Shown here: positions 1 to 64,000 of the stretch, in pieces | Position numbering within the stretch: the first letter of the stretch is position 1 | Layout: every line of letters begins with the position of its first letter | NCBI GenBank assembly: GCA_963700145.1 | Contig: OY969474.1 | Location: 3,424,001 to 3,488,000, forward strand | Origin: an uncultured Acidobacteriota bacterium | GTDB taxonomy: Bacteria > Acidobacteriota > Thermoanaerobaculia > Multivoradales > UBA5704 | Direction of reading: 5' to 3' | Length of the DNA: 64,000 nt | The notes under the pieces: model-generated | The model's database searches: none | Seen by the model: only the letters and a program-made list of their open reading frames with translations | Told to the model about the DNA's origin: nothing | Position numbers and translations under genes: made by a program

Positions 1-80
1 CGCGCTGGCCGTTGGGCGGGTCCTGCGCTGCGGCCCCTGGACCCCGGCCGGCACCTTCGACCCTCCCTAAGGGGCCCGCC

Positions 81-563
81 ATGGACGACACGATCGACTA
101 CCAGCAGCGGGTGCAAGAGGCCCTGCGCGGGCTCGTCGTGCGTCTCCTCGCCGAGGTGGCGGAGGAGGGCCTGCCGGGCGACCACTACTTCTACCTCTCC
201 TTCCGCACCGGCCACCCGGGGGTGGCGATGCCGGCCTGGCTGCGCCAGCTCCATCCCGAGGAGCTCAACATCGTCCTCCAGCACCAGTACTGGGACCTCG
301 AGGTGGACGACGAGGCCTTCTCCGTCACCCTGAGCTTCGACGGCTCGCGGCAGCACCTCACGATCCCCTTCTCGGCGCTCACCGCCTTCCTCGACCCGGT
401 GGCGAGCTTCGGCCTGCGCTTCGACGGGGCCGCGGCGGCGGGGCCGGCGGGGGCGGCGGGGGAAGCGCAGGGCGCTCCGCCGGAGCCCACCGCGGCGCCG
501 CTGGGGCCGGGCGAGGAGCCGGGCGGCCAGGTCGTCCGCTTCGACCCGACGCGCAAGCGTTGA
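81..563 (+). CDS. sspB: ClpXP adaptor SspB family protein (alphaproteobacterial-like)
   Basis: GLPGDHYFYLSFRTGHPGV...IVLQHQYWDL...FSVTLSF motif, C-terminal VVRFD tail; ATG at 81. Confidence 0.85.
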   Translation: MDDTIDYQQRVQEALRGLVVRLLAEVAEEGLPGDHYFYLSFRTGHPGVAMPAWLRQLHPEELNIVLQHQYWDLEVDDEAFSVTLSFDGSRQHLTIPFSALTAFLDPVASFGLRFDGAAAAGPAGAAGEAQGAPPEPTAAPLGPGEEPGGQVVRFDPTRKR

Positions 564-660
564 GACCGAGGCGCCCCCGTCCTCCCCAGGTGACGAAGCC
601 GGGCTCCCGCGGACCCCTCCGTTTCGCCTGAAACCCTTTCGCCAGAGGCAGTTGCGCCCG

Positions 661-676
661 TGGCACCCGCCTTGCT
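661..676 (+). promoter_or_regulatory. sigma54 -24/-12 promoter
   Basis: TGGCACCCGCCTTGCT matches TGGCAC-N5-TTGC, ~40 bp upstream of ATG 718. Confidence 0.75.
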
Positions 677-717
677 CCTTAGGGGCCGCGGAACCCACTT
701 CACGAGAGGTATGCACC

Positions 718-1683
718 ATGATTCCGACCCGACTGCGACTCCCGATCTTCTCCGCCGCCCTCCTGCTGGCGGCGGTGCCCCTGCTCCTCGCCGGCTGCGG
801 CCGCGACGAGCCCGCGCAGCTCGCCACCGGCGCCCCCTACGGCACCCAGGACGCCGAGCTGTACAGCCAGTCCGCCCCTCTCGCGACCGAGCTCGACTAC
901 GACCTCGCCGAGTCCGTGCCCGAGATGCCGAACCAGGTGATCGTCGAAGAGGACCCGTCCGGCGCCGAGCGCGCCAGCCTGTCCGAGCGCGAGCGCGACC
1001 TCCAGGAGCGCGAGGCCGAGCTGGCCCGCCGCGAGCGCGAGGCCGACCTCGCCCGCCGCGAGGCCGAGGTGGCGGCGCGCGAGCGGAGCGCCCGGCGCGA
1101 GCCCGCGCCCCGCGAGGAGCGGGTGGCCGACTACGACGAGCCGGCCGAGCGCCCGGTGCGCCGCGCCAGCTCGGTGACCGTGCCGGCCGGCACGACCCTC
1201 GACGTCGAGCTGCTCGAGACCGTCTCGAGCCAGACCAGCCAGGTGGGCGACAGCGTGCGTGCGCGGGTGTCGGGCAGCGTCCACGAGGACGGCGTCAACG
1301 CCATCCCCGCCGGCTCCGAGGTGATCGGCGTGGTCAGCGACGCCCAGGCCCTGCGCCGCGTCGGCGGCCGGGCGCGGCTGGCGATCGATTTCACCGAGCT
1401 CGTCCTGCCCGACGGTCAGACCGTGCCGATCTCGGCCTCCTACAGCCAGATCGGCAAGAGCGAGACCGCCAAGGACGCGGCGACCATCGGCGCCGGCGCC
1501 GCCGTCGGCGGCGTCCTCGGCAAGCAGATCGAGAAAGACCGCCGCGGCACGGTCATCGGCGCCATCGTCGGCGCCGCCGCCGGCACCGCCATCGCCGCCA
1601 AGACCAAGGGCCGCCAGGTCACCCTCCCGGCCGGCACCAGCCTGAGCGTGTCGCTGCAGGACTCGGTGACGGTCCGGCGCTAG
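718..1683 (+). CDS. Lipoprotein with coiled coil, TrbI/VirB10-like beta domain and glycine zipper
   Basis: Lipobox LLAGC; RE-rich coiled coil; VTVPAGT...LPAGT motifs; GAGAAVGG/GAIVGAAAG zipper. Confidence 0.75.
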   Translation: MIPTRLRLPIFSAALLLAAVPLLLAGCGRDEPAQLATGAPYGTQDAELYSQSAPLATELDYDLAESVPEMPNQVIVEEDPSGAERASLSERERDLQEREAELARREREADLARREAEVAARERSARREPAPREERVADYDEPAERPVRRASSVTVPAGTTLDVELLETVSSQTSQVGDSVRARVSGSVHEDGVNAIPAGSEVIGVVSDAQALRRVGGRARLAIDFTELVLPDGQTVPISASYSQIGKSETAKDAATIGAGAAVGGVLGKQIEKDRRGTVIGAIVGAAAGTAIAAKTKGRQVTLPAGTSLSVSLQDSVTVRR

Positions 1684-1700
1684 CCGGTAAAGAGCCACGG

Positions 1701-1731
1701 GCCGCGGCGCCGCTCCAAAGGCGGCGCCGCG
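1701..1731. terminator. GC-rich hairpin between convergent genes
   Basis: ccgcggcgccgc...gcggcgccgcgg inverted repeat just after stop 1683; no U tract. Confidence 0.4.
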
Positions 1732-1794
1732 GGACCCTCGCGGTCGCCGCCGGCCCTCTGGCTACGAGGATTGCCTCCCCACGTGCGTCCCGAG

Positions 1795-1900
1795 CCCTAA
1801 CGTTCCTCTCAACGGCTCAGGCCTAAGAGGCGAGACCGCGCGATAGTGCGGTATTCCTCCGCTTATGGCAGTGTAGGCGGCCTTCCGATTCCTGTTCAGC
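1795..1900. mobile_element. Degenerate attC-like imperfect palindrome
   Basis: CCCTAAC (1795) ... GTTCAGC (1894) with nested arms aggcc/ggcct, taag/ctta, accgc/gcggt, next to the stop of the low-GC gene. Confidence 0.35.
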
Positions 1901-1905
1901 CAGCG

Positions 1906-3378
1906 CTATGGCTGAAACCAAACATTACTGACAGCGAGGGCTCCGCCCGTAGAGGAGGGCATTAGATCCGCCGTACAGCGCACGTTTGACATCCAGTCTA
2001 TATAGCGTAGGCCGATCGATCTATCGTGACGTAGAGTCATCTCGCAGAAGCCGTTGTTTCCCATATCCTCACGGAGCTTCCAGGGATGGAAACGGTGCCG
2101 CTCCTCGAGAAACACCAACGGCGCTGGTTCATGCTTTCCAGCCGCTCGCCGCTGATAAGGGTAACCGCCATGCCCGATGCAGCTGCCCGCGAATCCGAAT
2201 GGCGACGACGCCTCGAATAGCGCACAGTAGTGCGTGTTTCCCCAAAACCAGAGGTCAATTAACCTGTCTTGATCGAGGGATTTCAAATCGTCGTCATACA
2301 GATTAGTCGTCCCTTTGTGGCCGTATGTATAAGGCTCATCTCCAGAGAGGAGGATGGTCACCTTCTCGGCCGTCCGCCCCTGCTCCAGCGTCTCTCGAAG
2401 CCAAGCTTGGAGCTTGGCGTCATCGTGTCGCTTATGTCTCAGCCCCTCAGTGTCGATACCCACGACAAGACAAGTCCCGAAGTCAAGCGCAAAGTAGCTC
2501 CCCTCTTGGCGCTGCACGCCAGGGTGGTCCGCGAGGCGGTGCCGAATGTAGCGGAAATAGGGCTCCGCTCGCGATTGCATCTCGTGGTTCGAATTGAGAT
2601 TCCAGAGTGGCGTGGTCGACAGCAACGGATCGAGCTGCTTACGGAATCGCTTGCGATATTCTGACGCCCTTCCAGCATAGTATACATCGCCGAGGTGAAT
2701 CGTGGCGTCATAGCCTCCACGACTGATCTGCTTCGCGATGTATTCTGAATGGTAATAGGCGGTTCCGAAATCTGAAAACAGGGCAATCCGGATCGGAGTT
2801 GCCTGCGTTGGTTCGTTTAGAGAGTAGCGAAAGAGCGAAGGGAAGGCGAGGTTCTCGTGCCGAAGAAAATGAGGGCTTGGCGAGAAGTTGCCGAGCAGGA
2901 ACGGACCGGAGAAGAAGAGCCACCCAAGAGCATCTCCGACTTCCTCGAAAGTGTGCTTGCCCGGCTCAATCTTGATCGTCGGATCAATACCAGGGAACGT
3001 GAAGTCAGGCGGTAGAGGTTGAGCGATCTTTAGGAATGCCGCGTCGGCGGACATTGCCTCAAGAGCGGCCGTAGGATTGTCAAATACCGCTCGTGCGCGC
3101 TCCACAAGGGCGCGTAACTCGTGCTCAGTAATTTCCCCATCCCAGAGCTCCCGTGCGCGCGCCACGACCGTCTCGGGTTCTGTTTCAAGAGCCGCCGCTA
3201 TTTGCTCAAGTTGCTCTCGGTCGAGTGGAGGTATCTCGCTTTCGGCTGGCTCAAGCTGTTCTCGATCATGAGGAACAAATTCGGCGTCGGCTTCTATGGT
3301 CTTCTTGGCTAAAACCTCTACAGCTGGAGCTTCCACGTCGGGATCTAAGAAACGATAAACATCGTAGATTGTCGCCAT
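1906..3378 (-). CDS. Calcineurin-like / purple-acid-phosphatase-type metallophosphoesterase with acidic N-terminal extension
   Basis: Motifs SDFG, HLGDVYY, NSNHE, WFWGNTH; visibly lower GC than flanks; RBS gggggag. Confidence 0.85.
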   Translation of the reverse strand: MATIYDVYRFLDPDVEAPAVEVLAKKTIEADAEFVPHDREQLEPAESEIPPLDREQLEQIAAALETEPETVVARARELWDGEITEHELRALVERARAVFDNPTAALEAMSADAAFLKIAQPLPPDFTFPGIDPTIKIEPGKHTFEEVGDALGWLFFSGPFLLGNFSPSPHFLRHENLAFPSLFRYSLNEPTQATPIRIALFSDFGTAYYHSEYIAKQISRGGYDATIHLGDVYYAGRASEYRKRFRKQLDPLLSTTPLWNLNSNHEMQSRAEPYFRYIRHRLADHPGVQRQEGSYFALDFGTCLVVGIDTEGLRHKRHDDAKLQAWLRETLEQGRTAEKVTILLSGDEPYTYGHKGTTNLYDDDLKSLDQDRLIDLWFWGNTHYCALFEASSPFGFAGSCIGHGGYPYQRRAAGKHEPAPLVFLEERHRFHPWKLREDMGNNGFCEMTLRHDRSIGLRYIDWMSNVRCTADLMPSSTGGALAVSNVWFQP

Positions 3379-3441
3379 CTCTCCCCCCTGTAGCAGTCTG
3401 TCGCAGCCTGCCGTCTTGCTATAGCTATCCTTGCATTCTGC

Positions 3442-3575
3442 GTCTAACCTCTTTTACGACTCAAGGCCCGCAGGTGTGTCGGCATAGCCAACAGTCGGCT
3501 GTCCTCTTGCTCCGCGGCTCCGACTGCGCCGGTTTACATTCATGGGCCTGTAGTTAGCTAAGTAGCTAGTATAGC
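3442..3575. mobile_element. Degenerate attC-like imperfect palindrome
   Basis: GTCTAAC at 3442 (GTTAGAC on minus strand, 64 nt before the ATG at 3378), inner aggccc/gggcct arms, degenerate far end GTATAGC. Confidence 0.35.
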
Positions 3576-3726
3576 AAGAAAGGCGGGGGCTTGCCTAAGA
3601 ACCGGTAGCGAGCCGACGGCTCGGCGCCCCGAGGTGCGCTCCGAGGCTCGTGCCGGGCGGTTCGAGCGCTCGGCGAGCGGCGGCGAACCGCCCCCGGGGC
3701 CGGCGGAGCCGGGATCCCGGCTCGGC

Positions 3727-4143
3727 TCAGCGCCCCGCCTGTTCCAGCCTCCGCACTCCTTCGGCAAACTCCTCCAGCGGCCCGAGCCGTTCGAGAGCTT
3801 GGACCACCCGCTCGAGGTCGAGTGCCACGTACTCGTGGATCAGGACGTTGCGGAAGCCGGGGAGCGGCTCGAGGTCGCGCACCAGGCGGTCGGGGAACTC
3901 GGGGTAGGCGGTGAGGCTGCGGACCGCTTCGGTGTAGTCCTCGAACCGCTGGCCCCGTCGCCCGGCCAGCTCGCCGGCGATGTCGATCAGGAGCTGACAG
4001 ACGGTTTGCAGCGAGAAGAGCACGTCGTTGTGGAGCGTCAGGTCGCGGCGCAGCGCCTCGGCGCTCGTGACGCGCGGCCGCAGCTCCTTGAGATGGTCGA
4101 GGTGCCGGCGGAGCTCGACCAGGCGCTCGACGACCGGGCTCAC
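3727..4143 (-). CDS. HepT-like (DUF86/HEPN) RNase toxin
   Basis: RX4HXY motif FRNVLIHEY; 4-bp overlap with upstream MNT gene. Confidence 0.9.
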   Translation of the reverse strand: MSPVVERLVELRRHLDHLKELRPRVTSAEALRRDLTLHNDVLFSLQTVCQLLIDIAGELAGRRGQRFEDYTEAVRSLTAYPEFPDRLVRDLEPLPGFRNVLIHEYVALDLERVVQALERLGPLEEFAEGVRRLEQAGR

Positions 4144-4595
4144 CGGGCGAGCGCCTCGAGCTTGAGCTGGCGCATGCGCTCGAGCCAGGGGGCGAGGTCG
4201 GCGGCCAGGAGTTGGACCTGCACGACATGGGCGCGGTCGGCTTCGGGGTCAGCGCAGAAGAAGCGCTCGCCGTCCCACACGATGCTCCGCCCGAAGAGCG
4301 GCGGCAGGTCGTTGAGGATGACGACGTCGAGCCGGTCCTCGCGCATGCGCAGGGCGTGGGCCAGCTCCCCGATCAGCCGCAGACGCGCCGCGAAGCGCTC
4401 CTGCCGCGTCGGGTGCCGCTGCCAGTCGAGGAGCACGGCCACGTCGATGTCGCTCTCCCGGTGCGCCCGGCCGGCGGCGTGGCTGCCGAAGAGATAGGCC
4501 GAGACGATCCCCTCGACGGGCGCCGCCGCCAGCGCTTCGCGCAGCCGCTCCGGGAGCGGACTTCCCGTAGTCTTTTCGGCGTCGTCGATCGTCAC
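4140..4595 (-). CDS. MntA-like minimal nucleotidyltransferase antitoxin (type VII TA)
   Basis: YLFGSHAAGRAHRESDIDVAV = GSX10DXD; GTG 6 nt after a TATGCT -10 box. Confidence 0.9.
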   Translation of the reverse strand: MTIDDAEKTTGSPLPERLREALAAAPVEGIVSAYLFGSHAAGRAHRESDIDVAVLLDWQRHPTRQERFAARLRLIGELAHALRMREDRLDVVILNDLPPLFGRSIVWDGERFFCADPEADRAHVVQVQLLAADLAPWLERMRQLKLEALAR

Positions 4596-4623
4596 CGCGC
4601 CAGCATAGCGCGCAGGCGCGAGC

Positions 4624-5121
4624 CTAGGAGACGAGCTGGGATGTTGCTGCACACAGCGCAGGGCTTTCGTAAGCTCCGCGACGACCCCGAATCGGCGGGG
4701 CCTTGACGGGGCGCAAGGTAGAGGTACCCGGCAACTCGACCGACCCGGATGCGGAGAGTACTTCGCAGCCGAAGTGCCAAAAGAGAAGTCCTTTGACCTG
4801 CACGATGCGAGTTGGGTGGCTCAGAACCCGCACGAGATCGTGAGAGAACTCGGCCACCATTGCCGGGTACGAGTCGTAATCGTCACGTTCGTAACGCCGA
4901 CTCCAGAACAGGACGTCGGCCGGAGTGCCTAAGAGGCATGCGTCGAGCTCAAGTGTGTACTCGTCGGTGTGCAGATAGGCTCTGAAAAAGTACGCCGCCC
5001 CAGGTGCAGGAGGAAACTCGAGACAGATGTAGTTTCCATCCTGCTCTATCTTTGGCGTGAGATCGGAGCAAGACCCGCGGAGTGTCTCCAACACGCCTTC
5101 CAGAACTGCTTCGGCTTTCAA
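4624..5121 (-). CDS. Hypothetical protein
   Basis: 165-aa ORF with protein-like composition, in series with neighbours; lower GC. Confidence 0.6.
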   Translation of the reverse strand: MKAEAVLEGVLETLRGSCSDLTPKIEQDGNYICLEFPPAPGAAYFFRAYLHTDEYTLELDACLLGTPADVLFWSRRYERDDYDSYPAMVAEFSHDLVRVLSHPTRIVQVKGLLFWHFGCEVLSASGSVELPGTSTLRPVKAPPIRGRRGAYESPALCAATSQLVS

Positions 5122-5130
5122 CCGATGCTC

Positions 5131-5616
5131 CTATGACCCGGCAGCCCCGGCGACTGCCGCGCTGTCGTCCCGGTTCCAGATCACCAAGACCAACCAGAAG
5201 GCGAACACCTGGATCGGAATCGACCAATCGGGTGACAGCTCGATGATGGTCCTCCGGGAGAACACACCGACCGGACGAATGCTGCCCACGACGGCTTCGC
5301 CCTGGAAGACCGAGAAGCTTCTGCCGAAAGCGGAGGTTCGTTGCAAGACGTACTGCCGGGCCTCGAGCTCTAGCTCGAACCGGGAACGGAAGGCGCTCGG
5401 CTTGATGGCGCGTGCGACGACCTGGCCTTCGGTCTTGCTCTCCAGCACGAAGGCCCCACTCATCCGGCCCTCGCGGTACAGCTTGTAAGGCCGGCCCTCG
5501 ATCGAGATCGCGGCGGCCTCCTTCCAGCCCGAGACGTCGAGCAACGCGATCTTCTGCCCGTCGGCTTCGATGTCGAAGTCCTGGGAGAGGATTCCGACGG
5601 GCCTGGCTTCGAGCAC
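5131..5616 (-). CDS. Hypothetical protein, LURP-one/tubby C-terminal-like
   Basis: Repeated beta-strand pattern (F..F.. G....G.I) and C-terminal hydrophobic helix. Confidence 0.65.
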   Translation of the reverse strand: MLEARPVGILSQDFDIEADGQKIALLDVSGWKEAAAISIEGRPYKLYREGRMSGAFVLESKTEGQVVARAIKPSAFRSRFELELEARQYVLQRTSAFGRSFSVFQGEAVVGSIRPVGVFSRRTIIELSPDWSIPIQVFAFWLVLVIWNRDDSAAVAGAAGS

Positions 5617-5628
5617 GGCGCCCCTTTC

Positions 5629-6738
5629 TTACTGGGTCGCTACCGGTCCACTGTTGACCTCGACCCGCTTCACGAACCTCAAGAGCATGAACCCCGGATC
5701 CCTCGTATTGGGGCGCCCGATGGCGGCGAGCACGCGGACGTTGCCGTGGACGGCGCCCGCCGGCGATCGGCAGAGATCCGCGAACTGGACGCCCAGGTGC
5801 GAGTCCCGGCTTTCACGGACCTCGGCCAGGATGGGTTGGTCGAAGCCGGTCGTGCCGAGGCGGTTGGCGCCCCTCAGTCGATGGACGGCCCCGTTGTCGC
5901 TGTCGTCGAGCTCACGGAACAGCCTCGTCACGACGTTGAGAGATCTCTCCTCCTCGATCTCGACGACCGAATAGCGCCCCGTTGTCGGATCGAACTGGAA
6001 GGGAAGCTCGACCTCCTCGGTCTGCGGATATTTGACCCACGGCGCCCAGCCCGGTTGAAAGTCGTCCTCGCCGTCCTGGTCCTCGTCGAAATCGAAGTCC
6101 GCGAGCTCGGTGAAGCGATGGATCGCGCCGTCCTGAAGCAGGATCAGCTCCACGTCCTCGTTCCTGCCCGGCCGGTTCTGCCACCAGATCGCTTCCGTCG
6201 GGTGGATCTCCCGCTGGTTCTCGTTGCCCTCGTCCCTCACCCAGGGGCCGTACAGGCAGAGGTCCTGGCCGAGCAGCGGGGATGGCTTCCCGCTCCCCTT
6301 GAGCGGGAAGAACCTGTTGTCCCGCAGAGGCACCGCCGGCGTCACTTCACACTCGACCATGCCCTCTCCCATCCAGGGAGCGAAGGCGGCGCTGGGAACC
6401 ACGTCCAGGTTCCAGTCGTGCTCGTTCTGATCCGGGTGCACCGTGGCCACGAAGTACTTCCCCAGGCGGCCGCCCAAGGTTTCCCGGCGGCCGCTGATGG
6501 GCCTCCAGGGAGCCTTCCTGGAAGCGAAGAAGAGGATGTTGGGGTGATAGAGGTTCTGGACGCTGATGCCGAATTGGTGAGCGTTCACGAACTCGGCATA
6601 GCTGGTGAAATCTTCTGTGCAGGGAGGAAGCGTGTCCAAGCGGACGAGCGTGTCCTGCGGCAGATCGTCGCGGGTGCACGACGCGGAGGCCGCGGCGACG
6701 AGAAAGAAGACGGCGGTGCGAAAGCGCCTGGTCTTCAT
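5629..6738 (-). CDS. Putative secreted/lipoprotein of unknown function
   Basis: MKTRR...VAAASASC signal; EHDWN, ECEVTP, GPWVRD...EIHP motifs; acidic DFDEDQDGEDD loop. Confidence 0.7.
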   Translation of the reverse strand: MKTRRFRTAVFFLVAAASASCTRDDLPQDTLVRLDTLPPCTEDFTSYAEFVNAHQFGISVQNLYHPNILFFASRKAPWRPISGRRETLGGRLGKYFVATVHPDQNEHDWNLDVVPSAAFAPWMGEGMVECEVTPAVPLRDNRFFPLKGSGKPSPLLGQDLCLYGPWVRDEGNENQREIHPTEAIWWQNRPGRNEDVELILLQDGAIHRFTELADFDFDEDQDGEDDFQPGWAPWVKYPQTEEVELPFQFDPTTGRYSVVEIEEERSLNVVTRLFRELDDSDNGAVHRLRGANRLGTTGFDQPILAEVRESRDSHLGVQFADLCRSPAGAVHGNVRVLAAIGRPNTRDPGFMLLRFVKRVEVNSGPVATQ

Positions 6739-6799
6739 CGGGCCCGCCAAGTATGGGCCGCTCGGGTAGGCTGTCAACCGTGGAGAGGAGTGGCTGCCG

Positions 6800-7189
6800 A
6801 TGAACGCCAAGCCCACGACCATCGACGAGTACCTCGCCCCGTTGAGCGAGGACAAGCGGGCCGCGCTCGAGAGGCTGCGGAAGATCATCCGGGCGGCGGC
6901 TCCCAAGGCCGAGGAGTGCATCAGCTATCAGCTCCCCGCCTTCTGTCTCGACGGCAAGGCCTTCATCTGGATCGGCGCCGCCGCGAACCACTGCGCCATC
7001 TACGGCGTCGGGGGAGCCGACGCGGACGAGCTCAAGGACTACGACACCAGCAAGGGCACCATTCGCTTTCAGCCGGACAAACCCTTGCCGGCGACCCTCG
7101 TCCGCAAGCTGGTCAAGGCTCGGATCGCAAGGAACGCGGCCAAACAAAAGCCGCGAGCGGGCGGCACCGCACGCCGCCCGCCGCTCTAG
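6800..7189 (+). CDS. DUF1801 / YdhG-like protein
   Basis: TIDEYL...LRKIIRAAAPKAEECISYQLPAF...SKGTIRF; RBS gaggag. Confidence 0.9.
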   Translation: MNAKPTTIDEYLAPLSEDKRAALERLRKIIRAAAPKAEECISYQLPAFCLDGKAFIWIGAAANHCAIYGVGGADADELKDYDTSKGTIRFQPDKPLPATLVRKLVKARIARNAAKQKPRAGGTARRPPL

Positions 7190-7295
7190 GCAGGCGCCCC
7201 CGCGGCGATTAGGCGGCAGCGATCCGCCGTTCTAATCGCCGCCTCTCGCGTGAGCAGGCTGCTTCGGCTTCTAGTCGCGCAGGGCGCGCTCAGTA

Positions 7296-7775
7296 TTAAC
7301 ACTCAACCGTATACTCACAAGTACAAGATTGAGAACCGAACGGGCTGGAGAGGACAGTGTTCACGCATCTGCCGGTGCCTGAGGCGCAGAGCCACGCAAT
7401 ATTGTCATTGCAGTCGAGCTCGCAACTCGCCCAGTCGCCGCTCGAACAGTACTGCGGGAACGGGTTAATGTCCCACTCGCAGCCCGACAGGGTCGGATTC
7501 GACATGCACTTGCTGTACTTGGGAGTGTTGTTCGGGCACTCCCACTTACAGCAGGCATCGGTGCCGCCGAAGTCCGCGCACGCGCCGCCGGCGTAGCCGT
7601 TGCTCCAGTAGCCGTTGGGGTTGTCTCGACAGAACCTGTCAGCGTTGCGGCAGGATATGTAGCACGTATTGCTACAGAGCTGTGCTTCCGCACCGCCGGC
7701 GCTTACCAACAGAGTCATCGCTGTAAGGATGGTGAGCCTGATGAAGGTTCGCAGCGTTTTGGCTTTTGACCTCAT
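7296..7775 (-). CDS. Secreted cysteine-rich protein (18 Cys)
   Basis: Strong RBS AAGGAGGT; signal peptide ending AEA-Q; 18 Cys in mature part. Confidence 0.8.
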   Translation of the reverse strand: MRSKAKTLRTFIRLTILTAMTLLVSAGGAEAQLCSNTCYISCRNADRFCRDNPNGYWSNGYAGGACADFGGTDACCKWECPNNTPKYSKCMSNPTLSGCEWDINPFPQYCSSGDWASCELDCNDNIAWLCASGTGRCVNTVLSSPFGSQSCTCEYTVEC

Positions 7776-7873
7776 GTCTTACCTCCTTGTTGGTAACTCC
7801 AAGCCTTCGATTCACCCGGAGGCCGAATCGCCGGCGCGTGAACCCGCGCCAGCTCATAGTCTTTCAAGAAGTG

Positions 7874-7889
7874 TGCAAGCAATGTGCCA
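7874..7889 (-). promoter_or_regulatory. sigma54 -24/-12 promoter
   Basis: Minus strand TGGCACATTGCTTGCA, ~100 bp upstream of ATG 7775. Confidence 0.8.
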
Positions 7890-7902
7890 GTTTGAAATAG
7901 TA

Positions 7903-7930
7903 GTGACCATGGTAGATTGACCAGGGTCAC
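7903..7930. promoter_or_regulatory. Probable antitoxin operator
   Basis: GTGACC...GGTCAC inverted repeat containing two TGACCA(T/G)GGT units just upstream of the phd-like gene. Confidence 0.55.
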
Positions 7931-7942
7931 AGAGGAGACCTC

Positions 7943-8188
7943 ATGCCGAAGCGAGCGCCCCAGGCCGTGTCGAAATCGAGATTCAAGGCGCAGGCGCTGG
8001 AGTACTTCCGCGAGGTCGAGAGGTCCGGCAAGGAGCTGGTCATCACTGACCATGGGCGGCCGGTGCTGAAGGTCGTGCCGTACGCCGAAGACCCGGCCGC
8101 CGCCCTGGAATCGCTGCGCGGCAGCGTGCTGCGTTACGACGACCCGCTCGAGCCGGTGGGCGTCGAAGACTGGGAAGCGTTGCGCTGA
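7943..8188 (+). CDS. Phd/YefM family antitoxin
   Basis: VSKSRFKAQALEYFREVE...LVITDHGRPV; RBS aggag. Confidence 0.9.
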   Translation: MPKRAPQAVSKSRFKAQALEYFREVERSGKELVITDHGRPVLKVVPYAEDPAAALESLRGSVLRYDDPLEPVGVEDWEALR

Positions 8189-8580
8189 TCCTGCTCGATA
8201 CCCATGCCTGGGTTTGGTGGGTCGCCCGCCCCACGCTGCTCTCGCCGGCGGCGCGTCGCAAGATCGAGACCGCGGTCGAGCAGGGCGAGGTCAACGTGTC
8301 GGCGATCAGTTGCTGGGAGGTCTCGCTGCTCGTCCAGCGCGGCAGGCTCGAGCTGGCGATGGCGGTCGAGGAGTGGATCGCGCGCTCGGAGGCGCTTCCG
8401 TTCCTCGAATTCCTGCCGGTGGACCACCGCATCGCCGCGCGAGCGAACAGCCTCCCCGGCAACCTGCACGCCGACCCGGCCGACCGCCTGATCGTCGCCA
8501 CGGCCCTTCTCCACGGCCTGCCGCTGGTCACGAAAGACCGCAGGCTGCGCCGCTTCCCGCACGTCGAGACGGTCTGGTAG
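8185..8580 (+). CDS. vapC: VapC PIN-domain toxin (probable CTG start)
   Basis: Frame begins (L)ILLDTHAWVWW at CTG 8185, then SAISCWE and HADPADRLIVATA...LVTKD. Confidence 0.9.
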   Translation: MILLDTHAWVWWVARPTLLSPAARRKIETAVEQGEVNVSAISCWEVSLLVQRGRLELAMAVEEWIARSEALPFLEFLPVDHRIAARANSLPGNLHADPADRLIVATALLHGLPLVTKDRRLRRFPHVETVW

Positions 8581-8597
8581 CGCGTCGGCTCTCGCCT

Positions 8598-8957
8598 TCA
8601 GATCCGCTCGGGCTCGAAGACGGTCCGCTCGTCGACGACGTTGCCGGTGTTGAGCGTGTTTGCCGGCTCGAAGAGCAGGAGCTCCACCTCCTCGTCGGCG
8701 CAGGGCCGGTGCTCCACGCCGCGCGGCACGACGACCATCTCCCCCGGCCCGAGCACCAGCGTCCCGTCCCGCAGCTCCATCCGCAGCCGCCCCTTGAGCA
8801 CCAGGAACAGCTCGTCCTCGCGCTCGTGATGGTGCCAGACGAACTCTCCCTGGAGCTTGACGAGCTTCACTTCCTGCCCGTTCAGCTCGGCGACGACCTT
8901 CGGGGTCCAGTGCTCGCGGATGAGGCCCAGCTTTTCGGCGAGGTTGACTTTGTCCAT
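8598..8957 (-). CDS. Cupin domain protein
   Basis: EHWTPKVVAELNG...EFVWHHHEREDELF...GVEHRP. Confidence 0.9.
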   Translation of the reverse strand: MDKVNLAEKLGLIREHWTPKVVAELNGQEVKLVKLQGEFVWHHHEREDELFLVLKGRLRMELRDGTLVLGPGEMVVVPRGVEHRPCADEEVELLLFEPANTLNTGNVVDERTVFEPERI

Positions 8958-9066
8958 GGGGACGATGGTACCGTCCATGGTGCTCTCGTTCGACGCGCCG
9001 CGTTGCGATGAGGGCGGTGCGCCGCCGGCAGAGGTCAGATCTCCGCCGGCGGCCGTTGTTTTTAGG

Positions 9067-9444
9067 TCAGGCCGTGGGCGCCGGCGGCGGCCCTTCCGGC
9101 TTGGGCGGCTCCTCCTTCTTGGCCGACCGCTTGCGGCCGCGCGGCAGGAAGCCGAACTCGCGCAGCGTCTGGCTCTTCGGCCCGAAGTGGCCGCGCAGGG
9201 CGCCGTTGAGCTGGCTCCGCAGGTCGATGCCGCGCTGCTGGGAGACGCGGCGCTTCTCGTTGGTCTCGCGCAGCCGCGCCTCGAAGATCTCCGTCTGCGC
9301 CTCGAGGCCGCGCGCCTCGGCGACCCAGGCCTCGAGGTCGGTCTGCAGGACGGTCATGTGGGGCGCGTCGGGGAGACGCCCCTTGAGGTTGGTGGAGAGC
9401 CCGTCGAGAGCGACGAGCAGCTCGGGGTAAGACTCGTGGGCCAT
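9067..9444 (-). CDS. Small helical/coiled-coil hypothetical protein with basic tail
   Basis: 125 aa; RBS AAAGGAG; GHFGPKSQTLREFG motif then RGRKRSAKK. Confidence 0.8.
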   Translation of the reverse strand: MAHESYPELLVALDGLSTNLKGRLPDAPHMTVLQTDLEAWVAEARGLEAQTEIFEARLRETNEKRRVSQQRGIDLRSQLNGALRGHFGPKSQTLREFGFLPRGRKRSAKKEEPPKPEGPPPAPTA

Positions 9445-9488
9445 GGGAAATTCTCCTTTCCGTCAGCGGTCAATGAACGCCGAGTCGG

Positions 9489-10024
9489 GACACGCTCCCG
9501 ATCGACGGGGGAACGCGGGGAAGAAGGTCCGGAAAACGCAGGTGGACGGCCGGAAAGCTCTCGGGTGTCGGGGGAAAGCGGCGGAACAGCGAAGCAACGT
9601 TCTGCGGGCGCGCCGGAGCGCTCTGCGCTGCGCCGGGAGCACGCCGGCGCTCTGTCGGAGCTCGCCGGCGCTCGGGCGAAGGGTTCTGGCGGTGTGCAGG
9701 AGTTGGCAGCGGCCGTCGCGGACCCCGCCGGGAGTCCGCGAGAGGTCGCGCCCGCTCGGCCAGCCGAGTCGTGCGGTCCGCAGGGGCCGGCGCCGCGTCG
9801 CCCGAAAGTGCCCCACGGACCGCCGGAACGCTCCCGCGGCCGCCGGGAGCATTTCCTCGGCGTCCGGGAGATTTCCCGGCCGGCCAAAGAACGCTCCCGG
9901 CCTCTCTGGGAGAATTTCGGGCAGGGTCGGAAAGGCTCTGGCCGGGCGCGGGAGCTTTTCGTCCTGCGCGGGGAGCGTTCCCGGCGTCGTGGGGAGCTCT
10001 CCGGAGCGCTCAGGGAGCTTTTAG
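9489..10024. repeat. 21-bp-period degenerate tandem array (~26 units; core GGA-N4-TCC-like)
   Basis: Cores in register at 9510, 9531, 9552...9825, 9846, 9867, 9888, 9909, 9930, 9951, 9972, 9993, 10014 (e.g. ggaacgctcc, ggagatttcc, ggagcgttcc, ggagctctcc). Confidence 0.8.
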
Positions 10025-10052
10025 CGTTGACATCGACATCTCATGCGGGCTG

Positions 10053-10081
10053 ATTACAGCCTGTTCCTGGATGTATGTCAA
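10053..10081 (-). promoter_or_regulatory. Candidate sigma70 promoter reading into the 21-bp array
   Basis: TTGACA-17 bp-TGTAAT on minus strand; gttgacat/atgtcaac inverted repeat at 10026/10075. Confidence 0.5.
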
Positions 10082-10145
10082 CCAACCGGGCAGACTTCGG
10101 CTGAAACGCAAGCCTTTGCCGTAGATCTCAGCGAGCGGCAGGCTT

Positions 10146-11297
10146 TTAGCGGCCCAGCAGCCCGGCGAGTACTTCGACGCCGCGCTCGACGACGTCCGGC
10201 GGGGAGGCGGTGAAGCAGAGGCGGGCGTGGGTGGGGTAGGGGCCGAAGCTGGGGCCGGGGGCGAGGAAGAGGCCCTGGTCGGCGCAGTCCTCGAGGAAGC
10301 CGTCGAGGCCGCGGGCGTCGAGGCGGTCGGCGACGTCGAGGAAGAGGAAGGTGCTGCCGGCGGGGGGGTCGACGCCGAGGCGCGCGGCCACGCGGGTGCC
10401 GGTCGCGGCGTACTGGTCGCGCGCCGCCGCGGCCCAGGCGTCTCCGGGGCCGGCGAGGGCGCGGAGCGCCGCGAGCTGCGAGGCGGTGGGCGTCGAGTAG
10501 AAGCTGTGGGTGACGACCTTGCGCAGCTCGCCCATGACGGCGCGCGGCCCGACGACGTAGCCGCAGCGGTTCCCCGCCATGCCGTAGGCCTTGGAGAAGG
10601 AGTGGACGGCGAAGGTGCGCTCGGGCGCCAGCGGCCGGCAGTAGGTGTGCTCGCCCGCGAAGACGTAGTCCTCGTAGACGTCGTCGGAGATGATCCACAG
10701 CCCTTCGCTCGCGGCCCAGGCGACGAGCGCTTCGATCCAGGGGCGCGGGATGAGCAGGCCGGTCGGGTTGCTCGGCGTGTTCCAGTAGATGCCGACGACG
10801 CGCGGCGAGAGGTGGCGGCGCACGACCTCGACCGCCGTCTCCGGCGAGTCGGCGGCGCCGAAGAAGGGGACCTCGACCGGGACGCCCTTGAAGGAGCGCA
10901 CGATGCCCGAGATGAGCGGCCAGTGCGGCGCCAGCAGTAGCACCTCCTCGCCCGGCTCGAGGATGGCGCCCGCCACCGCCGCCAAGGCGCCGGTGGCGCC
11001 GGCGGCGATCAGCAGGTCGTCGCGCTCGGTCGCGGCGCCGGTGCGCGCCCGCTGCCGGTCGGCGACGGCGTCGAGGAGCTGCGGGATCCCCTGCGGCGCC
11101 GCGTAGCGGTGCATGCCGGGGTGGTCGGCGACCTTGAGGTCCTCCATCCGGCAGCCCTCGGCCGGCTCCATCCAGGTGTCGCCGACGTGGAGCGGGAAGA
11201 CCTCGCCGCGGTAGCGCGCGGCGCGGTCGGCCAAGGCTGAATACACGGCGCCGGGGATCTCGGCGACCGCGGCGGCGGTGTGGGGCGGGCGCGGCAT
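10146..11297 (-). CDS. PLP-dependent aminotransferase class I/II
   Basis: NTPSNPTG, SDDVY, SFSKAYGMAGNRCG motifs. Confidence 0.9.
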   Translation of the reverse strand: MPRPPHTAAAVAEIPGAVYSALADRAARYRGEVFPLHVGDTWMEPAEGCRMEDLKVADHPGMHRYAAPQGIPQLLDAVADRQRARTGAATERDDLLIAAGATGALAAVAGAILEPGEEVLLLAPHWPLISGIVRSFKGVPVEVPFFGAADSPETAVEVVRRHLSPRVVGIYWNTPSNPTGLLIPRPWIEALVAWAASEGLWIISDDVYEDYVFAGEHTYCRPLAPERTFAVHSFSKAYGMAGNRCGYVVGPRAVMGELRKVVTHSFYSTPTASQLAALRALAGPGDAWAAAARDQYAATGTRVAARLGVDPPAGSTFLFLDVADRLDARGLDGFLEDCADQGLFLAPGPSFGPYPTHARLCFTASPPDVVERGVEVLAGLLGR

Positions 11298-11299
11298 GG

Positions 11300-11689
11300 C
11301 TAGAAGGGGAGGGTACCGGTCGCGAGGCGCCCGAGCCAGATCGCGGCGAGGGCCGCGAGGTTGGCGCCGAGGAGGGGAGGCAGCCACCCCGGCCAGCCGG
11401 GCAGCGGCCGCACGAGGGAGGCGCCCCACGCCAGCCAGACGAGCCCCAGCTGGGCGGCCACGACCGGCGACCAGGGGTGGAGCGCGAGCGCGCCGTGCCA
11501 GTCGCCGCGCGCCAGGTGGGCGAGGGCCCGGGTCATGCCGCAGCCCGGGCAGGGAAGGTTGAAGGAGCGGCGCAGGAAGCAGAAGACCGGCAGGCCGCCG
11601 CCCACCGGCGTCCAGTGGGCGAGGAGGAGGGCGCCGAGCACGCCGGCCAGCCCGGCCGCCCCCCAGGCCAATGCCTTCCCCGCCGTCAC
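11300..11689 (-). CDS. DUF2752 membrane protein
   Basis: C...PCPGCGMTRA motif plus TM helices. Confidence 0.85.
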   Translation of the reverse strand: MTAGKALAWGAAGLAGVLGALLLAHWTPVGGGLPVFCFLRRSFNLPCPGCGMTRALAHLARGDWHGALALHPWSPVVAAQLGLVWLAWGASLVRPLPGWPGWLPPLLGANLAALAAIWLGRLATGTLPF

Positions 11690-11702
11690 GGCACGCCTCG
11701 GC

Positions 11703-11996
11703 TCAGTTCATCCCCTCGAGGATGCCGCCGACGATCGCCATGCCGCCCATGGCGAAGATCCAGAAGAGGCTGAACACCAGGAGCACGGTGCCGATGATCC
11801 CCAGGATCACGCCGGCGGTCGCGAACCCCTGGCCGGCGGCCGGCGACCGCCCCTCGCGGATCGAGCGCTGCTCCTGGTTGCCGAGATACCAGGCGACGGG
11901 CCCCAGGATCTGGCAGCAGACGAAGCTCAGGATGCCCAGGACGAGGGCGGTGACGGCTTGGCTGCTCGGCTTGTCGGGCGCTGCGGTCGTCGCCAT
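11703..11996 (-). CDS. DUF4190 membrane protein
   Basis: AVTALVLGILS...G.G.ATAGVILGIIG. Confidence 0.85.
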   Translation of the reverse strand: MATTAAPDKPSSQAVTALVLGILSFVCCQILGPVAWYLGNQEQRSIREGRSPAAGQGFATAGVILGIIGTVLLVFSLFWIFAMGGMAIVGGILEGMN

Positions 11997-12009
11997 CGCG
12001 CTCTCCTAG

Positions 12010-12441
12010 TTAAAACTTGTCGGCGAGCTGGCTGATGCCCGGGATGATGAAGCGCTGGCCGTTGATCCCCTTGATGATGCAGAGGACGTGGATGACGATC
12101 GCCGCGAGCCCGACGATCGAGCTCGGCCCGGCCCAGAGGCAGCCCAGGCAGCCGCTCGGATCGGCGAAGCCGATGACGTTGGAGAGCAGCGACAGCACGA
12201 TCGAGACGACGATCCAGAAGCCCAGCAGCACGAGCCCGTGCTTGGCGTGCCACTGCACCTCGCGGTCCTCCTTCTCGGAGATCAGCGGGATGAGCGCCAG
12301 GATCCCCAAGTAGGAGAGGATGATCATCAGGCTGCGGTTGGGGCTCACCGTGCCGCCTCCGGCGGGCGGCGGCGTGTACGGCGGCGGCGGGGGCGGTGAG
12401 TACGGCGGGGGCGGGGTGGGCGGAACCGGCGGTTCGGTCAT
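12010..12441 (-). CDS. DUF4870-like membrane protein with Pro-rich N-terminus
   Basis: LSYLGILALIP...VQWHAKHGL; three TM segments; RBS aggaggagg. Confidence 0.8.
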   Translation of the reverse strand: MTEPPVPPTPPPPYSPPPPPPYTPPPAGGGTVSPNRSLMIILSYLGILALIPLISEKEDREVQWHAKHGLVLLGFWIVVSIVLSLLSNVIGFADPSGCLGCLWAGPSSIVGLAAIVIHVLCIIKGINGQRFIIPGISQLADKF

Positions 12442-12495
12442 AGCGGCCTCCTCCTTTCCGTCCTGCGGTCGGGGGTGGATGCGACGGGCCGGAGT

Positions 12496-13632
12496 CTAGC
12501 AGTCGCGCGCGGGGGCGGCGAGGACGCGCTCGTAGATCGCGCGGTAGCGGGCGACGATGGCGTCCTGCGCGAAGACCTCGACCGCGCGCCGGCGGCCGGC
12601 GGCGCCGAAGGCGCGGCGCAGCGGCTCGTCGCGCAGCAGGCGCAGCGTCGCCTCCGCCATGCACTCGACGTCGCCCATCGGGCAGAGGTAGCCGCACTCG
12701 CCGTCCACCACCACCTCCGGGACGCCGCCGACCGCGGTCGCCACGACCGGCACCTCGCAGGCCAGCGCCTCGAGGGCCGCGAGGCCGAACGACTCGCTCT
12801 CCGACGGCAGCAGGAAGACGTCGGCGCCGACCAGCACCTCCTCGATGACCGGGAGGCTGCCGACGAAGGCGATCGAGTCGCAGATGCAGTGCTGGCGGCA
12901 GAGCTGCTCGACCTTGGCGCGGTCGGGGCCGTCGCCGACCATGAGGAGTCGCGCCGGCACCTCGCGCCGCACGCGGCGGAAGACCTCGACCACGTCCTGC
13001 ACCCGCTTGACCGGGCGGAAGTTGGAGACGTGGACCAGGACGTGCTCGCCGGGCTGCGCCCAGCGGCGGGCGCCGGGGCTGTCGCGCACCGCCTCGTAGC
13101 GCGCGGGGTCGATGAAGTTGGGCACGACGTCGATGCCGTTGCGGATGCCCAGCCGGTCGATGGTCACCCGCCGCAGGTCCTCGGAGACCGCGGTCACGGC
13201 GTCGCTCTGCTCGATGCCGAAGCGCGTGGTCTCGACGTAGTTGGGGTCGTTGCCGACGAGCGTGATGTCGGTGCCGTGGAGGGTGGTGACGACCGGCAGC
13301 GGCTGCGGCGCCACGATCTGCCGCGCCAGGACCGCGGAGACGGCGTTAGGGACGGCGTAGTGAACGTGGAGGAGGTCGAGGCGCTGGTGGCGCGTCACCT
13401 CGACCATCTTGGTGGCCAGCGCCAGCGAGTACGGCGGGTACTCGAAGAGCGGGTAGTGCGGCACCACGACCTCGTGGAAGAAAAGGCGCGGGCTGGGCAG
13501 GGCGAGGCGGGTCGGCAGCGCGTAGCTGATGACATGGGCTTCGTCGCCGCCTTCGGCGAGCGCCATCGCAAGCTCGGTCGCCACCACACCCGAGCCGCCG
13601 TAGGTGGGATAGCAGCTGATGCCGACCTTCAC
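12496..13632 (-). CDS. bshA: N-acetyl-alpha-D-glucosaminyl L-malate synthase
   Basis: MKVGISCYPTYGGSGVVATEL, LHVHYAVP, TTLHGTDITLVG, SNFRPVKR. Confidence 0.95.
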   Translation of the reverse strand: MKVGISCYPTYGGSGVVATELAMALAEGGDEAHVISYALPTRLALPSPRLFFHEVVVPHYPLFEYPPYSLALATKMVEVTRHQRLDLLHVHYAVPNAVSAVLARQIVAPQPLPVVTTLHGTDITLVGNDPNYVETTRFGIEQSDAVTAVSEDLRRVTIDRLGIRNGIDVVPNFIDPARYEAVRDSPGARRWAQPGEHVLVHVSNFRPVKRVQDVVEVFRRVRREVPARLLMVGDGPDRAKVEQLCRQHCICDSIAFVGSLPVIEEVLVGADVFLLPSESESFGLAALEALACEVPVVATAVGGVPEVVVDGECGYLCPMGDVECMAEATLRLLRDEPLRRAFGAAGRRRAVEVFAQDAIVARYRAIYERVLAAPARDC

Positions 13633-14369
13633 CGCACGCCTCCGGGGAGGACGGCGAAGAGGTCGGAGACCGCGAGCGGGTAGCGGGCGCCGAACGGCTC
13701 GCCCAGCTCGGCGCCGATCAACGCGCCGAAGTGCCGCGCCCGCCCTTCGATCATCTTCCAGAACTCGCGCGTCGAGACCTTGGTGACCGGGGCGCCGGCG
13801 CCGCCGCCGTCCTCCTTATCGTCCTGGTAGAGCTGCGTGCGGTAGGCGCGGAGGGCGGCGAGCTTGGTCTCCCAGGTCGCGGTGACGTCGACGACGAAGC
13901 TGGGCGGGAAGTCGTCGTGCTGCATGAAGGAGTAAACGGCCGCCGGGCGGTGAGGTTTCGCGTCCCGCGGCGCGCGCGCCGCCAAGCCGGCGTAGAAGCA
14001 GGCGGCGGCCACCAGCGCGTGGGCGCGCGGGTGGTCGGGGTGGCGGTCGACGGGCGTCGGGCCGAGGACGATCTCCGGGCGCAACCGGCGGAGGACGGCG
14101 ATCAGCGCCTCTTCCTCGGCCGGGCCGGTGCGGAAGGCGCCGTCGCCGCAGTCGAGGAAGACGAGCTCGGCGGCGCCGAGGGCAGCAGCCGCGGCCTCCG
14201 CCTCCTGCCGCCGCCCCTGCTCCGTGCCGCGGCTGCCGGCCTCGCCGCGCGTCAGGTGGACGATGCCGACGCGCCGCCCCTGCCGCGCCAGCAGGGCCAG
14301 CGTGCCGCCGCAGCCAAGCTCGACGTCGTCGGGGTGGGCGCCGATCGCCAGGACGTCGACGCGGCTCAC
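13629..14369 (-). CDS. bshB1: Bacillithiol biosynthesis deacetylase
   Basis: GAHPDDVELGCGG, DRHPDH; between bshC and bshA with GTGA overlaps. Confidence 0.9.
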   Translation of the reverse strand: MSRVDVLAIGAHPDDVELGCGGTLALLARQGRRVGIVHLTRGEAGSRGTEQGRRQEAEAAAAALGAAELVFLDCGDGAFRTGPAEEEALIAVLRRLRPEIVLGPTPVDRHPDHPRAHALVAAACFYAGLAARAPRDAKPHRPAAVYSFMQHDDFPPSFVVDVTATWETKLAALRAYRTQLYQDDKEDGGGAGAPVTKVSTREFWKMIEGRARHFGALIGAELGEPFGARYPLAVSDLFAVLPGGVR

Positions 14370-16027
14370 GGCGCGCCCTCCGCTTCCGGCACGACGACCT
14401 GCAAGGTCTCCGGGTCGAGCTCCAGCTGCTCGCAGAGCGCCGCCGCGAAGGCGTCGCCGTACTTGCCGGGGAAGTGGGCCGACGAGATCACGCGCTCCTG
14501 AAGCTTGCCGCCGGGAAAGACCGCCTCGCGGAGCTGCTCGACGCGGCGCTGGCGCACCTCGTTCCGCCGCGCGGCGGCGGCCACCGCGCGGGCGGCCAGG
14601 AGCTCGAGGCCCTTCGTCACCTGCTCGCGCGTCTTGGCGTAGGGCCGCTCGAGGTCCGGGTCGAGGGCGAGGAGCGGCCCGCGCAAATCGTCGAGGACCT
14701 CGGCGATCCGCCGGCGCGCGTCGGCGGTGACGTCGCCGCCGGCGTCCTCGGCCAGCCGCCCTTCGAGCGCCTCCGGCGGGCCGAGGAGGTCGGCGAGCGT
14801 CAGCCCCTCCTCCTCCAGGCGCTCCACCTGGCGGGGCTCGAGGACCACCGCCTGCGGCCGCAAGGCGACGGCGGGGGGCTCGACCTCCAGCACCTCGTAG
14901 AGGCCGGTCGACTGCGTGAGGTAGGAGAGCTCGGCCGGGCCGAGGACCTGGAGCGCGGTGCCGAGGACCGCGTCCTGCACGATCGGGCGGGCGCTGACGC
15001 CGGGGCTCACCGCGCCGGGGTTCTCCTCGATCGTGCGCCGCAGCTCGTTGACGGGGAGCGGGTCGGCGCCGGGGACGCCGCGCAGCCGGAAGCCGTCGCC
15101 GTGCCATTCGACGCGCCGGCGCCCCTCGCGGCCGATCAAGAAGAACGGCGCCTCGCCCGGGCGCGAGGCGACCTGGAGGGGATGGCCGCGCTCGGCGATC
15201 GCCGCGTCGGCGCGCGCCAGGGCCGCCTCGACCTCGACCCGCCGATCGACCAGGCGGCTGAGGACCGGGCGCTGCGCCTCCTTGAGGCCGGGCAGCATGG
15301 CGTCGAGGAGGAGTGGACAGCGCGGGCCGAGGAGGTGGGCGAGGAGGCGGCAGAAGGCCTCGCCGAAGCGGGCTTCGGGGCGGTACCAGCGGCCGAGGGC
15401 GGCGAGCCAGGCGGCGTAGCGCTCGCCCGGGATCGCCTCGCTGAGCGCCGCGAGGACCGACGCGACCTCCGGCCCCAGCGTCCGCATGCCGACCGGCTGC
15501 AGCGGCTCGGGGTCGGGGCCGAGGTCGAAGACGCGCGTCCCCTGCGGCGTCGGGAAGGCGGCGCGGGACACCTCCTGCCAGTCGTGGTCCTCGCTCGCCA
15601 CCCAGAAGACCGCCACCGCCGGCTCGCCCTGCGCCTCCAGCGCCGCCGCCCAGCGGGTCAGCGCCACCGCCTTGGTCAGGGTGAGGAGCGGGCCGCCGAA
15701 GAGGCCCGGCTGCTGGCCGCCGACGACGACGCGGGTGGCCGGGTCGGCGAGCCGGGCGGCCAGGCGGTCGGCCTCCGGGTGGCCGTAGGCGCGGTTGGCG
15801 AAGGCGAGGGTGTCGGCGAGGGCGCGACGGGCCGCGGCCGCCGCCGCGGTCGGTCGCGGGGGGAGCGGCGGCGGCGCTCCGGGGCGCGCCAGCTTGAGCG
15901 GGGCGAGGAGGTCGAGATCGCGGCCGGCCAGGAAGGCCCGCGGCAGCGGCGGCAGCAGCCCCGCCGCCTCCAGCTCGACGCGCAGCGCCGCCGGCCGGCG
16001 GCTGGGCGAGGGCGACGGGGCGGCCAC
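14366..16027 (-). CDS. bshC: Bacillithiol biosynthesis cysteine-adding enzyme
   Basis: GGQQPGLFGGPL, FWVASEDHD, GPAELSY, LQER motifs. Confidence 0.9.
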   Translation of the reverse strand: MAAPSPSPSRRPAALRVELEAAGLLPPLPRAFLAGRDLDLLAPLKLARPGAPPPLPPRPTAAAAAARRALADTLAFANRAYGHPEADRLAARLADPATRVVVGGQQPGLFGGPLLTLTKAVALTRWAAALEAQGEPAVAVFWVASEDHDWQEVSRAAFPTPQGTRVFDLGPDPEPLQPVGMRTLGPEVASVLAALSEAIPGERYAAWLAALGRWYRPEARFGEAFCRLLAHLLGPRCPLLLDAMLPGLKEAQRPVLSRLVDRRVEVEAALARADAAIAERGHPLQVASRPGEAPFFLIGREGRRRVEWHGDGFRLRGVPGADPLPVNELRRTIEENPGAVSPGVSARPIVQDAVLGTALQVLGPAELSYLTQSTGLYEVLEVEPPAVALRPQAVVLEPRQVERLEEEGLTLADLLGPPEALEGRLAEDAGGDVTADARRRIAEVLDDLRGPLLALDPDLERPYAKTREQVTKGLELLAARAVAAAARRNEVRQRRVEQLREAVFPGGKLQERVISSAHFPGKYGDAFAAALCEQLELDPETLQVVVPEAEGAP

Positions 16028-16094
16028 GGCGGCGGGATGATATACCCCGGTGTCGCGCCCTCCGGGCGTATGCTCAGAGGGCGAGGAGGGCGGC

Positions 16095-16385
16095 GTGGCG
16101 ACGACGACAGCGCGCGGCACGGGCAAGGGAGCGGCGGCCGCCGCGGCCTTCGCGGCGGTCCTGCTGCATACCCTGACGGCGCTCTGGGTGTGGCACTCCT
16201 GGGGCTACTTCGGGCGCGCCAACGTGCTGGTCTGGACCGACTTCCCGGCTTCGCTCCTCTTCCTCGACCTCTCCGACCAGCGCTTCCTGACCGCGAGCCT
16301 GCTGCTGGGCGGCCTGCAGTGGGGGATCATCGGCATGCTGCTGGCGAAGCTGGTCGGGCGGTCGTCGCGCAGGAAATCCCTTTAA
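16095..16385 (+). CDS. Small membrane protein
   Basis: TATGCT -10, RBS gaggag, GTG; two to three hydrophobic helices. Confidence 0.6.
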   Translation: MATTTARGTGKGAAAAAAFAAVLLHTLTALWVWHSWGYFGRANVLVWTDFPASLLFLDLSDQRFLTASLLLGGLQWGIIGMLLAKLVGRSSRRKSL

Positions 16386-16445
16386 GAGGTTGATCGGAGC
16401 CCGGCGCGAAAGCTTTCGCGCCTAGGCTTGGTTACAATCCCTGCG

Positions 16446-17429
16446 ATGCTGAAGCTCGGGCCCGTGGCGGTCGATCCGCCCCTGTTCCTCGCGCCGATGG
16501 CCGGGGTCACCGACCGCGACTTCCGCCTGATCGTGCGGCGGATCGGCGGGGTCGGTGTCGTGGCGATGGAGTTCATCTCCTCGAAGGCGATCGTCCACGG
16601 CAACAAGAAGACCCGCGAGCTGATGTTCTTCAGCGACGAGGAGCGCCCGCTGGCGATCCAGATCTACGGCTCCGACGCGGCGACGATGGCCGAGGCGGCG
16701 CGGGTCGTCGAGGAGCTGGGCGCCGACGTCTGCGACATCAACATGGGCTGCCCGGCCAACAAGGTGCTCAAGGGGTGCGCCGGGGCGGCGCTGATGGGCG
16801 ACCTCGACCTGGCGCGGCGGATCGTGCGCGACGTGCGGCGGGCGATCACGATCCCGCTCACCGTCAAGTTCCGGCTCGGCCTCGACGACGGGCGGCGCAA
16901 CTACCTCGAGCTCGGCCGGGTCTGCGAGGCCGAGGGCGCCGCCGCGGTGGCGATGCACGCGCGCACGGCGCGGCAGATGTTCGACGGCGAGGCCGACTGG
17001 ACGCACCTGGCGCGCCTCAAGGCGACGCTCGGGATCCCGGTCATCGGCAACGGCGACGTGCGCGAGCCGGAGGACGCCCTGCGCATGCTCGCCGAGACCG
17101 GCTGCGACGGCGTGATGATCGGCCGCGGCGCGACGCGCAACCCCTGGCTCTTCCGCCAGATCGCGGCGCGCCTGTCGGGCGGCCGGATCAGCGAGCCGAC
17201 CCTGGCCGACCGGCGCGAGCTGATCCTCGCCCATTTCCGCATGGTGGCGGCGCGCGAGCCCTCGACCTATGCCCTCCACAAGCTGCGCAAGTTCACCGGC
17301 TGGTACACCCACGGCCTGCCGCACGGCCGCCAGCTCCGCCAGGCGATCAACCAGCTCCCCGACGTGCCGAGCTTCCTCGCCGCGGTCGAGCAGTTCTTCG
17401 ACGGCCTGCCGCTCGAGCAGGCGGCCTAA
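16446..17429 (+). CDS. dusB: tRNA-dihydrouridine synthase
   Basis: LAPMAGVTD, DINMGCP, TVKFRLG, HART, GNGDV. Confidence 0.92.
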   Translation: MLKLGPVAVDPPLFLAPMAGVTDRDFRLIVRRIGGVGVVAMEFISSKAIVHGNKKTRELMFFSDEERPLAIQIYGSDAATMAEAARVVEELGADVCDINMGCPANKVLKGCAGAALMGDLDLARRIVRDVRRAITIPLTVKFRLGLDDGRRNYLELGRVCEAEGAAAVAMHARTARQMFDGEADWTHLARLKATLGIPVIGNGDVREPEDALRMLAETGCDGVMIGRGATRNPWLFRQIAARLSGGRISEPTLADRRELILAHFRMVAAREPSTYALHKLRKFTGWYTHGLPHGRQLRQAINQLPDVPSFLAAVEQFFDGLPLEQAA

Positions 17430-17445
17430 AGGCCGCTTCCCGCGG

Positions 17446-17907
17446 ATGCCGGAGCCGCAGCGCGAGCACGCGGTCGGGCTGGCGCTCGGTCGCGAGCGGG
17501 CGCTCGCCGCCCTGGCGCGGACGGCGGAGGCCTGGGGTGCCGAGTTCGAGCCGGCCGGCGACGGCGGGCAGCTGACGATGCCGGTCACCGCCGGGCTGCG
17601 GCGCGGCTGGGCGCGCGGCCGGGTGCGGGTGGAAAGGGACGGGGAGGGCTCGCGGGTGGCGCTGGCGGTCGAGGAGAGCGAGTACCGGCTGCAGACGGCG
17701 GCGGTCGTGGTGCTGCTGCTGTCGCTGGCGGGCGCGGTCGTGGCGGTCCTCTGGCCCATCTTCCCGGGCCTCCTTGCCTTGGCGCCGCTCGGGCTGGCGC
17801 TGGCCGTCGGCGGGTGGCTGCTGGTCGTCTCGCGGCTCACCACGAGCGGTCCGGAGGAGTTTCTGGCGCAGCTCGCCGCCGAGGCGGAGGGGAATCCGCC
17901 GGCCTAG
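17446..17907 (+). CDS. Membrane protein, two C-terminal TM helices
   Basis: ORF following dusB; hydrophobic C-terminal hairpin. Confidence 0.65.
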   Translation: MPEPQREHAVGLALGRERALAALARTAEAWGAEFEPAGDGGQLTMPVTAGLRRGWARGRVRVERDGEGSRVALAVEESEYRLQTAAVVVLLLSLAGAVVAVLWPIFPGLLALAPLGLALAVGGWLLVVSRLTTSGPEEFLAQLAAEAEGNPPA

Positions 17908-17943
17908 CCGGGGGTTATACTCCGAGCGGTTCTTTCACAACTG

Positions 17944-18301
17944 GGGGGCGTACCGGTTTCGACGGGGAACAAGAGCGGTCCGGCGACCGCGTGCCGAGTT
18001 TCTGCTCGTTAAAACGGAATCTAGTAACTGCGAACGACAACTTCGCTCTCGCGGCCTAAGAACTAGGACGTGACGTCCCGCTTGAGGCTCGGTCCGTGGC
18101 CTCTCGCGGGGCGCAACTTCAGCGGACCAAGGAGGTCACGGCTGCCTCGCGTGGACCTCCGAGATAAAGCGAGGCTGGCCGCCACGCCAGGCGCCTTCGC
18201 CCATCAACGTGGCCGGCGAGATTCGAAAGCGAAGGCTACGCACGTATACGCCGCCGGGACGCGTTTCTCGGACGTGGGTTCGACTCCCACCGCCTCCACC
18301 A
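17944..18301 (+). ncRNA. ssrA: tmRNA, tag peptide (A)NDNFALAA
   Basis: GGGGGCG 5' acceptor, GGTTCGACTCCC...CGCCTCCACCA 3' end, tag ORF 18030-18059, TATACT -10 at 17916. Confidence 0.97.
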
Positions 18302-18405
18302 TTACCTGGATAAACCACCAAAACTAAAGACTACGGGCCCTGCCGTGGAAGGCGGGTGCCCGCCATGGCTTGACCGGACACGTTGAGCCGTAAATACTGC
18401 CCGCG

Positions 18406-18729
18406 GTGAAGACGACCTTCGATCTGCCCGATCCGCTGCTTCGGGATGCCAAGGCTCTGGCCGCCCAACAGGGCCGGCCGCTTCGCGATCTGGTCGCCGA
18501 GGCGATCGGGGAGAAGCTGGAACAAACCGGCGGCGCCGCGCCGGATAGCGCTCGGACCGGAGAAAGACGGCGAGAGGCGTGGGAGCGCTGGAGGGCGCGG
18601 CTGGTGCAGCAGCCGGACGGGAGTTGGCTCAATCCCGACGGCATTGACGACGAGTCGTTCTTCCAGTCCCTCGAAGCGGCTCGGCAGGAGTCTTGGACCT
18701 CGCACGATCCATTTCGCTCCTCCACCTGA
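18406..18729 (+). CDS. VapB-like ribbon-helix-helix antitoxin
   Basis: MKTTFDLPDPLLRDAKALAA...LRDLVAEAI; upstream of a PIN gene. Confidence 0.8.
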   Translation: MKTTFDLPDPLLRDAKALAAQQGRPLRDLVAEAIGEKLEQTGGAAPDSARTGERRREAWERWRARLVQQPDGSWLNPDGIDDESFFQSLEAARQESWTSHDPFRSST

Positions 18730-18756
18730 GCACGCCCCGGCCGCCGCCCCACGTGC

Positions 18757-19174
18757 GTGTTCCTGGTCGATACCAATGTCGTCTCCGAGCTGATCCGCCC
18801 GCGGCCGTACTTGCCCCTGGTCCGGCGGCTGCTCTCGACTGACCCGGCCGTCCTCTTCGCTTCCGAGATCACGCGTTACGAGCTGCGCTACGGCGCCGCC
18901 ATCCATCCTCAGTCGAGCATGGTCTGGGAGAAGGTGCAGCGCGAGATCCTGCCGCTTCCGATCTGGCTTCCGGTCGACGACAAGGTGGCGCTTGCAGCCG
19001 CCGACCTCCGCGCCGCCTTACGCAAGAGCGGCCAAGGGATCGAGATGCCCGACGGCGTCCTCGCCGCGACGGCGTCGGTGCACGACCTGGTGCTCGTAAC
19101 CCGCAACGTTCGCCACTTCCAAAACGTGCCTGGCCTCGTCGTGGAGAACTGGTTCTCCGACGAGTCGTCGCGGG

Positions 19175-19188
<14 letters not shown>
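18757..19188 (+). CDS. vapC: VapC PIN-domain toxin
   Basis: FLVDTNVVSE...D..LAATA...LVTRNVRHF. Confidence 0.9.
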
Positions 19189-20233
<1,045 letters not shown>

Positions 20234-20257
20234 GGCGCGCTATCCTATGGCGCAGCC

Positions 20258-21448
20258 ATGAAAGGGAACCCGCGGCACCTCGGCTTCTCCACCCGCGCCA
20301 TCCACGCCGGCCAAGAGCCCGACCCGACGACCGGCGCCGTCACCGTCCCGATCTACGCCACTTCGACCTACGTTCACGACGAGCTCGGAGTCCACAAGGG
20401 GTACGAGTACGCGCGGGTGCAGAATCGCACGCGCTCCGCCCTCGAGGAGAACGTCGCGGCGCTCGAAGGGGGGCACGCGGGGCACGCCTTCGCCTCCGGC
20501 ATGGCGGCGATCTCGTGCCTGATGACGGTCCTGAAGGCCGGCGACCACGCGGTCGTCTCGCGCAACACCTACGGCGGCACCTACCGCTACCTGACCCGCG
20601 TCCTCGAGCGCTACGACCTCCACTTCTCGTGGGTGGACACGAGCGACCTGGCGGCGGTCGAGCGCGCGTTCACGCCCGCCACCCGGATGCTTTACGTCGA
20701 GACGCCGACCAACCCGCTGATGGACGTCACCGACCTCGCCGCCGCCGCCGAGCTCGCCCACGCCCGCGGCGCGCGGATGGCGGTGGACAACACCTTCCTC
20801 TCCCCCTACCTGCAGCGGCCGCTCGAGCTCGGCGCCGACTTCGTCGTCCACTCGACGACCAAGTTCCTCAACGGCCACAGCGACTCGCTCGGCGGCGTGC
20901 TCGTCTCGACGACGCCCGAGGACACCGAGTGGTTCGCGCTGGTGCAGAAGTCGGCCGGGGCGATCCTCTCGCCGTTCGAGGCGTTCCTCAACCTGCGCGG
21001 CATCAAGACGCTGGCGGTGCGCATGGACCGCCACGAGGCGAACGCGCGGGCGGTGGTGGACTTCCTGGTGCGGCACGCGGCGGTCGAGCGGGTGCTCTAC
21101 CCGGGGCTGCCGGACCACCCCGGCCACGCGGTGCAGAAGCGCCAGGCGCGCGGCTTCGGCTCGATGGTGACGGTGGACCTGGGCAGCTTCGCCGCGGCCA
21201 AGGAGATGCTCGACCGGCTGCGGGTCTGGAGCCTCGCCGAGAGCCTCGGCGGCGTCGAGAGCCTGGCGTCGCACCCGGCCACGATGACCCACGCCTCGAT
21301 CCCGCCGGAGCGGCGGGCGGAGCTGGGCCTGACGGACGGGATGGTGCGGCTGTCGGTGGGGATCGAGGACGTCGAGGACCTGCTCGCCGACCTCGACCAG
21401 GCGCTGGCCGCCCTCGTCGGCGCGCGGGTCGCGGCCGCGACGCGCTAG
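20258..21448 (+). CDS. Cystathionine gamma-lyase/synthase family PLP enzyme
   Basis: YEYAR, FASGMAA, ETPTNP, DNTF, HSTTKFLNGHSD, SLGGVES. Confidence 0.92.
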   Translation: MKGNPRHLGFSTRAIHAGQEPDPTTGAVTVPIYATSTYVHDELGVHKGYEYARVQNRTRSALEENVAALEGGHAGHAFASGMAAISCLMTVLKAGDHAVVSRNTYGGTYRYLTRVLERYDLHFSWVDTSDLAAVERAFTPATRMLYVETPTNPLMDVTDLAAAAELAHARGARMAVDNTFLSPYLQRPLELGADFVVHSTTKFLNGHSDSLGGVLVSTTPEDTEWFALVQKSAGAILSPFEAFLNLRGIKTLAVRMDRHEANARAVVDFLVRHAAVERVLYPGLPDHPGHAVQKRQARGFGSMVTVDLGSFAAAKEMLDRLRVWSLAESLGGVESLASHPATMTHASIPPERRAELGLTDGMVRLSVGIEDVEDLLADLDQALAALVGARVAAATR

Positions 21449-21457
21449 CCGCTCGCC

Positions 21458-21844
21458 CTAGAAAGCGTCGTCGTCGGGATCGCCGGCGTAGGCGAGCTCG
21501 CTCTCCTCCTCGTCGGAGAAGTCGGCCTCCTTGTCGACGCTCGCCGCGATCCACTCGAGGAAGTTGCTCTCGCCGCGGGTGACCTGGAAGGCGAGGATCT
21601 CCGGCAGGTCGTAGCTGTGCAGCTCGCGGATCGTCTCGGCGATTCCTTCGAACTCGCTGTCCTGCGTCTTGATCACCAGCATCAGCTCGCCGTCCTGGCA
21701 GATCTTGCCCTGCCAGCGGTAGACGGAGCGGACCCCGGGGAGGATGTTGACGCAGGCGGCCTGGCGGCGGCCGACGATCTCGCGGGCGAGGAGGTTGGCC
21801 TGCTCCTCGGTGCCGACGGTGGTGACGACGACGATCCCGGCCAC
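21458..21844 (-). CDS. cutA: Divalent-cation tolerance protein CutA with acidic tail
   Basis: AACVNI...SVYRWQG...LHSYDLPEI. Confidence 0.9.
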   Translation of the reverse strand: MAGIVVVTTVGTEEQANLLAREIVGRRQAACVNILPGVRSVYRWQGKICQDGELMLVIKTQDSEFEGIAETIRELHSYDLPEILAFQVTRGESNFLEWIAASVDKEADFSDEEESELAYAGDPDDDAF

Positions 21845-21875
21845 GAAGCAACGGTACTGCGGCGCCTCGGGGGAG

Positions 21876-22463
21876 TCAACGCCACTTTTTCACCTCCGCG
21901 TCGTAGGTCAGCACCCGCACCTTGCCGGTGCGGCCGAAGAGGCGCACGGCGACGAGGCGGCGGCCGTCGGTCAGGTAGAGCGAGCCGGGGGTCGAGGTGC
22001 CGAGCGGGCCGAAGGAGGCGAGGTCGGAGCGGTTGAAGCGCACCGGGTCGCCGGTGAGCTTGCTGCCGGGATCGCCGGGGTCGGGCGGCGGCGGTCCGGC
22101 GGGCAGGCCGAACCAGACGCGCGGCCCGAAGTGCATGAGCGGGCGCGGCGGCGCCAGCTCGGGATCGACGCCGGAGTTGATGTCCGCGTTGAGCACGCCG
22201 TCGCCGTCGCCGTCGCGGTAGAGGGCGTAGGTCACGGTGCCGTCGCCGCGCGGCCGGAACTTGACCGCGGCGTTGCCGCCCCAGCGCAGCGCCGCCATGC
22301 GCGCCGCGCGCAGCGTTCCGACCAGCTCCGCCGCGGCGGCCTGCAGGCGGAGCGCGGCGCTCGCTTCGAGGAGCGGCGGCGCGCTGATCAGGAGGAGCGT
22401 CAGCAGGACGGCCGAGCAGATCAGCAGCTCGACCAGGGTGTAGCCGCGTTGGCCGCTGCGCAT
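21876..22463 (-). CDS. GspH/FimT-like prepilin protein
   Basis: Type IV prepilin site QRG|YTLVELL plus hydrophobic helix. Confidence 0.85.
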   Translation of the reverse strand: MRSGQRGYTLVELLICSAVLLTLLLISAPPLLEASAALRLQAAAAELVGTLRAARMAALRWGGNAAVKFRPRGDGTVTYALYRDGDGDGVLNADINSGVDPELAPPRPLMHFGPRVWFGLPAGPPPPDPGDPGSKLTGDPVRFNRSDLASFGPLGTSTPGSLYLTDGRRLVAVRLFGRTGKVRVLTYDAEVKKWR

Positions 22464-22532
22464 GGCGGATCTCCTGGCGAAGGAAGGGCGGGGCGGCGGC
22501 GAGCGCCGCCCCGCGAGGGGGTGGGGCCTGCT

Positions 22533-22883
22533 CTAGCGGGCGTCCTGCTTGGCGGCCCCGCGCGGGACGCGCACCTTCTCGGCGAGCGTCGTCTGCCCGG
22601 AGGTCGTCACGTAGGGCTTGAGGAGGGCGAAGGTGCGCTCGCCGATGCCGCGCACGAGCATCAGGTCCTCGGCCGCCTTGAAGGGGCCGTTCTTCTTGCG
22701 GAACTCGACGATCCGCCCGGCCACCGAGGGGCCGATCCGCGGCAGCAGCGCGAGCTGCGTCGCCTCGGCGGTGTTGACGTTGACGACGCCGCGCTTGGCC
22801 GGCTCGGCGGCGTGCGCCGGGACGGCGGCGAGGAGGATGGCGAAAAGGGTGAGGGCCGCGGCCCATCGCGAGGCGTTCTTCAT
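22533..22883 (-). CDS. comEA: ComEA-like helix-hairpin-helix DNA-binding protein, secreted
   Basis: Signal peptide; VNVNTA...LPRIGP...IVEFR...GPF...VRGIG. Confidence 0.88.
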   Translation of the reverse strand: MKNASRWAAALTLFAILLAAVPAHAAEPAKRGVVNVNTAEATQLALLPRIGPSVAGRIVEFRKKNGPFKAAEDLMLVRGIGERTFALLKPYVTTSGQTTLAEKVRVPRGAAKQDAR

Positions 22884-23007
22884 GGGGTCTTCCTTTCGTT
22901 TTGTTCGGTTTCGGTTTGCTGCGTTCTCTCCTGTCTGCTGGCGCTGCGTCGTCGCGTCCGTCCGGGGTCTCCCACCTCCTCTCCGGTCGTTGTGGCGGCG
23001 CGGCGAG

Positions 23008-23023
23008 ATCAAGCCCGCTGCCA
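23008..23023 (-). promoter_or_regulatory. sigma54-like promoter of comEA
   Basis: Minus strand TGGCAGCGGGCTTGAT (-12 variant TTGA). Confidence 0.6.
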
Positions 23024-23040
23024 AGTGCGGCGGCAGGAGA

Positions 23041-23053
23041 CAAGTCGCTGATT
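23041..23053 (-). promoter_or_regulatory. IHF binding site
   Basis: AATCAGCGACTTG fits WATCARNNNNTTR, just upstream of the -24 box. Confidence 0.6.
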
Positions 23054-23100
23054 CAGAAGGCGCTTACGCCGCTCATAGCCGTGGCGGCACGGTGAAGCGG

Positions 23101-23164
23101 GCGACGAAGATCTGGACGAGGGACGCGCCGGACGGGCGGCCGGCGAGGCGACGAAGATTTGGAC
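23101..23164. repeat. 17-bp direct repeat pair (candidate enhancer/UAS)
   Basis: gcgacgaagatctggac (23101) and gcgacgaagatttggac (23148), 16/17 identical. Confidence 0.65.
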
Positions 23165-23208
23165 TGGAGCGCGGCGTCTTACCGCGGCTGGGGTAGATTT
23201 ACGCGCCT

Positions 23209-23910
23209 ATGGCGCACGACCGATCGGTCCCACGAGAGTGGCTGGAGGCGCTGGTCATCGCGGCGATCTTCCTCCGCTTCACCAACGTCTTCGTGGTGCA
23301 GACGTTCTACATCCCGTCGAGCTCGATGGAGGACACGCTGCTCATCGGCGACCACCTGTTCGTGAACCGCTACATCTACGGGCCGGCGCAGACGGAGCTC
23401 GAGCAGAAGCTGCTGCCGGCGCGGTCGATCCGGCGCGGCGACATCGTCATCTTCCGCTCGCCGCAGGACCCGACGGTGGACGTGGTCAAGCGCTGCGTGG
23501 GGCTGCCCGGCGACACGATCGACTACGTCGACAAGGAGCTCCACATCAACGGCAAGCGGGTGGAGGACGACGGCTACACCCAGCACCGCGACTACCGGCT
23601 CTACCCCGATCAGCCGTTCGCCGACCTGCAAGGGCGGGTGCGCGACCAGTTCGGCCCTTACACGGTGCCGGCGGACCACTACTTCTGCACCGGCGACAAC
23701 CGCGACCACTCGCTCGACTCGCGCTTCTGGGGGCCGCTGCCGGCGCACCTGGTCAAGGGGCGGGCGCAGCTCGTCTACTGGTCCTACGGCGGCGGCACCT
23801 CCGACGGCCGCTTCAGCAGCTTGAAGGAGGAGGCCGGGCGCCTCGGCAGGACCGCCGGCGGCTTCTTCACCAAGACACGCTGGGACCGCACGTTCCACCT
23901 GGTGCGGTAG
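23209..23910 (+). CDS. lepB: Signal peptidase I (paralog 1)
   Basis: IPSSSM, VKRCVGLPGD, GDNRDHSLDSRFWG. Confidence 0.93.
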   Translation: MAHDRSVPREWLEALVIAAIFLRFTNVFVVQTFYIPSSSMEDTLLIGDHLFVNRYIYGPAQTELEQKLLPARSIRRGDIVIFRSPQDPTVDVVKRCVGLPGDTIDYVDKELHINGKRVEDDGYTQHRDYRLYPDQPFADLQGRVRDQFGPYTVPADHYFCTGDNRDHSLDSRFWGPLPAHLVKGRAQLVYWSYGGGTSDGRFSSLKEEAGRLGRTAGGFFTKTRWDRTFHLVR

Positions 23911-23938
23911 CCCGCGCCGCCGCACCCCGCCGCAGCGC

Positions 23939-24637
23939 ATGGCCACGGAGAAGTCTTTCCTCGAAGAGTCCCTCGAGATCCTGCTCGTCGCGGTGATCTT
24001 CGCGCTCTTCGCCCGCACCTACGTCCTGCAGGCGTTCAAGATCCCCACCGGCTCGATGGAGGAGAACCTCCTCGTCGGCGACCACATCCTGGTCAACAAG
24101 TTCGTCTACGGCCGGACGGCGACGCCGCTCGAGCGGGTGCTGCTGCCGATGCGTCCCATCCGGCGCGGCGACGTGGTGGTCTTCAAGTACCCCGAGGACC
24201 CGACGCGCGACTTCATCAAGCGCTGCGTGGGGCTCCCGGGCGACACCGTGGAGATCGTCGACAAGCAGCTCTACTTGAACGGCAAGGCGGTGGCCGACGC
24301 GAGCTACACCTACCACGCCGATCGCCGCACCTTCGCGCGCGGCTCGGCGGTCACGGGCTGGAGCGACCGCGACAGCTTCGGTCCCTACGTCGTGCCGCCG
24401 GCGCACTACTTCTGTCTGGGGGACAACCGCGACAACTCGCGCGACTCGCGGGTCTGGGGGCCGGTGCCGGAGAGCCACGTCAAGGGGCGGGCCTTCATGA
24501 TCTATTGGTCGACCGCCGAGGGGGGCGAGAGCGCCGAGTGGCCGGGCCTGCGCGGCAAGCTCCGCCAGCTCGGGCGCCTCGTCCGCCGCTTCGCCGGCGC
24601 CACCCGCTGGGAGCGGACCTTCGAGATCGTGCGCTAG
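23939..24637 (+). CDS. lepB: Signal peptidase I (paralog 2)
   Basis: IPTGSM, IKRCVGLPGD, GDNRDNSRDSRVWG. Confidence 0.93.
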   Translation: MATEKSFLEESLEILLVAVIFALFARTYVLQAFKIPTGSMEENLLVGDHILVNKFVYGRTATPLERVLLPMRPIRRGDVVVFKYPEDPTRDFIKRCVGLPGDTVEIVDKQLYLNGKAVADASYTYHADRRTFARGSAVTGWSDRDSFGPYVVPPAHYFCLGDNRDNSRDSRVWGPVPESHVKGRAFMIYWSTAEGGESAEWPGLRGKLRQLGRLVRRFAGATRWERTFEIVR

Positions 24638-24671
24638 ACTGCACGCCCCCACCACCTGGAGGAGAGCGACG

Positions 24672-25037
24672 ATGCGGCGCAGGTCCGAACGCGGCGACGG
24701 CAATGTCGGGTGCATCGTCTGGCTGCTGATCTTGGTGATCGTGGTGGCGATCGGCTGGAAGGCGATCCCGGTCAAGCTCCGCACCTCGCAGCTCTACGAC
24801 TACATGGTGGAGCTGTCGAAGTTCTCGGCGCAGGCGCCGCCCGACGAGCTCGAGCTGCGCATCCTGGCGCGGGCCCGCGAGCTCGAGCTGCCGGTGACCA
24901 AGGAAGGTGTCCTGGTGCAGCGGATCGGCGACCGGATCAAGCTGGAGGCCCACTACGCGGTGCCGCTGGATTACCCGGGGTACACGTACCAATGGAGCTT
25001 CAATCACGTGGTGGACAGGCCGATCTTCATTTTTTGA
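24672..25037 (+). CDS. DUF4845-like single-pass membrane protein
   Basis: Prepilin-like ERG start, TM helix; typical position after lepB. Confidence 0.7.
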   Translation: MRRRSERGDGNVGCIVWLLILVIVVAIGWKAIPVKLRTSQLYDYMVELSKFSAQAPPDELELRILARARELELPVTKEGVLVQRIGDRIKLEAHYAVPLDYPGYTYQWSFNHVVDRPIFIF

Positions 25038-25090
25038 CTTCGATACCCCCTCCCTGGCCCTCCCCCGCTGCACGGGGGAGGGAGCTGCCC
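25034..25090 (+). repeat. REP-like palindromic element, copy 1
   Basis: 57 bp identical (inverted) to 44485-44541; hairpin ccctccccc...gggggaggg. Confidence 0.9.
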
Positions 25091-25099
25091 CTCTAGATC

Positions 25100-26704
25100 A
25101 TGACCAAAGGCGGTTGGCTCACCATTTTCGGGGCCGGCCTCCTGCCCGGCGTGCTGGCGGGCGCGCAGGTCGCGGGGCTGCTGTTCTTCCTCAACCCCGC
25201 CCTCCCCTTTCGCGGCGAGCCGTTCGCCCGCGCCGTCCTCCAGTACGGGCTCCTCCTGGGTCTCGCCGGGCTCGCGGCGCAGCTGCCGTGGACCTGGGGG
25301 CGGCCGGGCCGCGCGCGCCGGCTGCTGCCGTGGACGCTGACCGCGGCGCTCGCCGCCGCCGCCCTCCTCGACGCCGCGCACGCCTCTTACTACGCCTACT
25401 ACCTGCCGGCAGGAGTGAACCGCCGCCTCTTGAAGGCCGCGCTCTGGCTCGCCGCCGCCGCCCTCGCCGGCTTCTATACCGCCCTCCTCCACACCGTCCG
25501 GGGACGGCGCTACGGCCGGCGCAGCCGCTGGTTCCTGGGGCTCCTCGCCGTGCTCTCGGTCTACGTGCTGATCGAGCGGCGGGAGTCCTTCCGGCCGCGC
25601 CCCGAGCCGCCGCGGCGGGTGCCGGTCGTCGAGCGCGGCGAGCGGCCGCGCCTCTGGGTGATCGGCCTCGACGCGGCGACCCTCGACGCCATCCTGCCGC
25701 TCGCCGCCCAGGGGCGCGTGCCCTTCCTCGCGCGCCTCCTGGAGGAGGGTGCCTACGGGCGGCTCGCCTCCTTCACCCCGCGCCGGCCCGCGGCGCTGTG
25801 GACGACGCTCGCCACCGGCAAGCACCCGGCGCGGCACGGCGTCCTCGGCGGCGTGCGCTACCGCGCGCGCTTCCTCGGGCCGGACCCGGAGCTGCGCCTG
25901 CTGCCGGTGGGGATCGGCTTCGAGCGCTGGGGGGCGCGGGCGGCGCGCGGCGAGCCGCCCGGCGCGGGGCGGGAGGCGGCGACGCTCTGGGAGGTGCTGC
26001 CGCGGCTCGGGGCGGCGAGCGCGGTCGTGGGCTGGCCGGCGGCGAGCGCCGCGCCGGGGCTGCCGGCCTTTGTCGTCGGCGAGCGCGAGCTGCCGGGGGC
26101 CGCCGCGGGGCTCGCCGGCGACGCGCGGCGGCTCGCCGTCGCCGAGGCGCTCGTCGCGCAGCGGCCCGAGGTCGAGGCCTGCTTCGTCGTCCTGCCGGGG
26201 CTCGCCGAGGTCTCGCGCCGCGCCTTCGGCGGCTGGGCCGCGGCGACCGACGGCGCGCGCGGGGCGGCCGAGGCGCGGGCGGCGGCGCGGCTGGCGGGCT
26301 ACTACGAAGCGCTCGACGCGCGCCTCGCGCGGCTCTGGGAGAGCGGGCGCGGGCCGCGTCTGCTGGCCGTCGTCTCGGCGCACGGCGTCGAGGCGCCCGG
26401 CAGGGCGGCGCGCCTGTGGGCGGAGGTGACCGGCGGCGAAGGGGTGGGGGGACGGCTCGACACCGCGCCCGACGGGGTGCTGATGCTCTACGGCGACGGG
26501 GTGCGGCGGCGGTCGCTGCTGACGGAGGCGCGGCTGGTGGACCTGGCGCCGACGCTGCTCTACGCCCTCCGCCTGCCGGTGGCGCGCGACCTCGATGGTC
26601 GGGTCCTGACCGAGGCCTTCGACCCGGCCTTCCTCGCCGCTCAGCCGCTGACCTTCCTCCCCTCTTACGAAGGGCTGATCGAGCGGCCGCGGCCGCGCCG
26701 CTAG
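25100..26704 (+). CDS. Membrane-anchored alkaline phosphatase/phosphodiesterase superfamily protein
   Basis: N-terminal TMs; VIGLDAA, WTTLATGK.PARHGV, VVSAHG, DLAPTLL. Confidence 0.8.
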   Translation: MTKGGWLTIFGAGLLPGVLAGAQVAGLLFFLNPALPFRGEPFARAVLQYGLLLGLAGLAAQLPWTWGRPGRARRLLPWTLTAALAAAALLDAAHASYYAYYLPAGVNRRLLKAALWLAAAALAGFYTALLHTVRGRRYGRRSRWFLGLLAVLSVYVLIERRESFRPRPEPPRRVPVVERGERPRLWVIGLDAATLDAILPLAAQGRVPFLARLLEEGAYGRLASFTPRRPAALWTTLATGKHPARHGVLGGVRYRARFLGPDPELRLLPVGIGFERWGARAARGEPPGAGREAATLWEVLPRLGAASAVVGWPAASAAPGLPAFVVGERELPGAAAGLAGDARRLAVAEALVAQRPEVEACFVVLPGLAEVSRRAFGGWAAATDGARGAAEARAAARLAGYYEALDARLARLWESGRGPRLLAVVSAHGVEAPGRAARLWAEVTGGEGVGGRLDTAPDGVLMLYGDGVRRRSLLTEARLVDLAPTLLYALRLPVARDLDGRVLTEAFDPAFLAAQPLTFLPSYEGLIERPRPRR

Positions 26705-27102
26705 ACCGCTTCCTGTCGCTCGCGCCCGACGGGCACGAGCTTCGGCACCGGCGCCGCTTCGCGCTGCATCGCGCAGCGCCCCTCGAAGAGCGCGCCGTCC
26801 TCGATGACCAGCGTCGGCGTCTCGAGCTCGGCGAAGAGCTTGCCGCCCGGCGCGATCTGCACCCGCCGCGACGCCTGCACGGTGCCGCGCACCACGCCGG
26901 TCACGTAGAGCGCGCCGACCTTGAGGTCGCCCTCCACCTCGCCGCTCTCGCCGACGACCAGGTCCCCGTCCGAGGAGACCTTGCCCTGGAAGCGTCCGTC
27001 CACTCGGAACGAGGTCTCGAAGCGCAGCTCCCCCTGCGTCGAGCTGCCGCTGTCGAGGAAGCCGTTGAGAGCGCTCCTCTTTGCCTCCTGTTTGAATTTC
27101 AT
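26701..27102 (-). CDS. Bactofilin (polymer-forming cytoskeletal protein)
   Basis: GELRF...RVDG...LVVGESGEVEG...LVIEDGALFEGRC. Confidence 0.9.
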   Translation of the reverse strand: MKFKQEAKRSALNGFLDSGSSTQGELRFETSFRVDGRFQGKVSSDGDLVVGESGEVEGDLKVGALYVTGVVRGTVQASRRVQIAPGGKLFAELETPTLVIEDGALFEGRCAMQREAAPVPKLVPVGRERQEAV

Positions 27103-27983
27103 CGCATGTCTCCCATGAGAGCTTCGTACAGGCGGATCAGCTCCTCCTCCGAATGGAAGTGGATGCGGAGCGTCCCGCCCTTCCCGCGACGGTGGATCTC
27201 GACTTTCGTCTGCAGGCGCCGGGTCAGCTTCTCGGCCGCCGCCGCGGCGTTCGCCTCGGGCGGTGCCGCGGCGCGGCGGGCGCCCGGCGCCGCGGCGGCG
27301 CCCTCTCCCCCGGCCTCGCCGGTCAGGCGCTCCAGCTCGCGCGCCGACAGCCCCTCCGCGACCGCGCGCTCGGCCATCGCCAGCTGCTTGTCGCGGTCGG
27401 GCAGGGCCAGGAGCGGCCGGGCCTGGCCGGCGGTGAGGCGGCCGCCGCGCAGCATCTGCTGCACCTCGTCCGGAAGCTTGAGGAGCCGCAGAGCGTTCGC
27501 CACCGCCGGGCGGCTCTTCGCCACCCGCGCCGCGATCTCCTCCTGCGACAGGCCGAACTGGTCCTGGAGGGCCCGGAAGGCTTCCGCCTCCTCGATCGGG
27601 TTGAGGTCGCTGCGCTGGAGGTTCTCGACCAGGGCGAGCTCCAAGAGCTCGCGCTCGCCGCCGACCTGGCGGACGACGACCGGCACCGTCTCGAGCCCGG
27701 CGCGGCGCGCCGCGCGCCACCGGCGCTCCCCCGCGATAATCGTGTAAGTGCCGTTGGGAGAAGGAGTTACGACGAGCGGCTGGACGACCCCCTGGGCGCG
27801 GATGGAGCCCGCCAGCTCCTCCAGCGCCGCCTCGTCGAAGGCGCTGCGCGGCTGCAGGCGGTTGGGGCGGAGGCGGTCGACCGGCAGCTCGGTGATCGCC
27901 GCCGGCGCCTCGGACGGCGCGATCAGCGCGTCGAGCCCGCGGCCCAGGCGGCGCCCCCGACCGCCGCTCGCGCTCGCGCTCAC
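27099..27983 (-). CDS. parB: Chromosome partitioning protein ParB
   Basis: LGRGLDAL, QPR..F, IAGERRWRAA, ENLQRSDL. Confidence 0.95.
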   Translation of the reverse strand: MSASASGGRGRRLGRGLDALIAPSEAPAAITELPVDRLRPNRLQPRSAFDEAALEELAGSIRAQGVVQPLVVTPSPNGTYTIIAGERRWRAARRAGLETVPVVVRQVGGERELLELALVENLQRSDLNPIEEAEAFRALQDQFGLSQEEIAARVAKSRPAVANALRLLKLPDEVQQMLRGGRLTAGQARPLLALPDRDKQLAMAERAVAEGLSARELERLTGEAGGEGAAAAPGARRAAAPPEANAAAAAEKLTRRLQTKVEIHRRGKGGTLRIHFHSEEELIRLYEALMGDMR

Positions 27984-28738
27984 GCCGCCCTCCGCAGGAA
28001 CTCGCGCGCCAGCGCCAGGTAGGCCTCGGCGCCGCGCGACTTGATGTCGTACTGGATGATCGGCAGGCCGTGGCTCGGCGCCTCGGCCAGCCGCACGTTG
28101 CGCGGCACCACCGTCTCGAAGACCTTGCCGGCGAAGTGGCGGCGGATCTCCTCCGCCACGTCGCGCGAGAGGTTCGTGCGGTCGTCGTACATGGTCAGCA
28201 GGATGCCGGCGATCGTGAGCCGCGGGTTGAGCCCCGCCTGGATGCGGCGGACGGTGGCCAGGAGCTCGGTGATCCCCTCCAGCGCGTAGTACTCGCACTG
28301 GAGCGGCACCAGGACGCCGTCGGCGGCGGCGAGGGCGGCGACCGTGAGGTGCCCGAGCGAGGGCGGGCAGTCGAGGAGGATCGTGTCGTAGCTCGAAGCG
28401 ACCGGCGCCAGCACCTCCCGCAGCCTGCTCTCCCAGCCGCTCTGCCCCACGAACTCGACCTCGACGCCGACCAGGTCGCGCTGCGCGGGCGCGAGATCCA
28501 GGTGCGGGAAGCCGGAGGGGCGGATGGCGGCGGCGAGCGGCGCCTCGCCGGTGAGGACGTGGTAGAGGTGCGGCGGCGCCGCGTCCCCGCCCAGGCCGCG
28601 GGTGGCGTTGCCCTGCGGGTCGCAATCGACGAGGAGCACCCGCCGCTCCAGCGCCCCGAGCGCGGCGCCGAGGTTGATCGCCGTGGTGGTCTTCCCCACC
28701 CCACCCTTCTGGTTGGCGATGGCGATCGTGAGGGTCAT
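27980..28738 (-). CDS. parA: Chromosome partitioning ATPase ParA/Soj
   Basis: NQKGGVGKTT, DCDPQGN, DCPPSLG, EAPSHG. Confidence 0.96.
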   Translation of the reverse strand: MTLTIAIANQKGGVGKTTTAINLGAALGALERRVLLVDCDPQGNATRGLGGDAAPPHLYHVLTGEAPLAAAIRPSGFPHLDLAPAQRDLVGVEVEFVGQSGWESRLREVLAPVASSYDTILLDCPPSLGHLTVAALAAADGVLVPLQCEYYALEGITELLATVRRIQAGLNPRLTIAGILLTMYDDRTNLSRDVAEEIRRHFAGKVFETVVPRNVRLAEAPSHGLPIIQYDIKSRGAEAYLALAREFLRRAA

Positions 28739-28744
28739 GGCGTG

Positions 28745-29401
28745 CTAGGCGGCCGCGGCCGGCCGGAGCTCCAGGATGCGGCGCCGGTCGCTCCCCGGGA
28801 GCCGCACCTCGCGGCCCGGCAGGAGCCCCGGCGGCAGCGGCGGCTCCTCGGCGCCGGCCCAGAGCAGGACGCGCCCCTCCGGCCCGAAGCGCGCGGCGAG
28901 GGCGGCAAGCACCTCCGGCTCGAGCCGCAAGGCCCGAAGGGTGACGACGCCGAGGCTCTCTGGAAGGCCCGCCGGCAGCGGGAGGCGGACTGTAGCATTG
29001 AGGCAGCGGCAGGGCAACGCGGCGCGGCGCGCCGCCGACTGCAGGAACGCCCACTTCCGCTCGCGCGCCTCGACGAGCGTGACGGCGAGGTCGGGGCGGG
29101 CGGCGGCGAGGACGAGGCCGGGGAAGCCGGCGCCGGAGCCGACGTCGACGAGTGTCGTCGGGCCGGGCGGGAGGAGCGGCAGCGCGGCGAGCGACTCGCT
29201 GAAGTGGCGCTCCAGCACCTCCTGCGCCGTGCCCGGACCGATCAGGTTGAGCCTGCCGCTCCAGCGCCGCAGCTCCTCGTAATGTGTGTGCATCGCGGCG
29301 AGGGATTCCGGCGACAGCGGCCCGGGAGTGAGCGCGGCCAGGGCCTCATCGAACCGACCGCGGGGGATCGCAGGGACCGGGCGACGGGTCGTTTGTTTCA
29401 C
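28745..29401 (-). CDS. rsmG: 16S rRNA m7G527 methyltransferase (start uncertain)
   Basis: HFSESL, DVGSGAGFPG, LVEARERK; upstream of parA. Confidence 0.9.
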   Translation of the reverse strand: MKQTTRRPVPAIPRGRFDEALAALTPGPLSPESLAAMHTHYEELRRWSGRLNLIGPGTAQEVLERHFSESLAALPLLPPGPTTLVDVGSGAGFPGLVLAAARPDLAVTLVEARERKWAFLQSAARRAALPCRCLNATVRLPLPAGLPESLGVVTLRALRLEPEVLAALAARFGPEGRVLLWAGAEEPPLPPGLLPGREVRLPGSDRRRILELRPAAAA

Positions 29402-29409
29402 GTGAAATC
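29394..29409. promoter_or_regulatory. parS centromere site
   Basis: TGTTTCACGTGAAATC, 14/16 to TGTTTCACGTGAAACA, next to parAB. Confidence 0.85.
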
Positions 29410-29417
29410 TTGTCTCC

Positions 29418-29742
29418 GGTCCGAAACTGGTCCCGTTCGGTCCGAGATTGGGGAATTTTGGTCCGAGAATGGTGCCGTTGGGCGGCAGACCGAAGGTCTC
29501 GGAGCGTCGCTGGAGTGTTTTTGGTCCTGAAATGGGGAACTTTGGTCCGAAAATCTACCGCCGGAGGGCCTCAAAACGTCGGATGAGCGGCAGGAGACAG
29601 CGCCGCGGTCCGAAAAGATGTTGGTTTGGTCCGAAAAGATAATCCCGCGGTCCGAAAAGATAAATCTCCGGCGGCCGGCGGGTGAATTCACGGTCCGGAG
29701 ATGGGGGTTTTGGTCCGAAAATCCTCCGGTTCGGTCCGAAAA
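29418..29742. repeat. 21-bp-period array, 16 units, core (TTY)GGTCCGAAAA
   Basis: GGTCC(G/T) cores at 29418, 29439, 29460, 29523, 29544, 29607, 29628, 29649, 29712, 29733, all multiples of 21 apart. Confidence 0.9.
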
Positions 29743-30792
29743 CTACACCGGCCGGATGGTGATGCGCTTGAAGTACCCGTCGCCTTCGCTCTCGGTCTCG
29801 ACGGCGGGATCGTCGGCGAGCGTGATGTGGACGATCCGGCGGTCGGCCGGGTTCATCGGCTCGAGCGTCCGGGGCCGCCCCTTCCGCCGGACCTCCTCCG
29901 CCTCGCGCTGCGCCATGCTGCGCAGCCGCTCCTCGCGGATGTCGTGGAAGTTGTCGCAGTCGACACGGCAGGGGATCGGCTCGCCGGCGAGCCCGCGGAC
30001 CAGGCGCGGCAGCAGGTGCTCGATGGCGCGCAGCAGCTCCCCCTCCTCGCCCGAGCAGAGCTCGGTGTCGTTTCCCGACAGCTCGATCTCGAGGCGCCCC
30101 TCCCCTTGCTGGATGTGGAACGACAGCTCGAGGGCGGCGACCTCCAGCAGGTGCCGCAGGCCGCGCTCGGCGGCGTCGGCCACCGGGCCGGTTGCCGGCG
30201 GGTAGCGCTCCGAGGTCCGCCGCGGCGCGTCGGGCAGCGCGATCAGCCCCTCGGCCTCGCGCTCGGCGGACTCCGGCTCGGCGCGGCTGCCCCGCGGCCA
30301 GCCGCCGTGGGGCGCCGCCGGCGCCGGCCGCGGGCGCGCGAACCGCCCGGCCGGCGCCCGGCGCGGCTCGTTCGGCTCCCAGCCGCCCTCGCGCCGGCCG
30401 ATCTGCTCGCCGCGCCCGCCGCGCGGAGCGCCGCCGGTCGCCTCCCGGCGCTCCGGCCGCCGCTCCGGCGGCCTCTCCGGCTCGTGCGCCGGCGGCTCGC
30501 GCCGCTCCGGCGCGCTCGGCTCAGGAGGCGGCGCCGCGACGGCGCGCTCCTCCACCTCCACGGGCGCTGGAGGCGCCGCCGCCGGCGGCGGCGCTCCCGC
30601 CCGCCGCCGCGGGTTGTCGGGATCGACCTCGATCATCACCTTCCGCGCCGTCCGCAGGAAGCCGTGCCGCTTCTCGATCGGCGTGTAGGCGATCTCTTCG
30701 GGGGGGACGTCGAAATGGCTCGCGGCGAGCACCAGCGCCTGGCGCAGGGAGCTGCCGGAGAAGAACCGCCGCTTGGGTCCGTCGTCGCTCAT
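29743..30792 (-). CDS. jag: Jag/EloR (KhpB) RNA-binding protein
   Basis: Jag_N, long Pro/Arg linker, degenerate KH, R3H (ADRRIVH...ESEGDG); after yidC. Confidence 0.88.
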   Translation of the reverse strand: MSDDGPKRRFFSGSSLRQALVLAASHFDVPPEEIAYTPIEKRHGFLRTARKVMIEVDPDNPRRRAGAPPPAAAPPAPVEVEERAVAAPPPEPSAPERREPPAHEPERPPERRPERREATGGAPRGGRGEQIGRREGGWEPNEPRRAPAGRFARPRPAPAAPHGGWPRGSRAEPESAEREAEGLIALPDAPRRTSERYPPATGPVADAAERGLRHLLEVAALELSFHIQQGEGRLEIELSGNDTELCSGEEGELLRAIEHLLPRLVRGLAGEPIPCRVDCDNFHDIREERLRSMAQREAEEVRRKGRPRTLEPMNPADRRIVHITLADDPAVETESEGDGYFKRITIRPV

Positions 30793-32579
30793 GGAGTGGG
30801 CTTCCGCCTCAGCTTGCGGGGCGCCGGCTCCGGCTCCTCGCCGGCCGCGTCGGTCCCGCGGGAACGGTTGTAAACCGCCTGCTGCGCGATGGTCAAGACG
30901 TTGTTGGTCAGCCAGTAGAGGACGAGGCCGCTGGGGAAGCCCAGGAAGAGGGCGGTCATGAGCACCGGCATCCACTGGAAGATCCGCCGCTGCATGGGGT
31001 CGCCCGACATCGGCGCCAGCTTCACCTGCAGGAACTGCGTGACCCCCATGACGATCGGCAGCACGTACCAGGGGTCCTTGGCCGAGAGGTCCTGGATCCA
31101 GAAGATCCAGGGCGCGCCGCGCAGCTCGACGGCGTTGAAGAGGAGCTTGTAGAAGGCGAAGAAGACCGGGAGCTGGAGGAGCATCGGCAGGCAGCCGCCG
31201 GCGGGGTTGACCCCCTCGCTGCGGTAGAGCCCCATGATCTCCTCGTTCATCTTGCGCTGCGCCTCGAGGTTCGGGCGCCCCTGCTTGTCCTTGAGCTTGC
31301 CGCGCCAGCGCTCCCGCACCGCCTGCATCTTCGGGTTGAGCTCCTGCATCTTCCGCATCGAGACGTAGCTCTTGTGGGTCAGCGGCAGGAGCAGCAGCTT
31401 GATGGCGATCGTCATCAGCACGATCGCCCAGCCGTAGTTGGCGACGACGTTGTCGTAGATCCAGTGCAGGGCGAGGAGCAGCGGCCGCGCCAGGAAGCCG
31501 AAGGGGGAGAGACGGACCGTCTCCTCCAGCCCCCAGGGCAGCGCCGCCAGCGTCTCGTGCTCCTTGGCCCCCCAGTAGGCGGCGGCCTTGAGGGTGTCGC
31601 CGCGCGGGTCGAAGAGGAGCAGGAAGTCCCGCGGGTAGTCCTTCTGCACGCCGGTGATCTCGTCCTTGGGCGGCATCGGCACCCAGCGGGCGCCCCCCTG
31701 GGGCAGCGGCTCGATGAGCACCGGCCGGAAGACCGCCTTCTCGAGCCCCCCGGCCTCGGGCACCAGCACGGTCAGGAAGTAGGTGTCCTCCAGGCCCGCC
31801 CAGCGCAGGCCGCCGCCGCCCAGCTCGATCGGGTCCCAGGTGCCCTTCGGCACCACGGTCTCGACCTCGTCCCCCTGCTTGTAGACCCCGGCGGCCTGGA
31901 GGAACTGGCTCCCCGCCTCCTCGGACGTCGGGTTGCGCAGGCCGGGGCCGAGGAGGAGGGCCCAGGGCTTGCCGCCTCCGACCGTCGCTTCGACGTCGAA
32001 GACCTCCTCGCCGCGGAAGCGGAAGCGCTTGACGGCGTCCCCCTGCGGGCCGCGGTAGCGGAAGGCGACCTCGGGCGCCGCCGGCGTCCCGGCGCGCTCG
32101 ACGGCGTAGAGGGCCTGGTCGAGCGGCAGGGCGCCGCCGGCCGGGTCGACGAGGGTGAAGGGGTAGGGCTGGCCGGCGCGCCGGCGGACGAGGTCGAGCC
32201 CCTTGCCGTCCGGCCCGCGGTGCTCTTTGAGGACCAGCGAGAGGAGCTGCGCGCCGCGGTTGGTGAAGGTGGCGCGGAAGGCGTCGGTCTCGACCACCAC
32301 GCGCTCCTCGCGCGCGGCGGCGACCGGCGGCAGCGGTGCGGCCGGCGCCTGGCCCGGGGCGCCCGCGGGGGCGGCGGCCTCCGCCGGCGCCGTGGTCGCC
32401 GCGTCCGGCGCGCCCGTCGTCGCCTCGGGCGGGCGCTCGGCGGGAGCGGCCGGGGCCGCCGCCTCGCCGGCGTCCGGCTGGCCGGTGCCGGGCGGCGGGG
32501 GCGGCGGGAAGAGGGCCATCCACCCGAGGTAGACCGCCATCGAAAGGAGGAAGGCGACGAGGAGGCGGCGATAGTCCAC
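30789..32579 (-). CDS. yidC: Membrane protein insertase YidC
   Basis: NYGWAIV, GGCLPMLLQLP, WIQDLS..DP, GLVLYW. Confidence 0.96.
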   Translation of the reverse strand: MDYRRLLVAFLLSMAVYLGWMALFPPPPPPGTGQPDAGEAAAPAAPAERPPEATTGAPDAATTAPAEAAAPAGAPGQAPAAPLPPVAAAREERVVVETDAFRATFTNRGAQLLSLVLKEHRGPDGKGLDLVRRRAGQPYPFTLVDPAGGALPLDQALYAVERAGTPAAPEVAFRYRGPQGDAVKRFRFRGEEVFDVEATVGGGKPWALLLGPGLRNPTSEEAGSQFLQAAGVYKQGDEVETVVPKGTWDPIELGGGGLRWAGLEDTYFLTVLVPEAGGLEKAVFRPVLIEPLPQGGARWVPMPPKDEITGVQKDYPRDFLLLFDPRGDTLKAAAYWGAKEHETLAALPWGLEETVRLSPFGFLARPLLLALHWIYDNVVANYGWAIVLMTIAIKLLLLPLTHKSYVSMRKMQELNPKMQAVRERWRGKLKDKQGRPNLEAQRKMNEEIMGLYRSEGVNPAGGCLPMLLQLPVFFAFYKLLFNAVELRGAPWIFWIQDLSAKDPWYVLPIVMGVTQFLQVKLAPMSGDPMQRRIFQWMPVLMTALFLGFPSGLVLYWLTNNVLTIAQQAVYNRSRGTDAAGEEPEPAPRKLRRKPTP

Positions 32580-32638
32580 GGTGGAGAGAGTCCTTTCCCG
32601 AAATCAGTTGCCGCGCCGGCGGCCCGGGGCCGTCGCGG

Positions 32639-32857
32639 TCACGGCAGGTCGACGCCGCCGGCGCCGAAGGGGTGGCAGCGGCAGACCCGCCCCGCCGCCA
32701 GCGCGCCGCCGCGCCAGAAGCCGTGCTTGAGCAGGGCCAGCCGCGCGTACTCCGAGCAGGTCGGCGTGAAGCGGCAGGAGCGCGGCAGGAGCGGCGAGAG
32801 CCAGCGCTTGTAGGCCCCGAGGAGCGCCACCGAGGCGCCCACCGCCGCCCCCCTCAC
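32639..32857 (-). CDS. yidD: Membrane protein insertion efficiency factor
   Basis: SPLLPRSCRFTPTCSEY...RCHPF...GGVD. Confidence 0.92.
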   Translation of the reverse strand: MRGAAVGASVALLGAYKRWLSPLLPRSCRFTPTCSEYARLALLKHGFWRGGALAAGRVCRCHPFGAGGVDLP

Positions 32858-33249
32858 CGCCGCGCCTCCCGCGGCTCCCGCGGCAGCAGGCCCGAGAAGA
32901 GGCCCAGCAGCTCCTCGCGGAAGGCCCGGAACTCCGAGTCCCGGGCCTCGGGCTTGAGATGCACCACCAGGTCCACGGCCGGCAGCCGGCCGCGGTGCGG
33001 CCAGCGCCGGTAGGCCTCGCGCGTCCGGCGCTTGAGGCGCTGGCGCACCACGGCCTTGCCGACCTTGCGGCTGGCGGTGATGCCGAGGCGAGGGTGCCCG
33101 AGGTCGTTGGGGGCGTGGTAGAGGATCGCCAGGTTGCCGTGCCGGCGGCGGCCCGTCCGGTAGCACCTGAGGTAGTCGGTCCGGCGCCGCAGCCTCTCCC
33201 GGCCGTGCAGGCGCTCCCCCGCGGGCGGGGGGTCCTGCCGCTCCGGCAT
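32854..33249 (-). CDS. rnpA: Ribonuclease P protein component
   Basis: RLGITASRKVGKAVVRQRLKRR. Confidence 0.93.
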   Translation of the reverse strand: MPERQDPPPAGERLHGRERLRRRTDYLRCYRTGRRRHGNLAILYHAPNDLGHPRLGITASRKVGKAVVRQRLKRRTREAYRRWPHRGRLPAVDLVVHLKPEARDSEFRAFREELLGLFSGLLPREPREARR

Positions 33250-33383
33250 CAGACGCTCAGGCGCTTCCGACCCTTTGCGCGCCGGCGCGAGATCACCGCG
33301 CGCCCGGCGCGCGTGCGCATGCGCACCAGGAAGCCGTGCGTCCGCTTGCGGCGACGGTTGTTCGGCTGGAAAGTCCGTTTCAC
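33249..33383 (-). CDS. rpmH: 50S ribosomal protein L34 (below ORF-track cutoff)
   Basis: Manual translation [44 protein letters not shown]. Confidence 0.96.
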
Positions 33384-33561
33384 GTTCGAACCGCCTTCTG
33401 TCGAGGGTTGACGGTGCTGACCGAACGGCGGGCCCGGCGGGCGGCGCCGACGAAAGGCGGAACCTACCGCAGCTCAGGGTGTTGGGTCAACCCGAGCCAC
33501 CCCGGTGAGGGGATCGGCGCGGCCGGAGCGTTCTCTCAACGTGAGCGAGAAAGGAGCGGCG

Positions 33562-34497
33562 ATGACCTCGAGCACCTCGCGGATCCCAACCTCACCTTGG
33601 CGCAGACCCGCGGCCTGGCTGTCCGCATGGGCGGTCGCAGGCTTTCTGGCGGCGGGAGGCGCGGCCGCCACCGACCTCGAGGCGCAAATGTACGTCGTCA
33701 CCGACTGGCTCGCGGAGTGCCCGGCGAACGACCTCTCCCACTGGGACAACATGGTCGATTACTGGTACGACGAGATCGACGACCACGGCTGGTTCCACCG
33801 CAACCGCCGCTTCGTCAACGGCGAGTACAACCGCAACCTGCTCTGCGACTCCGACACCGGCCTCGCGGGCTGCGACGACGGCGCCAACCTGGACGCGGGG
33901 GACGCGGTGATGCTGGGACTCCACGGCGGCGACTCGGGCGACCACTGGAGAGGCTCCCTGCGGCGCAACAGCGGCGGCGGCGACTGCTTCATCGACGCCC
34001 CGGACGCCGGCGGCGGCGAGCTCTTCGCCGGGGACGTGGACCTCGAGTTCCTCCACTTCTCCTCGTGCAACAGCATGGACGACGACAACCTGGGGAACAC
34101 CTGGCGCATGTTCGAGGACCCGGTGGATTCGTCCACGAACGGGCGGCGGCTGCATCAGGCGGACGGCTTTCACGGGTTCATGTGGATCGGCAGCTGCTGT
34201 GACGACCAGTACGAGGACTTCGCCTCCGATGCTTTCAGCGTCTCGATCAAGGACGCCTGGTTGGACAACATGTACGTCACCGGCATCGACTGCTTCTTGG
34301 GCCTTTTCGGCACCTGCGCCACGCAGTGCCCGGTGGCTTACGCCGTGGGAACCGACGCCGCCGACTGCTTCAACCGTATCGACAACGAGCGCTACAACGC
34401 CCCGTTCGCCGACCCGGGGCCGATCGGCACCTACTGCTACTCCTACTACGACGGCTGCAACCCCGAGGGCGAAGGGGCATTTGGAACCAAGGACTGA
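33562..34497 (+). CDS. Secreted Cys-rich protein, DUF6345-like / putative caspase-hemoglobinase-fold peptidase
   Basis: RBS aaggag; signal peptide; AVMLGLHGG, LEFLHFSSC, RLHQADGF; 13 Cys. Confidence 0.7.
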   Translation: MTSSTSRIPTSPWRRPAAWLSAWAVAGFLAAGGAAATDLEAQMYVVTDWLAECPANDLSHWDNMVDYWYDEIDDHGWFHRNRRFVNGEYNRNLLCDSDTGLAGCDDGANLDAGDAVMLGLHGGDSGDHWRGSLRRNSGGGDCFIDAPDAGGGELFAGDVDLEFLHFSSCNSMDDDNLGNTWRMFEDPVDSSTNGRRLHQADGFHGFMWIGSCCDDQYEDFASDAFSVSIKDAWLDNMYVTGIDCFLGLFGTCATQCPVAYAVGTDAADCFNRIDNERYNAPFADPGPIGTYCYSYYDGCNPEGEGAFGTKD

Positions 34498-34511
34498 GAG
34501 GAGTGTGAACC

Positions 34512-35810
<1,299 letters not shown>

Positions 35811-35829
35811 TCGAAGCTCCAAAGAACCT

Positions 35830-36303
35830 TTACAGAACCGTCTGCCCCGGGCGCGGATTCCGCCGCAAGGCGGCGAAAAAGCCGCTGAGCAGGGCGCCGC
35901 ACTCCTCGGCCAGGACGCCCGGCTCGACCTCCAGGCGGTGGTTCAGCCGCGGGTCCTGGACGACGTTGCCGAGCGTCCCGCAGTAGCCCGCCTTGGGGTC
36001 GGCGGCGCCGTAGACCAGCCGCTCGACCCGCGCCGCCACGAGTGCCCCCGCGCACATCGGGCAGGGCTCCAGGGTGACGTACAGGGTGCCGCCCAACCGC
36101 CACCCGCCGGTCCGCTCCGCCGCCTGGCGGATAGCCAGGAGCTCGGCGTGGGCCAGCGGGTCGCGGTCGATCTCGCGCCGGTTGTGCGCGCGGCCGAGCA
36201 CCTCGCCGCCGCGCACGAACAGCGCCCCGATCGGCACCTCCCCGAGCGCGCCCCCCCGCTCGGCCTCGGCGATCGCTTGGCGCATCCAGTCCCGGTCGTC
36301 CAT
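35830..36303 (-). CDS. tadA: tRNA adenosine(34) deaminase
   Basis: GEVPIGA, AHAE, LEPCPMCAGA, DPKAG. Confidence 0.93.
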   Translation of the reverse strand: MDDRDWMRQAIAEAERGGALGEVPIGALFVRGGEVLGRAHNRREIDRDPLAHAELLAIRQAAERTGGWRLGGTLYVTLEPCPMCAGALVAARVERLVYGAADPKAGYCGTLGNVVQDPRLNHRLEVEPGVLAEECGALLSGFFAALRRNPRPGQTVL

Positions 36304-36385
36304 CGGGTCGCCCGGTGCCGGAAGCGCCGGCAGCCTCGGCCGCGAGCCGGGTAGTGTAGCCGAAGGCCGGGTGTAGCATGCGCTC

Positions 36386-36583
36386 ATGGCTCGATCTTCG
36401 GAGCGGATTGCCTCCCACGTTGAAGCGGCTCCCGACGCCGCCTACCAGCCGAAGACGGCGCTCGGCCGGCGGTTGTGGGAATTGCGCCGGCAGGTTCTCG
36501 CCGAGGGCGATCGGCCGTTGGGCTGGCACGACCTCGAGCGCGAGATCGCCGAGCGTCGGGGCGAGCGGAACGCCGACGATTGA
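36386..36583 (+). CDS. Putative antitoxin
   Basis: 65 aa, TALGRRLWELR...LEREIAERRG; TTGA overlap with PIN gene. Confidence 0.75.
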   Translation: MARSSERIASHVEAAPDAAYQPKTALGRRLWELRRQVLAEGDRPLGWHDLEREIAERRGERNADD

Positions 36584-36984
36584 AGCTCACCTTCATCGAC
36601 GCCGGGGTGCTGATTGCCGTCGCGCGCGGCTCCGGCGACATCGCTCTCAAAGCGATGGCGGTCTTGGACGACCCGGAACGGGCTTTCGCCTCCAGCCTGT
36701 TCGTTCGGCTCGAGGTCCTGCCGAAAGCAAGATTTCATCGACGAGCCGCGGAGACCGCCTTCTACGAGGCTTTCTTCGAGACCGTGGAGCACTGGGCGCG
36801 CCCTGAGGGGTCTCTGCTCGAACGCGCCTTCGATGCGGCGGTCGAGTTCGGCCTTTCGTCCATCGACGCGCTGCACGTCGCGGCGGCCGCTGCCCTGGGG
36901 GCTGAGGAGCTGGTCACGACCGAACGGCCCGGCAAACCGCTGCATCGCGTGACCAGCGTGGCCGTCAAGACCATTCACCCCTGA
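36580..36984 (+). CDS. PIN-domain toxin
   Basis: TFIDAGVLI, RLEVLPK, DALHVAAA, LVTTE. Confidence 0.88.
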   Translation: MKLTFIDAGVLIAVARGSGDIALKAMAVLDDPERAFASSLFVRLEVLPKARFHRRAAETAFYEAFFETVEHWARPEGSLLERAFDAAVEFGLSSIDALHVAAAAALGAEELVTTERPGKPLHRVTSVAVKTIHP

Positions 36985-37058
36985 AACGACTCTCTCGCAA
37001 CCGCGGCCGGCCTGTCCGGCGGAAGGCGGTGGCGCGGCCGGGTGTTATCCTAGGCGCC

Positions 37059-37191
37059 GGCAGCGACCCACGAAGGGCTCGGGTCCTGTGCATCGGCCGC
37101 TATCGAACCTCGTCAGGCCCGGAAGGGAGCAGCGATAAGGTATGCGCGCCGAGTGCCGCAGACAAACCGGAGCCCTTCGTGGGGCGCTGCC
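37059..37191 (+). ncRNA. ffs: SRP RNA (4.5S)
   Basis: TCAGGCCCGGAAGGGAGCAGC domain IV core inside a long hairpin; upstream of dnaX; ends approximate. Confidence 0.93.
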
Positions 37192-37213
37192 TGTCTTACT
37201 CCTCTGACATCCC

Positions 37214-38875
37214 ATGAGCTATCAGGTCCTCGCGCGCAAGTGGCGGCCGCAGACCTTCGCCAGCCTGGTCGGCCAGGAGCCGATCGTCACCGCGCTGCGC
37301 AACGCCCTCACCGAAGGGCGGATCGCCCAGGCCTACCTCTTCTCCGGCATCCGCGGCGTCGGCAAGACGACCGCGGCGCGCGTCCTCGCCAAGGCGCTCA
37401 ACTGCGAGCGCGGCCCCGCCGCCGACCCCTGCGACGACTGCCTGCCCTGCCGTGAGATCACCCGCGGCGCCGACCTCGACGTGATCGAGGTGGACGCCGC
37501 CACCTACTCGAAGGTCGAGCAGGTGCGCGACCTGACCGAGAGCCTGCGCTACGGCCCGGCGCGCGACCGCTACAAGGTGGTGGTGATCGACGAGATCCAC
37601 CGCCTCTCGCGCCAGGCCTTCGACGCCCTGCTCAAGATCGTCGAGGAGCCGCCGCCGCACCTGGCCTTCATCTTCGCCACGACCGAGATCGAGGCGGTGC
37701 CGGCGACGATCCTCTCGCGCTGCCAGGAGTTCCACTTCCGGCGCGTCTCCTCGCCCGACGTCGCGGCGCTGCTGCGCCGCATCAGCGAGGCCGAGGGGAT
37801 CACGGCGAGCGACCCGGCGCTGCGTCTCATCGCCCGCGCCGGCGAGGGCAGCGTGCGCGACGCGGTGGCGCTCCTCGACCAGCTCGCCACCTTCGGCTCG
37901 GGCACAATCGCCGACGAGGAGGCGGTGCGGCTGCTGGGCGGGCTCGACACCGCGCTCTTCGGCCGGCTCCTCGAGGCGATCCTGGGCGGCGACCCGCTCG
38001 GCGTGCGCGAGGCCGTGCAGCGGATCGAAGACGAAGGTTGGGACCCGCGCCACGTCTTTTGCCAGTTCCTCGCCTACTGCCGCGACGCGCTGCACCTGGC
38101 GATGGGCGGCGCCGATACGCACGTCGACCTGCCGGTCGAGGAGGAGGCGATCCTGGCCGGCCGCGCCCGCGCCGCCGGCTACGAGAACCTGCTGCGCCTG
38201 CTACAGCAGCTCCTGGCGAGCGAGCAGATCGTGCGGCGGAGCGAGGTCGGTGTCCTGGCCGTCGAGATCGCCTGGCTGCGCGCGGCGGAGCTGCCGAAGC
38301 TGACGCGGGTCGAGGAGCTGCTGGCGGGTGGCAAGAGGCCGGAGCCGCAACCGCCTCCGGTCAAGCGGAAGGAAGAGAGCGAGAGGCCCGCCGTCGCCAG
38401 GCAGGTGGCGGGAAACGGAGAAGCGCGGCGAGCGGCGGAGGACCGCCCGGCGCCGGCGCGCCCGCCCGAGCCTCCCGCACAGGCGCCCCTGCAAGAGCCC
38501 GCCCCGCAGCCCGCGGAGACCGGCGACGTCGTGGACGTCATCATCCAGGAGCTGGACAAGCTGCGGCCGTCGCTCGCCGCCGTCTTCGCCCAGCACCGGC
38601 CGCGCTTCGAGGGCGGCGCGCTGCTGGTGCCGCGCGAGGCCCACCTGGAAGCGACTTTGCGGCGCGGCAACAACCGGCAGATACTGGAGAAGGTGCTGGC
38701 CACGGTGGGCGGGAGCGCGGCGCGCTGGCAGGAGGACGACGGCGAGCCCGCCGCCGCCGCCGAGCCCGAGCCGCCGCCGCCGGTGCTGAGCCATCCGACG
38801 GTGCAGGCGGTGCTCGACATCTTCAACGGCCGGGTGGAGCGGGTCGAGCCGCACGCGCGCCCGAGGGAGGAGTGA
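37214..38875 (+). CDS. dnaX: DNA polymerase III gamma/tau
   Basis: YQVLARKWRPQTF, GIRGVGKTT, IDEIH, TILSRCQ. Confidence 0.96.
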   Translation: MSYQVLARKWRPQTFASLVGQEPIVTALRNALTEGRIAQAYLFSGIRGVGKTTAARVLAKALNCERGPAADPCDDCLPCREITRGADLDVIEVDAATYSKVEQVRDLTESLRYGPARDRYKVVVIDEIHRLSRQAFDALLKIVEEPPPHLAFIFATTEIEAVPATILSRCQEFHFRRVSSPDVAALLRRISEAEGITASDPALRLIARAGEGSVRDAVALLDQLATFGSGTIADEEAVRLLGGLDTALFGRLLEAILGGDPLGVREAVQRIEDEGWDPRHVFCQFLAYCRDALHLAMGGADTHVDLPVEEEAILAGRARAAGYENLLRLLQQLLASEQIVRRSEVGVLAVEIAWLRAAELPKLTRVEELLAGGKRPEPQPPPVKRKEESERPAVARQVAGNGEARRAAEDRPAPARPPEPPAQAPLQEPAPQPAETGDVVDVIIQELDKLRPSLAAVFAQHRPRFEGGALLVPREAHLEATLRRGNNRQILEKVLATVGGSAARWQEDDGEPAAAAEPEPPPPVLSHPTVQAVLDIFNGRVERVEPHARPREE

Positions 38876-38879
38876 GGCG

Positions 38880-39176
38880 ATGAGCAGCATGCGACAGCTC
38901 ATGAAACAAGCGCAGGAGATGCAGGAGCGCCTGCAGCGCGAGCTCGCCGAGATGGTCGTCGAGGCGAGCGTCGGCGGCGGCATGGTGACGGTCAAGATGA
39001 GCGGTCACAAGCAGCTCGTCGGCTGCAAGATCGACCCCGAGGTGATGGACAAGGAAGACCCCTCGATGCTCGAGGACCTCATCGTCGCCGCCGTCAGCGA
39101 GGCCGGCCGCAAGGTCGACGAGACGATGCGCAGCCGGGTGGGCGCGATGGCCTCGAACCTGCCGGGCCTGTTCTGA
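38880..39176 (+). CDS. ybaB: YbaB/EbfC nucleoid-associated protein
   Basis: LMKQAQEMQ, GGGMVTV, LEDLIVAA. Confidence 0.93.
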   Translation: MSSMRQLMKQAQEMQERLQRELAEMVVEASVGGGMVTVKMSGHKQLVGCKIDPEVMDKEDPSMLEDLIVAAVSEAGRKVDETMRSRVGAMASNLPGLF

Positions 39177-39775
39177 GCCGCACGCCCGCCTCCGCCGATC
39201 CGCTGGCCCGGCTGGTCGGCGAGCTCTCCCGCCTCCCCTCGATCGGGCCCAAGACCGCCACTCGCCTCGCCCACTACCTGCTCAAGGTCCCGGCCGCCGA
39301 GGCGCTGGCGCTCGCCGCCGCCATCACCGAGGTCAAGGAGAAGCTCTTCCACTGCTCCTCCTGCAACGCGATCACCGCCGTCGACCCCTGCCGCTTCTGC
39401 GCCGATCCGCAGCGCGAGCGGCGGCAGCTTTGCGTCGTCGAGGAGCCGTTCAACATCGAGCCGATCGAGCGCACCGGCGAGTACCACGGCCTCTACCACG
39501 TGCTGCTCGGCGCGCTCTCCCCGCACCGCGGCATCGGGCCCGACCGGCTGGCCATCCCGCGCCTGCTCGAGCGGCTCGACGGCGTCGAGGAGGTGGTCCT
39601 CGCCACCAACCCCAACGTCGAGGGGGAGGCGACGGCGCTCTTCCTCGCCCGGCTGCTCAAGGCGCGCGGCGTCAAGGTCACGCGCCTCGCCTTCGGCATG
39701 CCGGTCGGCGGCGACATCGAGTACACCGACGAGGTCACGCTCGGCCGCTCGCTCGCAGGGCGGCGCGAGATGTGA
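39173..39775 (+). CDS. recR: Recombination mediator RecR (probable CTG start)
   Basis: Manual translation gives LSRLPSIGPKTA, C4 zinc finger, CVVEE, YHVL, ATNPNVEGEATA; first ATG/GTG/TTG is only at 39500. Confidence 0.93.
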   Translation: MSRTPASADPLARLVGELSRLPSIGPKTATRLAHYLLKVPAAEALALAAAITEVKEKLFHCSSCNAITAVDPCRFCADPQRERRQLCVVEEPFNIEPIERTGEYHGLYHVLLGALSPHRGIGPDRLAIPRLLERLDGVEEVVLATNPNVEGEATALFLARLLKARGVKVTRLAFGMPVGGDIEYTDEVTLGRSLAGRREM

Positions 39776-41073
39776 GCACGCGCGCCCTGCGGCGCGGCGA
39801 TCTGCTGCCGCGCATGGTCGTGGCGCCGCCGGGCCCGCAGGCGCGCGCTTTCTCGGAACGCCTCGCCGCCGCCGAGGCGCCGGGCATCAACACCCTCGCC
39901 GGCGGGCGGCCGTCGCTGCTCTGGAAAGAAGCGCTCGGCGCCAACGTCCTCGACGTCGACGGCAACCGCTACCTCGACCTGACCTCCGGCTTCGGCGTCG
40001 CGGCGGTCGGCCACCGCCACCCGCGCGTCGTCGCGGCGGTGCGCGCGCAGAGCGGCCGGCTCCTCCACGGGCTCGGCGACGTCCACGCCCACCCGCTGCG
40101 GATCGAGCTGGCGGAGCGGCTCGCGGCGCTGGCGCCGGTCGACGAGCCGCGGGTCTTCTTCGCCGTCTCGGGGGCGGAGGCGGTCGAGATCGCGCTCAAG
40201 ACCGCGGTCGCCGCGACCGGCCGCGCCGGCGTCGTCGCCTTCGAGCCGAGCTACCACGGCACGACCCTCGGGGCGCTCGCCGCCACCTCCCGCGCCGAGT
40301 TCCGGCGCCCCTTCCTCGCCCACCTCCACCCGCACGTCGTGCGCCTCCCCTTCGGCTGCCCGCCGGCCGACGTTGGCGCGACGCTCGCCGGCGGCGGCAT
40401 CGCCTGCCTGCTGGTCGAGCCGATCGTCGGGCGCGAGGGGGTGCTGTTGCCGCCGCCGGGGTGGCTGGCGAAGATCGCCGCGCTCTGCCGGCGGCACGGC
40501 GTGCCGATCGCCGCCGACGAAGTCTTCACCGGCCTCGGGCGCACCGGGGCGCTCTGGGCCTGCGCGGCCGAAGGGGTGCGCCCCGACCTCCTCTGCTGCG
40601 GCAAGGCGCTGGGCGGCGGGCTGCCGATCGCGGCGGTCGTCGGGAGGCGCGAGCTGATGGCGGCGTGGGAGACGCCGGGGGAGGCGCTCCACACCTCGAC
40701 CTTCGTCGGCCATCCGCTCGCCTGCGCGGCGGCGCTGGCGGCGCTCGACGTGATCGAAGAGGAGCGGCTGGCCGAGCGCGCGGCGCAGCTCGGCGATTCT
40801 CTTCTGGGGCCGCGGTTGACCGGGTGGGGAGAACGGTTTGCCGCGGTCGACGCGGTGCGCGGCCGCGGGCTCCTCTGGGGCGTCGAGCTCGCCTCGCGTG
40901 CGGCCGCTGGCGCCTTCGTCGAGGGCGCGCGCCGCCGCGGCGTCTTGCTCCTCGCCGGCGGCCCCGAGGGGCGCGTCGTGCAGCTCGTCCCGCCTCTGTC
41001 CATTACCCAGAAGCTGCTGGCTTGCGCGATCGACCTGCTCGAAGCCGCCCTCGCCGAACTCGGCGCGACCTGA
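39772..41073 (+). CDS. PLP-dependent aminotransferase class III
   Basis: DVDGNRYLD, SGAEAVE, ADEVFTGLGRTG, GKALGGG. Confidence 0.9.
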   Translation: MSTRALRRGDLLPRMVVAPPGPQARAFSERLAAAEAPGINTLAGGRPSLLWKEALGANVLDVDGNRYLDLTSGFGVAAVGHRHPRVVAAVRAQSGRLLHGLGDVHAHPLRIELAERLAALAPVDEPRVFFAVSGAEAVEIALKTAVAATGRAGVVAFEPSYHGTTLGALAATSRAEFRRPFLAHLHPHVVRLPFGCPPADVGATLAGGGIACLLVEPIVGREGVLLPPPGWLAKIAALCRRHGVPIAADEVFTGLGRTGALWACAAEGVRPDLLCCGKALGGGLPIAAVVGRRELMAAWETPGEALHTSTFVGHPLACAAALAALDVIEEERLAERAAQLGDSLLGPRLTGWGERFAAVDAVRGRGLLWGVELASRAAAGAFVEGARRRGVLLLAGGPEGRVVQLVPPLSITQKLLACAIDLLEAALAELGAT

Positions 41074-41088
41074 GAGACAATCGCCTTC

Positions 41089-41658
41089 ATGCCCGACACG
41101 CCGCGCCTGAAGGTCGCCTTCATCGGTAGCCACGGTGTCGGCAAGACCACGCTCTGCTACGGCCTCGCGGCGCGGCTCAAGGCGCGCGACGTGGCGGTCG
41201 ACGTCGTGCACGAGATCGCGCGCCGCTGCCCGCTGCCGATCAACGAGGAGACCGGCGTCGCCTCGGAGTCCTGGATCCTCCACACCCAGATCGGCGAGGA
41301 GCTGATCGCGCAGGCGCGCTACCCGGTGGTGATCTGCGACCGCAGCGTCCTCGACAACTACGTCTACCTGCTGCTCGCCGCCGGCAAGCAGCCGCACCTC
41401 GAAGGGCTGGTGGACGGCTGGATGCGCGGCTACGACCTGCTGTTCCACGTGCCGATCGTCGAGGAACCGAGCCCCGACGGCGTGCGCTCGGCCGACCCGG
41501 CGTTCCAGACCGCCGTCGACCGGCGGCTGGAGGAGGAACTGGCGGCGCGCGGCCTGGCGCCGCAGCGGCTCGACCCGGCGCGGCGCGGCGAGTGGCTGGA
41601 GCGGGTGGACTGCGCGGTGTGGGAGCGGCTGCGGCCGGCGCAGATGCGGCTGCTGTGA
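41089..41658 (+). CDS. AAA_28 (NadR/Ttd14-like) P-loop kinase/ATPase
   Basis: GSHGVGKTT, ICDRSVLD. Confidence 0.8.
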   Translation: MPDTPRLKVAFIGSHGVGKTTLCYGLAARLKARDVAVDVVHEIARRCPLPINEETGVASESWILHTQIGEELIAQARYPVVICDRSVLDNYVYLLLAAGKQPHLEGLVDGWMRGYDLLFHVPIVEEPSPDGVRSADPAFQTAVDRRLEEELAARGLAPQRLDPARRGEWLERVDCAVWERLRPAQMRLL

Positions 41659-41669
41659 GGGGCTGAGCG

Positions 41670-42326
41670 ATGCCGTCGTTCGAAGGCCTGCTCCTCTGGT
41701 TGCTGCTGGCGCTCCTGGCCGCCGGCGCCGTCGCGCTTCTGCTCGTCTTGCGCGACCGCCGGCCGCCGGCGGTCGCCGCCGCCGCGCTCGCCCGCGGGGA
41801 CTTCGCGGCAGCGCTGGCGGCGGGGAGCGCACCGGGGGCGCCGCGCGAGGAGCGCCTCGCCGCGGCCGCCGGCGCCAAGCACCTCCTCGACTTCGACGCC
41901 GCCGGCGCCCTCCTCGCTCCGCTCCTCGCCGCCGACCCCGAGGACGGCGAGGCCTGGCTCGAAGCCGGGCTCGTCGCCGCCTACGCCGGCGACCACGACG
42001 GCGCCGAGCACGCCTTCGCGCGCGCCGCCGCGCTGCGCTCGGACCTCCTCGAGTCGATCACCCTGCACCGCGCCTGGTCGGCCCTGGCGCGCGGCGACCG
42101 GCGCGCCGCCCGCGCCCGCTTCGAGGAGGTCGAGGCACCCCTCGAGAGCAAGCTGCGCTCCGACCTGGGGCCCGGCGATCCGCTCTTCGCCGAGTGGTTC
42201 CTCCAAGCCGCCGCGCTCTGGCGCGCCGCGGGCGACGAGGAGCGCGCCGCCTGGGCCCTCGCCGCCAGCCGCGCGGCGGCCCCGGCGTCACGACTCTGGC
42301 AAGTGATCGCCGCGCCCTCCGGCTAG
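41670..42326 (+). CDS. Membrane-anchored TPR-like protein
   Basis: N-terminal TM; DPEDGEAWLEAGLV TPR-like helices. Confidence 0.65.
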   Translation: MPSFEGLLLWLLLALLAAGAVALLLVLRDRRPPAVAAAALARGDFAAALAAGSAPGAPREERLAAAAGAKHLLDFDAAGALLAPLLAADPEDGEAWLEAGLVAAYAGDHDGAEHAFARAAALRSDLLESITLHRAWSALARGDRRAARARFEEVEAPLESKLRSDLGPGDPLFAEWFLQAAALWRAAGDEERAAWALAASRAAAPASRLWQVIAAPSG

Positions 42327-42337
42327 AATCGGCGCCC

Positions 42338-43360
42338 TTGAGCATCCACAACCTGTTGCGCTCCTGGGAGCCGCTCTCCCACTTCAGCGAGGAGCAGCTC
42401 GGGCAGCTCGTGCGCTGCCTGGCGCGCAACCGCTACCCGGCCGGCACGTCGGTCCTCCAGGAGGGGGACCCGACGCTCGACGCCTATCTCGTGGCGAGCG
42501 GCAACGTGCGCATCCAGCGCCAGACCCCGTATGGCATCTTCAGCCTGGCGGTCCTCGGGCCGGGCGAGCTCTTCGGCGAGACCAGCTTCGTCGATCACGA
42601 GGCGCGCTCCGGCGACGCCCTGACGCTCGCCGAGACCGAGCTGCTGACCTTGAACCCGGTGGCCGCGGCGGCGACCCTGGAGCGCGACCCGCGCTTCGCG
42701 GTGGCGCTCTACTGGACCTTCTGGAAGAGCCTGGCGCAGAAGCTCCGGCAGACCAACCAGAAGCTCACTCACTTCTTCCCGGAGAGCGGGCTGCCGGCCG
42801 CGCCGGGGCCGCACGAGGTGCTCGACGCGAGCGGCGCGATGGCGGGGTTCCGCGTCGACTTGGCCGACAAGCGGAAGCTCTTCCAGGAGCAGCGCCTGTC
42901 GGCGATGGAGATCAACTTCCTCTCCTCGCTGTCGAAGGAGAAGAAGCTCGCCCCCAGTCAGGTGCTCTTCCGCGAGGGGGAGTCGGGCAGCGAGATGTAC
43001 GTGGTGCTCGACGGGCGGGTGATGATCAGCAAGTACATCCCCGGGGCCGGCGAGGAGGCGCTCGCCTTCCTGGAGCGCGGCGACTGGTTCGGCGAGATGG
43101 CGCTGATCGACAACCAGCCGCGCTCGGCCACCGCCAAGGCGCACGACGGCGGGGCGGTCGTGGTGACGATCCCGCGCGAGGTCGTCGAGGGCCTCCTCGA
43201 CATCCACCGCATCTCCTCGCTGCGGCTGCTCAAGATCCTCTGCAGCCTGGTAGCGCGGCGCCTCCGGGAGCTCGACGACAAGATCATCGGGTGGTTTATC
43301 CTGGCCGGCGGCCACGGGAACTGGGCCGCGGAGTACGACGCCGGGCCGGTCGCGGGCTGA
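42338..43360 (+). CDS. Tandem cyclic-nucleotide-binding domain protein
   Basis: Two cNMP domains (FGETS...ARSG; FGEMA...PRSAT); no output domain. Confidence 0.85.
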   Translation: MSIHNLLRSWEPLSHFSEEQLGQLVRCLARNRYPAGTSVLQEGDPTLDAYLVASGNVRIQRQTPYGIFSLAVLGPGELFGETSFVDHEARSGDALTLAETELLTLNPVAAAATLERDPRFAVALYWTFWKSLAQKLRQTNQKLTHFFPESGLPAAPGPHEVLDASGAMAGFRVDLADKRKLFQEQRLSAMEINFLSSLSKEKKLAPSQVLFREGESGSEMYVVLDGRVMISKYIPGAGEEALAFLERGDWFGEMALIDNQPRSATAKAHDGGAVVVTIPREVVEGLLDIHRISSLRLLKILCSLVARRLRELDDKIIGWFILAGGHGNWAAEYDAGPVAG

Positions 43361-44420
43361 CCTTCCCTTCCGACCCGAGCGCGGCCAGCACCTTCCCGAC
43401 CAGCGACGAGAGCGGCAGCGCGCAGCGCCCCTCCGCGTCGAACCAGCCCGCCTCGTTTCCCTCCGCCAAGGAGCCCGTGTCGGCGACCTCGGCGCGGTGG
43501 ACCGCCACCTCCAAGTCGCGGAAGGTGACGGCGTGGCGCACGCGGGCCGCCGGCGCGGCGAGGCGCCAGCTGCCGCCGTAGCGCCGCGCCAGGAGCGTCT
43601 CGGCGGAAACGGAGCCGCCGTCGAGCTCCGCCCAGGGCAGCTCCCAGAAACCGGCCATCAGCGGGTCGCCCTCGGACCGCCGGACGAGCAGCACCCGCCC
43701 GCGCCACTCGACGACCGCCACCGCCACGCGCCGAGCCTCGCGCGCCCGGCGCGGGCGCCGTTGGGGGTAGGGCTCGGGATTGCCCTCGGCCGCCGCCCGG
43801 CAGCCGGGGAGGAGCGGGCAGGCGGGACATCTCGGGCGGCGCGGGGTGCAGATTGTCGCGCCCAGCTCCATCAGCGCCTGGTTGCTGTCGCCCGGGCGGG
43901 CCGGGTCGAGCAGCTCGGCCGCCGCCGCCCGCAGCCGCCGGCGGGCCGCCGCGCTCTTGGGGTCCTCGGCCAATGCCAGGAACCGCGCCAGGAGGCGCTC
44001 GACGTTGCCGTCGAGGACCGGCACCGGCGCGCCGAAGCAGATGCTGGCCACCGCCGCGGAGGTGTAGTCGCCCACCCCGGCCAGCTCCCGCCACCCCTCC
44101 GGCGTCTCCGGGAAGCCGCCGCGCTCGACCACCCGCCGCGCCGCGGCATGGAGCTGCCGGGCGCGCCGGTAGTAGCCGAGCCCAGACCAGAGGGCGAGCA
44201 CCTCCCCCTCCCCGGCCGCCGCCAGCGCCTCGACCGTGGGGAACCGCTCCAGGAACCGCTGGTAATAGGGGAGAACGACGTCGACCCGCGTCTGCTGCAG
44301 CATCACCTCGGAGACCCAGACCGGATAAGGCTCGCGGGTCCGTCGCCAAGGCAGGTCGCGCCGCACCCGGTCGTACCAGCTCAGCAGCTCATGCCGCACC
44401 GCGTCAGGGTGAGTAGGCAC
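43296..44420 (-). CDS. mutY: A/G-specific adenine glycosylase
   Basis: WVSEVMLQQT, WSGLGYYRRA, DGNV, CTPRRPRCPAC, C-terminal NUDIX-like domain. Confidence 0.93.
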   Translation of the reverse strand: MPTHPDAVRHELLSWYDRVRRDLPWRRTREPYPVWVSEVMLQQTRVDVVLPYYQRFLERFPTVEALAAAGEGEVLALWSGLGYYRRARQLHAAARRVVERGGFPETPEGWRELAGVGDYTSAAVASICFGAPVPVLDGNVERLLARFLALAEDPKSAAARRRLRAAAAELLDPARPGDSNQALMELGATICTPRRPRCPACPLLPGCRAAAEGNPEPYPQRRPRRAREARRVAVAVVEWRGRVLLVRRSEGDPLMAGFWELPWAELDGGSVSAETLLARRYGGSWRLAAPAARVRHAVTFRDLEVAVHRAEVADTGSLAEGNEAGWFDAEGRCALPLSSLVGKVLAALGSEGKVSPRPARRRTPRPSSRGRRPG

Positions 44421-44484
44421 GGCCGCCAGTTTGGCACGGCGGCCGGCGCTCCGCAGCAAGGGGTGGGAACTCACAGCGAAGGGC

Positions 44485-44551
44485 GGGCAGCTCCCTCCCC
44501 CGTGCAGCGGGGGAGGGCCAGGGAGGGGGTATCGAAGTCAATGCAGGAAAG
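44485..44551 (-). repeat. REP-like palindromic element, copy 2
   Basis: Inverted identical copy of 25034-25090, followed by GTCAATGCAGGAAAG shared with the 60623 element. Confidence 0.9.
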
Positions 44552-44613
44552 CCCGCCGACTGAACCGCGTCGGAGTAGCCGCGGAAACATGCCCTGCCTC
44601 TCCGGTGCCGCCT

Positions 44614-44649
44614 AAAAAACTAGCGGCCCTCGGTTTCCCGAGGGCCGCT
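44614..44649 (-). terminator. Intrinsic terminator
   Basis: 12-bp stem AGCGGCCCTCGG-GAAA-CCGAGGGCCGCT followed by AG-T6 on minus strand. Confidence 0.88.
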
Positions 44650-44823
44650 GATTTTGAAGTATGGGGGGGAGGCCCCGTCTCTCCGGTTGGGTTTCTGAGG
44701 ATCTACCCCTGGTTTAGGGGGATGGGATTAGCTTTCTCAGAGGGTGAGACCCGAAGGGTCTCGATGTAGGATGGGTTGTTCTTGGTAGGTGAAGCCTCCC
44801 CACATACTTTCTTCTGCGTTGCC
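44614..44823 (-). ncRNA. Candidate sigma54-dependent structured sRNA (~210 nt)
   Basis: Bounded by sigma54 promoter and terminator; closing stem 44657-44673/44794-44809; two inner hairpins. Confidence 0.7.
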
Positions 44824-44833
44824 GCGTTCTCAC

Positions 44834-44849
44834 TGCAACCGCTGTGCCA
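44834..44849 (-). promoter_or_regulatory. sigma54 -24/-12 promoter
   Basis: Minus strand TGGCACAGCGGTTGCA. Confidence 0.85.
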
Positions 44850-44970
44850 GGGGTCGGGCTTCCCCGTAGGAGGCCCGTGGCGGCCCCTCCGGGTACCCGC
44901 CTGTTCATGCAATAACTGCCAAACGCTTAGTGGCATTTCTGCACGGCGGCCAGGGGGCTAAAATCGCCGG

Positions 44971-46686
44971 GTGAAGAAGCTGGTGGCGGTCTTCTTGGTG
45001 CTGGTGGCGGTGGCGGTGGCCGCCGCCGGGGCCGGCATCCTGCTGTCGCGCGGCGGGCGGAGCCTCGGCGGCCCCACGGTCCTCGTCTGGCGGCTGGACC
45101 GGACGATTCTCGAGCAGGCCCCCACCTCCGGCTTCCCCTTCGCGGCCGGCGCCACCCTCGACAGCATGGCCCAGCTCTACCCCGCCCTCCGCGCCGCGCG
45201 CGCGGACGACGGGGTCAAGGGGCTCGCCGTCTACATCCAGGGCGCCGACTTCGGCCTCGCCAAGGCGCAGGAGTTCCGCCGCCAGCTCGCCGCGCTGCGG
45301 CAGGCGGGGAAGTTCGTCGAGTGCTACCTGGAGACGGCCGGCGAGGGCTCCAACGGCACCCTCGCCTACTACCTGGCGAGCGCCTGCGAGCGCATCCACC
45401 TGGCGCCGGCCGGGGACCTCAACCTCCTCGGCCTCTTCGCCGACAGCGTCTTCCTGCGCGGTGCCCTCGAGAAGCTCAAGATCGACCCGGCCTTCAGCTC
45501 GGTCGGCCGCTACAAGAGCGCCGTCGAGTCCTTCACCCAGACCGAGCACTCGCCCGAGGCCGAGGAGGCGATGAACGCCGTCCTCGACGGCTTCTACGGG
45601 CAGCTCGTGGCCGGGATCGCCGCGGCGCGCCGTCTGCCGCCGGCCGAGGTGCGGCGCCTGATCGACGGCGCCCCCTACTCGGCCCCCGAAGCGCTGCGGC
45701 TGAAGCTGATCGACGCCCTCGCCTACCCCGACCAGTTCCGCGACCGCATCGAGGAGCGCGCCGGCGGCGAGCCGCGCCTGGTGCGGCTGCAGGACTACGG
45801 CGGCCGCGGCAACCCCTTCGCCGGCAAGACCATCGCCGTGGTCTTCGCCCTGGGGACGATCGTGCGCGGCCACGGCGGCATCGAGCCCTGGACGCAGGAG
45901 GTCTTCCTCGGCGCGGAGAGCCTGGCCGAGATCCTCTCCGACCTGGCCGACGACGGCGGCGTCGCCGCCGTCGTGCTGCGCGTCGACAGCCCGGGCGGCT
46001 CGGCCCTCGCCTCCGACTTGATCCTGCGCCAGGTGGAGCTGCTGGCGCGCGAGAAGCCGGTCGTGGTTTCGATGTCGGACGTCGCTGCCTCGGGCGGCTA
46101 CTACATCGCCGCCAAGGCGCACAAGATCGTCGCCGAGCCGGCGACCCTGACCGGCTCGATCGGGGTCTTCGGCGGCAAGCTCGTCACCCGGCGCCTGCAG
46201 GAGGAGCACCTCGGCGTCACCCACGACACGCTCAAGCGCGGCGCCAACGCCGACATCTACACGACGCTCGCGCCGTTCAGCGCCGCGCAGCAGGCGCGGG
46301 TGGACGCCGGGATGCGCCGCGTCTACGACACCTTCGTCGGCCACGTGGCGCGGGGGCGCAAGCTCTCGCCGCGCGAGGTCGAGGCGGTGGCGCAGGGGCG
46401 GGTGTGGACCGGCGAGGAGGCGCGGCGGCGGCGGCTGGTCGACGAGCTCGGCGGCTTCGACCGCGCGCTCGAGCTGGCGCGCGCCGAGGCCGGGATCGCG
46501 GCCGGCGCCGCGGTCCGCCTGGCCTTCTACCCCGAGCCGGCGAGCTTCTGGGACCTGCTCTTCGACGGCGAGGAGGAGCCGCTCCTGCCCTCCTCGCTGG
46601 TGCGCCTGCTGCGCGCCCTCGACCCGCCGGCCGCCGGCGCGCTCGAGCTGCCGCGCGAGATCGCGCGATTGGCCCGGCCGTTCTGA
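44971..46686 (+). CDS. sppA: Signal peptide peptidase SppA (protease IV, 67K type)
   Basis: YYLASAC, GRYKSA, RVDSPGGS, SMSDVAASGGYY, TGSIGV, AQGRVWTG. Confidence 0.93.
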   Translation: MKKLVAVFLVLVAVAVAAAGAGILLSRGGRSLGGPTVLVWRLDRTILEQAPTSGFPFAAGATLDSMAQLYPALRAARADDGVKGLAVYIQGADFGLAKAQEFRRQLAALRQAGKFVECYLETAGEGSNGTLAYYLASACERIHLAPAGDLNLLGLFADSVFLRGALEKLKIDPAFSSVGRYKSAVESFTQTEHSPEAEEAMNAVLDGFYGQLVAGIAAARRLPPAEVRRLIDGAPYSAPEALRLKLIDALAYPDQFRDRIEERAGGEPRLVRLQDYGGRGNPFAGKTIAVVFALGTIVRGHGGIEPWTQEVFLGAESLAEILSDLADDGGVAAVVLRVDSPGGSALASDLILRQVELLAREKPVVVSMSDVAASGGYYIAAKAHKIVAEPATLTGSIGVFGGKLVTRRLQEEHLGVTHDTLKRGANADIYTTLAPFSAAQQARVDAGMRRVYDTFVGHVARGRKLSPREVEAVAQGRVWTGEEARRRRLVDELGGFDRALELARAEAGIAAGAAVRLAFYPEPASFWDLLFDGEEEPLLPSSLVRLLRALDPPAAGALELPREIARLARPF

Positions 46687-46779
46687 ACCAGAACGCTTGA
46701 CGGGTTCGAAACGAGGGTCTATAGTCCATTTCGCTTCGTCGGCAACTCGTCTCACAGTCCCTGTTTTTTGAGCCTCTGG

Positions 46780-46800
46780 ATTTCCACAGGTTGTGGAAAG
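46780..46800. promoter_or_regulatory. Inverted pair of DnaA-box-like sites upstream of dnaA
   Basis: ATTTCCACA-ggt-TGTGGAAAG. Confidence 0.7.
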
Positions 46801-46831
46801 TCTGCGGAATTCGACTGCCTGTTGAGGCCCC

Positions 46832-48130
46832 ATGTCGCAACTCTGGAACCTGCTGAAAAGAGAGCTGCAAGAAGAACTTACGGCTGACGAGTTCGCGCGC
46901 TGGTTCCGCCCCCTGAAGGTCCGCGTCGAGGAAGAGGACCGGCTGGTCCTGACCGCCCCCGACGCCCGCGCCCTGCACACTCTGGAGTCGAGCTACCGGC
47001 CGGCCGTGGACCGCGCGATCGCGGGCCTCAAAGGGGCCGCCTATCAGGTCCTTTTCTCGCTCGAGGAGCGTGAGGAGGCGGCCCCTCAGGAGCCGTCGTC
47101 GCCGCCCGCGCTGCCGGCGCAGTTCAACCCCAGGTACACCTTCGACACCTTCGTCGTCGGCAGCTCGAACCAGTTCGCCCACGCCGCGGCGCGGGCGGTC
47201 GCCGAGAACCCGTCGAAGAGCTACAACCCGCTTTTCCTCTACGGCGGCGTCGGGCTCGGCAAGACCCATCTCCTCCACGCCATCGGTTTCCACATCCGCA
47301 AGGAGAGCCCGCAGCTGCGGGTGCTATATCTCGCGGCCGAGCAGTTCGTCAACGAGCTCATCAACTCGATCCGCTTCGACCGCATGCCGGCCTTCCGCGA
47401 GCGCTACCGCACGATCGACGTGCTGCTGATCGACGACGTGCAGTTCCTGGCCAACAAGGAGCGGACGCAGGAGGAGTTCTTCCACACCTTCAACACCCTC
47501 TACACCAGCCAGAAGCAGATCATCCTCTCGTCGGACTCCTCGCCGCGGAACATCCCGACCCTCGAGGAGCGGCTGCGCAGCCGCTTCGAGTGGGGGCTGA
47601 TCGCCGACATCCAGCCTCCCGATCTCGAGACGAAGGTCGCGATCCTCCGCCGCAAGGCCGACGTCGAGGGCACCGTTCTGCCCAACGACGTCGCCCACTT
47701 CATCGCCCAGCAGGTGCGCTCGAACATCCGCGAACTCGAAGGGTTGCTCACCCGGGTCATCGCCTTCTCGTCGCTGACCGGGAAGCCGCTCTCTCTCGAC
47801 CTCGCCAAGGAGACCCTGCGCGACATCCTGCCGGACACCGAGCGCAAGCCCGCCGCCGCCGAGATCATCAAGTTCGTGGCCCGCCACTACGGCTTGAAGG
47901 TCTCCGAGATCAAGAGCAAGGGCAACACCAAGCAGATCGCCTTCCCGCGCCAGGTGGCGATGTACGCCCTGAAGCGCCTAACCGACCTCTCCTACCCCGA
48001 GATCGGCAAGCAGTTCAACGACAAGCACCACTCGACGGTCATGTACTCGGTCGAGAAGATCCAGCAGCTCCGCGACGGCGACCCCGAGATCGACAAGGTG
48101 CTGGCCTCGATCGAGCAGCACTTCTCCTGA
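46832..48130 (+). CDS. dnaA: Chromosomal replication initiator
   Basis: YNPLFLYGGVGLGKTHL, LIDDVQF, RLRSRFEWGL, domain IV HHSTV. Confidence 0.97.
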   Translation: MSQLWNLLKRELQEELTADEFARWFRPLKVRVEEEDRLVLTAPDARALHTLESSYRPAVDRAIAGLKGAAYQVLFSLEEREEAAPQEPSSPPALPAQFNPRYTFDTFVVGSSNQFAHAAARAVAENPSKSYNPLFLYGGVGLGKTHLLHAIGFHIRKESPQLRVLYLAAEQFVNELINSIRFDRMPAFRERYRTIDVLLIDDVQFLANKERTQEEFFHTFNTLYTSQKQIILSSDSSPRNIPTLEERLRSRFEWGLIADIQPPDLETKVAILRRKADVEGTVLPNDVAHFIAQQVRSNIRELEGLLTRVIAFSSLTGKPLSLDLAKETLRDILPDTERKPAAAEIIKFVARHYGLKVSEIKSKGNTKQIAFPRQVAMYALKRLTDLSYPEIGKQFNDKHHSTVMYSVEKIQQLRDGDPEIDKVLASIEQHFS

Positions 48131-48382
48131 AGCTCGATCCGCGCTTTCCACAGGGCCGCTCCGGAAGAGGTGTGGAGTGCCTGCGCAGAACGCTGAGCGC
48201 GACCGCTTTTCCCCGCTCGTCCGCAGCCCTCCGCAGCCCGCTCGAGGCCTCGCCTGCGGAGCCGCAACTCGATGATCCGTTTCTAGTTGCGGCGCGTCTC
48301 CGCGTTTCCGCAGCGCCTCCTACGGCGACGACGGTCAATGCTATGATCATCACGCCTTCTCTTCTCTGGAGACCGGCCCCAC
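48131..48382. other. Probable oriC (dnaA-dnaN intergenic)
   Basis: CTTTCCACA, TGTGGAG and several TCCGCA variants; last box GTTTCCGCA (48304) followed by a GC-rich spacer and TAC/GAC/GAC trio-like repeats. Confidence 0.7.
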
Positions 48383-49480
48383 ATGGAAATCCGCCTTCGC
48401 CGTAGCGAGCTACTGTCCGAGCTGGTCCCGATGCAGGGAATCGTCGAGCGCAAGACGACGATCCCGGTGCTCTCGCACCTGCTGCTCACGGTGCGCGAGG
48501 ACCGGCTGCATCTGGCGGCCACCGACCTCGACGTCTCGCTCACCTCCTCGTGCGAGGCGGACGTCAAGCGCGACGGCGGCGTGGCGGTGCAAGCCAAGAA
48601 GCTCTTCGAGATCGTCCGCTCGCTGGTGGCCGACGACGTGGCGCTGGTCCTCGACGACCCGCGCTCCCTCACGATCCGCGCCGGCCGCTCCCGCTTCAAG
48701 ATCCACGGCCTCGCCCCGGACGACTTCCCCACCCTGCCGGTGGTGGACGACAAGACCGCCATCGAGATCCCCTTCGCCGACCTCCGGCGGATGATCGGCA
48801 AGGTCCTCTTCGCCGTCTCGGCCGAGGAGTCGCGCTTCCAGCTCAACGGCGCCCTCTTGAAGCTCAAGAAAGGGGCGCTCGAGCTGGTGGCCACCGACGG
48901 CCACCGCCTGGCGCTCGTCGAAGCCGGCCTCGACGGCGCCGACGGCGACCACCAGGTGCTGGTGCCGCGCAAGGCCCTCCAGGAGCTGCAGCGGCTCGAA
49001 GGCGAAGGCAACGTCGCCTACCGCCGCGGCGAGCACCACCTCTCGTTCCGCCTCGGCCGGCGCGAGCTGGTCTGCCGGATCCTCGAGGGGAGCTTCCCCG
49101 ACTACGAGCGGGTGATCGCCAAGGACAACGACAAGAAGGCGGTCTTCGAGCGCAAGGCGCTAGTCGACGGCGTGCAGCGGGTGGCGATCCTGACCGGCGA
49201 CCGGGCACGGGCGGTGCGGCTGCAGTTCGCGCCCGACCAGCTCACCATCTCGACCCAGAACCCGGACCTGGGCGAAGCGGTCGAGGAGCTGGCCTGCGAC
49301 TACGACGGGCCGGAGTTCCGCGTCGGCATGAACCCCGATTACCTCGCCAGCTTCCTCTCGGCGGTCGAGACCGAGAAGGTGCGCCTCGAGCTCAAGGACG
49401 AGAACACGCAGTGCGTGGGCTACCCGGTGGATGGCCCCGACGCGCGGTACCTCTGCGTCATCATGCCGATGCGGCTGTAG
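48383..49480 (+). CDS. dnaN: DNA polymerase III beta clamp
   Basis: [30 protein letters not shown]. Confidence 0.97.
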
Positions 49481-49489
49481 CCCTCTCGC

Positions 49490-50587
49490 TTGCTCCGCCA
49501 GCTCGCCGCCCGCGGCTTCCGCAACCTCGAGCCGCTCGCCTGGGAGCCGGAGCCCGGCAGCCACCTCCTCCTCGGCGGCAACGGCGCCGGCAAGACCAGC
49601 CTCCTCGAAGCCGTCTACGTCCTCGCCACCACCAAGAGCTTCCGCACGCCGCGCCTCGCCGACTGCGTGCGCCATGGCGAAAGCTCGTTCCACCTCGCGG
49701 CGGAGGTCGAAAGGGACCGCCGCGCGCGGCTGGAGGTCGGCTGGGAGGCGGGGGAGCGCTCGCGCTCCGTCAACGGCAAGACCGGGAGCCGCGCCGAGCA
49801 CCTGGCGGCGCTGCCGGTCGCCGCCTGGCACGCCGGCGAGGCCGACGTCCTCACGGGCGACCCCGGCGCCCGCCGGCGCTTCCTCGACCGCGGCGTCGTC
49901 GGCCTGCGGCCGGCGGCGCTCGAGGCCCTCTCCCGCTACCGCGCCGCCCTCTTCCAGAAGCGGCAGCTCCTGGCCGCCGGCAGCGACGGGCTGGAGAGCT
50001 GGAACGAGCTCCTCGCCGGCGCGGCCGCGGAGGTCATCTACCTGCGGCAGAGATACTTCGAGCGGCTCGTGGAGGAGCTGGCGCAGGTGACCGCGGCGGC
50101 CGCGCTGCCGCTGGCGGAGGTCGAGCTGCGCTACCGCCCTTCGCCGGCCGGCGGGCTCGATGGGGCCCACGAGATCGCCGCCAGCTTCGCCCGCATGGCC
50201 GACCGCGAGCGCCGCCGCCAGCTGCCGCTCCTCGGCCCACACCGCGACGACGTCGAGGTCCTCCTCGGCGGCCACGAGGTGCGCAGAGTCGCCTCCGCCG
50301 GCGAGCGGAAGGCCCTCTCGCTCCTCCTCCTCGCCGCCCACGGGCGGGTCCTCGCCGGCGCCGGCCGCGAGCCGCTCTACCTCCTCGACGACGCCGACGC
50401 GGAGCTCGCCCCGCCCACCCTCGCCGCCCTCTGGCGCGTCTTCGCCGGCGCCTCGCAGCTGGTCGCCAGCTCGAACCGCCCGCAGGTCTGGCTGGCCCTC
50501 GAAGTGGGGCGGCTCTGGCACGTCGAAGAGGGGCGTTTGCGCTCCCTCGACCCCGCCCCCGCCGAGGACCCGGAAGACACCGCGTAA
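49490..50587 (+). CDS. recF: DNA replication and repair protein RecF
   Basis: [33 protein letters not shown]. Confidence 0.93.
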
Positions 50588-50605
50588 GTTATTGCAGGGG
50601 AATGA

Positions 50606-53158
<2,553 letters not shown>

Positions 53159-53164
53159 AAGGGA

Positions 53165-53419
53165 ATGGGACGATACCCGAGGCTCATTGAGACCATCCTC
53201 CGCGGGCAATCCGACGCGAACATCAGCTTCGAGGATCTTCGCGGATTGCTGCTTCACCTCGGATTCCAGGAAAGGAAGCGTGGCAGCCACCACATCTTTC
53301 GCAAATCGGGAGTCGAAGAGCGAATTAATTTGCAGCGGGAGGGCAGCAAAGCGAAGCCGTATCAGGTAAGGCAGGTACGGGTAGCCCTGGTTCGCTACCG
53401 CTTGGAGCCAAGCGAATGA
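53165..53419 (+). CDS. hicA: HicA family toxin
   Basis: [16 protein letters not shown]; lower GC. Confidence 0.9.
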
Positions 53420-53631
53420 GTCACAAGTACGAAGTCATCGTTTACTGGAGCGAGCCGGATGAGGCGTTCGTTGCCGAGGTGCCGGAGCTCCCCGGCTGCG
53501 CCGCGCACGGGAGTTCGCCGGGGGAGGCCCTCCGCGAGGCCCAAGAGGCGATCACACTCTGGCTGGACACCGCGCGGGAGTTCGGCGATCCCATCCCCGA
53601 GCCAAAGGGCCGGCGCCTGCAGTATGCATAG
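53416..53631 (+). CDS. hicB: HicB family antitoxin (short, no DNA-binding domain)
   Basis: [21 protein letters not shown]...GDPIPEP. Confidence 0.9.
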
Positions 53632-53714
53632 TCGAAGCGAGGAATCGGCACTCGTGGTTTTGCAAGAGTGCTTGGTGCGCCCCACGGAAGCCTAGTCGAG
53701 ATGGAAGAGGAACC

Positions 53715-56222
<2,508 letters not shown>

Positions 56223-56232
56223 GGAGGCGCGC

Positions 56233-56889
56233 ATGAAGTTCTTCCTGGACACCGCCGACGTCGAGGAGATCAAGAAGGGGCTGGAGTGGGGGATGGTGGA
56301 CGGCATCACCACCAACCCGACGCTCATCGCCAAGCAGGGGAAGCCGTACCTCGGCACGGTGCAGGAGATCGCGCGCCTGGTGCCCGGCCCGGTCTCGGGC
56401 GAGGTGCTGGCGACCGAGTTCGACGAGATCATGGAGCAGGGCAAGCGCCTCTCGGCGCTGGCCGAGAACGTGGTCGTCAAGGTGCCGCTCATCCCCGCCG
56501 GCCTGCGCGCCGTGCGCGCGCTCGGGGAGCTCGGGATCCGCACCAACGTCACCCTCTGCTTCTCGGCGGCGCAGGCGCTCCTCGCCGCCAAGGCGGGCGC
56601 GGCCTACATCTCCCCCTTCATCGGCCGGCTGGACGACGTCGGGCAGGAAGGGATGGACCTGATCGGACAAGTGGTCTCGATCTACGAGAACTACGACTTC
56701 GAGACCGAGGTCCTGGTGGCCTCGGTGCGCCACCCGGTGCACGTGGTGCAGGCGGCGATGCTCGGCGCCGATGTCGCCACCCTCCCCTTCAAGGTGCTCG
56801 AGCAGCTCTACAACCACCCGCTGACCGACCTCGGCCTCGACAAGTTCCTCGCCGACTGGAAGAAAACCGGCAAGAAGTTCGACGAGTAG
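56233..56889 (+). CDS. Transaldolase / fructose-6-phosphate aldolase family
   Basis: [27 protein letters not shown]. Confidence 0.92.
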
Positions 56890-56932
56890 TAGACTCCGCC
56901 CCCTGCGGCGCGAGCCTGGAGGAGACCCCCCG

Positions 56933-58324
56933 ATGAGCCAAGACTCCCGAGACGTCCTGGAGCGGATCGAGCGCGAGAAGGAGGGCTATCTCGAGGAGCT
57001 CAAGGACTACATCCGCATCCCGTCGATCTCGACCGACCCCGAGTACAAGAAGGACGTCCTGCGCTGCAGCGAGTGGCTGCTCGGGAAGCTCCGCGACGCC
57101 GGCCTCCAGGCCGAGAAGATCGAGACCGCCGGCAACCCCCTGGTCTACGCCGAGTGGAACGGCGCGCCGGGGAAACCCACCGTCCTCTTCTACGGCCACT
57201 ACGACGTCCAGCCGGTCGACCCGGTCGACCTCTGGCGCCACCCGCCGTTCGAGCCGACGGTCGACGGCGACAAGCTCTACGCCCGCGGCGCCACCGACGA
57301 CAAGGGGCAGTCCTACTGCCACGTCAAGGGGGTGGCGGCGCACCTGGCCGAGCGCGGGAGCCTGCCGGTCAACGTCAAGTTCATCGTCGAGGGCGAGGAG
57401 GAGTCGGGGGGCGCGGCAATCGAGAAGTTCGTCCGCGAGGACGCCGGCAAGAAGCTCGCGGCCGACGCCGTCGTCGTCTCCGACACCTCGATGTACGGCC
57501 CCGGGCAGCCGTCGCTGATCTACGGCCTCAAGGGCCTGACCTACATGGAGATCAAGGTCACCGGCCCGGCCCGCGACCTGCACTCCGGCACCTTCGGCGG
57601 CGCCGTCCAGAACCCGCTCAACGCCCTCTGCCGCATCGTCGACAGCCTGCGCGACATCGAGACCGGCAAGGTCCGGATCGACGGCTTCTACGACGACGTC
57701 CGCCCGCTCGCCGACTGGGAGCGCGAGGAGTTCGCCAAGCTCCCCTTCGACGAGGAGGCCTACAAGCGCGAGCTGGGCGTCCCCGAGCTGCACGGCGAGG
57801 AGGGGTACTCGACGCGCGAGCGCACCTGGGCGCGCCCGACCTGCGACGTCAACGGCATCTTCGGCGGCTACGAGGGGAAGGGGGCGAAGACCGTGCTGCC
57901 GTCGTGGGGCGGCGCCAAGGTCTCGATGCGGCTGGTCCCCGACCAGCAGCCGGAAAAAGTGGCCGACCTCTTCCGCAAGCACGTCGAGAAGGTGAAGCCC
58001 AAGGGAGTGACAGTCCAGGTCGATTACCTGCACGGCGCCAAGGCGGTGGTGGTCGAGGCCGAGGGGCCGCTCGTCGATGCCGCCCTCGACGCGATGGAGG
58101 ACGTCTGGGGCGCGCGCCCGGTGCGCATCCGCGAGGGGGGCTCGATCCCGATCGTCGCCACCTTCGCCGAGGTGCTGAAGGCGCCGGTCCTGCTGCTGGG
58201 CTTCGGCCTCCACGACGACGGCCTCCACTCCCCGAACGAGAAGTTCAACATCAGCCACTACTACAACGGGGTGCGCTCGGTCGCCCGCCTCCTCGACAAG
58301 GTCGGAGAGATCGGCGCCGCGTGA
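56933..58324 (+). CDS. M20 family dipeptidase
   Basis: YGHYDVQP, ARGATDDKG, EGEEE, HSPNEKF. Confidence 0.92.
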   Translation: MSQDSRDVLERIEREKEGYLEELKDYIRIPSISTDPEYKKDVLRCSEWLLGKLRDAGLQAEKIETAGNPLVYAEWNGAPGKPTVLFYGHYDVQPVDPVDLWRHPPFEPTVDGDKLYARGATDDKGQSYCHVKGVAAHLAERGSLPVNVKFIVEGEEESGGAAIEKFVREDAGKKLAADAVVVSDTSMYGPGQPSLIYGLKGLTYMEIKVTGPARDLHSGTFGGAVQNPLNALCRIVDSLRDIETGKVRIDGFYDDVRPLADWEREEFAKLPFDEEAYKRELGVPELHGEEGYSTRERTWARPTCDVNGIFGGYEGKGAKTVLPSWGGAKVSMRLVPDQQPEKVADLFRKHVEKVKPKGVTVQVDYLHGAKAVVVEAEGPLVDAALDAMEDVWGARPVRIREGGSIPIVATFAEVLKAPVLLLGFGLHDDGLHSPNEKFNISHYYNGVRSVARLLDKVGEIGAA

Positions 58325-58331
58325 TGAGGCC

Positions 58332-58904
58332 ATGAAGTCAAAAGGCGGCGTCGAGCGCGAGCTCAAGTTCCCGCACGTCGAGCTCGAGCGCCTCCGCGAG
58401 CGGCTGGAGGAGCTCGAGGCCGAGCGGGTGGGGCCGGGGGCCTTCGAGGACAACCTCATCCTCGACCGCGACGGCGAGCTCGAGAAGGAGGGGAAGATCC
58501 TCCGCCTGCGCACCGTCGGGCAGCGCAACTGGGTGACCTTCAAGGGGCCGATGCACCTCGAAGGACTGACCAAGGTGCGCGTCGAGCACGAGATCGCGGT
58601 CGAAGGCGCGGACGAGGCGCTCGCCCTCTTCCAGAGCCTGGGCTACAGCGCCGTCACCCGCTACCAGAAGGTGCGCGAGGAGTGGATGCTCGGCGGCGTC
58701 ATGATCGCCCTCGACCACACTCCGATCGGCGACTTCGCCGAGTTCGAGGGCGACGGCGCCGAGACCGTGGCCCGCCGCTGCGGCTTCGACCCGGTCAAGG
58801 CCGAGCGCCGCTCCTACCTCCGCCTCTACGCCGCGCACCGCAAGAGCCACAAGGACGCCCCGCCCGAGATGGTCTTCCCGGCCAACCGGACGCCGGGGTC
58901 GTGA
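58332..58904 (+). CDS. CYTH domain protein (class IV adenylate cyclase-like)
   Basis: ERELK N-terminal motif, LRLR, TFKGP, YQKVRE, FAEFEG. Confidence 0.85.
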   Translation: MKSKGGVERELKFPHVELERLRERLEELEAERVGPGAFEDNLILDRDGELEKEGKILRLRTVGQRNWVTFKGPMHLEGLTKVRVEHEIAVEGADEALALFQSLGYSAVTRYQKVREEWMLGGVMIALDHTPIGDFAEFEGDGAETVARRCGFDPVKAERRSYLRLYAAHRKSHKDAPPEMVFPANRTPGS

Positions 58905-59944
58905 GGCGCGCGCAGGGCCGGTTGCGGGCCGTCGTGCTGGCGGCCGGCCTGGGCCTGCGCCTGCGCCCTCTCACCGAGTCCGTCCCCAAGCCGCTGCTGC
59001 CGGTGGCGGGGCTGCCGGTCCTCGGCCACACCCTGGCGCGCCTGGCCGAGCTGGGCTGCGAGGCGGCGGCGATCAACCTCCACTACCTGCCGAGAGCGAT
59101 CCGCGGCTGGTTCGGCGACTCCTTCCGCGGCCTGCCGATCACCTGGTCCGAGGAGCCGGAGGTGTTGGGCACGCTCGGGGCGCTGGCGCCGCTGCGCGAC
59201 TTCCTCCGCCCGGCCGACCTGGCCCTGCTGATCAACGGCGACAGCCTCTGCCGCTGGCCGCTCAGAAAGCTCCTGCGCCACCACCGCGCCAGCGGCGCCG
59301 ACTCGACATTGCTCTTGACCCGCCGCGCCGACCCGGCGCGCTTCGGCGGCGGCGTCGGGATCGACGGCGAGGGGCGTGTCGTCTCCTTCCGCGCTGGGGG
59401 CCCCGTGGCCGGCGAGGCGGCCGCGCACCACGTCTTCGCCGGCGCCCACATCTTCGCGCCGTCGCTGGTCGCCGGCGTCGAGGCGCGGCACTCCGACATC
59501 GTCGCCGACCTCTACCAGCCGATGCTGGCCGAAGGCCGCCCGATCGCGACGCTCCTCACCGCGCGCCCCTGGCACGACCTGGGGACGCCGCGGCGCTACC
59601 TCGAGGGTGTCCTCGAGACGGTGCGCGGCCGTTGGCCGCGCCCGCTGCCGCGCTCCTGGGTAGCGCCGGAGGCGAGCCTGGGCGCGGGGGCGCGGCTGCG
59701 CGACGCGGCGGTTGAGGCGCTCGCCGCGGTCGGGCCCGGGGCGCAGATCGAGCGCTCGCTCCTCCTGCCCGGCGCACGAGTAGGCGAGGGCTGCGTCCTG
59801 CGCGAGGCGATCGTCGGCTACGGCGTCGAGCTGCCGCCGGGGAGCTGGGTGGAGCGCCGGGTGGCGACGCCGCGTCGCGCCGGCGAGGCGCTCGGCGAGG
59901 GCCAGTCGGCGGTGGGCGAGGTCGTCTACACTCCTCTGGCGTGA
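58901..59944 (+). CDS. NDP-sugar pyrophosphorylase family nucleotidyltransferase
   Basis: LAAGLGLRLRPLT..PKPL, INGD, WHDLGT, hexapeptide tail. Confidence 0.88.
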   Translation: MRRAQGRLRAVVLAAGLGLRLRPLTESVPKPLLPVAGLPVLGHTLARLAELGCEAAAINLHYLPRAIRGWFGDSFRGLPITWSEEPEVLGTLGALAPLRDFLRPADLALLINGDSLCRWPLRKLLRHHRASGADSTLLLTRRADPARFGGGVGIDGEGRVVSFRAGGPVAGEAAAHHVFAGAHIFAPSLVAGVEARHSDIVADLYQPMLAEGRPIATLLTARPWHDLGTPRRYLEGVLETVRGRWPRPLPRSWVAPEASLGAGARLRDAAVEALAAVGPGAQIERSLLLPGARVGEGCVLREAIVGYGVELPPGSWVERRVATPRRAGEALGEGQSAVGEVVYTPLA

Positions 59945-60687
59945 GCCCCGCCAGCCGAACGCCGCGCCGCGCCGACCCCCGCTACCGCCTCCTCGTCTTC
60001 GACTGGGACGGCACGCTCATGGACTCGGTGGGGACGATCGTCGCCTGCGCGCAGGCCACGATCTGCGGCCTCGGCCTGCCGCTGCCGGGCGAGGGAGTCA
60101 TCCGCTCGACCGTCGGGCTCGGGCTGCGCGAGACGATCGAGCGCCTGCAGCCGGGCTGCGACGACGCCCTCTACGAGCGCATCGTCGCCGCCTACCGCAT
60201 GCATTGGCACGGCACCTACCGCGACCTGCCGCTCCTCTTCCCCGAAGTGCGCGAGCTGCTCGACGGCCTGGCGGAGGCGGGGCACCTCCTCGCCGTCGCC
60301 ACCGGCAAGAGCCGGCGCGGCCTCGAGCACGCGCTCGAGCAGAGCGGGCTCGCGAGCCGCTTCCACGCCACGCGCACCGCCGACGAGGCGCCGTCGAAGC
60401 CGCATCCGCAGATGCTCTGGGACCTGCTCGAGGAGCTGGGAACGCGCCAGGAGGAGACGCTGATGGTCGGCGACACCACGCACGACCTCCAGATGGCGCG
60501 CAGCGCCGGCGTGGCGGCGGTAGGGGTGGCGAGCGGCACCCAGCCGCGCGCCGAGCTGGAGCGCCTGGCGCCGCTCGCCTGCCTGGAGCGGGTGGGGGAG
60601 CTGGCCCCCTGGCTCGCCGGCGCCCCCCTCTCCCATGTGGGAGAGGGGCCAGGGGTGAGGGAGATGGGGTCAATGCAGGAAAGGTAG
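59941..60687 (+). CDS. HAD-IA hydrolase (phosphoglycolate phosphatase-like)
   Basis: FDWDGTL, VATGK, SKPHP, VGDTTHD. Confidence 0.9.
   Translation: MSPASRTPRRADPRYRLLVFDWDGTLMDSVGTIVACAQATICGLGLPLPGEGVIRSTVGLGLRETIERLQPGCDDALYERIVAAYRMHWHGTYRDLPLLFPEVRELLDGLAEAGHLLAVATGKSRRGLEHALEQSGLASRFHATRTADEAPSKPHPQMLWDLLEELGTRQEETLMVGDTTHDLQMARSAGVAAVGVASGTQPRAELERLAPLACLERVGELAPWLAGAPLSHVGEGPGVREMGSMQER
60623..60683 (-). repeat. REP-like palindromic element, divergent copy 3 inside HAD 3' end
   Basis: cccctctccc-atgt-gggagagggg-ccaggggtgaggg...gtcaatgcaggaaag. Confidence 0.75.
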
Positions 60688-60705
60688 CCGTTTCCTTCCC
60701 TCTTC

Positions 60706-61584
60706 CTACGACTTCCCCTTCCAGCCCGCCAGCGAGGTCTCGAGCTCCGCCACGATGTTGGCCGGCGGCGGGTTGGTCGCGGCCTTGGCGGCGGCGAGCG
60801 CCTTCTCGGCGTGGGCGATCGCCCCCGCCGTGTCGTTCTTCTTCTCGCGCAGGCGCGCCATCGCGCGGTGGTTCCAGAAGCTCTCGCCCATGGCCAGCGA
60901 GGCCGCCAGCCAGCGCTCCGCCTCGTCGAGGCAGGTGTTGTTGTCGAGGCAGTAGTTGGCCGCCTGGTAGGGGGTCTGCCAGCGCAGCGTCTCGTTGGCC
61001 TTGGCGAGCACCAGCTTCGGCGTGTCGATCTCGAGCTTGAACGGCACCTCGATCTTTTCCCAGGCGAGCACCACGTTGGCCGAGGTGTCGGTCAGGTCTT
61101 CGAAGCTGAACTGCAGCCGCTCGTGCGGGTGCTCCGACGGCCGCGGCTTGACGGTGGCGCGCAGGGCGTCGTTCTCCGGCTTGTATTCGAAGGCGCCCCA
61201 GGCGTCGGCGTCCTTGGAGAGGATCAGCGTCCAGTCCCCTTCCGTCGGGATGGTCTGGAGGCCGTAGGTGCCGGCCGGCAGCTCGGTGCCCTCGACCTTC
61301 ACGGGGGTCGAGAAGCTGATCGTGGTGTTCTCGTTGGCGCCGGAGCGCCAGACCTCGCCGTAGGGCACCAGCTCGCCCCAGATCTTCCGCCCCTTGACGC
61401 CGGGACGGCTGTAGCGGAGGGTGACCTCGGTGACGCCGATCACCTGGGTGACGGTAGCGTTGGGCGACAGGCGCGGGAACTGGACCTGCGGCTGCTGCGC
61501 CGCCGCGGGGGCGGCCGGCAGCAGGACGGTGAGCGCGGCGAGCGCGGTGAAGTAGGCGGCGGCGCGCGAGTGGGTCAGACGCAT
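60706..61584 (-). CDS. DUF2911 protein with C-terminal TPR
   Basis: Signal; PRLSP..V.Q.IG...YSRP.VKGRKIWG.LVPYG.VWR.GAN. Confidence 0.88.
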   Translation of the reverse strand: MRLTHSRAAAYFTALAALTVLLPAAPAAAQQPQVQFPRLSPNATVTQVIGVTEVTLRYSRPGVKGRKIWGELVPYGEVWRSGANENTTISFSTPVKVEGTELPAGTYGLQTIPTEGDWTLILSKDADAWGAFEYKPENDALRATVKPRPSEHPHERLQFSFEDLTDTSANVVLAWEKIEVPFKLEIDTPKLVLAKANETLRWQTPYQAANYCLDNNTCLDEAERWLAASLAMGESFWNHRAMARLREKKNDTAGAIAHAEKALAAAKAATNPPPANIVAELETSLAGWKGKS

Positions 61585-61615
61585 CGGGTTTTCTCCTTTC
61601 GAGCGAAGCTGGAAT

Positions 61616-62683
61616 CTACCAGAGCGCGGGCGCCGCGGCCGGCACCGGCGCGGCGGCCGGCGCGACCCAGCCGTGGAGGCTCTCGAGCGCCAGCTCGGCC
61701 AGGGCGCGGACGTGGTCGGGGCGGTCGTTGAGCGCCGGGACGTAGCGGTAGCTCTCGCCGCCGGCGGCGAGGAACACCTCGCGGTTCTCCTCGTCGATCT
61801 CCTCGATCGTCTCCAGGCAGTCGGCCGAGAAGCCCGGGCAGACGACGTCGAGGCGGCGCACGCCGTCGGCGGCGAGCTGGCGGATCGTCTGGTCGGTGTA
61901 GGGCCGGAGCCACTCCTCCTTGCCGAAGAGCGACTGGAAGGAGACCACCCAGCGCTCGCGCGGCAGCCCCAGCCGCTCGGCGGCGAGGCGCGCCGTCTCC
62001 CGGCAGTGGCGCGGGTAGGGGTCGCCGGCGTCGGCGTAGCGCTGCGGGATGCCGTGGAACGAGAAGAGCAGCCGCTCGCCCGGCGGCTCGCGCCGCCAGG
62101 CCTCGCGCACCGAGGCCGCCAGCGCCTCCACGTAGGCCGGCCGGTCGAAGTAGTGGTGCACGGTGCGCAGCTCCGGCACCCAGCGCCAGCGGGCCAGCTC
62201 CTCGGCGGCCGCGTCGAAGGTGGAGCCGGTCGTCACCGCCGAGTACTGCGGGTAGAGGGGCAGCAGCACGATCCGCACGCACCCCTGCTCGGCCAGCTCG
62301 CGTAGCGCCGCCGGCAGCGACGGGTTGCCGTAGCGCATGCCGAGGGCGACCGGCACGGGCCCGCCGGCCAAGCGCGCCAGCTCCTCCGCCAGCGCCGCCT
62401 GCTGCCGCCGGCTGATGACCAGGAGCGGCGACCCCTCGGGCGTCCAGACCTTGCGGTAGAGCGCCGCCGACTTGCGCGGCCGGAAAGGGAGGACCGCGAG
62501 GTGGAGGATCGTCCACCAGAGCGGCCGCGGCAGCTCGATGACCCGCGGGTCGAGCAGGAACTGCCGCAGGTAGCGGCGCAGCGCCTTGGGCGTCGGCGCA
62601 TCGGGGGTGCCGAGGTTGGCGATCAGCACCCCCGCGCGCGCGGGCTCGCCGGGCGGGAGCTCGGGCGCGGGGCGGTACTTCAT
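61616..62683 (-). CDS. hemH: Ferrochelatase
   Basis: NLGTP, GSPL, MRYGNP, LYPQYS, FSFHG, FQS, DCLET. Confidence 0.95.
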   Translation of the reverse strand: MKYRPAPELPPGEPARAGVLIANLGTPDAPTPKALRRYLRQFLLDPRVIELPRPLWWTILHLAVLPFRPRKSAALYRKVWTPEGSPLLVISRRQQAALAEELARLAGGPVPVALGMRYGNPSLPAALRELAEQGCVRIVLLPLYPQYSAVTTGSTFDAAAEELARWRWVPELRTVHHYFDRPAYVEALAASVREAWRREPPGERLLFSFHGIPQRYADAGDPYPRHCRETARLAAERLGLPRERWVVSFQSLFGKEEWLRPYTDQTIRQLAADGVRRLDVVCPGFSADCLETIEEIDEENREVFLAAGGESYRYVPALNDRPDHVRALAELALESLHGWVAPAAAPVPAAAPALW

Positions 62684-62695
62684 GCGCCGCGCAGT

Positions 62696-63904
62696 CTAAG
62701 CCGACAGCAGGCCGAAGACCTCCGCCACCTGCTCCCAGCCGACCCGCATCAGGAACGTGTTGTTGCGGCCGTAGCTCTTGGCGCCGAGGATGAAGAAGCC
62801 GGGCTCGGGGTTGGTCAGCACCTCGACGCCGTGGCTGGTCTGGGCGAGGCAGTCGCCGGCGGCGGCGCCGAGGAGGGCGGCCGAGAGCTTCATCGGCGCG
62901 GCGGTGGCGTAGCACTCGTGCACCTGGAGCTGGCGGTAGAGGGAGTGGTCGCCGACCGAGCCGGTGAGCGACAGGACGCGGTCCACGACGACGCTCTCGC
63001 CGCCGCCGTTGCGCAGCCGCACGAGCACCCGCCCTTCGGCCGCCGGCGCCAGCTCCTCGACCGCCACGCCGCGCCGCGCCAGGAGCGCCGGCGAGGCGCC
63101 GGCCGCCAGCTCGGCCGCCGCCGCCGCCAGCGCGGCGCGCTCGGGCAGCGGGTCGCCTTCGGGGCTCCCCCAGGCCGGCTCCGGCCGCCGCAGCGCCCAG
63201 ACGATCCGCGTCCCCGGCGCCTCGCGCGCCAGCTCCGCCAGGTCGCGCGCCGCGGTCTGCGCCGAGTGCCCGGAGCCGGCGAGGAGCACCGTCTTCCCCG
63301 CCCACTCCCCCGCCTCGCGCGCCAGGTCGGGGATGGCGCGGTAGACGGCCCCGGCGAGGCCGCGCTCCCCCGGCGCCGGGATGCCGCCGTCCCCCAGGCT
63401 GTTGGGCTGGCCGTAGGTGCCGGTGGCGTCGATCACCAGGTCCGCGTGCTCCACCCACTCCCGCCCGTCGCGGCCGGCGAGGAGCAGCCGGAAGGGGGTA
63501 GCGCCGCGCGTCGCGTTGGCGATCTCCTCGTGCTTCAAGAGCCCTTCGCGGCCGACGGCGAGGACGCGCGTGCCGAGCCGCAGGCGCGGCGCCACCGCCG
63601 GCAGGCAGGCCAGCGGCGCGAGGAGGCGCTCGGCCAGCTCCCGGCCGGTCGGGCAGTCGTCGCCTTCGGGCGCCTCGTAGCCGGCGGCCGCGAGCGCGGC
63701 GCGCATGCGCGGCGAGACGTTGAGCGACCAGGGGGTGAAGAGGCGGACGTGCCCCCAGGCGCGGACGTGACCGCCCGGCTCCGCCGCCGCCTCGTAGAGG
63801 GTGAAGGGGTGGCCCGCCTCGGCGGCGGCGAGCGCCGCCTCGAGGCCGATCGGGCCGGCGCCCAGGATCGCGATGTGCGGCTTGGCTGCGGGGGTCGTGC
63901 TCAT
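62696..63904 (-). CDS. FAD/NAD(P)-dependent oxidoreductase (flavin monooxygenase-like)
   Basis: GAGPIG, DATG, GSGHSA, C-terminal GAKSYGR. Confidence 0.85.
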   Translation of the reverse strand: MSTTPAAKPHIAILGAGPIGLEAALAAAEAGHPFTLYEAAAEPGGHVRAWGHVRLFTPWSLNVSPRMRAALAAAGYEAPEGDDCPTGRELAERLLAPLACLPAVAPRLRLGTRVLAVGREGLLKHEEIANATRGATPFRLLLAGRDGREWVEHADLVIDATGTYGQPNSLGDGGIPAPGERGLAGAVYRAIPDLAREAGEWAGKTVLLAGSGHSAQTAARDLAELAREAPGTRIVWALRRPEPAWGSPEGDPLPERAALAAAAAELAAGASPALLARRGVAVEELAPAAEGRVLVRLRNGGGESVVVDRVLSLTGSVGDHSLYRQLQVHECYATAAPMKLSAALLGAAAGDCLAQTSHGVEVLTNPEPGFFILGAKSYGRNNTFLMRVGWEQVAEVFGLLSA

Positions 63905-63922
63905 CGTCGTCTCCTCGTCGGT

Positions 63923-64000
63923 TCAGAACTTCGACGTCGCGCGCTCGCGCGCCGGCAGGATCTCGAGGCAGGTGGTCCACCAGCCGGAGAGGACGGTCTC
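63923..64000 (-). CDS. 3' end of a gene truncated by the window edge
   Basis: Open frame ETVLSGWWTTCLEILPARERATSKF* ending before the RBS of the next gene. Confidence 0.45.
   Translation of the reverse strand, partial: ETVLSGWWTTCLEILPARERATSKF

Follow-up and report, generated by a model that had tools for sequence, protein, structure and literature searches.

The 64,000-nucleotide stretch of DNA analysed in this study (the window) covers positions 3424001-3488000 of an uncultured Acidobacteriota genome (G000) assembled as a single contig of 5.46 Mb with 71.5% G+C. Between an aminotransferase gene and a cupin gene (cupin ATG at 8978), the minus strand of the window carries a promoter-like sequence, a long array of 21-bp units, the gene for a 125-aa protein and a hairpin-forming downstream element (Table 1).

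Table 1. Features of the aminotransferase-cupin slot, in window coordinates.
Feature	Position	Strand	Basis
Array of 26 units x 21 bp, core GGA-N4-TCC, non-coding	9482..10027	(-)	Autocorrelation, row stacking, column counts
Sigma-70-like promoter TTGACA-17-TGTAAT at upstream array edge, aimed at the gene	10053..10081	(-)	Sequence; putative in function
Shine-Dalgarno AAGGAG, 8 nt before the ATG	9453..9458	(-)	Sequence
Gene for the 125-aa protein, ATG at 9444	9067..9444	(-)	GC3 0.96, paralogs, G215 substitutions
Conserved downstream element: hairpin, then leader to the ATG of the next gene	8979..9058	(-)	Follows 7/16 paralogs, and in G222 too

The autocorrelation of positions 9445-10060 peaked at lag 21 (z 8.5) and at lags 42 (z 8.1) and 63 (z 10.2), with minor peaks at lags 10-11, while a lag-3 signal was absent from the same interval (z -0.26). 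When the minus strand was written in rows of 21 nt, a single register ran from 10027 to 9482 and resumed in phase past four degenerate units (9796-9713), confirming the original prediction of an array of about 26 units. The proposed GGA-N4-TCC core was also recovered in the column counts over the 26 units: the TCC arm (T11 in 23, C12 in 21 and C13 in 23 units) was stronger than the GGA arm (G in 14, G5 in 20 and A6 in 16), and the remaining columns were close to background. Base-pair covariation between the two arms was not detected among the 26 window units, where no column pair went beyond the expectation from composition. The strong divergence of the units left Tandem Repeats Finder (TRF) with only two short fragments of the array, at 9611-9673 and 9843-9880.

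The TTGACA-17-TGTAAT promoter that had been predicted to face the gene is present in the sequence, with the -35 hexamer at 10081-10076, a 17-nt spacer and the -10 hexamer at 10058-10053; a consensus promoter scanner did not list this site because it demands an A at the second position of the -10 hexamer, which here is a G. Since the array sits between this putative promoter and the gene, it would be transcribed with the gene. The scanner reported no terminator-like site for the minus strand of 9445-10027, and an Rfam scan of 8500-10700 returned only four chance-level miRNA and snoRNA rows (E 1.3-8.9), far under their gathering scores. Downstream of the gene, the conserved element contains a hairpin with a 13-bp stem (9053-9021) that lacks a U-tract (fold z -3.7), and a near-identical hairpin element of about 75 nt lies behind 7 of the 16 modules found in this genome, the module of the window included. 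In two public soil RNA runs, a single contig each (9012-9181 and 9036-9277) covered the gene, in its 3' part only, and no contig reached the array, a pattern compatible with transcription and with silence alike.

One option in the original prediction was translation of the array into a rapidly evolving peptide of heptad repeats, 21 bp being seven codons, and long open frames do cross the array on both strands, as is common in 71% G+C DNA. This option has next to no probability left, being refuted by the absent lag-3 periodicity, by an in-frame TGA 7 codons upstream of the ATG at 9444 together with a strong Shine-Dalgarno sequence at the conserved N-terminus, and by arrays of period 20 and 22 upstream of homologs. 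The suggested check on codon positions pointed the same way, as the array substitutions relative to the same-genus genome G215 had no codon pattern. Because the periods upstream of relatives' family genes are 20, 21 or 22 bp, the arrays are non-coding; the relatives with periods of 20 and 22 exclude a coding reading.

The small protein had been called an orphan, which was wrong. In G000, tblastn recovered 11 paralogs and profile iteration converged on 16, and an exhaustive profile search of metagenomes returned 1312 clusters at E <=0.001 (578 at <=1e-10). The expectation that arrays would flank homologs held for all 16 paralogs in G000, each of which was immediately preceded by a phased array whose end lay 0-130 nt from the start codon (700 nt upstream inspected); three of these arrays were atypical, with a period of about 20, an irregular period of about 21-22 and an 84-bp super-period, respectively. 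According to a strict detector, an array lay within 150 bp upstream of 12/16 paralogs vs. 33/3360 other predicted genes (Fisher p 1e-20). A Shine-Dalgarno sequence (AAGGAG, AGGAG or a close variant) preceded the conserved N-terminus in 14/16 paralogs, being weak in L001 and absent in L006. Six stand-alone modules, including that of the window, had a TTGACW-17/18-TAnnnT or GATACT promoter at the upstream array edge, whereas in 5-6 other modules the array directly followed the stop codon of a gene on the same strand that belongs to the Pterin_4a/DCoH family (PF01329, E 4e-9 to 2e-16), all nine G000 copies of which (9/9) lie within 114 bp of an array. Additionally, several modules were found inside a recurring larger cassette that also holds an XRE-type HTH gene, a gene for a TPR protein and four genes that match no known family; family searches with the cassette neighbours of 137, 315, 247, 204 and 274 aa returned no match. 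The array and the small gene are a real, repeated unit.

The XRE-type neighbours raise the alternative that the arrays are operators of another regulator, such as the XRE-type HTH protein encoded divergently next to many modules, with the small protein being the regulated product only. Palindromic cores of 10-18 bp are typical of HTH dimers. A family built from the XRE-type neighbour of L005 matched 18 ORFs, six of them within about 1.5 kb of a gene of the small-protein family, and the copy beside L009 matched HTH_3 (E 4.7e-6). This alternative is nevertheless very unlikely: an XRE neighbour is missing from the window module and from several others, the solo arrays far outnumber these regulators, and the XRE ORFs by L011 and L013 are near-identical over the 50 N-terminal residues compared (both at about E 4e-54 to the family profile) while the cores of the arrays differ.

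Across G000, a lag-21 detector identified 109 arrays totalling 33.6 kb, and a second detector covering periods 19-23 identified 121, comprised of 106 with period 21 and 15 with period 20; this second detector found zero arrays at periods 19, 22 and 23. The array of the window itself is too diverged for either genome-wide detector. Among the 3409 non-overlapping repeats kept from TRF, period 21 formed a sharp local peak (413 repeats of period 21, 40 of 42, 34 of 63 and 11 of 84), and 115 of the 198 repeats with a score >=100 had a period that is a multiple of 21; a few of these 115, with 126-bp periods, resemble coding repeats. Three in-phase GGA-N4-TCC sites at a period of 21 occurred 108 times at 18 loci, vs. 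0 occurrences at periods 17-20 and 22-25. The arrays of G000 represent about 13 or more core families, for example GGAAGCTTCC, GGAGATnnATCTCC, CGGATnTATCCG, GGGAAAGCTnTCCC, GGTATCnGCGCnGATACC, GTAC...GTAC, GATCCAnTCGGTTC, CCCAnTCGC..GTACC and GGGGAGCGnTCCCC.

This broader distribution bears on a second alternative, in which the arrays are a selfish or near-neutral intergenic satellite analogous to REP/BIME elements, whose palindromes amplify by slippage or unequal exchange and spread between genes; under this alternative the gene would merely be a frequent neighbour because gene and array travel as a cassette. In its favour, about 95 of the 109-121 arrays are solo, without a family gene, and the core families consist of 2-11 solo members plus one gene-linked member each. 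Nearly all of the 109 arrays are intergenic, next to genes in any orientation and even between convergent genes, where some fit with only 3-50 bp to spare. Four paralogous arrays of the window array occur in G000 with 75-79% identity over 370-540 bp, and some arrays are very young, such as one of 30 near-identical units at G000 1581767-1582404. Against it stand the strict period kept in unrelated core families, the presence of one gene family adjacent to arrays in 16/16 cases, and the zero matches to the Y1/RAYT transposase (PF01797) in G000, vs. one match in the array-free genome G224.

The evolution of the slot provides evidence on both sides of the satellite alternative. Relative to the ortholog in G215, the gene (378 nt) had 9 substitutions and 0 indels (6 synonymous and 2 non-synonymous codon changes), the array (546 nt) had 71 substitutions and 0 indels, and the flanking non-coding DNA (159 aligned nt) had 20 substitutions and 3 indels. 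The substitution rate of the array (13%) therefore equals that of the flanking non-coding DNA (12.6%), as a satellite would predict, but the register has been held across diverged units with 0 indels, which a satellite would not. Core columns 1-16 had 42 changes per 416 sites and spacer columns 17-20 and 0 had 29 per 130, a mild substitution-level constraint on the core columns; both promoter hexamers were unchanged in G215, with the spacer and flanks altered. In another genome of the same genus (G222), the same aminotransferase-cupin slot holds a different array-and-paralog module, with a TTGACG-17-TAGAGT promoter, a 21-bp array of core GGGATCGATCCC and a paralog of another subfamily, followed by the hairpin downstream element. 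The unit therefore turns over as a cassette, a swap that a satellite travelling with its neighbour would also produce. Weighing these points together with the relatives described below, where G224, of the same taxonomic family, has neither the protein family nor arrays in its sample, we regard a satellite origin as rather unlikely.

A third alternative, also raised in the original prediction, places the function at the RNA level: the array would be a long repetitive 5' leader or intercistronic RNA (a row of protein-binding hairpins, a sponge or a precursor that is cut into unit-length RNAs) that controls the gene, in loose analogy to the repeat-RNA antitoxins of type III toxin-antitoxin systems. 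The position of the arrays agrees with this, lying between promoter and Shine-Dalgarno sequence in the 6 stand-alone modules and after the upstream same-strand stop in the 5-6 others. Also agreeing are the better preservation of the TCC arm than the GGA arm on the sense strand, a mild sense-strand pyrimidine bias (GC skew negative in 12/16 arrays and AT skew in 13/16) and array RNA that folds somewhat better than shuffled sequences (z -3.4). However, the arms do not covary, the fold prediction does not yield evenly spaced hairpins, and periods of 20-22 in unrelated arrays have no RNA reason. The solo arrays between convergent genes, and those arrays that flip to their reverse complement partway, also fit an RNA role poorly, as do the lack of a ToxN/AbiQ-like protein and of a terminator between array and gene. 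An RNA-level element is thus unlikely, and the choice left by the original prediction between a DNA lattice and an RNA leader leans to DNA. Several features lean this way: periods that cluster around two helical turns across unrelated cores and across genera, an indel-free register, palindromes without covariation, and solo arrays in all transcriptional contexts, some with inverted arms.

Named relatives of the small protein are all annotated as hypothetical proteins from Thermoanaerobaculia metagenome bins, with no Pfam domain. At class scope (E <= 0.001), 7/201 genomes including G000 matched, namely all 4 other genomes of taxonomic family f1 and two marginal ones; at phylum scope (E <= 1e-5), the 3/301 matching genomes were G000, one further f1 genome and one weak match with stops. 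Judging from these profile matches, the protein family appears essentially confined to one Thermoanaerobaculia family among the genomes searched. Copy numbers within f1 were 7 in G065, 23 in G215, 25 in G217 and 50 in G204, with at least 21 for G041, G097 and G153, and 0 in both G224 and G216 of genus g87.

The association between gene and array extends to some of these relatives. In three other genera (G041, G153 and G097), 12/16 loci had an upstream array, defined by top autocorrelation lags of 20, 21, 22 or their multiples at z >=3, whereas 0/6 family loci in G065 had an upstream periodicity of 20-22 by the same autocorrelation test. In the distant genera, 4/20 loci in G204 and 5/20 in G217 (9/40) had an array vs. 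8/300 random windows. The gene-plus-array module of the original prediction therefore stands as an association, supported by the cassette swap in G222, and does not stand as an obligatory one, given the mostly solo arrays and the 9/40 in distant genera. When the strict detector was applied to 400-kb samples, 0 arrays were found per 400 kb in G025 (another taxonomic family) and in G224, both with 0 family copies, vs. 1 in G065 (7 copies), 13 in G000 (16 copies) and 12 in G204 (50 copies). Arrays thus occurred only in the sampled genomes having the protein family; because the five genomes are kin, this co-occurrence is a lead and not a statistic. Genus g87, with no family copy in G224 and G216 and no arrays in the 400-kb sample of G224, is a possible natural control. 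No array of the GGA-N4-TCC core was found in G204 even though arrays are present there, and a cross-genome detector based on this core fails because the G204 arrays use other cores. Overall, a class of non-coding, helically phased arrays with a gene family tied to it is a robust descriptive finding.

The protein itself has a conserved G-x-(Y/F)-G-x-(K/R)-S..L.EFG..P motif followed by a basic, proline-rich tail. AF2 run on a 16-row alignment gave a model (pLDDT 86.7, pTM 0.54) with helices at residues 6-22, 28-87 (60 residues) and 92-97, a low-confidence tail and no strand. The homodimer prediction scored 0.70, vs. 0.00 for the best of three controls, and passed its mark, which was also reached by 20/30 solved homo-pairs and 1/23 single chains; the runs agreed in at least 96% of contacts with a pLDDT of at least 84. 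The predicted contacts are antiparallel (47 with 64, 40 with 72 and 54 with 54, with the dyad near residue 54), and in such a dimer the conserved C-terminal motifs, with their tails, would sit at the two far ends of a rod. The modelling supports, rather than shows, that the protein forms an antiparallel coiled-coil dimer. Searches of Pfam, NCBIfam, PHROGs and PADLOC with the protein and all 16 paralogs returned coiled-coil noise only, Foldseek against the PDB gave no informative match, a wide VIA-align structure search gave only generic helices (all Z below 8), a PDB sequence profile search gave coiled coils only, and the ESM Atlas gave unnamed Acidobacteriota clusters only; no known DNA-binding fold or family was found in these library and structure searches.

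Combined, these results are best explained if the arrays are DNA-binding lattices in helical phase and the antiparallel coiled-coil dimer is a partner specific to this lineage, a reading whose probability we place somewhat short of even. The period of 21 bp (20-22 in relatives) corresponds to two turns of B-DNA, so that the cores all lie on one side of the duplex; periods of 20-22 fit about 10.5 bp per turn, and cores that are palindromic yet show no pair covariation would suit a dimeric binder. Under the proposed mechanism, the arrays would act as DNA-level binding lattices and would be partnered by a rod-like dimer carrying the G-x-(Y/F)-G-x-(K/R)-S..EFG..P motif and a basic tail at each end. 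The dimer may lie along the phased face and recognise spacing and shape in preference to the sequence of the cores. With the array placed after the promoter and ahead of the Shine-Dalgarno sequence, its occupancy would throttle transcription of the protein's own gene, resulting in autoregulation, and the roughly 100 solo arrays would offer additional docking sites between genes. That the arrays are bound, that this protein binds them and that it regulates its own gene are the parts of this mechanism that we infer.

The relationship between protein and core sequence constrains the lattice reading further. Over 16 modules, protein identity was compared with array 6-mer similarity, giving a Mantel r of 0.12 (p 0.22), and paralogs that are 71-76% identical stand behind unrelated cores with an array similarity of 0.08-0.10. 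Because protein similarity does not track core sequence, the reading of the arrays by this partner is unproven, and the protein, if it is a binder, must read spacing, shape or the shared GGA...TCC theme. The absence of a known DNA-binding fold from the searches above, the mostly solo arrays, the many family genes of G065, G204 and G217 with no clear array and the mild core constraint also count against a lattice.

A more far-reaching version of the lattice reading, which we consider speculative and rather doubtful, is a chromatin-like system in which the basic-ended rod dimers would polymerise head-to-tail along one face of an array, the more than 100 arrays would insulate or organise intergenic DNA, and the 16-50 self-throttled paralogs with their DCoH-like partners would be swappable cassettes. 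Were this true, the arrays and their protein family would together make up a DNA-architecture element of a class new to bacteria. Should the arrays be protein lattices in the simpler sense, this soil lineage would supply more than 100 naturally occurring binding platforms in helical phase, diverse in sequence, along with an unstudied protein family that accompanies them in 16-50 copies per genome, and would give a new handle on how bacteria organise or insulate intergenic DNA. Even if the arrays are selfish satellites, a rigid two-turn period over unrelated cores and a tight link to one gene family are both unusual for bacterial repeats and unexplained. The system is compact and testable, consisting of a 125-aa protein and an array of 250-550 bp. 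No description of phased 21-bp arrays in Acidobacteriota, or of this protein family, was found in the titles and abstract openings returned by full-text literature searches.

Among known systems, the REP/BIME elements of enterobacteria and pseudomonads resemble the arrays: their short palindromic units lie strictly outside genes, number many per genome, often form clusters and are usually co-transcribed with adjacent genes. The abstract of one published account (PMC3733652) describes the REP as an imperfect palindrome of 20-40 bp with a conserved GTAG/CGTC head, and this head was not seen in the column pattern of the window units. The arrays described here also differ in their direct, rigid 21-bp (20-22) phase, in having at least 13 unrelated core families instead of one or two, and in the specific small-protein gene beside them, with no RAYT/Y1 transposase in the genome. 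CRISPR arrays share the regularly interspaced short palindromic cores, the variable sequence between them and the occurrence of orphan arrays far from the associated genes. Here, by contrast, one full period takes up 21 bp, with 'spacers' of 7-11 bp that are near-identical in young arrays and decay later by mutation, and none of the ORFs listed or scanned near the modules was cas-like.

Type III toxin-antitoxin systems (ToxIN, CptIN and TenpIN) follow the same order of promoter, tandem short repeats and protein gene. Their known units measure about 34-45 nt, are repeated 2-6 times and are separated from the toxin by a terminator, whereas the arrays here have 10-30 units of 21 nt with no terminator and are mostly gene-less, and the protein is predicted to fold as a coiled coil and has no PADLOC or Pfam match.

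Two further known systems come from plasmids. The iteron arrays of theta plasmids and their titration loci (F, P1 incA, R6K and RK2) are built from direct repeats, each about 17-22 bp long and roughly two helical turns from the next, and are bound on one DNA face by an autoregulated protein encoded next to the array. The period of 21 bp (20-22) found here has the same helical phase; the differences are more than 100 chromosomal arrays of 10-30 units with palindromic cores, and an adjacent gene for an all-helical 125-aa protein with no match to a Rep family. In the centromere arrays of the type II partition system parC/ParR (R1 and pSK41) and the omega-protein heptad arrays of pSM19035, a phased repeat array precedes the gene of a small dimeric protein that covers the array in a cooperative manner and represses the promoter of its own gene. 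The AF2 model of the protein studied here contains helices only, with no ribbon-helix-helix predicted, and no ParM/ParA motor gene lies in the window neighbourhood. In further contrast to these centromeres, dozens of arrays are present per chromosome and the array lies downstream of the promoter.

In the genome holding the window, all nine copies of the small DCoH-like genes (Pterin_4a/DCoH family, PF01329) were found within 114 bp of a phased array of palindromic cores, and in the usual layout the end of the gene directly abuts the start of the array. Some of these copies have been shortened internally to approximately 70 aa. The DCoH-like protein may represent a second array-associated protein, in addition to the small helical protein of the window and its paralogs.

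The same pairing was contained in a larger multi-gene cassette that recurs in this genome. Genes for a TPR protein, an XRE HTH protein and a protein of 274 aa come first; next are the DCoH-like gene, its adjoining array and the gene for the small protein, and the cassette continues with genes of 137, 315, 247 and 204 aa. Most of these genes had no family match in Pfam, NCBIfam or PADLOC. In a strain of the same genus (G222), the aminotransferase-cupin slot is occupied by a different cassette of promoter, array and paralog than in the window, and this cassette retains a 17-codon remnant of a DCoH-like gene.

Downstream (3') of 7 of the 16 small-protein genes in the window's genome, including the window copy, lies a near-identical element of approximately 75 nt, whereas the genes preceding it share only 30-60% identity. 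The element comprises a hairpin with a 13-bp stem, lacking a U-tract, followed by a leader up to the next start codon, which for the window copy is the ATG of the cupin gene. Elsewhere in the window, a cysteine-rich 159-aa protein with a signal-peptide-like N-terminus was noted in a region where G+C appeared lower than in the surroundings, and two adjoining small ORFs were taken, from inspection of their sequences, to be a putative antitoxin and PIN-type toxin pair.

The youngest-looking array in the genome consists of 30 near-identical units of GCTTCCCGnCCGCCTCCGGAA (90% match), with all four bases occurring at one column. In three other arrays, approximately 11 units are followed directly by approximately 8-10 reverse-complement units; these arrays therefore form giant palindromes of 450-530 bp made of 21-bp units.

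Coordinates of the features discussed (G000, genome holding the window; four further DCoH-like genes with arrays complete the nine)
Feature	Source	Position	Strand	Remark
DCoH-like gene with array	G000	332737-333147
DCoH-like gene with array	G000	2031971-2032600
DCoH-like gene with array	G000	3107037-3107252
DCoH-like gene with array	G000	3203650-3204072
DCoH-like gene with array	G000	4166431-4166631
Larger cassette	G000	3101001-3112000		L046
Larger cassette	G000	3383001-3393000		L047
Larger cassette	G000	around 2032990, 3204348, 3889926
Swapped cassette	G222, contig C381	~11573-12564		L053
Downstream element	window	8979-9058	-	hairpin at 9021-9053
Cysteine-rich protein	window	7296-7775	-	ORF list
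Putative antitoxin-toxin pair	window	7943-8188; 8296-8580	+; +
Youngest-looking array	G000	1581767-1582404
Array with reverse-complement half	G000	2593313-2593775
Array with reverse-complement half	G000	2660787-2661303
Array with reverse-complement half	G000	257784-258316

Follow-up and report, generated by a model that had tools for sequence, protein, structure and literature searches.

The minus strand between sppA and mutY raises the question of what is transcribed there and to what end. In the window analysed, a stretch of 64,000 nucleotides from an uncultured Acidobacteriota bacterium, the original prediction had been that this region holds a non-coding RNA gene of its own, with a promoter of the sigma-54 type and a branching structure, and this is borne out, with all of the features lying on the minus strand where they had been predicted. 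It is strongly supported that the promoter, an upstream dyad, a three-helix RNA and a terminator form one stand-alone non-coding RNA gene of ~210 nt, with a predicted primary transcript from 44823 to 44614, the 5' end being set by spacing from the -12 element and the 3' end by the U6 tract. The placement between mutY and sppA needs some correction: sppA (Peptidase_S49; 44971-46686, plus strand) is indeed the divergent upstream neighbour, while mutY (43296-44399, minus strand) follows downstream of the RNA in the same orientation. The mutY product matches the Pfam families HhH-GPD (3.3e-22) and NUDIX_4 (2e-10), and its start was assigned to the GTG at 44399 by likeness to relatives. Beyond sppA lies dnaA (46832-48130), with the RNA gene pointing away from both. 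An open reading frame on the plus strand (43497-44615) matched no Pfam family.

Directly upstream of the RNA is a perfect match to the -24/-12 promoter, TGGCACAGCGGTTGCA (44849-44834, minus strand), confirming the consensus sigma-54 site, and no sigma-70-like site was found between 44000 and 45500. The pattern TGGCAC-N5-TTGCW is seen three times in the window against 0.02 expected, and the 5.46-Mb genome holds 21 matches to the slightly looser TGGCA[CT]-N5-TTGC[ATC]. A promoter of the class GG[CT]A[CT]-N5-[TCA]TGC is positioned directly 5' of 59 of the 60 copies from the same family, as well as of all 20 homologs from other families. Initiation by RNA polymerase with sigma-54 at this predicted promoter is strongly supported, and spacing from the GC of the -12 element would put +1 at 44823. 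The genome encodes one rpoN and ~15 sigma-54 activator genes; PF00158 gives 19 matches, of which 10 proteins contain both GAFTGA/GSFTGA and Walker A.

Upstream of the promoter is a 36-bp dyad, TGCAGAAATGCCA-N9-TGGCAGTTATTGCA (44908-44943, minus strand), presumed to be an enhancer (UAS), with its centre ~75 bp from the -24 element and lying ~100 bp upstream of the predicted start. An alignment of five genomes of the genus shows two conserved islands, of which the dyad is one, the half-site TGCAGAAATGCC occurs once in the whole genome, and no other loose dyad is found within 400 bp of a sigma-54 motif in the genome. Related elements of the form TG(C/T)AGAAA(T/C)GCC are seen in other genera, 5' of the copy that opens the array, and a pattern search of the loci from other families gave no similar dyad. 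Conserved in the genus and unique in the genome, the dyad behaves like the activator site that it had been suggested to be, and is likely to be bound by an enhancer-binding sigma-54 activator.

The region from 44825 to 44614 is predicted to fold with an energy of -92 kcal/mol, compared with -60.5 +/- 4.6 kcal/mol for 200 shuffled sequences (z = -6.8), none of which did as well. In the minimum free energy fold the two ends are joined by a helix, P1. Its 5' arm (44809-44791) is made up of a core, GGGGAGGCUUC (44801-44791), and a genus-specific extension (44809-44803), and its 3' arm (44676-44657) of the core GGGGCCUCCCC (44676-44666) and the extension CAUACUU (44663-44657). Of the closing stem of ~15 bp that had been proposed, the 11-bp core stands, the extra 7-bp extension being specific to the genus. 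The hairpin P2, GAGACCC-UUC-GGGUCUC (44762-44746), is present as described and covaries. P3, CCCCU-AAACC-AGGGG, spans 44720-44706, with 44720-44716 pairing to 44710-44706, and is followed by a conserved UAGAUCC. This hairpin is both present and conserved, but the outer UCUGAG/CUCAGA helix proposed to enclose it is a genus-level feature outside the family consensus, and a relative of the same genus (G002) has UCUCUC in the corresponding position.

The search for covariation among homologs supports the fold, with compensatory changes in 19 of 23 base pairs. Across 61 copies 92.3% of cells are paired, a level reached by none of 500 shuffles and compared with 43-71% in slid controls, although the counts lean towards structure because the alignment was fitted to the covariance model. 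In P1, 9 of 11 core pairs have changed on both sides; in P2 all seven have, with 93.4% of cells paired; in P3, the sequence of which is mostly conserved, 88.9% of cells are paired and three of five pairs show double changes. In diverged homologs P1 has covaried completely, its place being taken by ACGGUAAGU/ACUUACCGU, an unrelated complementary pair, an observation independent of the covariance model. P1 was also considered as a fixed Shine-Dalgarno (SD)/anti-SD mimic, a reading rejected since this complete covariation marks the helix as structural. RNAalifold, applied to a MAFFT alignment, pairs the AGGGG of P3 with an ACCCU 3' of P2 instead of with the local CCCCU. Covariation cannot separate the two pairings, though judged by eye the local hairpin fits more copies, and it is preferred here because copies that lack the ACCCU still have it. 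A three-helix RNA, in which a long P1 would join both ends and P2 and P3 form small hairpins, is strongly supported.

The gene ends in an intrinsic terminator (44649-44614), confirmed as a 12-bp stem with ten G-C pairs, a 4-nt GAAA loop and a U6 tract, 215 nt before mutY. In a crude test for a hairpin followed by U4, 24 of 60 copies passed; failures are frequent for the copy closest to mutY, which may in some genera allow transcription to continue into that gene. Contigs from soil RNA libraries cover the RNA body in all four runs examined, which come from four studies (16 of the 24 listed runs are on record as RNA), and extend from 44664/44666 to 44802, 44810 or 44856. Their shared end at 44664-44666 falls where the conserved core stops and relatives begin to diverge, and so says nothing of where the 3' end of the transcript lies. 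The contigs of two runs pass into what we take to be Illumina adapter, at 44811 and 44803, which is 13-21 nt inside the predicted start. The contig of run X1 is free of mismatches to 44856, through the promoter, reflecting either DNA carry-over or an upstream start. The presence of the RNA body in soil RNA libraries is strongly supported. Cover of mutY, the terminator and sppA was little or none in the four runs, an observation that we do not count as a finding.

With a covariance model the RNA is found in 90 of the 92 family genomes and 111 of the 151 genomes of the order, the latter tally including one unpublished genome (G216) that enters no other analysis; in the window the model matches 44664-44822 with 139.1 bits. 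An earlier result from BLASTN alone, that there was no homolog outside the family (0 of 16), was overturned by this model. The RNA is found in arrays of one to three tandem copies, with a second, unlinked copy in some genomes, and copies group by their position in the array across genera, which is suggestive only as the alignment is short. It is strongly supported that the window gene is one paralog type of an old RNA family spread across one Acidobacteriota order. The family was also expected to be novel, and searches against Rfam, which holds a Pxr model, agree. Of the 4227 models of Rfam 15, four matched the window, none of them at the RNA locus; between 44500 and 45000 there were 11 weak matches at E <= 10, all below the gathering score, so that no family, 6S, Acido-1 and Pxr included, reaches it. 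The best of these (22.9 bits against a gathering score of 39) covers only the terminator, and the weak matches to BjrC68 and sX12 are confined to its hairpin. No Rfam match was obtained for 16 homolog loci, and full-text literature searches gave no paper on the family. The family is thus new and in no catalogue, while its kind, the sigma-54-dependent small RNAs such as Pxr, Qrr and CrcZ, is already known. In soil, Acidobacteriota rank among the most abundant bacteria, and to our knowledge next to nothing has been reported on their RNA regulators. Here a structured RNA, its sigma-54 promoter and a presumed dedicated enhancer form a module that comparison supports strongly: nearly every sampled genome of one family has retained it, as have most genomes of one order. 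The family provides a covariance model ready for annotating metagenome-assembled genomes of this group and a way into one pathway of sigma-54 signalling in uncultured bacteria.

The helices frame four copies of a short motif, CCNNCC. The first two, CCUACC (44789-44784) and CCAUCC (44774-44769), are unpaired in the model; the third, CCAUCC (44725-44720), abuts the 5' arm of P3, and the fourth, CCAACC (44690-44685), lies a few bases 5' of the 3' arm of P1. Three A(A/U)CCCA(U/A)CC repeats had been pointed out originally; they are present, and CCNNCC is the form that they take family-wide. The unpaired segments of the 61 copies contain 214 occurrences, ~3.5 per RNA, against 65 +/- 7.3 in shuffled segments (maximum 82 in 300). 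The CC pairs and their positions are kept while the inner two bases vary. CCAACC is the commonest form (79 of 214), and, as motif 4, is conserved better than any other unpaired element of the family, at 80% or more in the consensus of the 61 copies, in which the longest strongly conserved unpaired stretches are 6-7 nt. The unpaired interior has 37% C, 31.5% A, 20% U and 11% G, a C-to-G ratio of 3.3. It is strongly supported that the segments joining the helices, in which C and A are plentiful and G is scarce, would stay single-stranded.

How such an RNA would act can be approached by asking what the conserved features require. A product of 22 residues, MWGGFTYQEQPILHRDPSGLTL, can be set aside almost entirely: an ATG-initiated frame of 22 codons does exist (44805-44737, minus strand), its ATG buried in P1 as had been noticed, but within five genomes of the genus indels shift the frame, giving 17-34 residues that are unrelated beyond the first ~8, and only 6 of 61 copies have an ATG abutting P1. 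Structure is conserved and the peptide is not, and we do not regard the frame as a gene. The surroundings of the RNA make a better case for a mainly cis-acting element, either a processed 5' leader, with sigma-54 transcription running through the RNA or RNAs into mutY, or divergent transcription beside the dnaA promoter and its DnaA boxes that modulates dnaA expression or replication initiation. It is strongly supported that the family is kept at one chromosomal spot, in the order dnaA, RNA or RNAs, mutY, with the RNA directed towards mutY. The latter lies downstream in the same orientation at 20 of 20 loci of the family and 15 of 20 of other families, and dnaA is a divergent neighbour within 1.5 kb at 11 of those 20 more distant loci, with an inverted pair of DnaA-box-like words between it and the RNA. 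The frequent lack of a canonical terminator in the copies nearest mutY points the same way. Against this, the window copy ends in its 12-bp U6 terminator well before mutY, relatives carry their own promoter-like element immediately 5' of the mutY start, 5 of the 20 distant loci have no flanking mutY, and second copies in some genomes are unlinked. The structure and motifs conserved across the order exceed what a leader would need, and sppA or another gene intervenes before dnaA in the window's genus and in others (sppA adjoins the RNA at 6 of 20 loci of the family and 4 of 20 elsewhere). A cis-acting role is accordingly unlikely. GC skew of the genome showed no clear origin. It is still less probable, indeed very much so, that the C-rich, G-poor interior is chiefly a rut-like Rho loading site ending a functionless or spurious sigma-54 transcript. 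The C-to-G ratio and the many copies lacking an intrinsic terminator would suit such a site, but it leaves unexplained the compensatory changes in three helices, the fixed motif positions, the retention of one to three paralogs across the order and the presumed dedicated enhancer.

This leaves two trans-acting roles. As our working model, held tentatively and in preference to Hfq-assisted base pairing, the RNA would be a multivalent decoy or scaffold for a protein. A sigma-54 activator would sense a signal and switch on the RNA from its -24/-12 promoter; the three-helix frame would keep the three to four CCNNCC motifs open, and these would then bind a protein with specificity for C-rich single strands of RNA and titrate it, and in this proposal the sensed signal sets the free level of that protein. 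We count in its favour the excess of CCNNCC with variable inner bases at fixed positions, the composition of the interior and the shortness of its conserved stretches, the locking of both ends in P1 and the outcome of the target searches described below. The repeated display may point to an RNA-protein pairing that has yet to be described. Counted against it, CsrA, ProQ/FinO and Ro (TROVE) were not found in the 95%-complete genome, most known bacterial small RNAs act by base pairing, and repeated C-rich seeds occur also in RNAs of that type. Hfq is encoded (57.4 bits), but Hfq-type ARN repeats in the 5' leader were rejected as a family feature, three such repeats being present in only 7 of 59 promoter-bearing copies.

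In the competing account, which is possible but doubtful, the C-rich single strands (CCAACC, UAGAUCC, ACCCUC and CCCCU) would be seeds that pair, with the help of Hfq, to G-rich parts of several mRNAs, some of them at ribosome-binding sites (RBS), altering translation or decay, and the targets of the paralogs would differ in part, as for Qrr or Pxr; these details are as doubtful as the account to which they belong. The presence of hfq and the strong hairpin with U6 at the end of the window copy are consistent with it, as is the observation that paralog types differ chiefly in their single-stranded segments. Most of the known sigma-54-dependent small RNAs, including Qrr, GlmZ and NrsZ, pair with mRNAs. 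ACCCUC, 3' of P2, and CCCCU, in P3, are anti-SD-like, a point that also tells against the decoy; they are complementary to GAGGGU (36 against 5) and AGGGG (218 against 49), which are enriched in RBS zones relative to the control zone, counts that are inflated because gene starts were chosen partly by SD-like words. Other observations are harder to accommodate. Conserved unpaired stretches do not exceed 6-7 nt, the inner bases of CCNNCC vary, and hairpin and U4 are found together in just the 24 of 60 copies. Of 2954 crude gene starts, only 5 have GGUUGG, the complement of CCAACC, in the RBS zone, compared with 25 in an upstream control zone, which disfavours the suggestion that the repeats are C-rich anti-SD sequences. 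The target prediction that had been advised was carried out with RNAduplex on three unpaired segments against the 2954 starts, and gave energy tails no better than those of four shuffles of each; searches of the genome for complements of UAGAUCC and CCAACC revealed nothing striking. This silence is weak evidence as it comes from one genome with rough gene starts and no accessibility term. Pairing with the dnaA leader was inconsistent, z ranging from -3.8 to +1.65 and mostly near 0 over 24 RNA-leader pairs from 17 loci, with no common site. Were the RNA an ordinary base-pairing one, it would still be the first well-supported small RNA family of this lineage.

A more specific form of the decoy, and a decidedly long shot, is that the sigma-54-induced RNA acts in trans on a core C-rich-RNA-binding factor not known to be under small-RNA control, the boldest candidate being the termination factor Rho. 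In C-rich, G-poor RNA it is YC dinucleotides that the primary sites of Rho bind. If this were true, expression of one to three tandem copies would reset termination across the genome, or some other global process, in the Acidobacteria of soil, and the fixed place beside dnaA would tie the switch to growth state.

Among characterised systems the RNA most resembles Pxr of Myxococcus and Cystobacter in its arrangement. One study describes Pxr as having an apparent sigma-54 promoter and a multi-stem-loop fold, as found in a single bacterial lineage and always in the same intergenic region, between nla19 and an NADH dehydrogenase gene, and as having in some genera tandem paralogs, each with its own sigma-54 promoter, that diverge more than orthologs do (PMC5568312). 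In another account its partner or targets were still not known (PMC11928866). The likeness lies in a sigma-54 promoter for each copy, a multi-helix fold, a restricted lineage, a fixed locus and tandem paralogs that are more divergent than orthologs. Unlike Pxr, which sits beside the activator gene nla19, the present RNA has mutY, sppA and dnaA as neighbours with no activator gene adjoining; its ends are in a long closing helix, it is longer (159-nt core), it belongs to a different phylum, and no match to Pxr was seen at E <= 10 between 44500 and 45000. Qrr1-5 of Vibrio are sigma-54-dependent RNAs under a dedicated activator, LuxO, with partly divergent roles, and share with it a promoter of this type and several paralogs. 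They are of ~100 nt, Hfq-dependent and dispersed, with a long conserved seed, in contrast to the tandem copies, closing helix and repeated CCNNCC found here.

For the decoy that we favour, the model is CrcZ. CrcZ/CrcY of Pseudomonas (with CbrB) and GlmY of enterobacteria (with GlrR) are sigma-54-dependent RNAs that serve as protein decoys, with tandem or paralogous copies in these systems; GlmY binds RapZ as a mimic of GlmZ, and CrcZ binds Hfq/Crc through several short single-stranded A-rich motifs (AANAANAA) on a structured RNA. The motif here is CCNNCC, the A-rich triplet repeats being confined to the few copies noted above, and there is no sequence likeness to either CrcZ or GlmY. CsrB/RsmZ, 6S RNA and Y RNA are also abundant structured RNAs that hold proteins, and in the last two the 5' and 3' ends are joined in a long helix, as they would be here by P1. 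The RNA differs from CsrB/RsmZ in that its motifs are CCNNCC with no GGA loops and CsrA was not found in the genome, from 6S, to which there is no match, in that its interior is a three-way junction and not a rod with a central bubble, and from Y RNA in that no Ro60/TROVE gene was found in the 95%-complete genome.

The activator was sought near the RNA and by its distribution. A tblastn search with 14 AAA+ domains of the flanks of 105 loci gave no activator gene, and sigma-54 motifs local to the activator genes did not discriminate between candidates. Presence and absence were compared for two of ~10 candidates in five genomes: one (972790-974184) has orthologs of 66-74% identity in all five and the other (2887276-2888577) has orthologs of 60-67% in three and none in two genomes of genus g18, a comparison that lost its basis because the 'negative' genomes proved to hold diverged homologs of the RNA, and that has little power since genus g18 has few activators. 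Among 18 wider loci, activator genes were seen only at L117, with two at ~3 and 6 kb, and at L118, with one at ~8 kb, at the edge of the stretch.

A separate sigma-54 sRNA gene is present on the minus strand between mutY and sppA, and its identification in the original prediction was right. As read from the sequence in the direction of transcription, a 36-bp dyad, TGCAGAAATGCCA-N9-TGGCAGTTATTGCA (44943-44908), is followed by a perfect sigma-54 promoter, TGGCACAGCGGTTGCA (44849-44834), a structured RNA whose start is placed at G 44823 from the usual spacing to the -12 GC, and a terminator hairpin of 12 bp with a GAAA loop and then U6 (44649-44614). Both sppA (Peptidase_S49, 44971-46686) and dnaA (46832-48130) run in the opposite direction to the RNA. 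The earlier account of mutY is corrected here: the gene (43296-44399; HhH-GPD and NUDIX_4) follows the RNA downstream and shares its strand, the minus strand. Long antisense ORFs lie opposite mutY (43497-44615, plus strand) and sppA (44905-46980, minus strand), such ORFs being a common artefact in a genome of 71.5% G+C; the plus-strand ORF ending at 44615 has no Pfam family. Just past mutY, 42194-43360 on the plus strand encodes a protein in which two domains for binding cyclic nucleotides are recognised (PF00027, 1.8e-37).

The RNA is a new family of a known kind of regulator. Rfam 15 gave no match at the gathering score either at the RNA locus or in 16 homolog loci, and at E <= 10 gave weak matches only, chiefly terminator-like; full-text searches of the literature found no account of such an RNA. 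In architecture its closest known analogue is Pxr, the sigma-54-linked sRNA of Myxococcus and Cystobacter (PMC5568312). A 22-codon ORF within the RNA was rejected as a peptide, since indels shift its frame inside the genus and just 6 of 61 copies have its ATG; what is kept is the structure.

The stretch 44825-44614 (212 nt) folds at -92 kcal/mol, compared with -60.5 +/- 4.6 for shuffled sequences (z = -6.8), and none of 200 shuffles folds as well. In an alignment of 61 copies, which was fitted to a covariance model and is to that extent biased towards structure, standard pairs account for 92.3% of cells and both partners have changed in 19 of the 23 pairs, values reached by 0 of 500 shuffles; with slid partners, pairing falls to 43-71%. 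Independent support comes from two diverged homologs, in which the closing helix P1 has been swapped wholesale for an unrelated complementary pair, ACGGUAAGU/ACUUACCGU. P1 pairs the two ends of the RNA and is extended in each lineage by lineage-specific pairs, the hairpin P2 (GAGAUC/GAUCUC type) covaries at 7/7 pairs, and P3 (CCCCU/AGGGG) has kept most of its sequence. The branched fold first proposed stands for these three helices; its outer UCUGAG/CUCAGA helix is confined to the genus.

The promoter pattern is found three times in the 64-kb window, where shuffles predict 0.02, and the slightly looser TGGCA[CT]-N5-TTGC[ATC] has 21 matches across the 5.46-Mb genome. The other two perfect TGGCAC-N5-TTGCW matches in the window are at 661-676 (+) and 7874-7889 (-). 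A -24/-12 motif lies directly 5' of 59 of the 60 copies with sufficient flank and upstream of all 20 copies from other taxonomic families; a search of 44000-45500 gave no sigma-70-like site. The source genome has one rpoN and encodes some 15 proteins that carry the activator domain for sigma-54; in ten, both a GAFTGA/GSFTGA and a Walker A motif are present. When five genomes of the genus are aligned, the dyad and the promoter stand out as two conserved islands in an otherwise variable upstream region. Elements of the form TG(C/T)AGAAA(T/C)GCC ... TT(G/T)(C/T)A, of equal 36-bp span, precede the first array copy in several other genera, while later copies have promoters and no dyad-like element. 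The dyad half-site occurs once in the source genome and, of eight loose dyads there, only the one at the RNA locus is near a sigma-54 motif. The dyad stands as a candidate activator site, as first suggested, and together with the RNA looks like a dedicated circuit with its own putative activator. Three loci of one genus (L009, L011 and L018) have in place of the dyad an AT-rich conserved element, TTCAATGTATAGATATCAAAGGATTTATTCGG, some 80-100 nt 5' of the first copy's promoter; it is possibly a bending site of the IHF type, the dyad-like element then lying farther upstream.

Of 24 listed runs holding part of the window, 16 are RNA on record, mostly soil metatranscriptomes, and contigs cover the RNA body in 4/4 runs compared, from four studies: 44666-44810 (X6), 44666-44802 (X10), 44648-44800 (X2) and 44674-44856 (X1), the data being contigs from which RNA ends and level are not readable. 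The X6 and X10 contigs run on into what we take to be Illumina adapter, so that the cDNA stopped 13-21 nt short of the predicted start, perhaps through fragmentation or processing. The contig of X1 crosses the promoter without mismatch, pointing to carry-over of DNA or to a start farther upstream.

BLASTN found relatives in 19/24 genomes of the same family and in 0/16 from other families of the order, with two or three tandem copies in other genera. A first covariance model (37 aligned copies, three helices) found 42 copies across 21 sources; in the window it has a single match, at 44664-44822 (139.1 bits). By model, 90/92 genomes of the family are positive, with 1 to 3 copies as typical per genus, as are 111/151 of the order, a tally that includes one unpublished genome, G216, counted nowhere else. 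In a phylum sample 4/151 were positive, all in the same order (0/8 from other orders of the class, 0/139 from other classes), and a second model, of 61 copies, had no match in 114 genomes from other orders of the class. The negatives are soft: two genomes of one 'negative' family hold weak matches (E = 0.002 and 0.012) that are true diverged homologs, with a sigma-54 promoter upstream, recognisable P2 and P3, and dnaA and mutY as upstream and downstream neighbours. A still weaker candidate (E = 0.06), in a genus scoring 0/21, combines a sigma-54 promoter with a perfect closing helix of 11 bp, and CCAACC precedes the 3' arm; its interior differs and mutY is not adjacent. An exact-pattern scan of species-representative genomes gave 43 loci, all from MAGs, titled Thermoanaerobaculia (25), Thermoanaerobaculaceae or Thermoanaerobaculum (3), Acidobacteriota or Acidobacteria (10), Holophagales (4) and Gemmatimonadales (1). 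In a quick tree from a short alignment, which is suggestive only, copies cluster by array place across genera and the window's single copy joins those nearest mutY. In one taxonomic family, f5, several genomes (G028, G039, G124, G170, G196 and others) have two unlinked copies, on separate contigs or far apart; at L117 the second copy has two genes for sigma-54 activators some 3 and 6 kb away.

The unpaired interior is 37% C, 31.5% A, 20% U and 11% G, and across the 61 RNAs holds 214 CCNNCC motifs against 65 +/- 7.3 in shuffles. The CC pairs hold position after the P1 5' arm, before P2 and immediately before the P1 3' arm, and the two bases between them are variable, save in the final motif, almost always CCAACC; no strongly conserved unpaired stretch is longer than 6-7 nt. 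Tentatively, we favour a protein-binding decoy, which the closed ends, the multiplicity of the motif and the tandem copies fit better than they do a classical seed-pairing sRNA. Counting against a decoy, the source genome yielded no CsrA, ProQ or Ro, and Hfq is encoded there while its usual motifs are not conserved in the RNA copies. That the RNA instead pairs with other transcripts is possible, if somewhat doubtful: its ACCCUC and CCCCU elements are anti-SD-like, but GGUUGG, the complement of CCAACC, is rare in ribosome-binding zones (5/2954), and crude scans for targets gave no excess over shuffled controls. That the RNA acts chiefly in cis, on its own mutY/dnaA locus, seems improbable; the main point in favour is that copies nearest mutY often have no canonical terminator.

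mutY is 3' of the RNA in 20/20 loci of the same family and 15/20 from other families. On the upstream side, 11/20 of the latter loci have dnaA as divergent neighbour no more than 1.5 kb away, and DnaA-box-like words stand as an inverted pair in the interval; in the source genus sppA intervenes between dnaA and the RNA. In the window such a pair, TTTCCACAGGTTGTGGAAA, lies immediately 5' of dnaA (~46774-46792, plus strand), and many relatives (L045-L061, L137, L138) have the same pair between dnaA and the RNA gene. There is no perfect TT[AT]TCCACA box in genome positions 3460000-3480000, and the cumulative GC skew of the source genome shows neither a clean minimum nor a clean maximum by which to place the origin. 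The mutY genes of relatives L006-L020 appear leaderless, starting at GTG or ATG, 6 nt after TATACT, TAGAAT or TATAAT and with, ~17 nt before that, a -35-like TTGGCN within a GCCAAATTGGC palindrome; in the source genus (44400-44440, minus strand) the -10-like word has decayed to CACCCT. Elsewhere in the window, Rfam matches at the gathering score are tmRNA (17944-18301, plus strand, 160.8 bits), a small SRP RNA (37077-37175, plus strand, 64.2 bits) and two 87-nt tRNAs on the minus strand (35606-35692 and 35724-35810).
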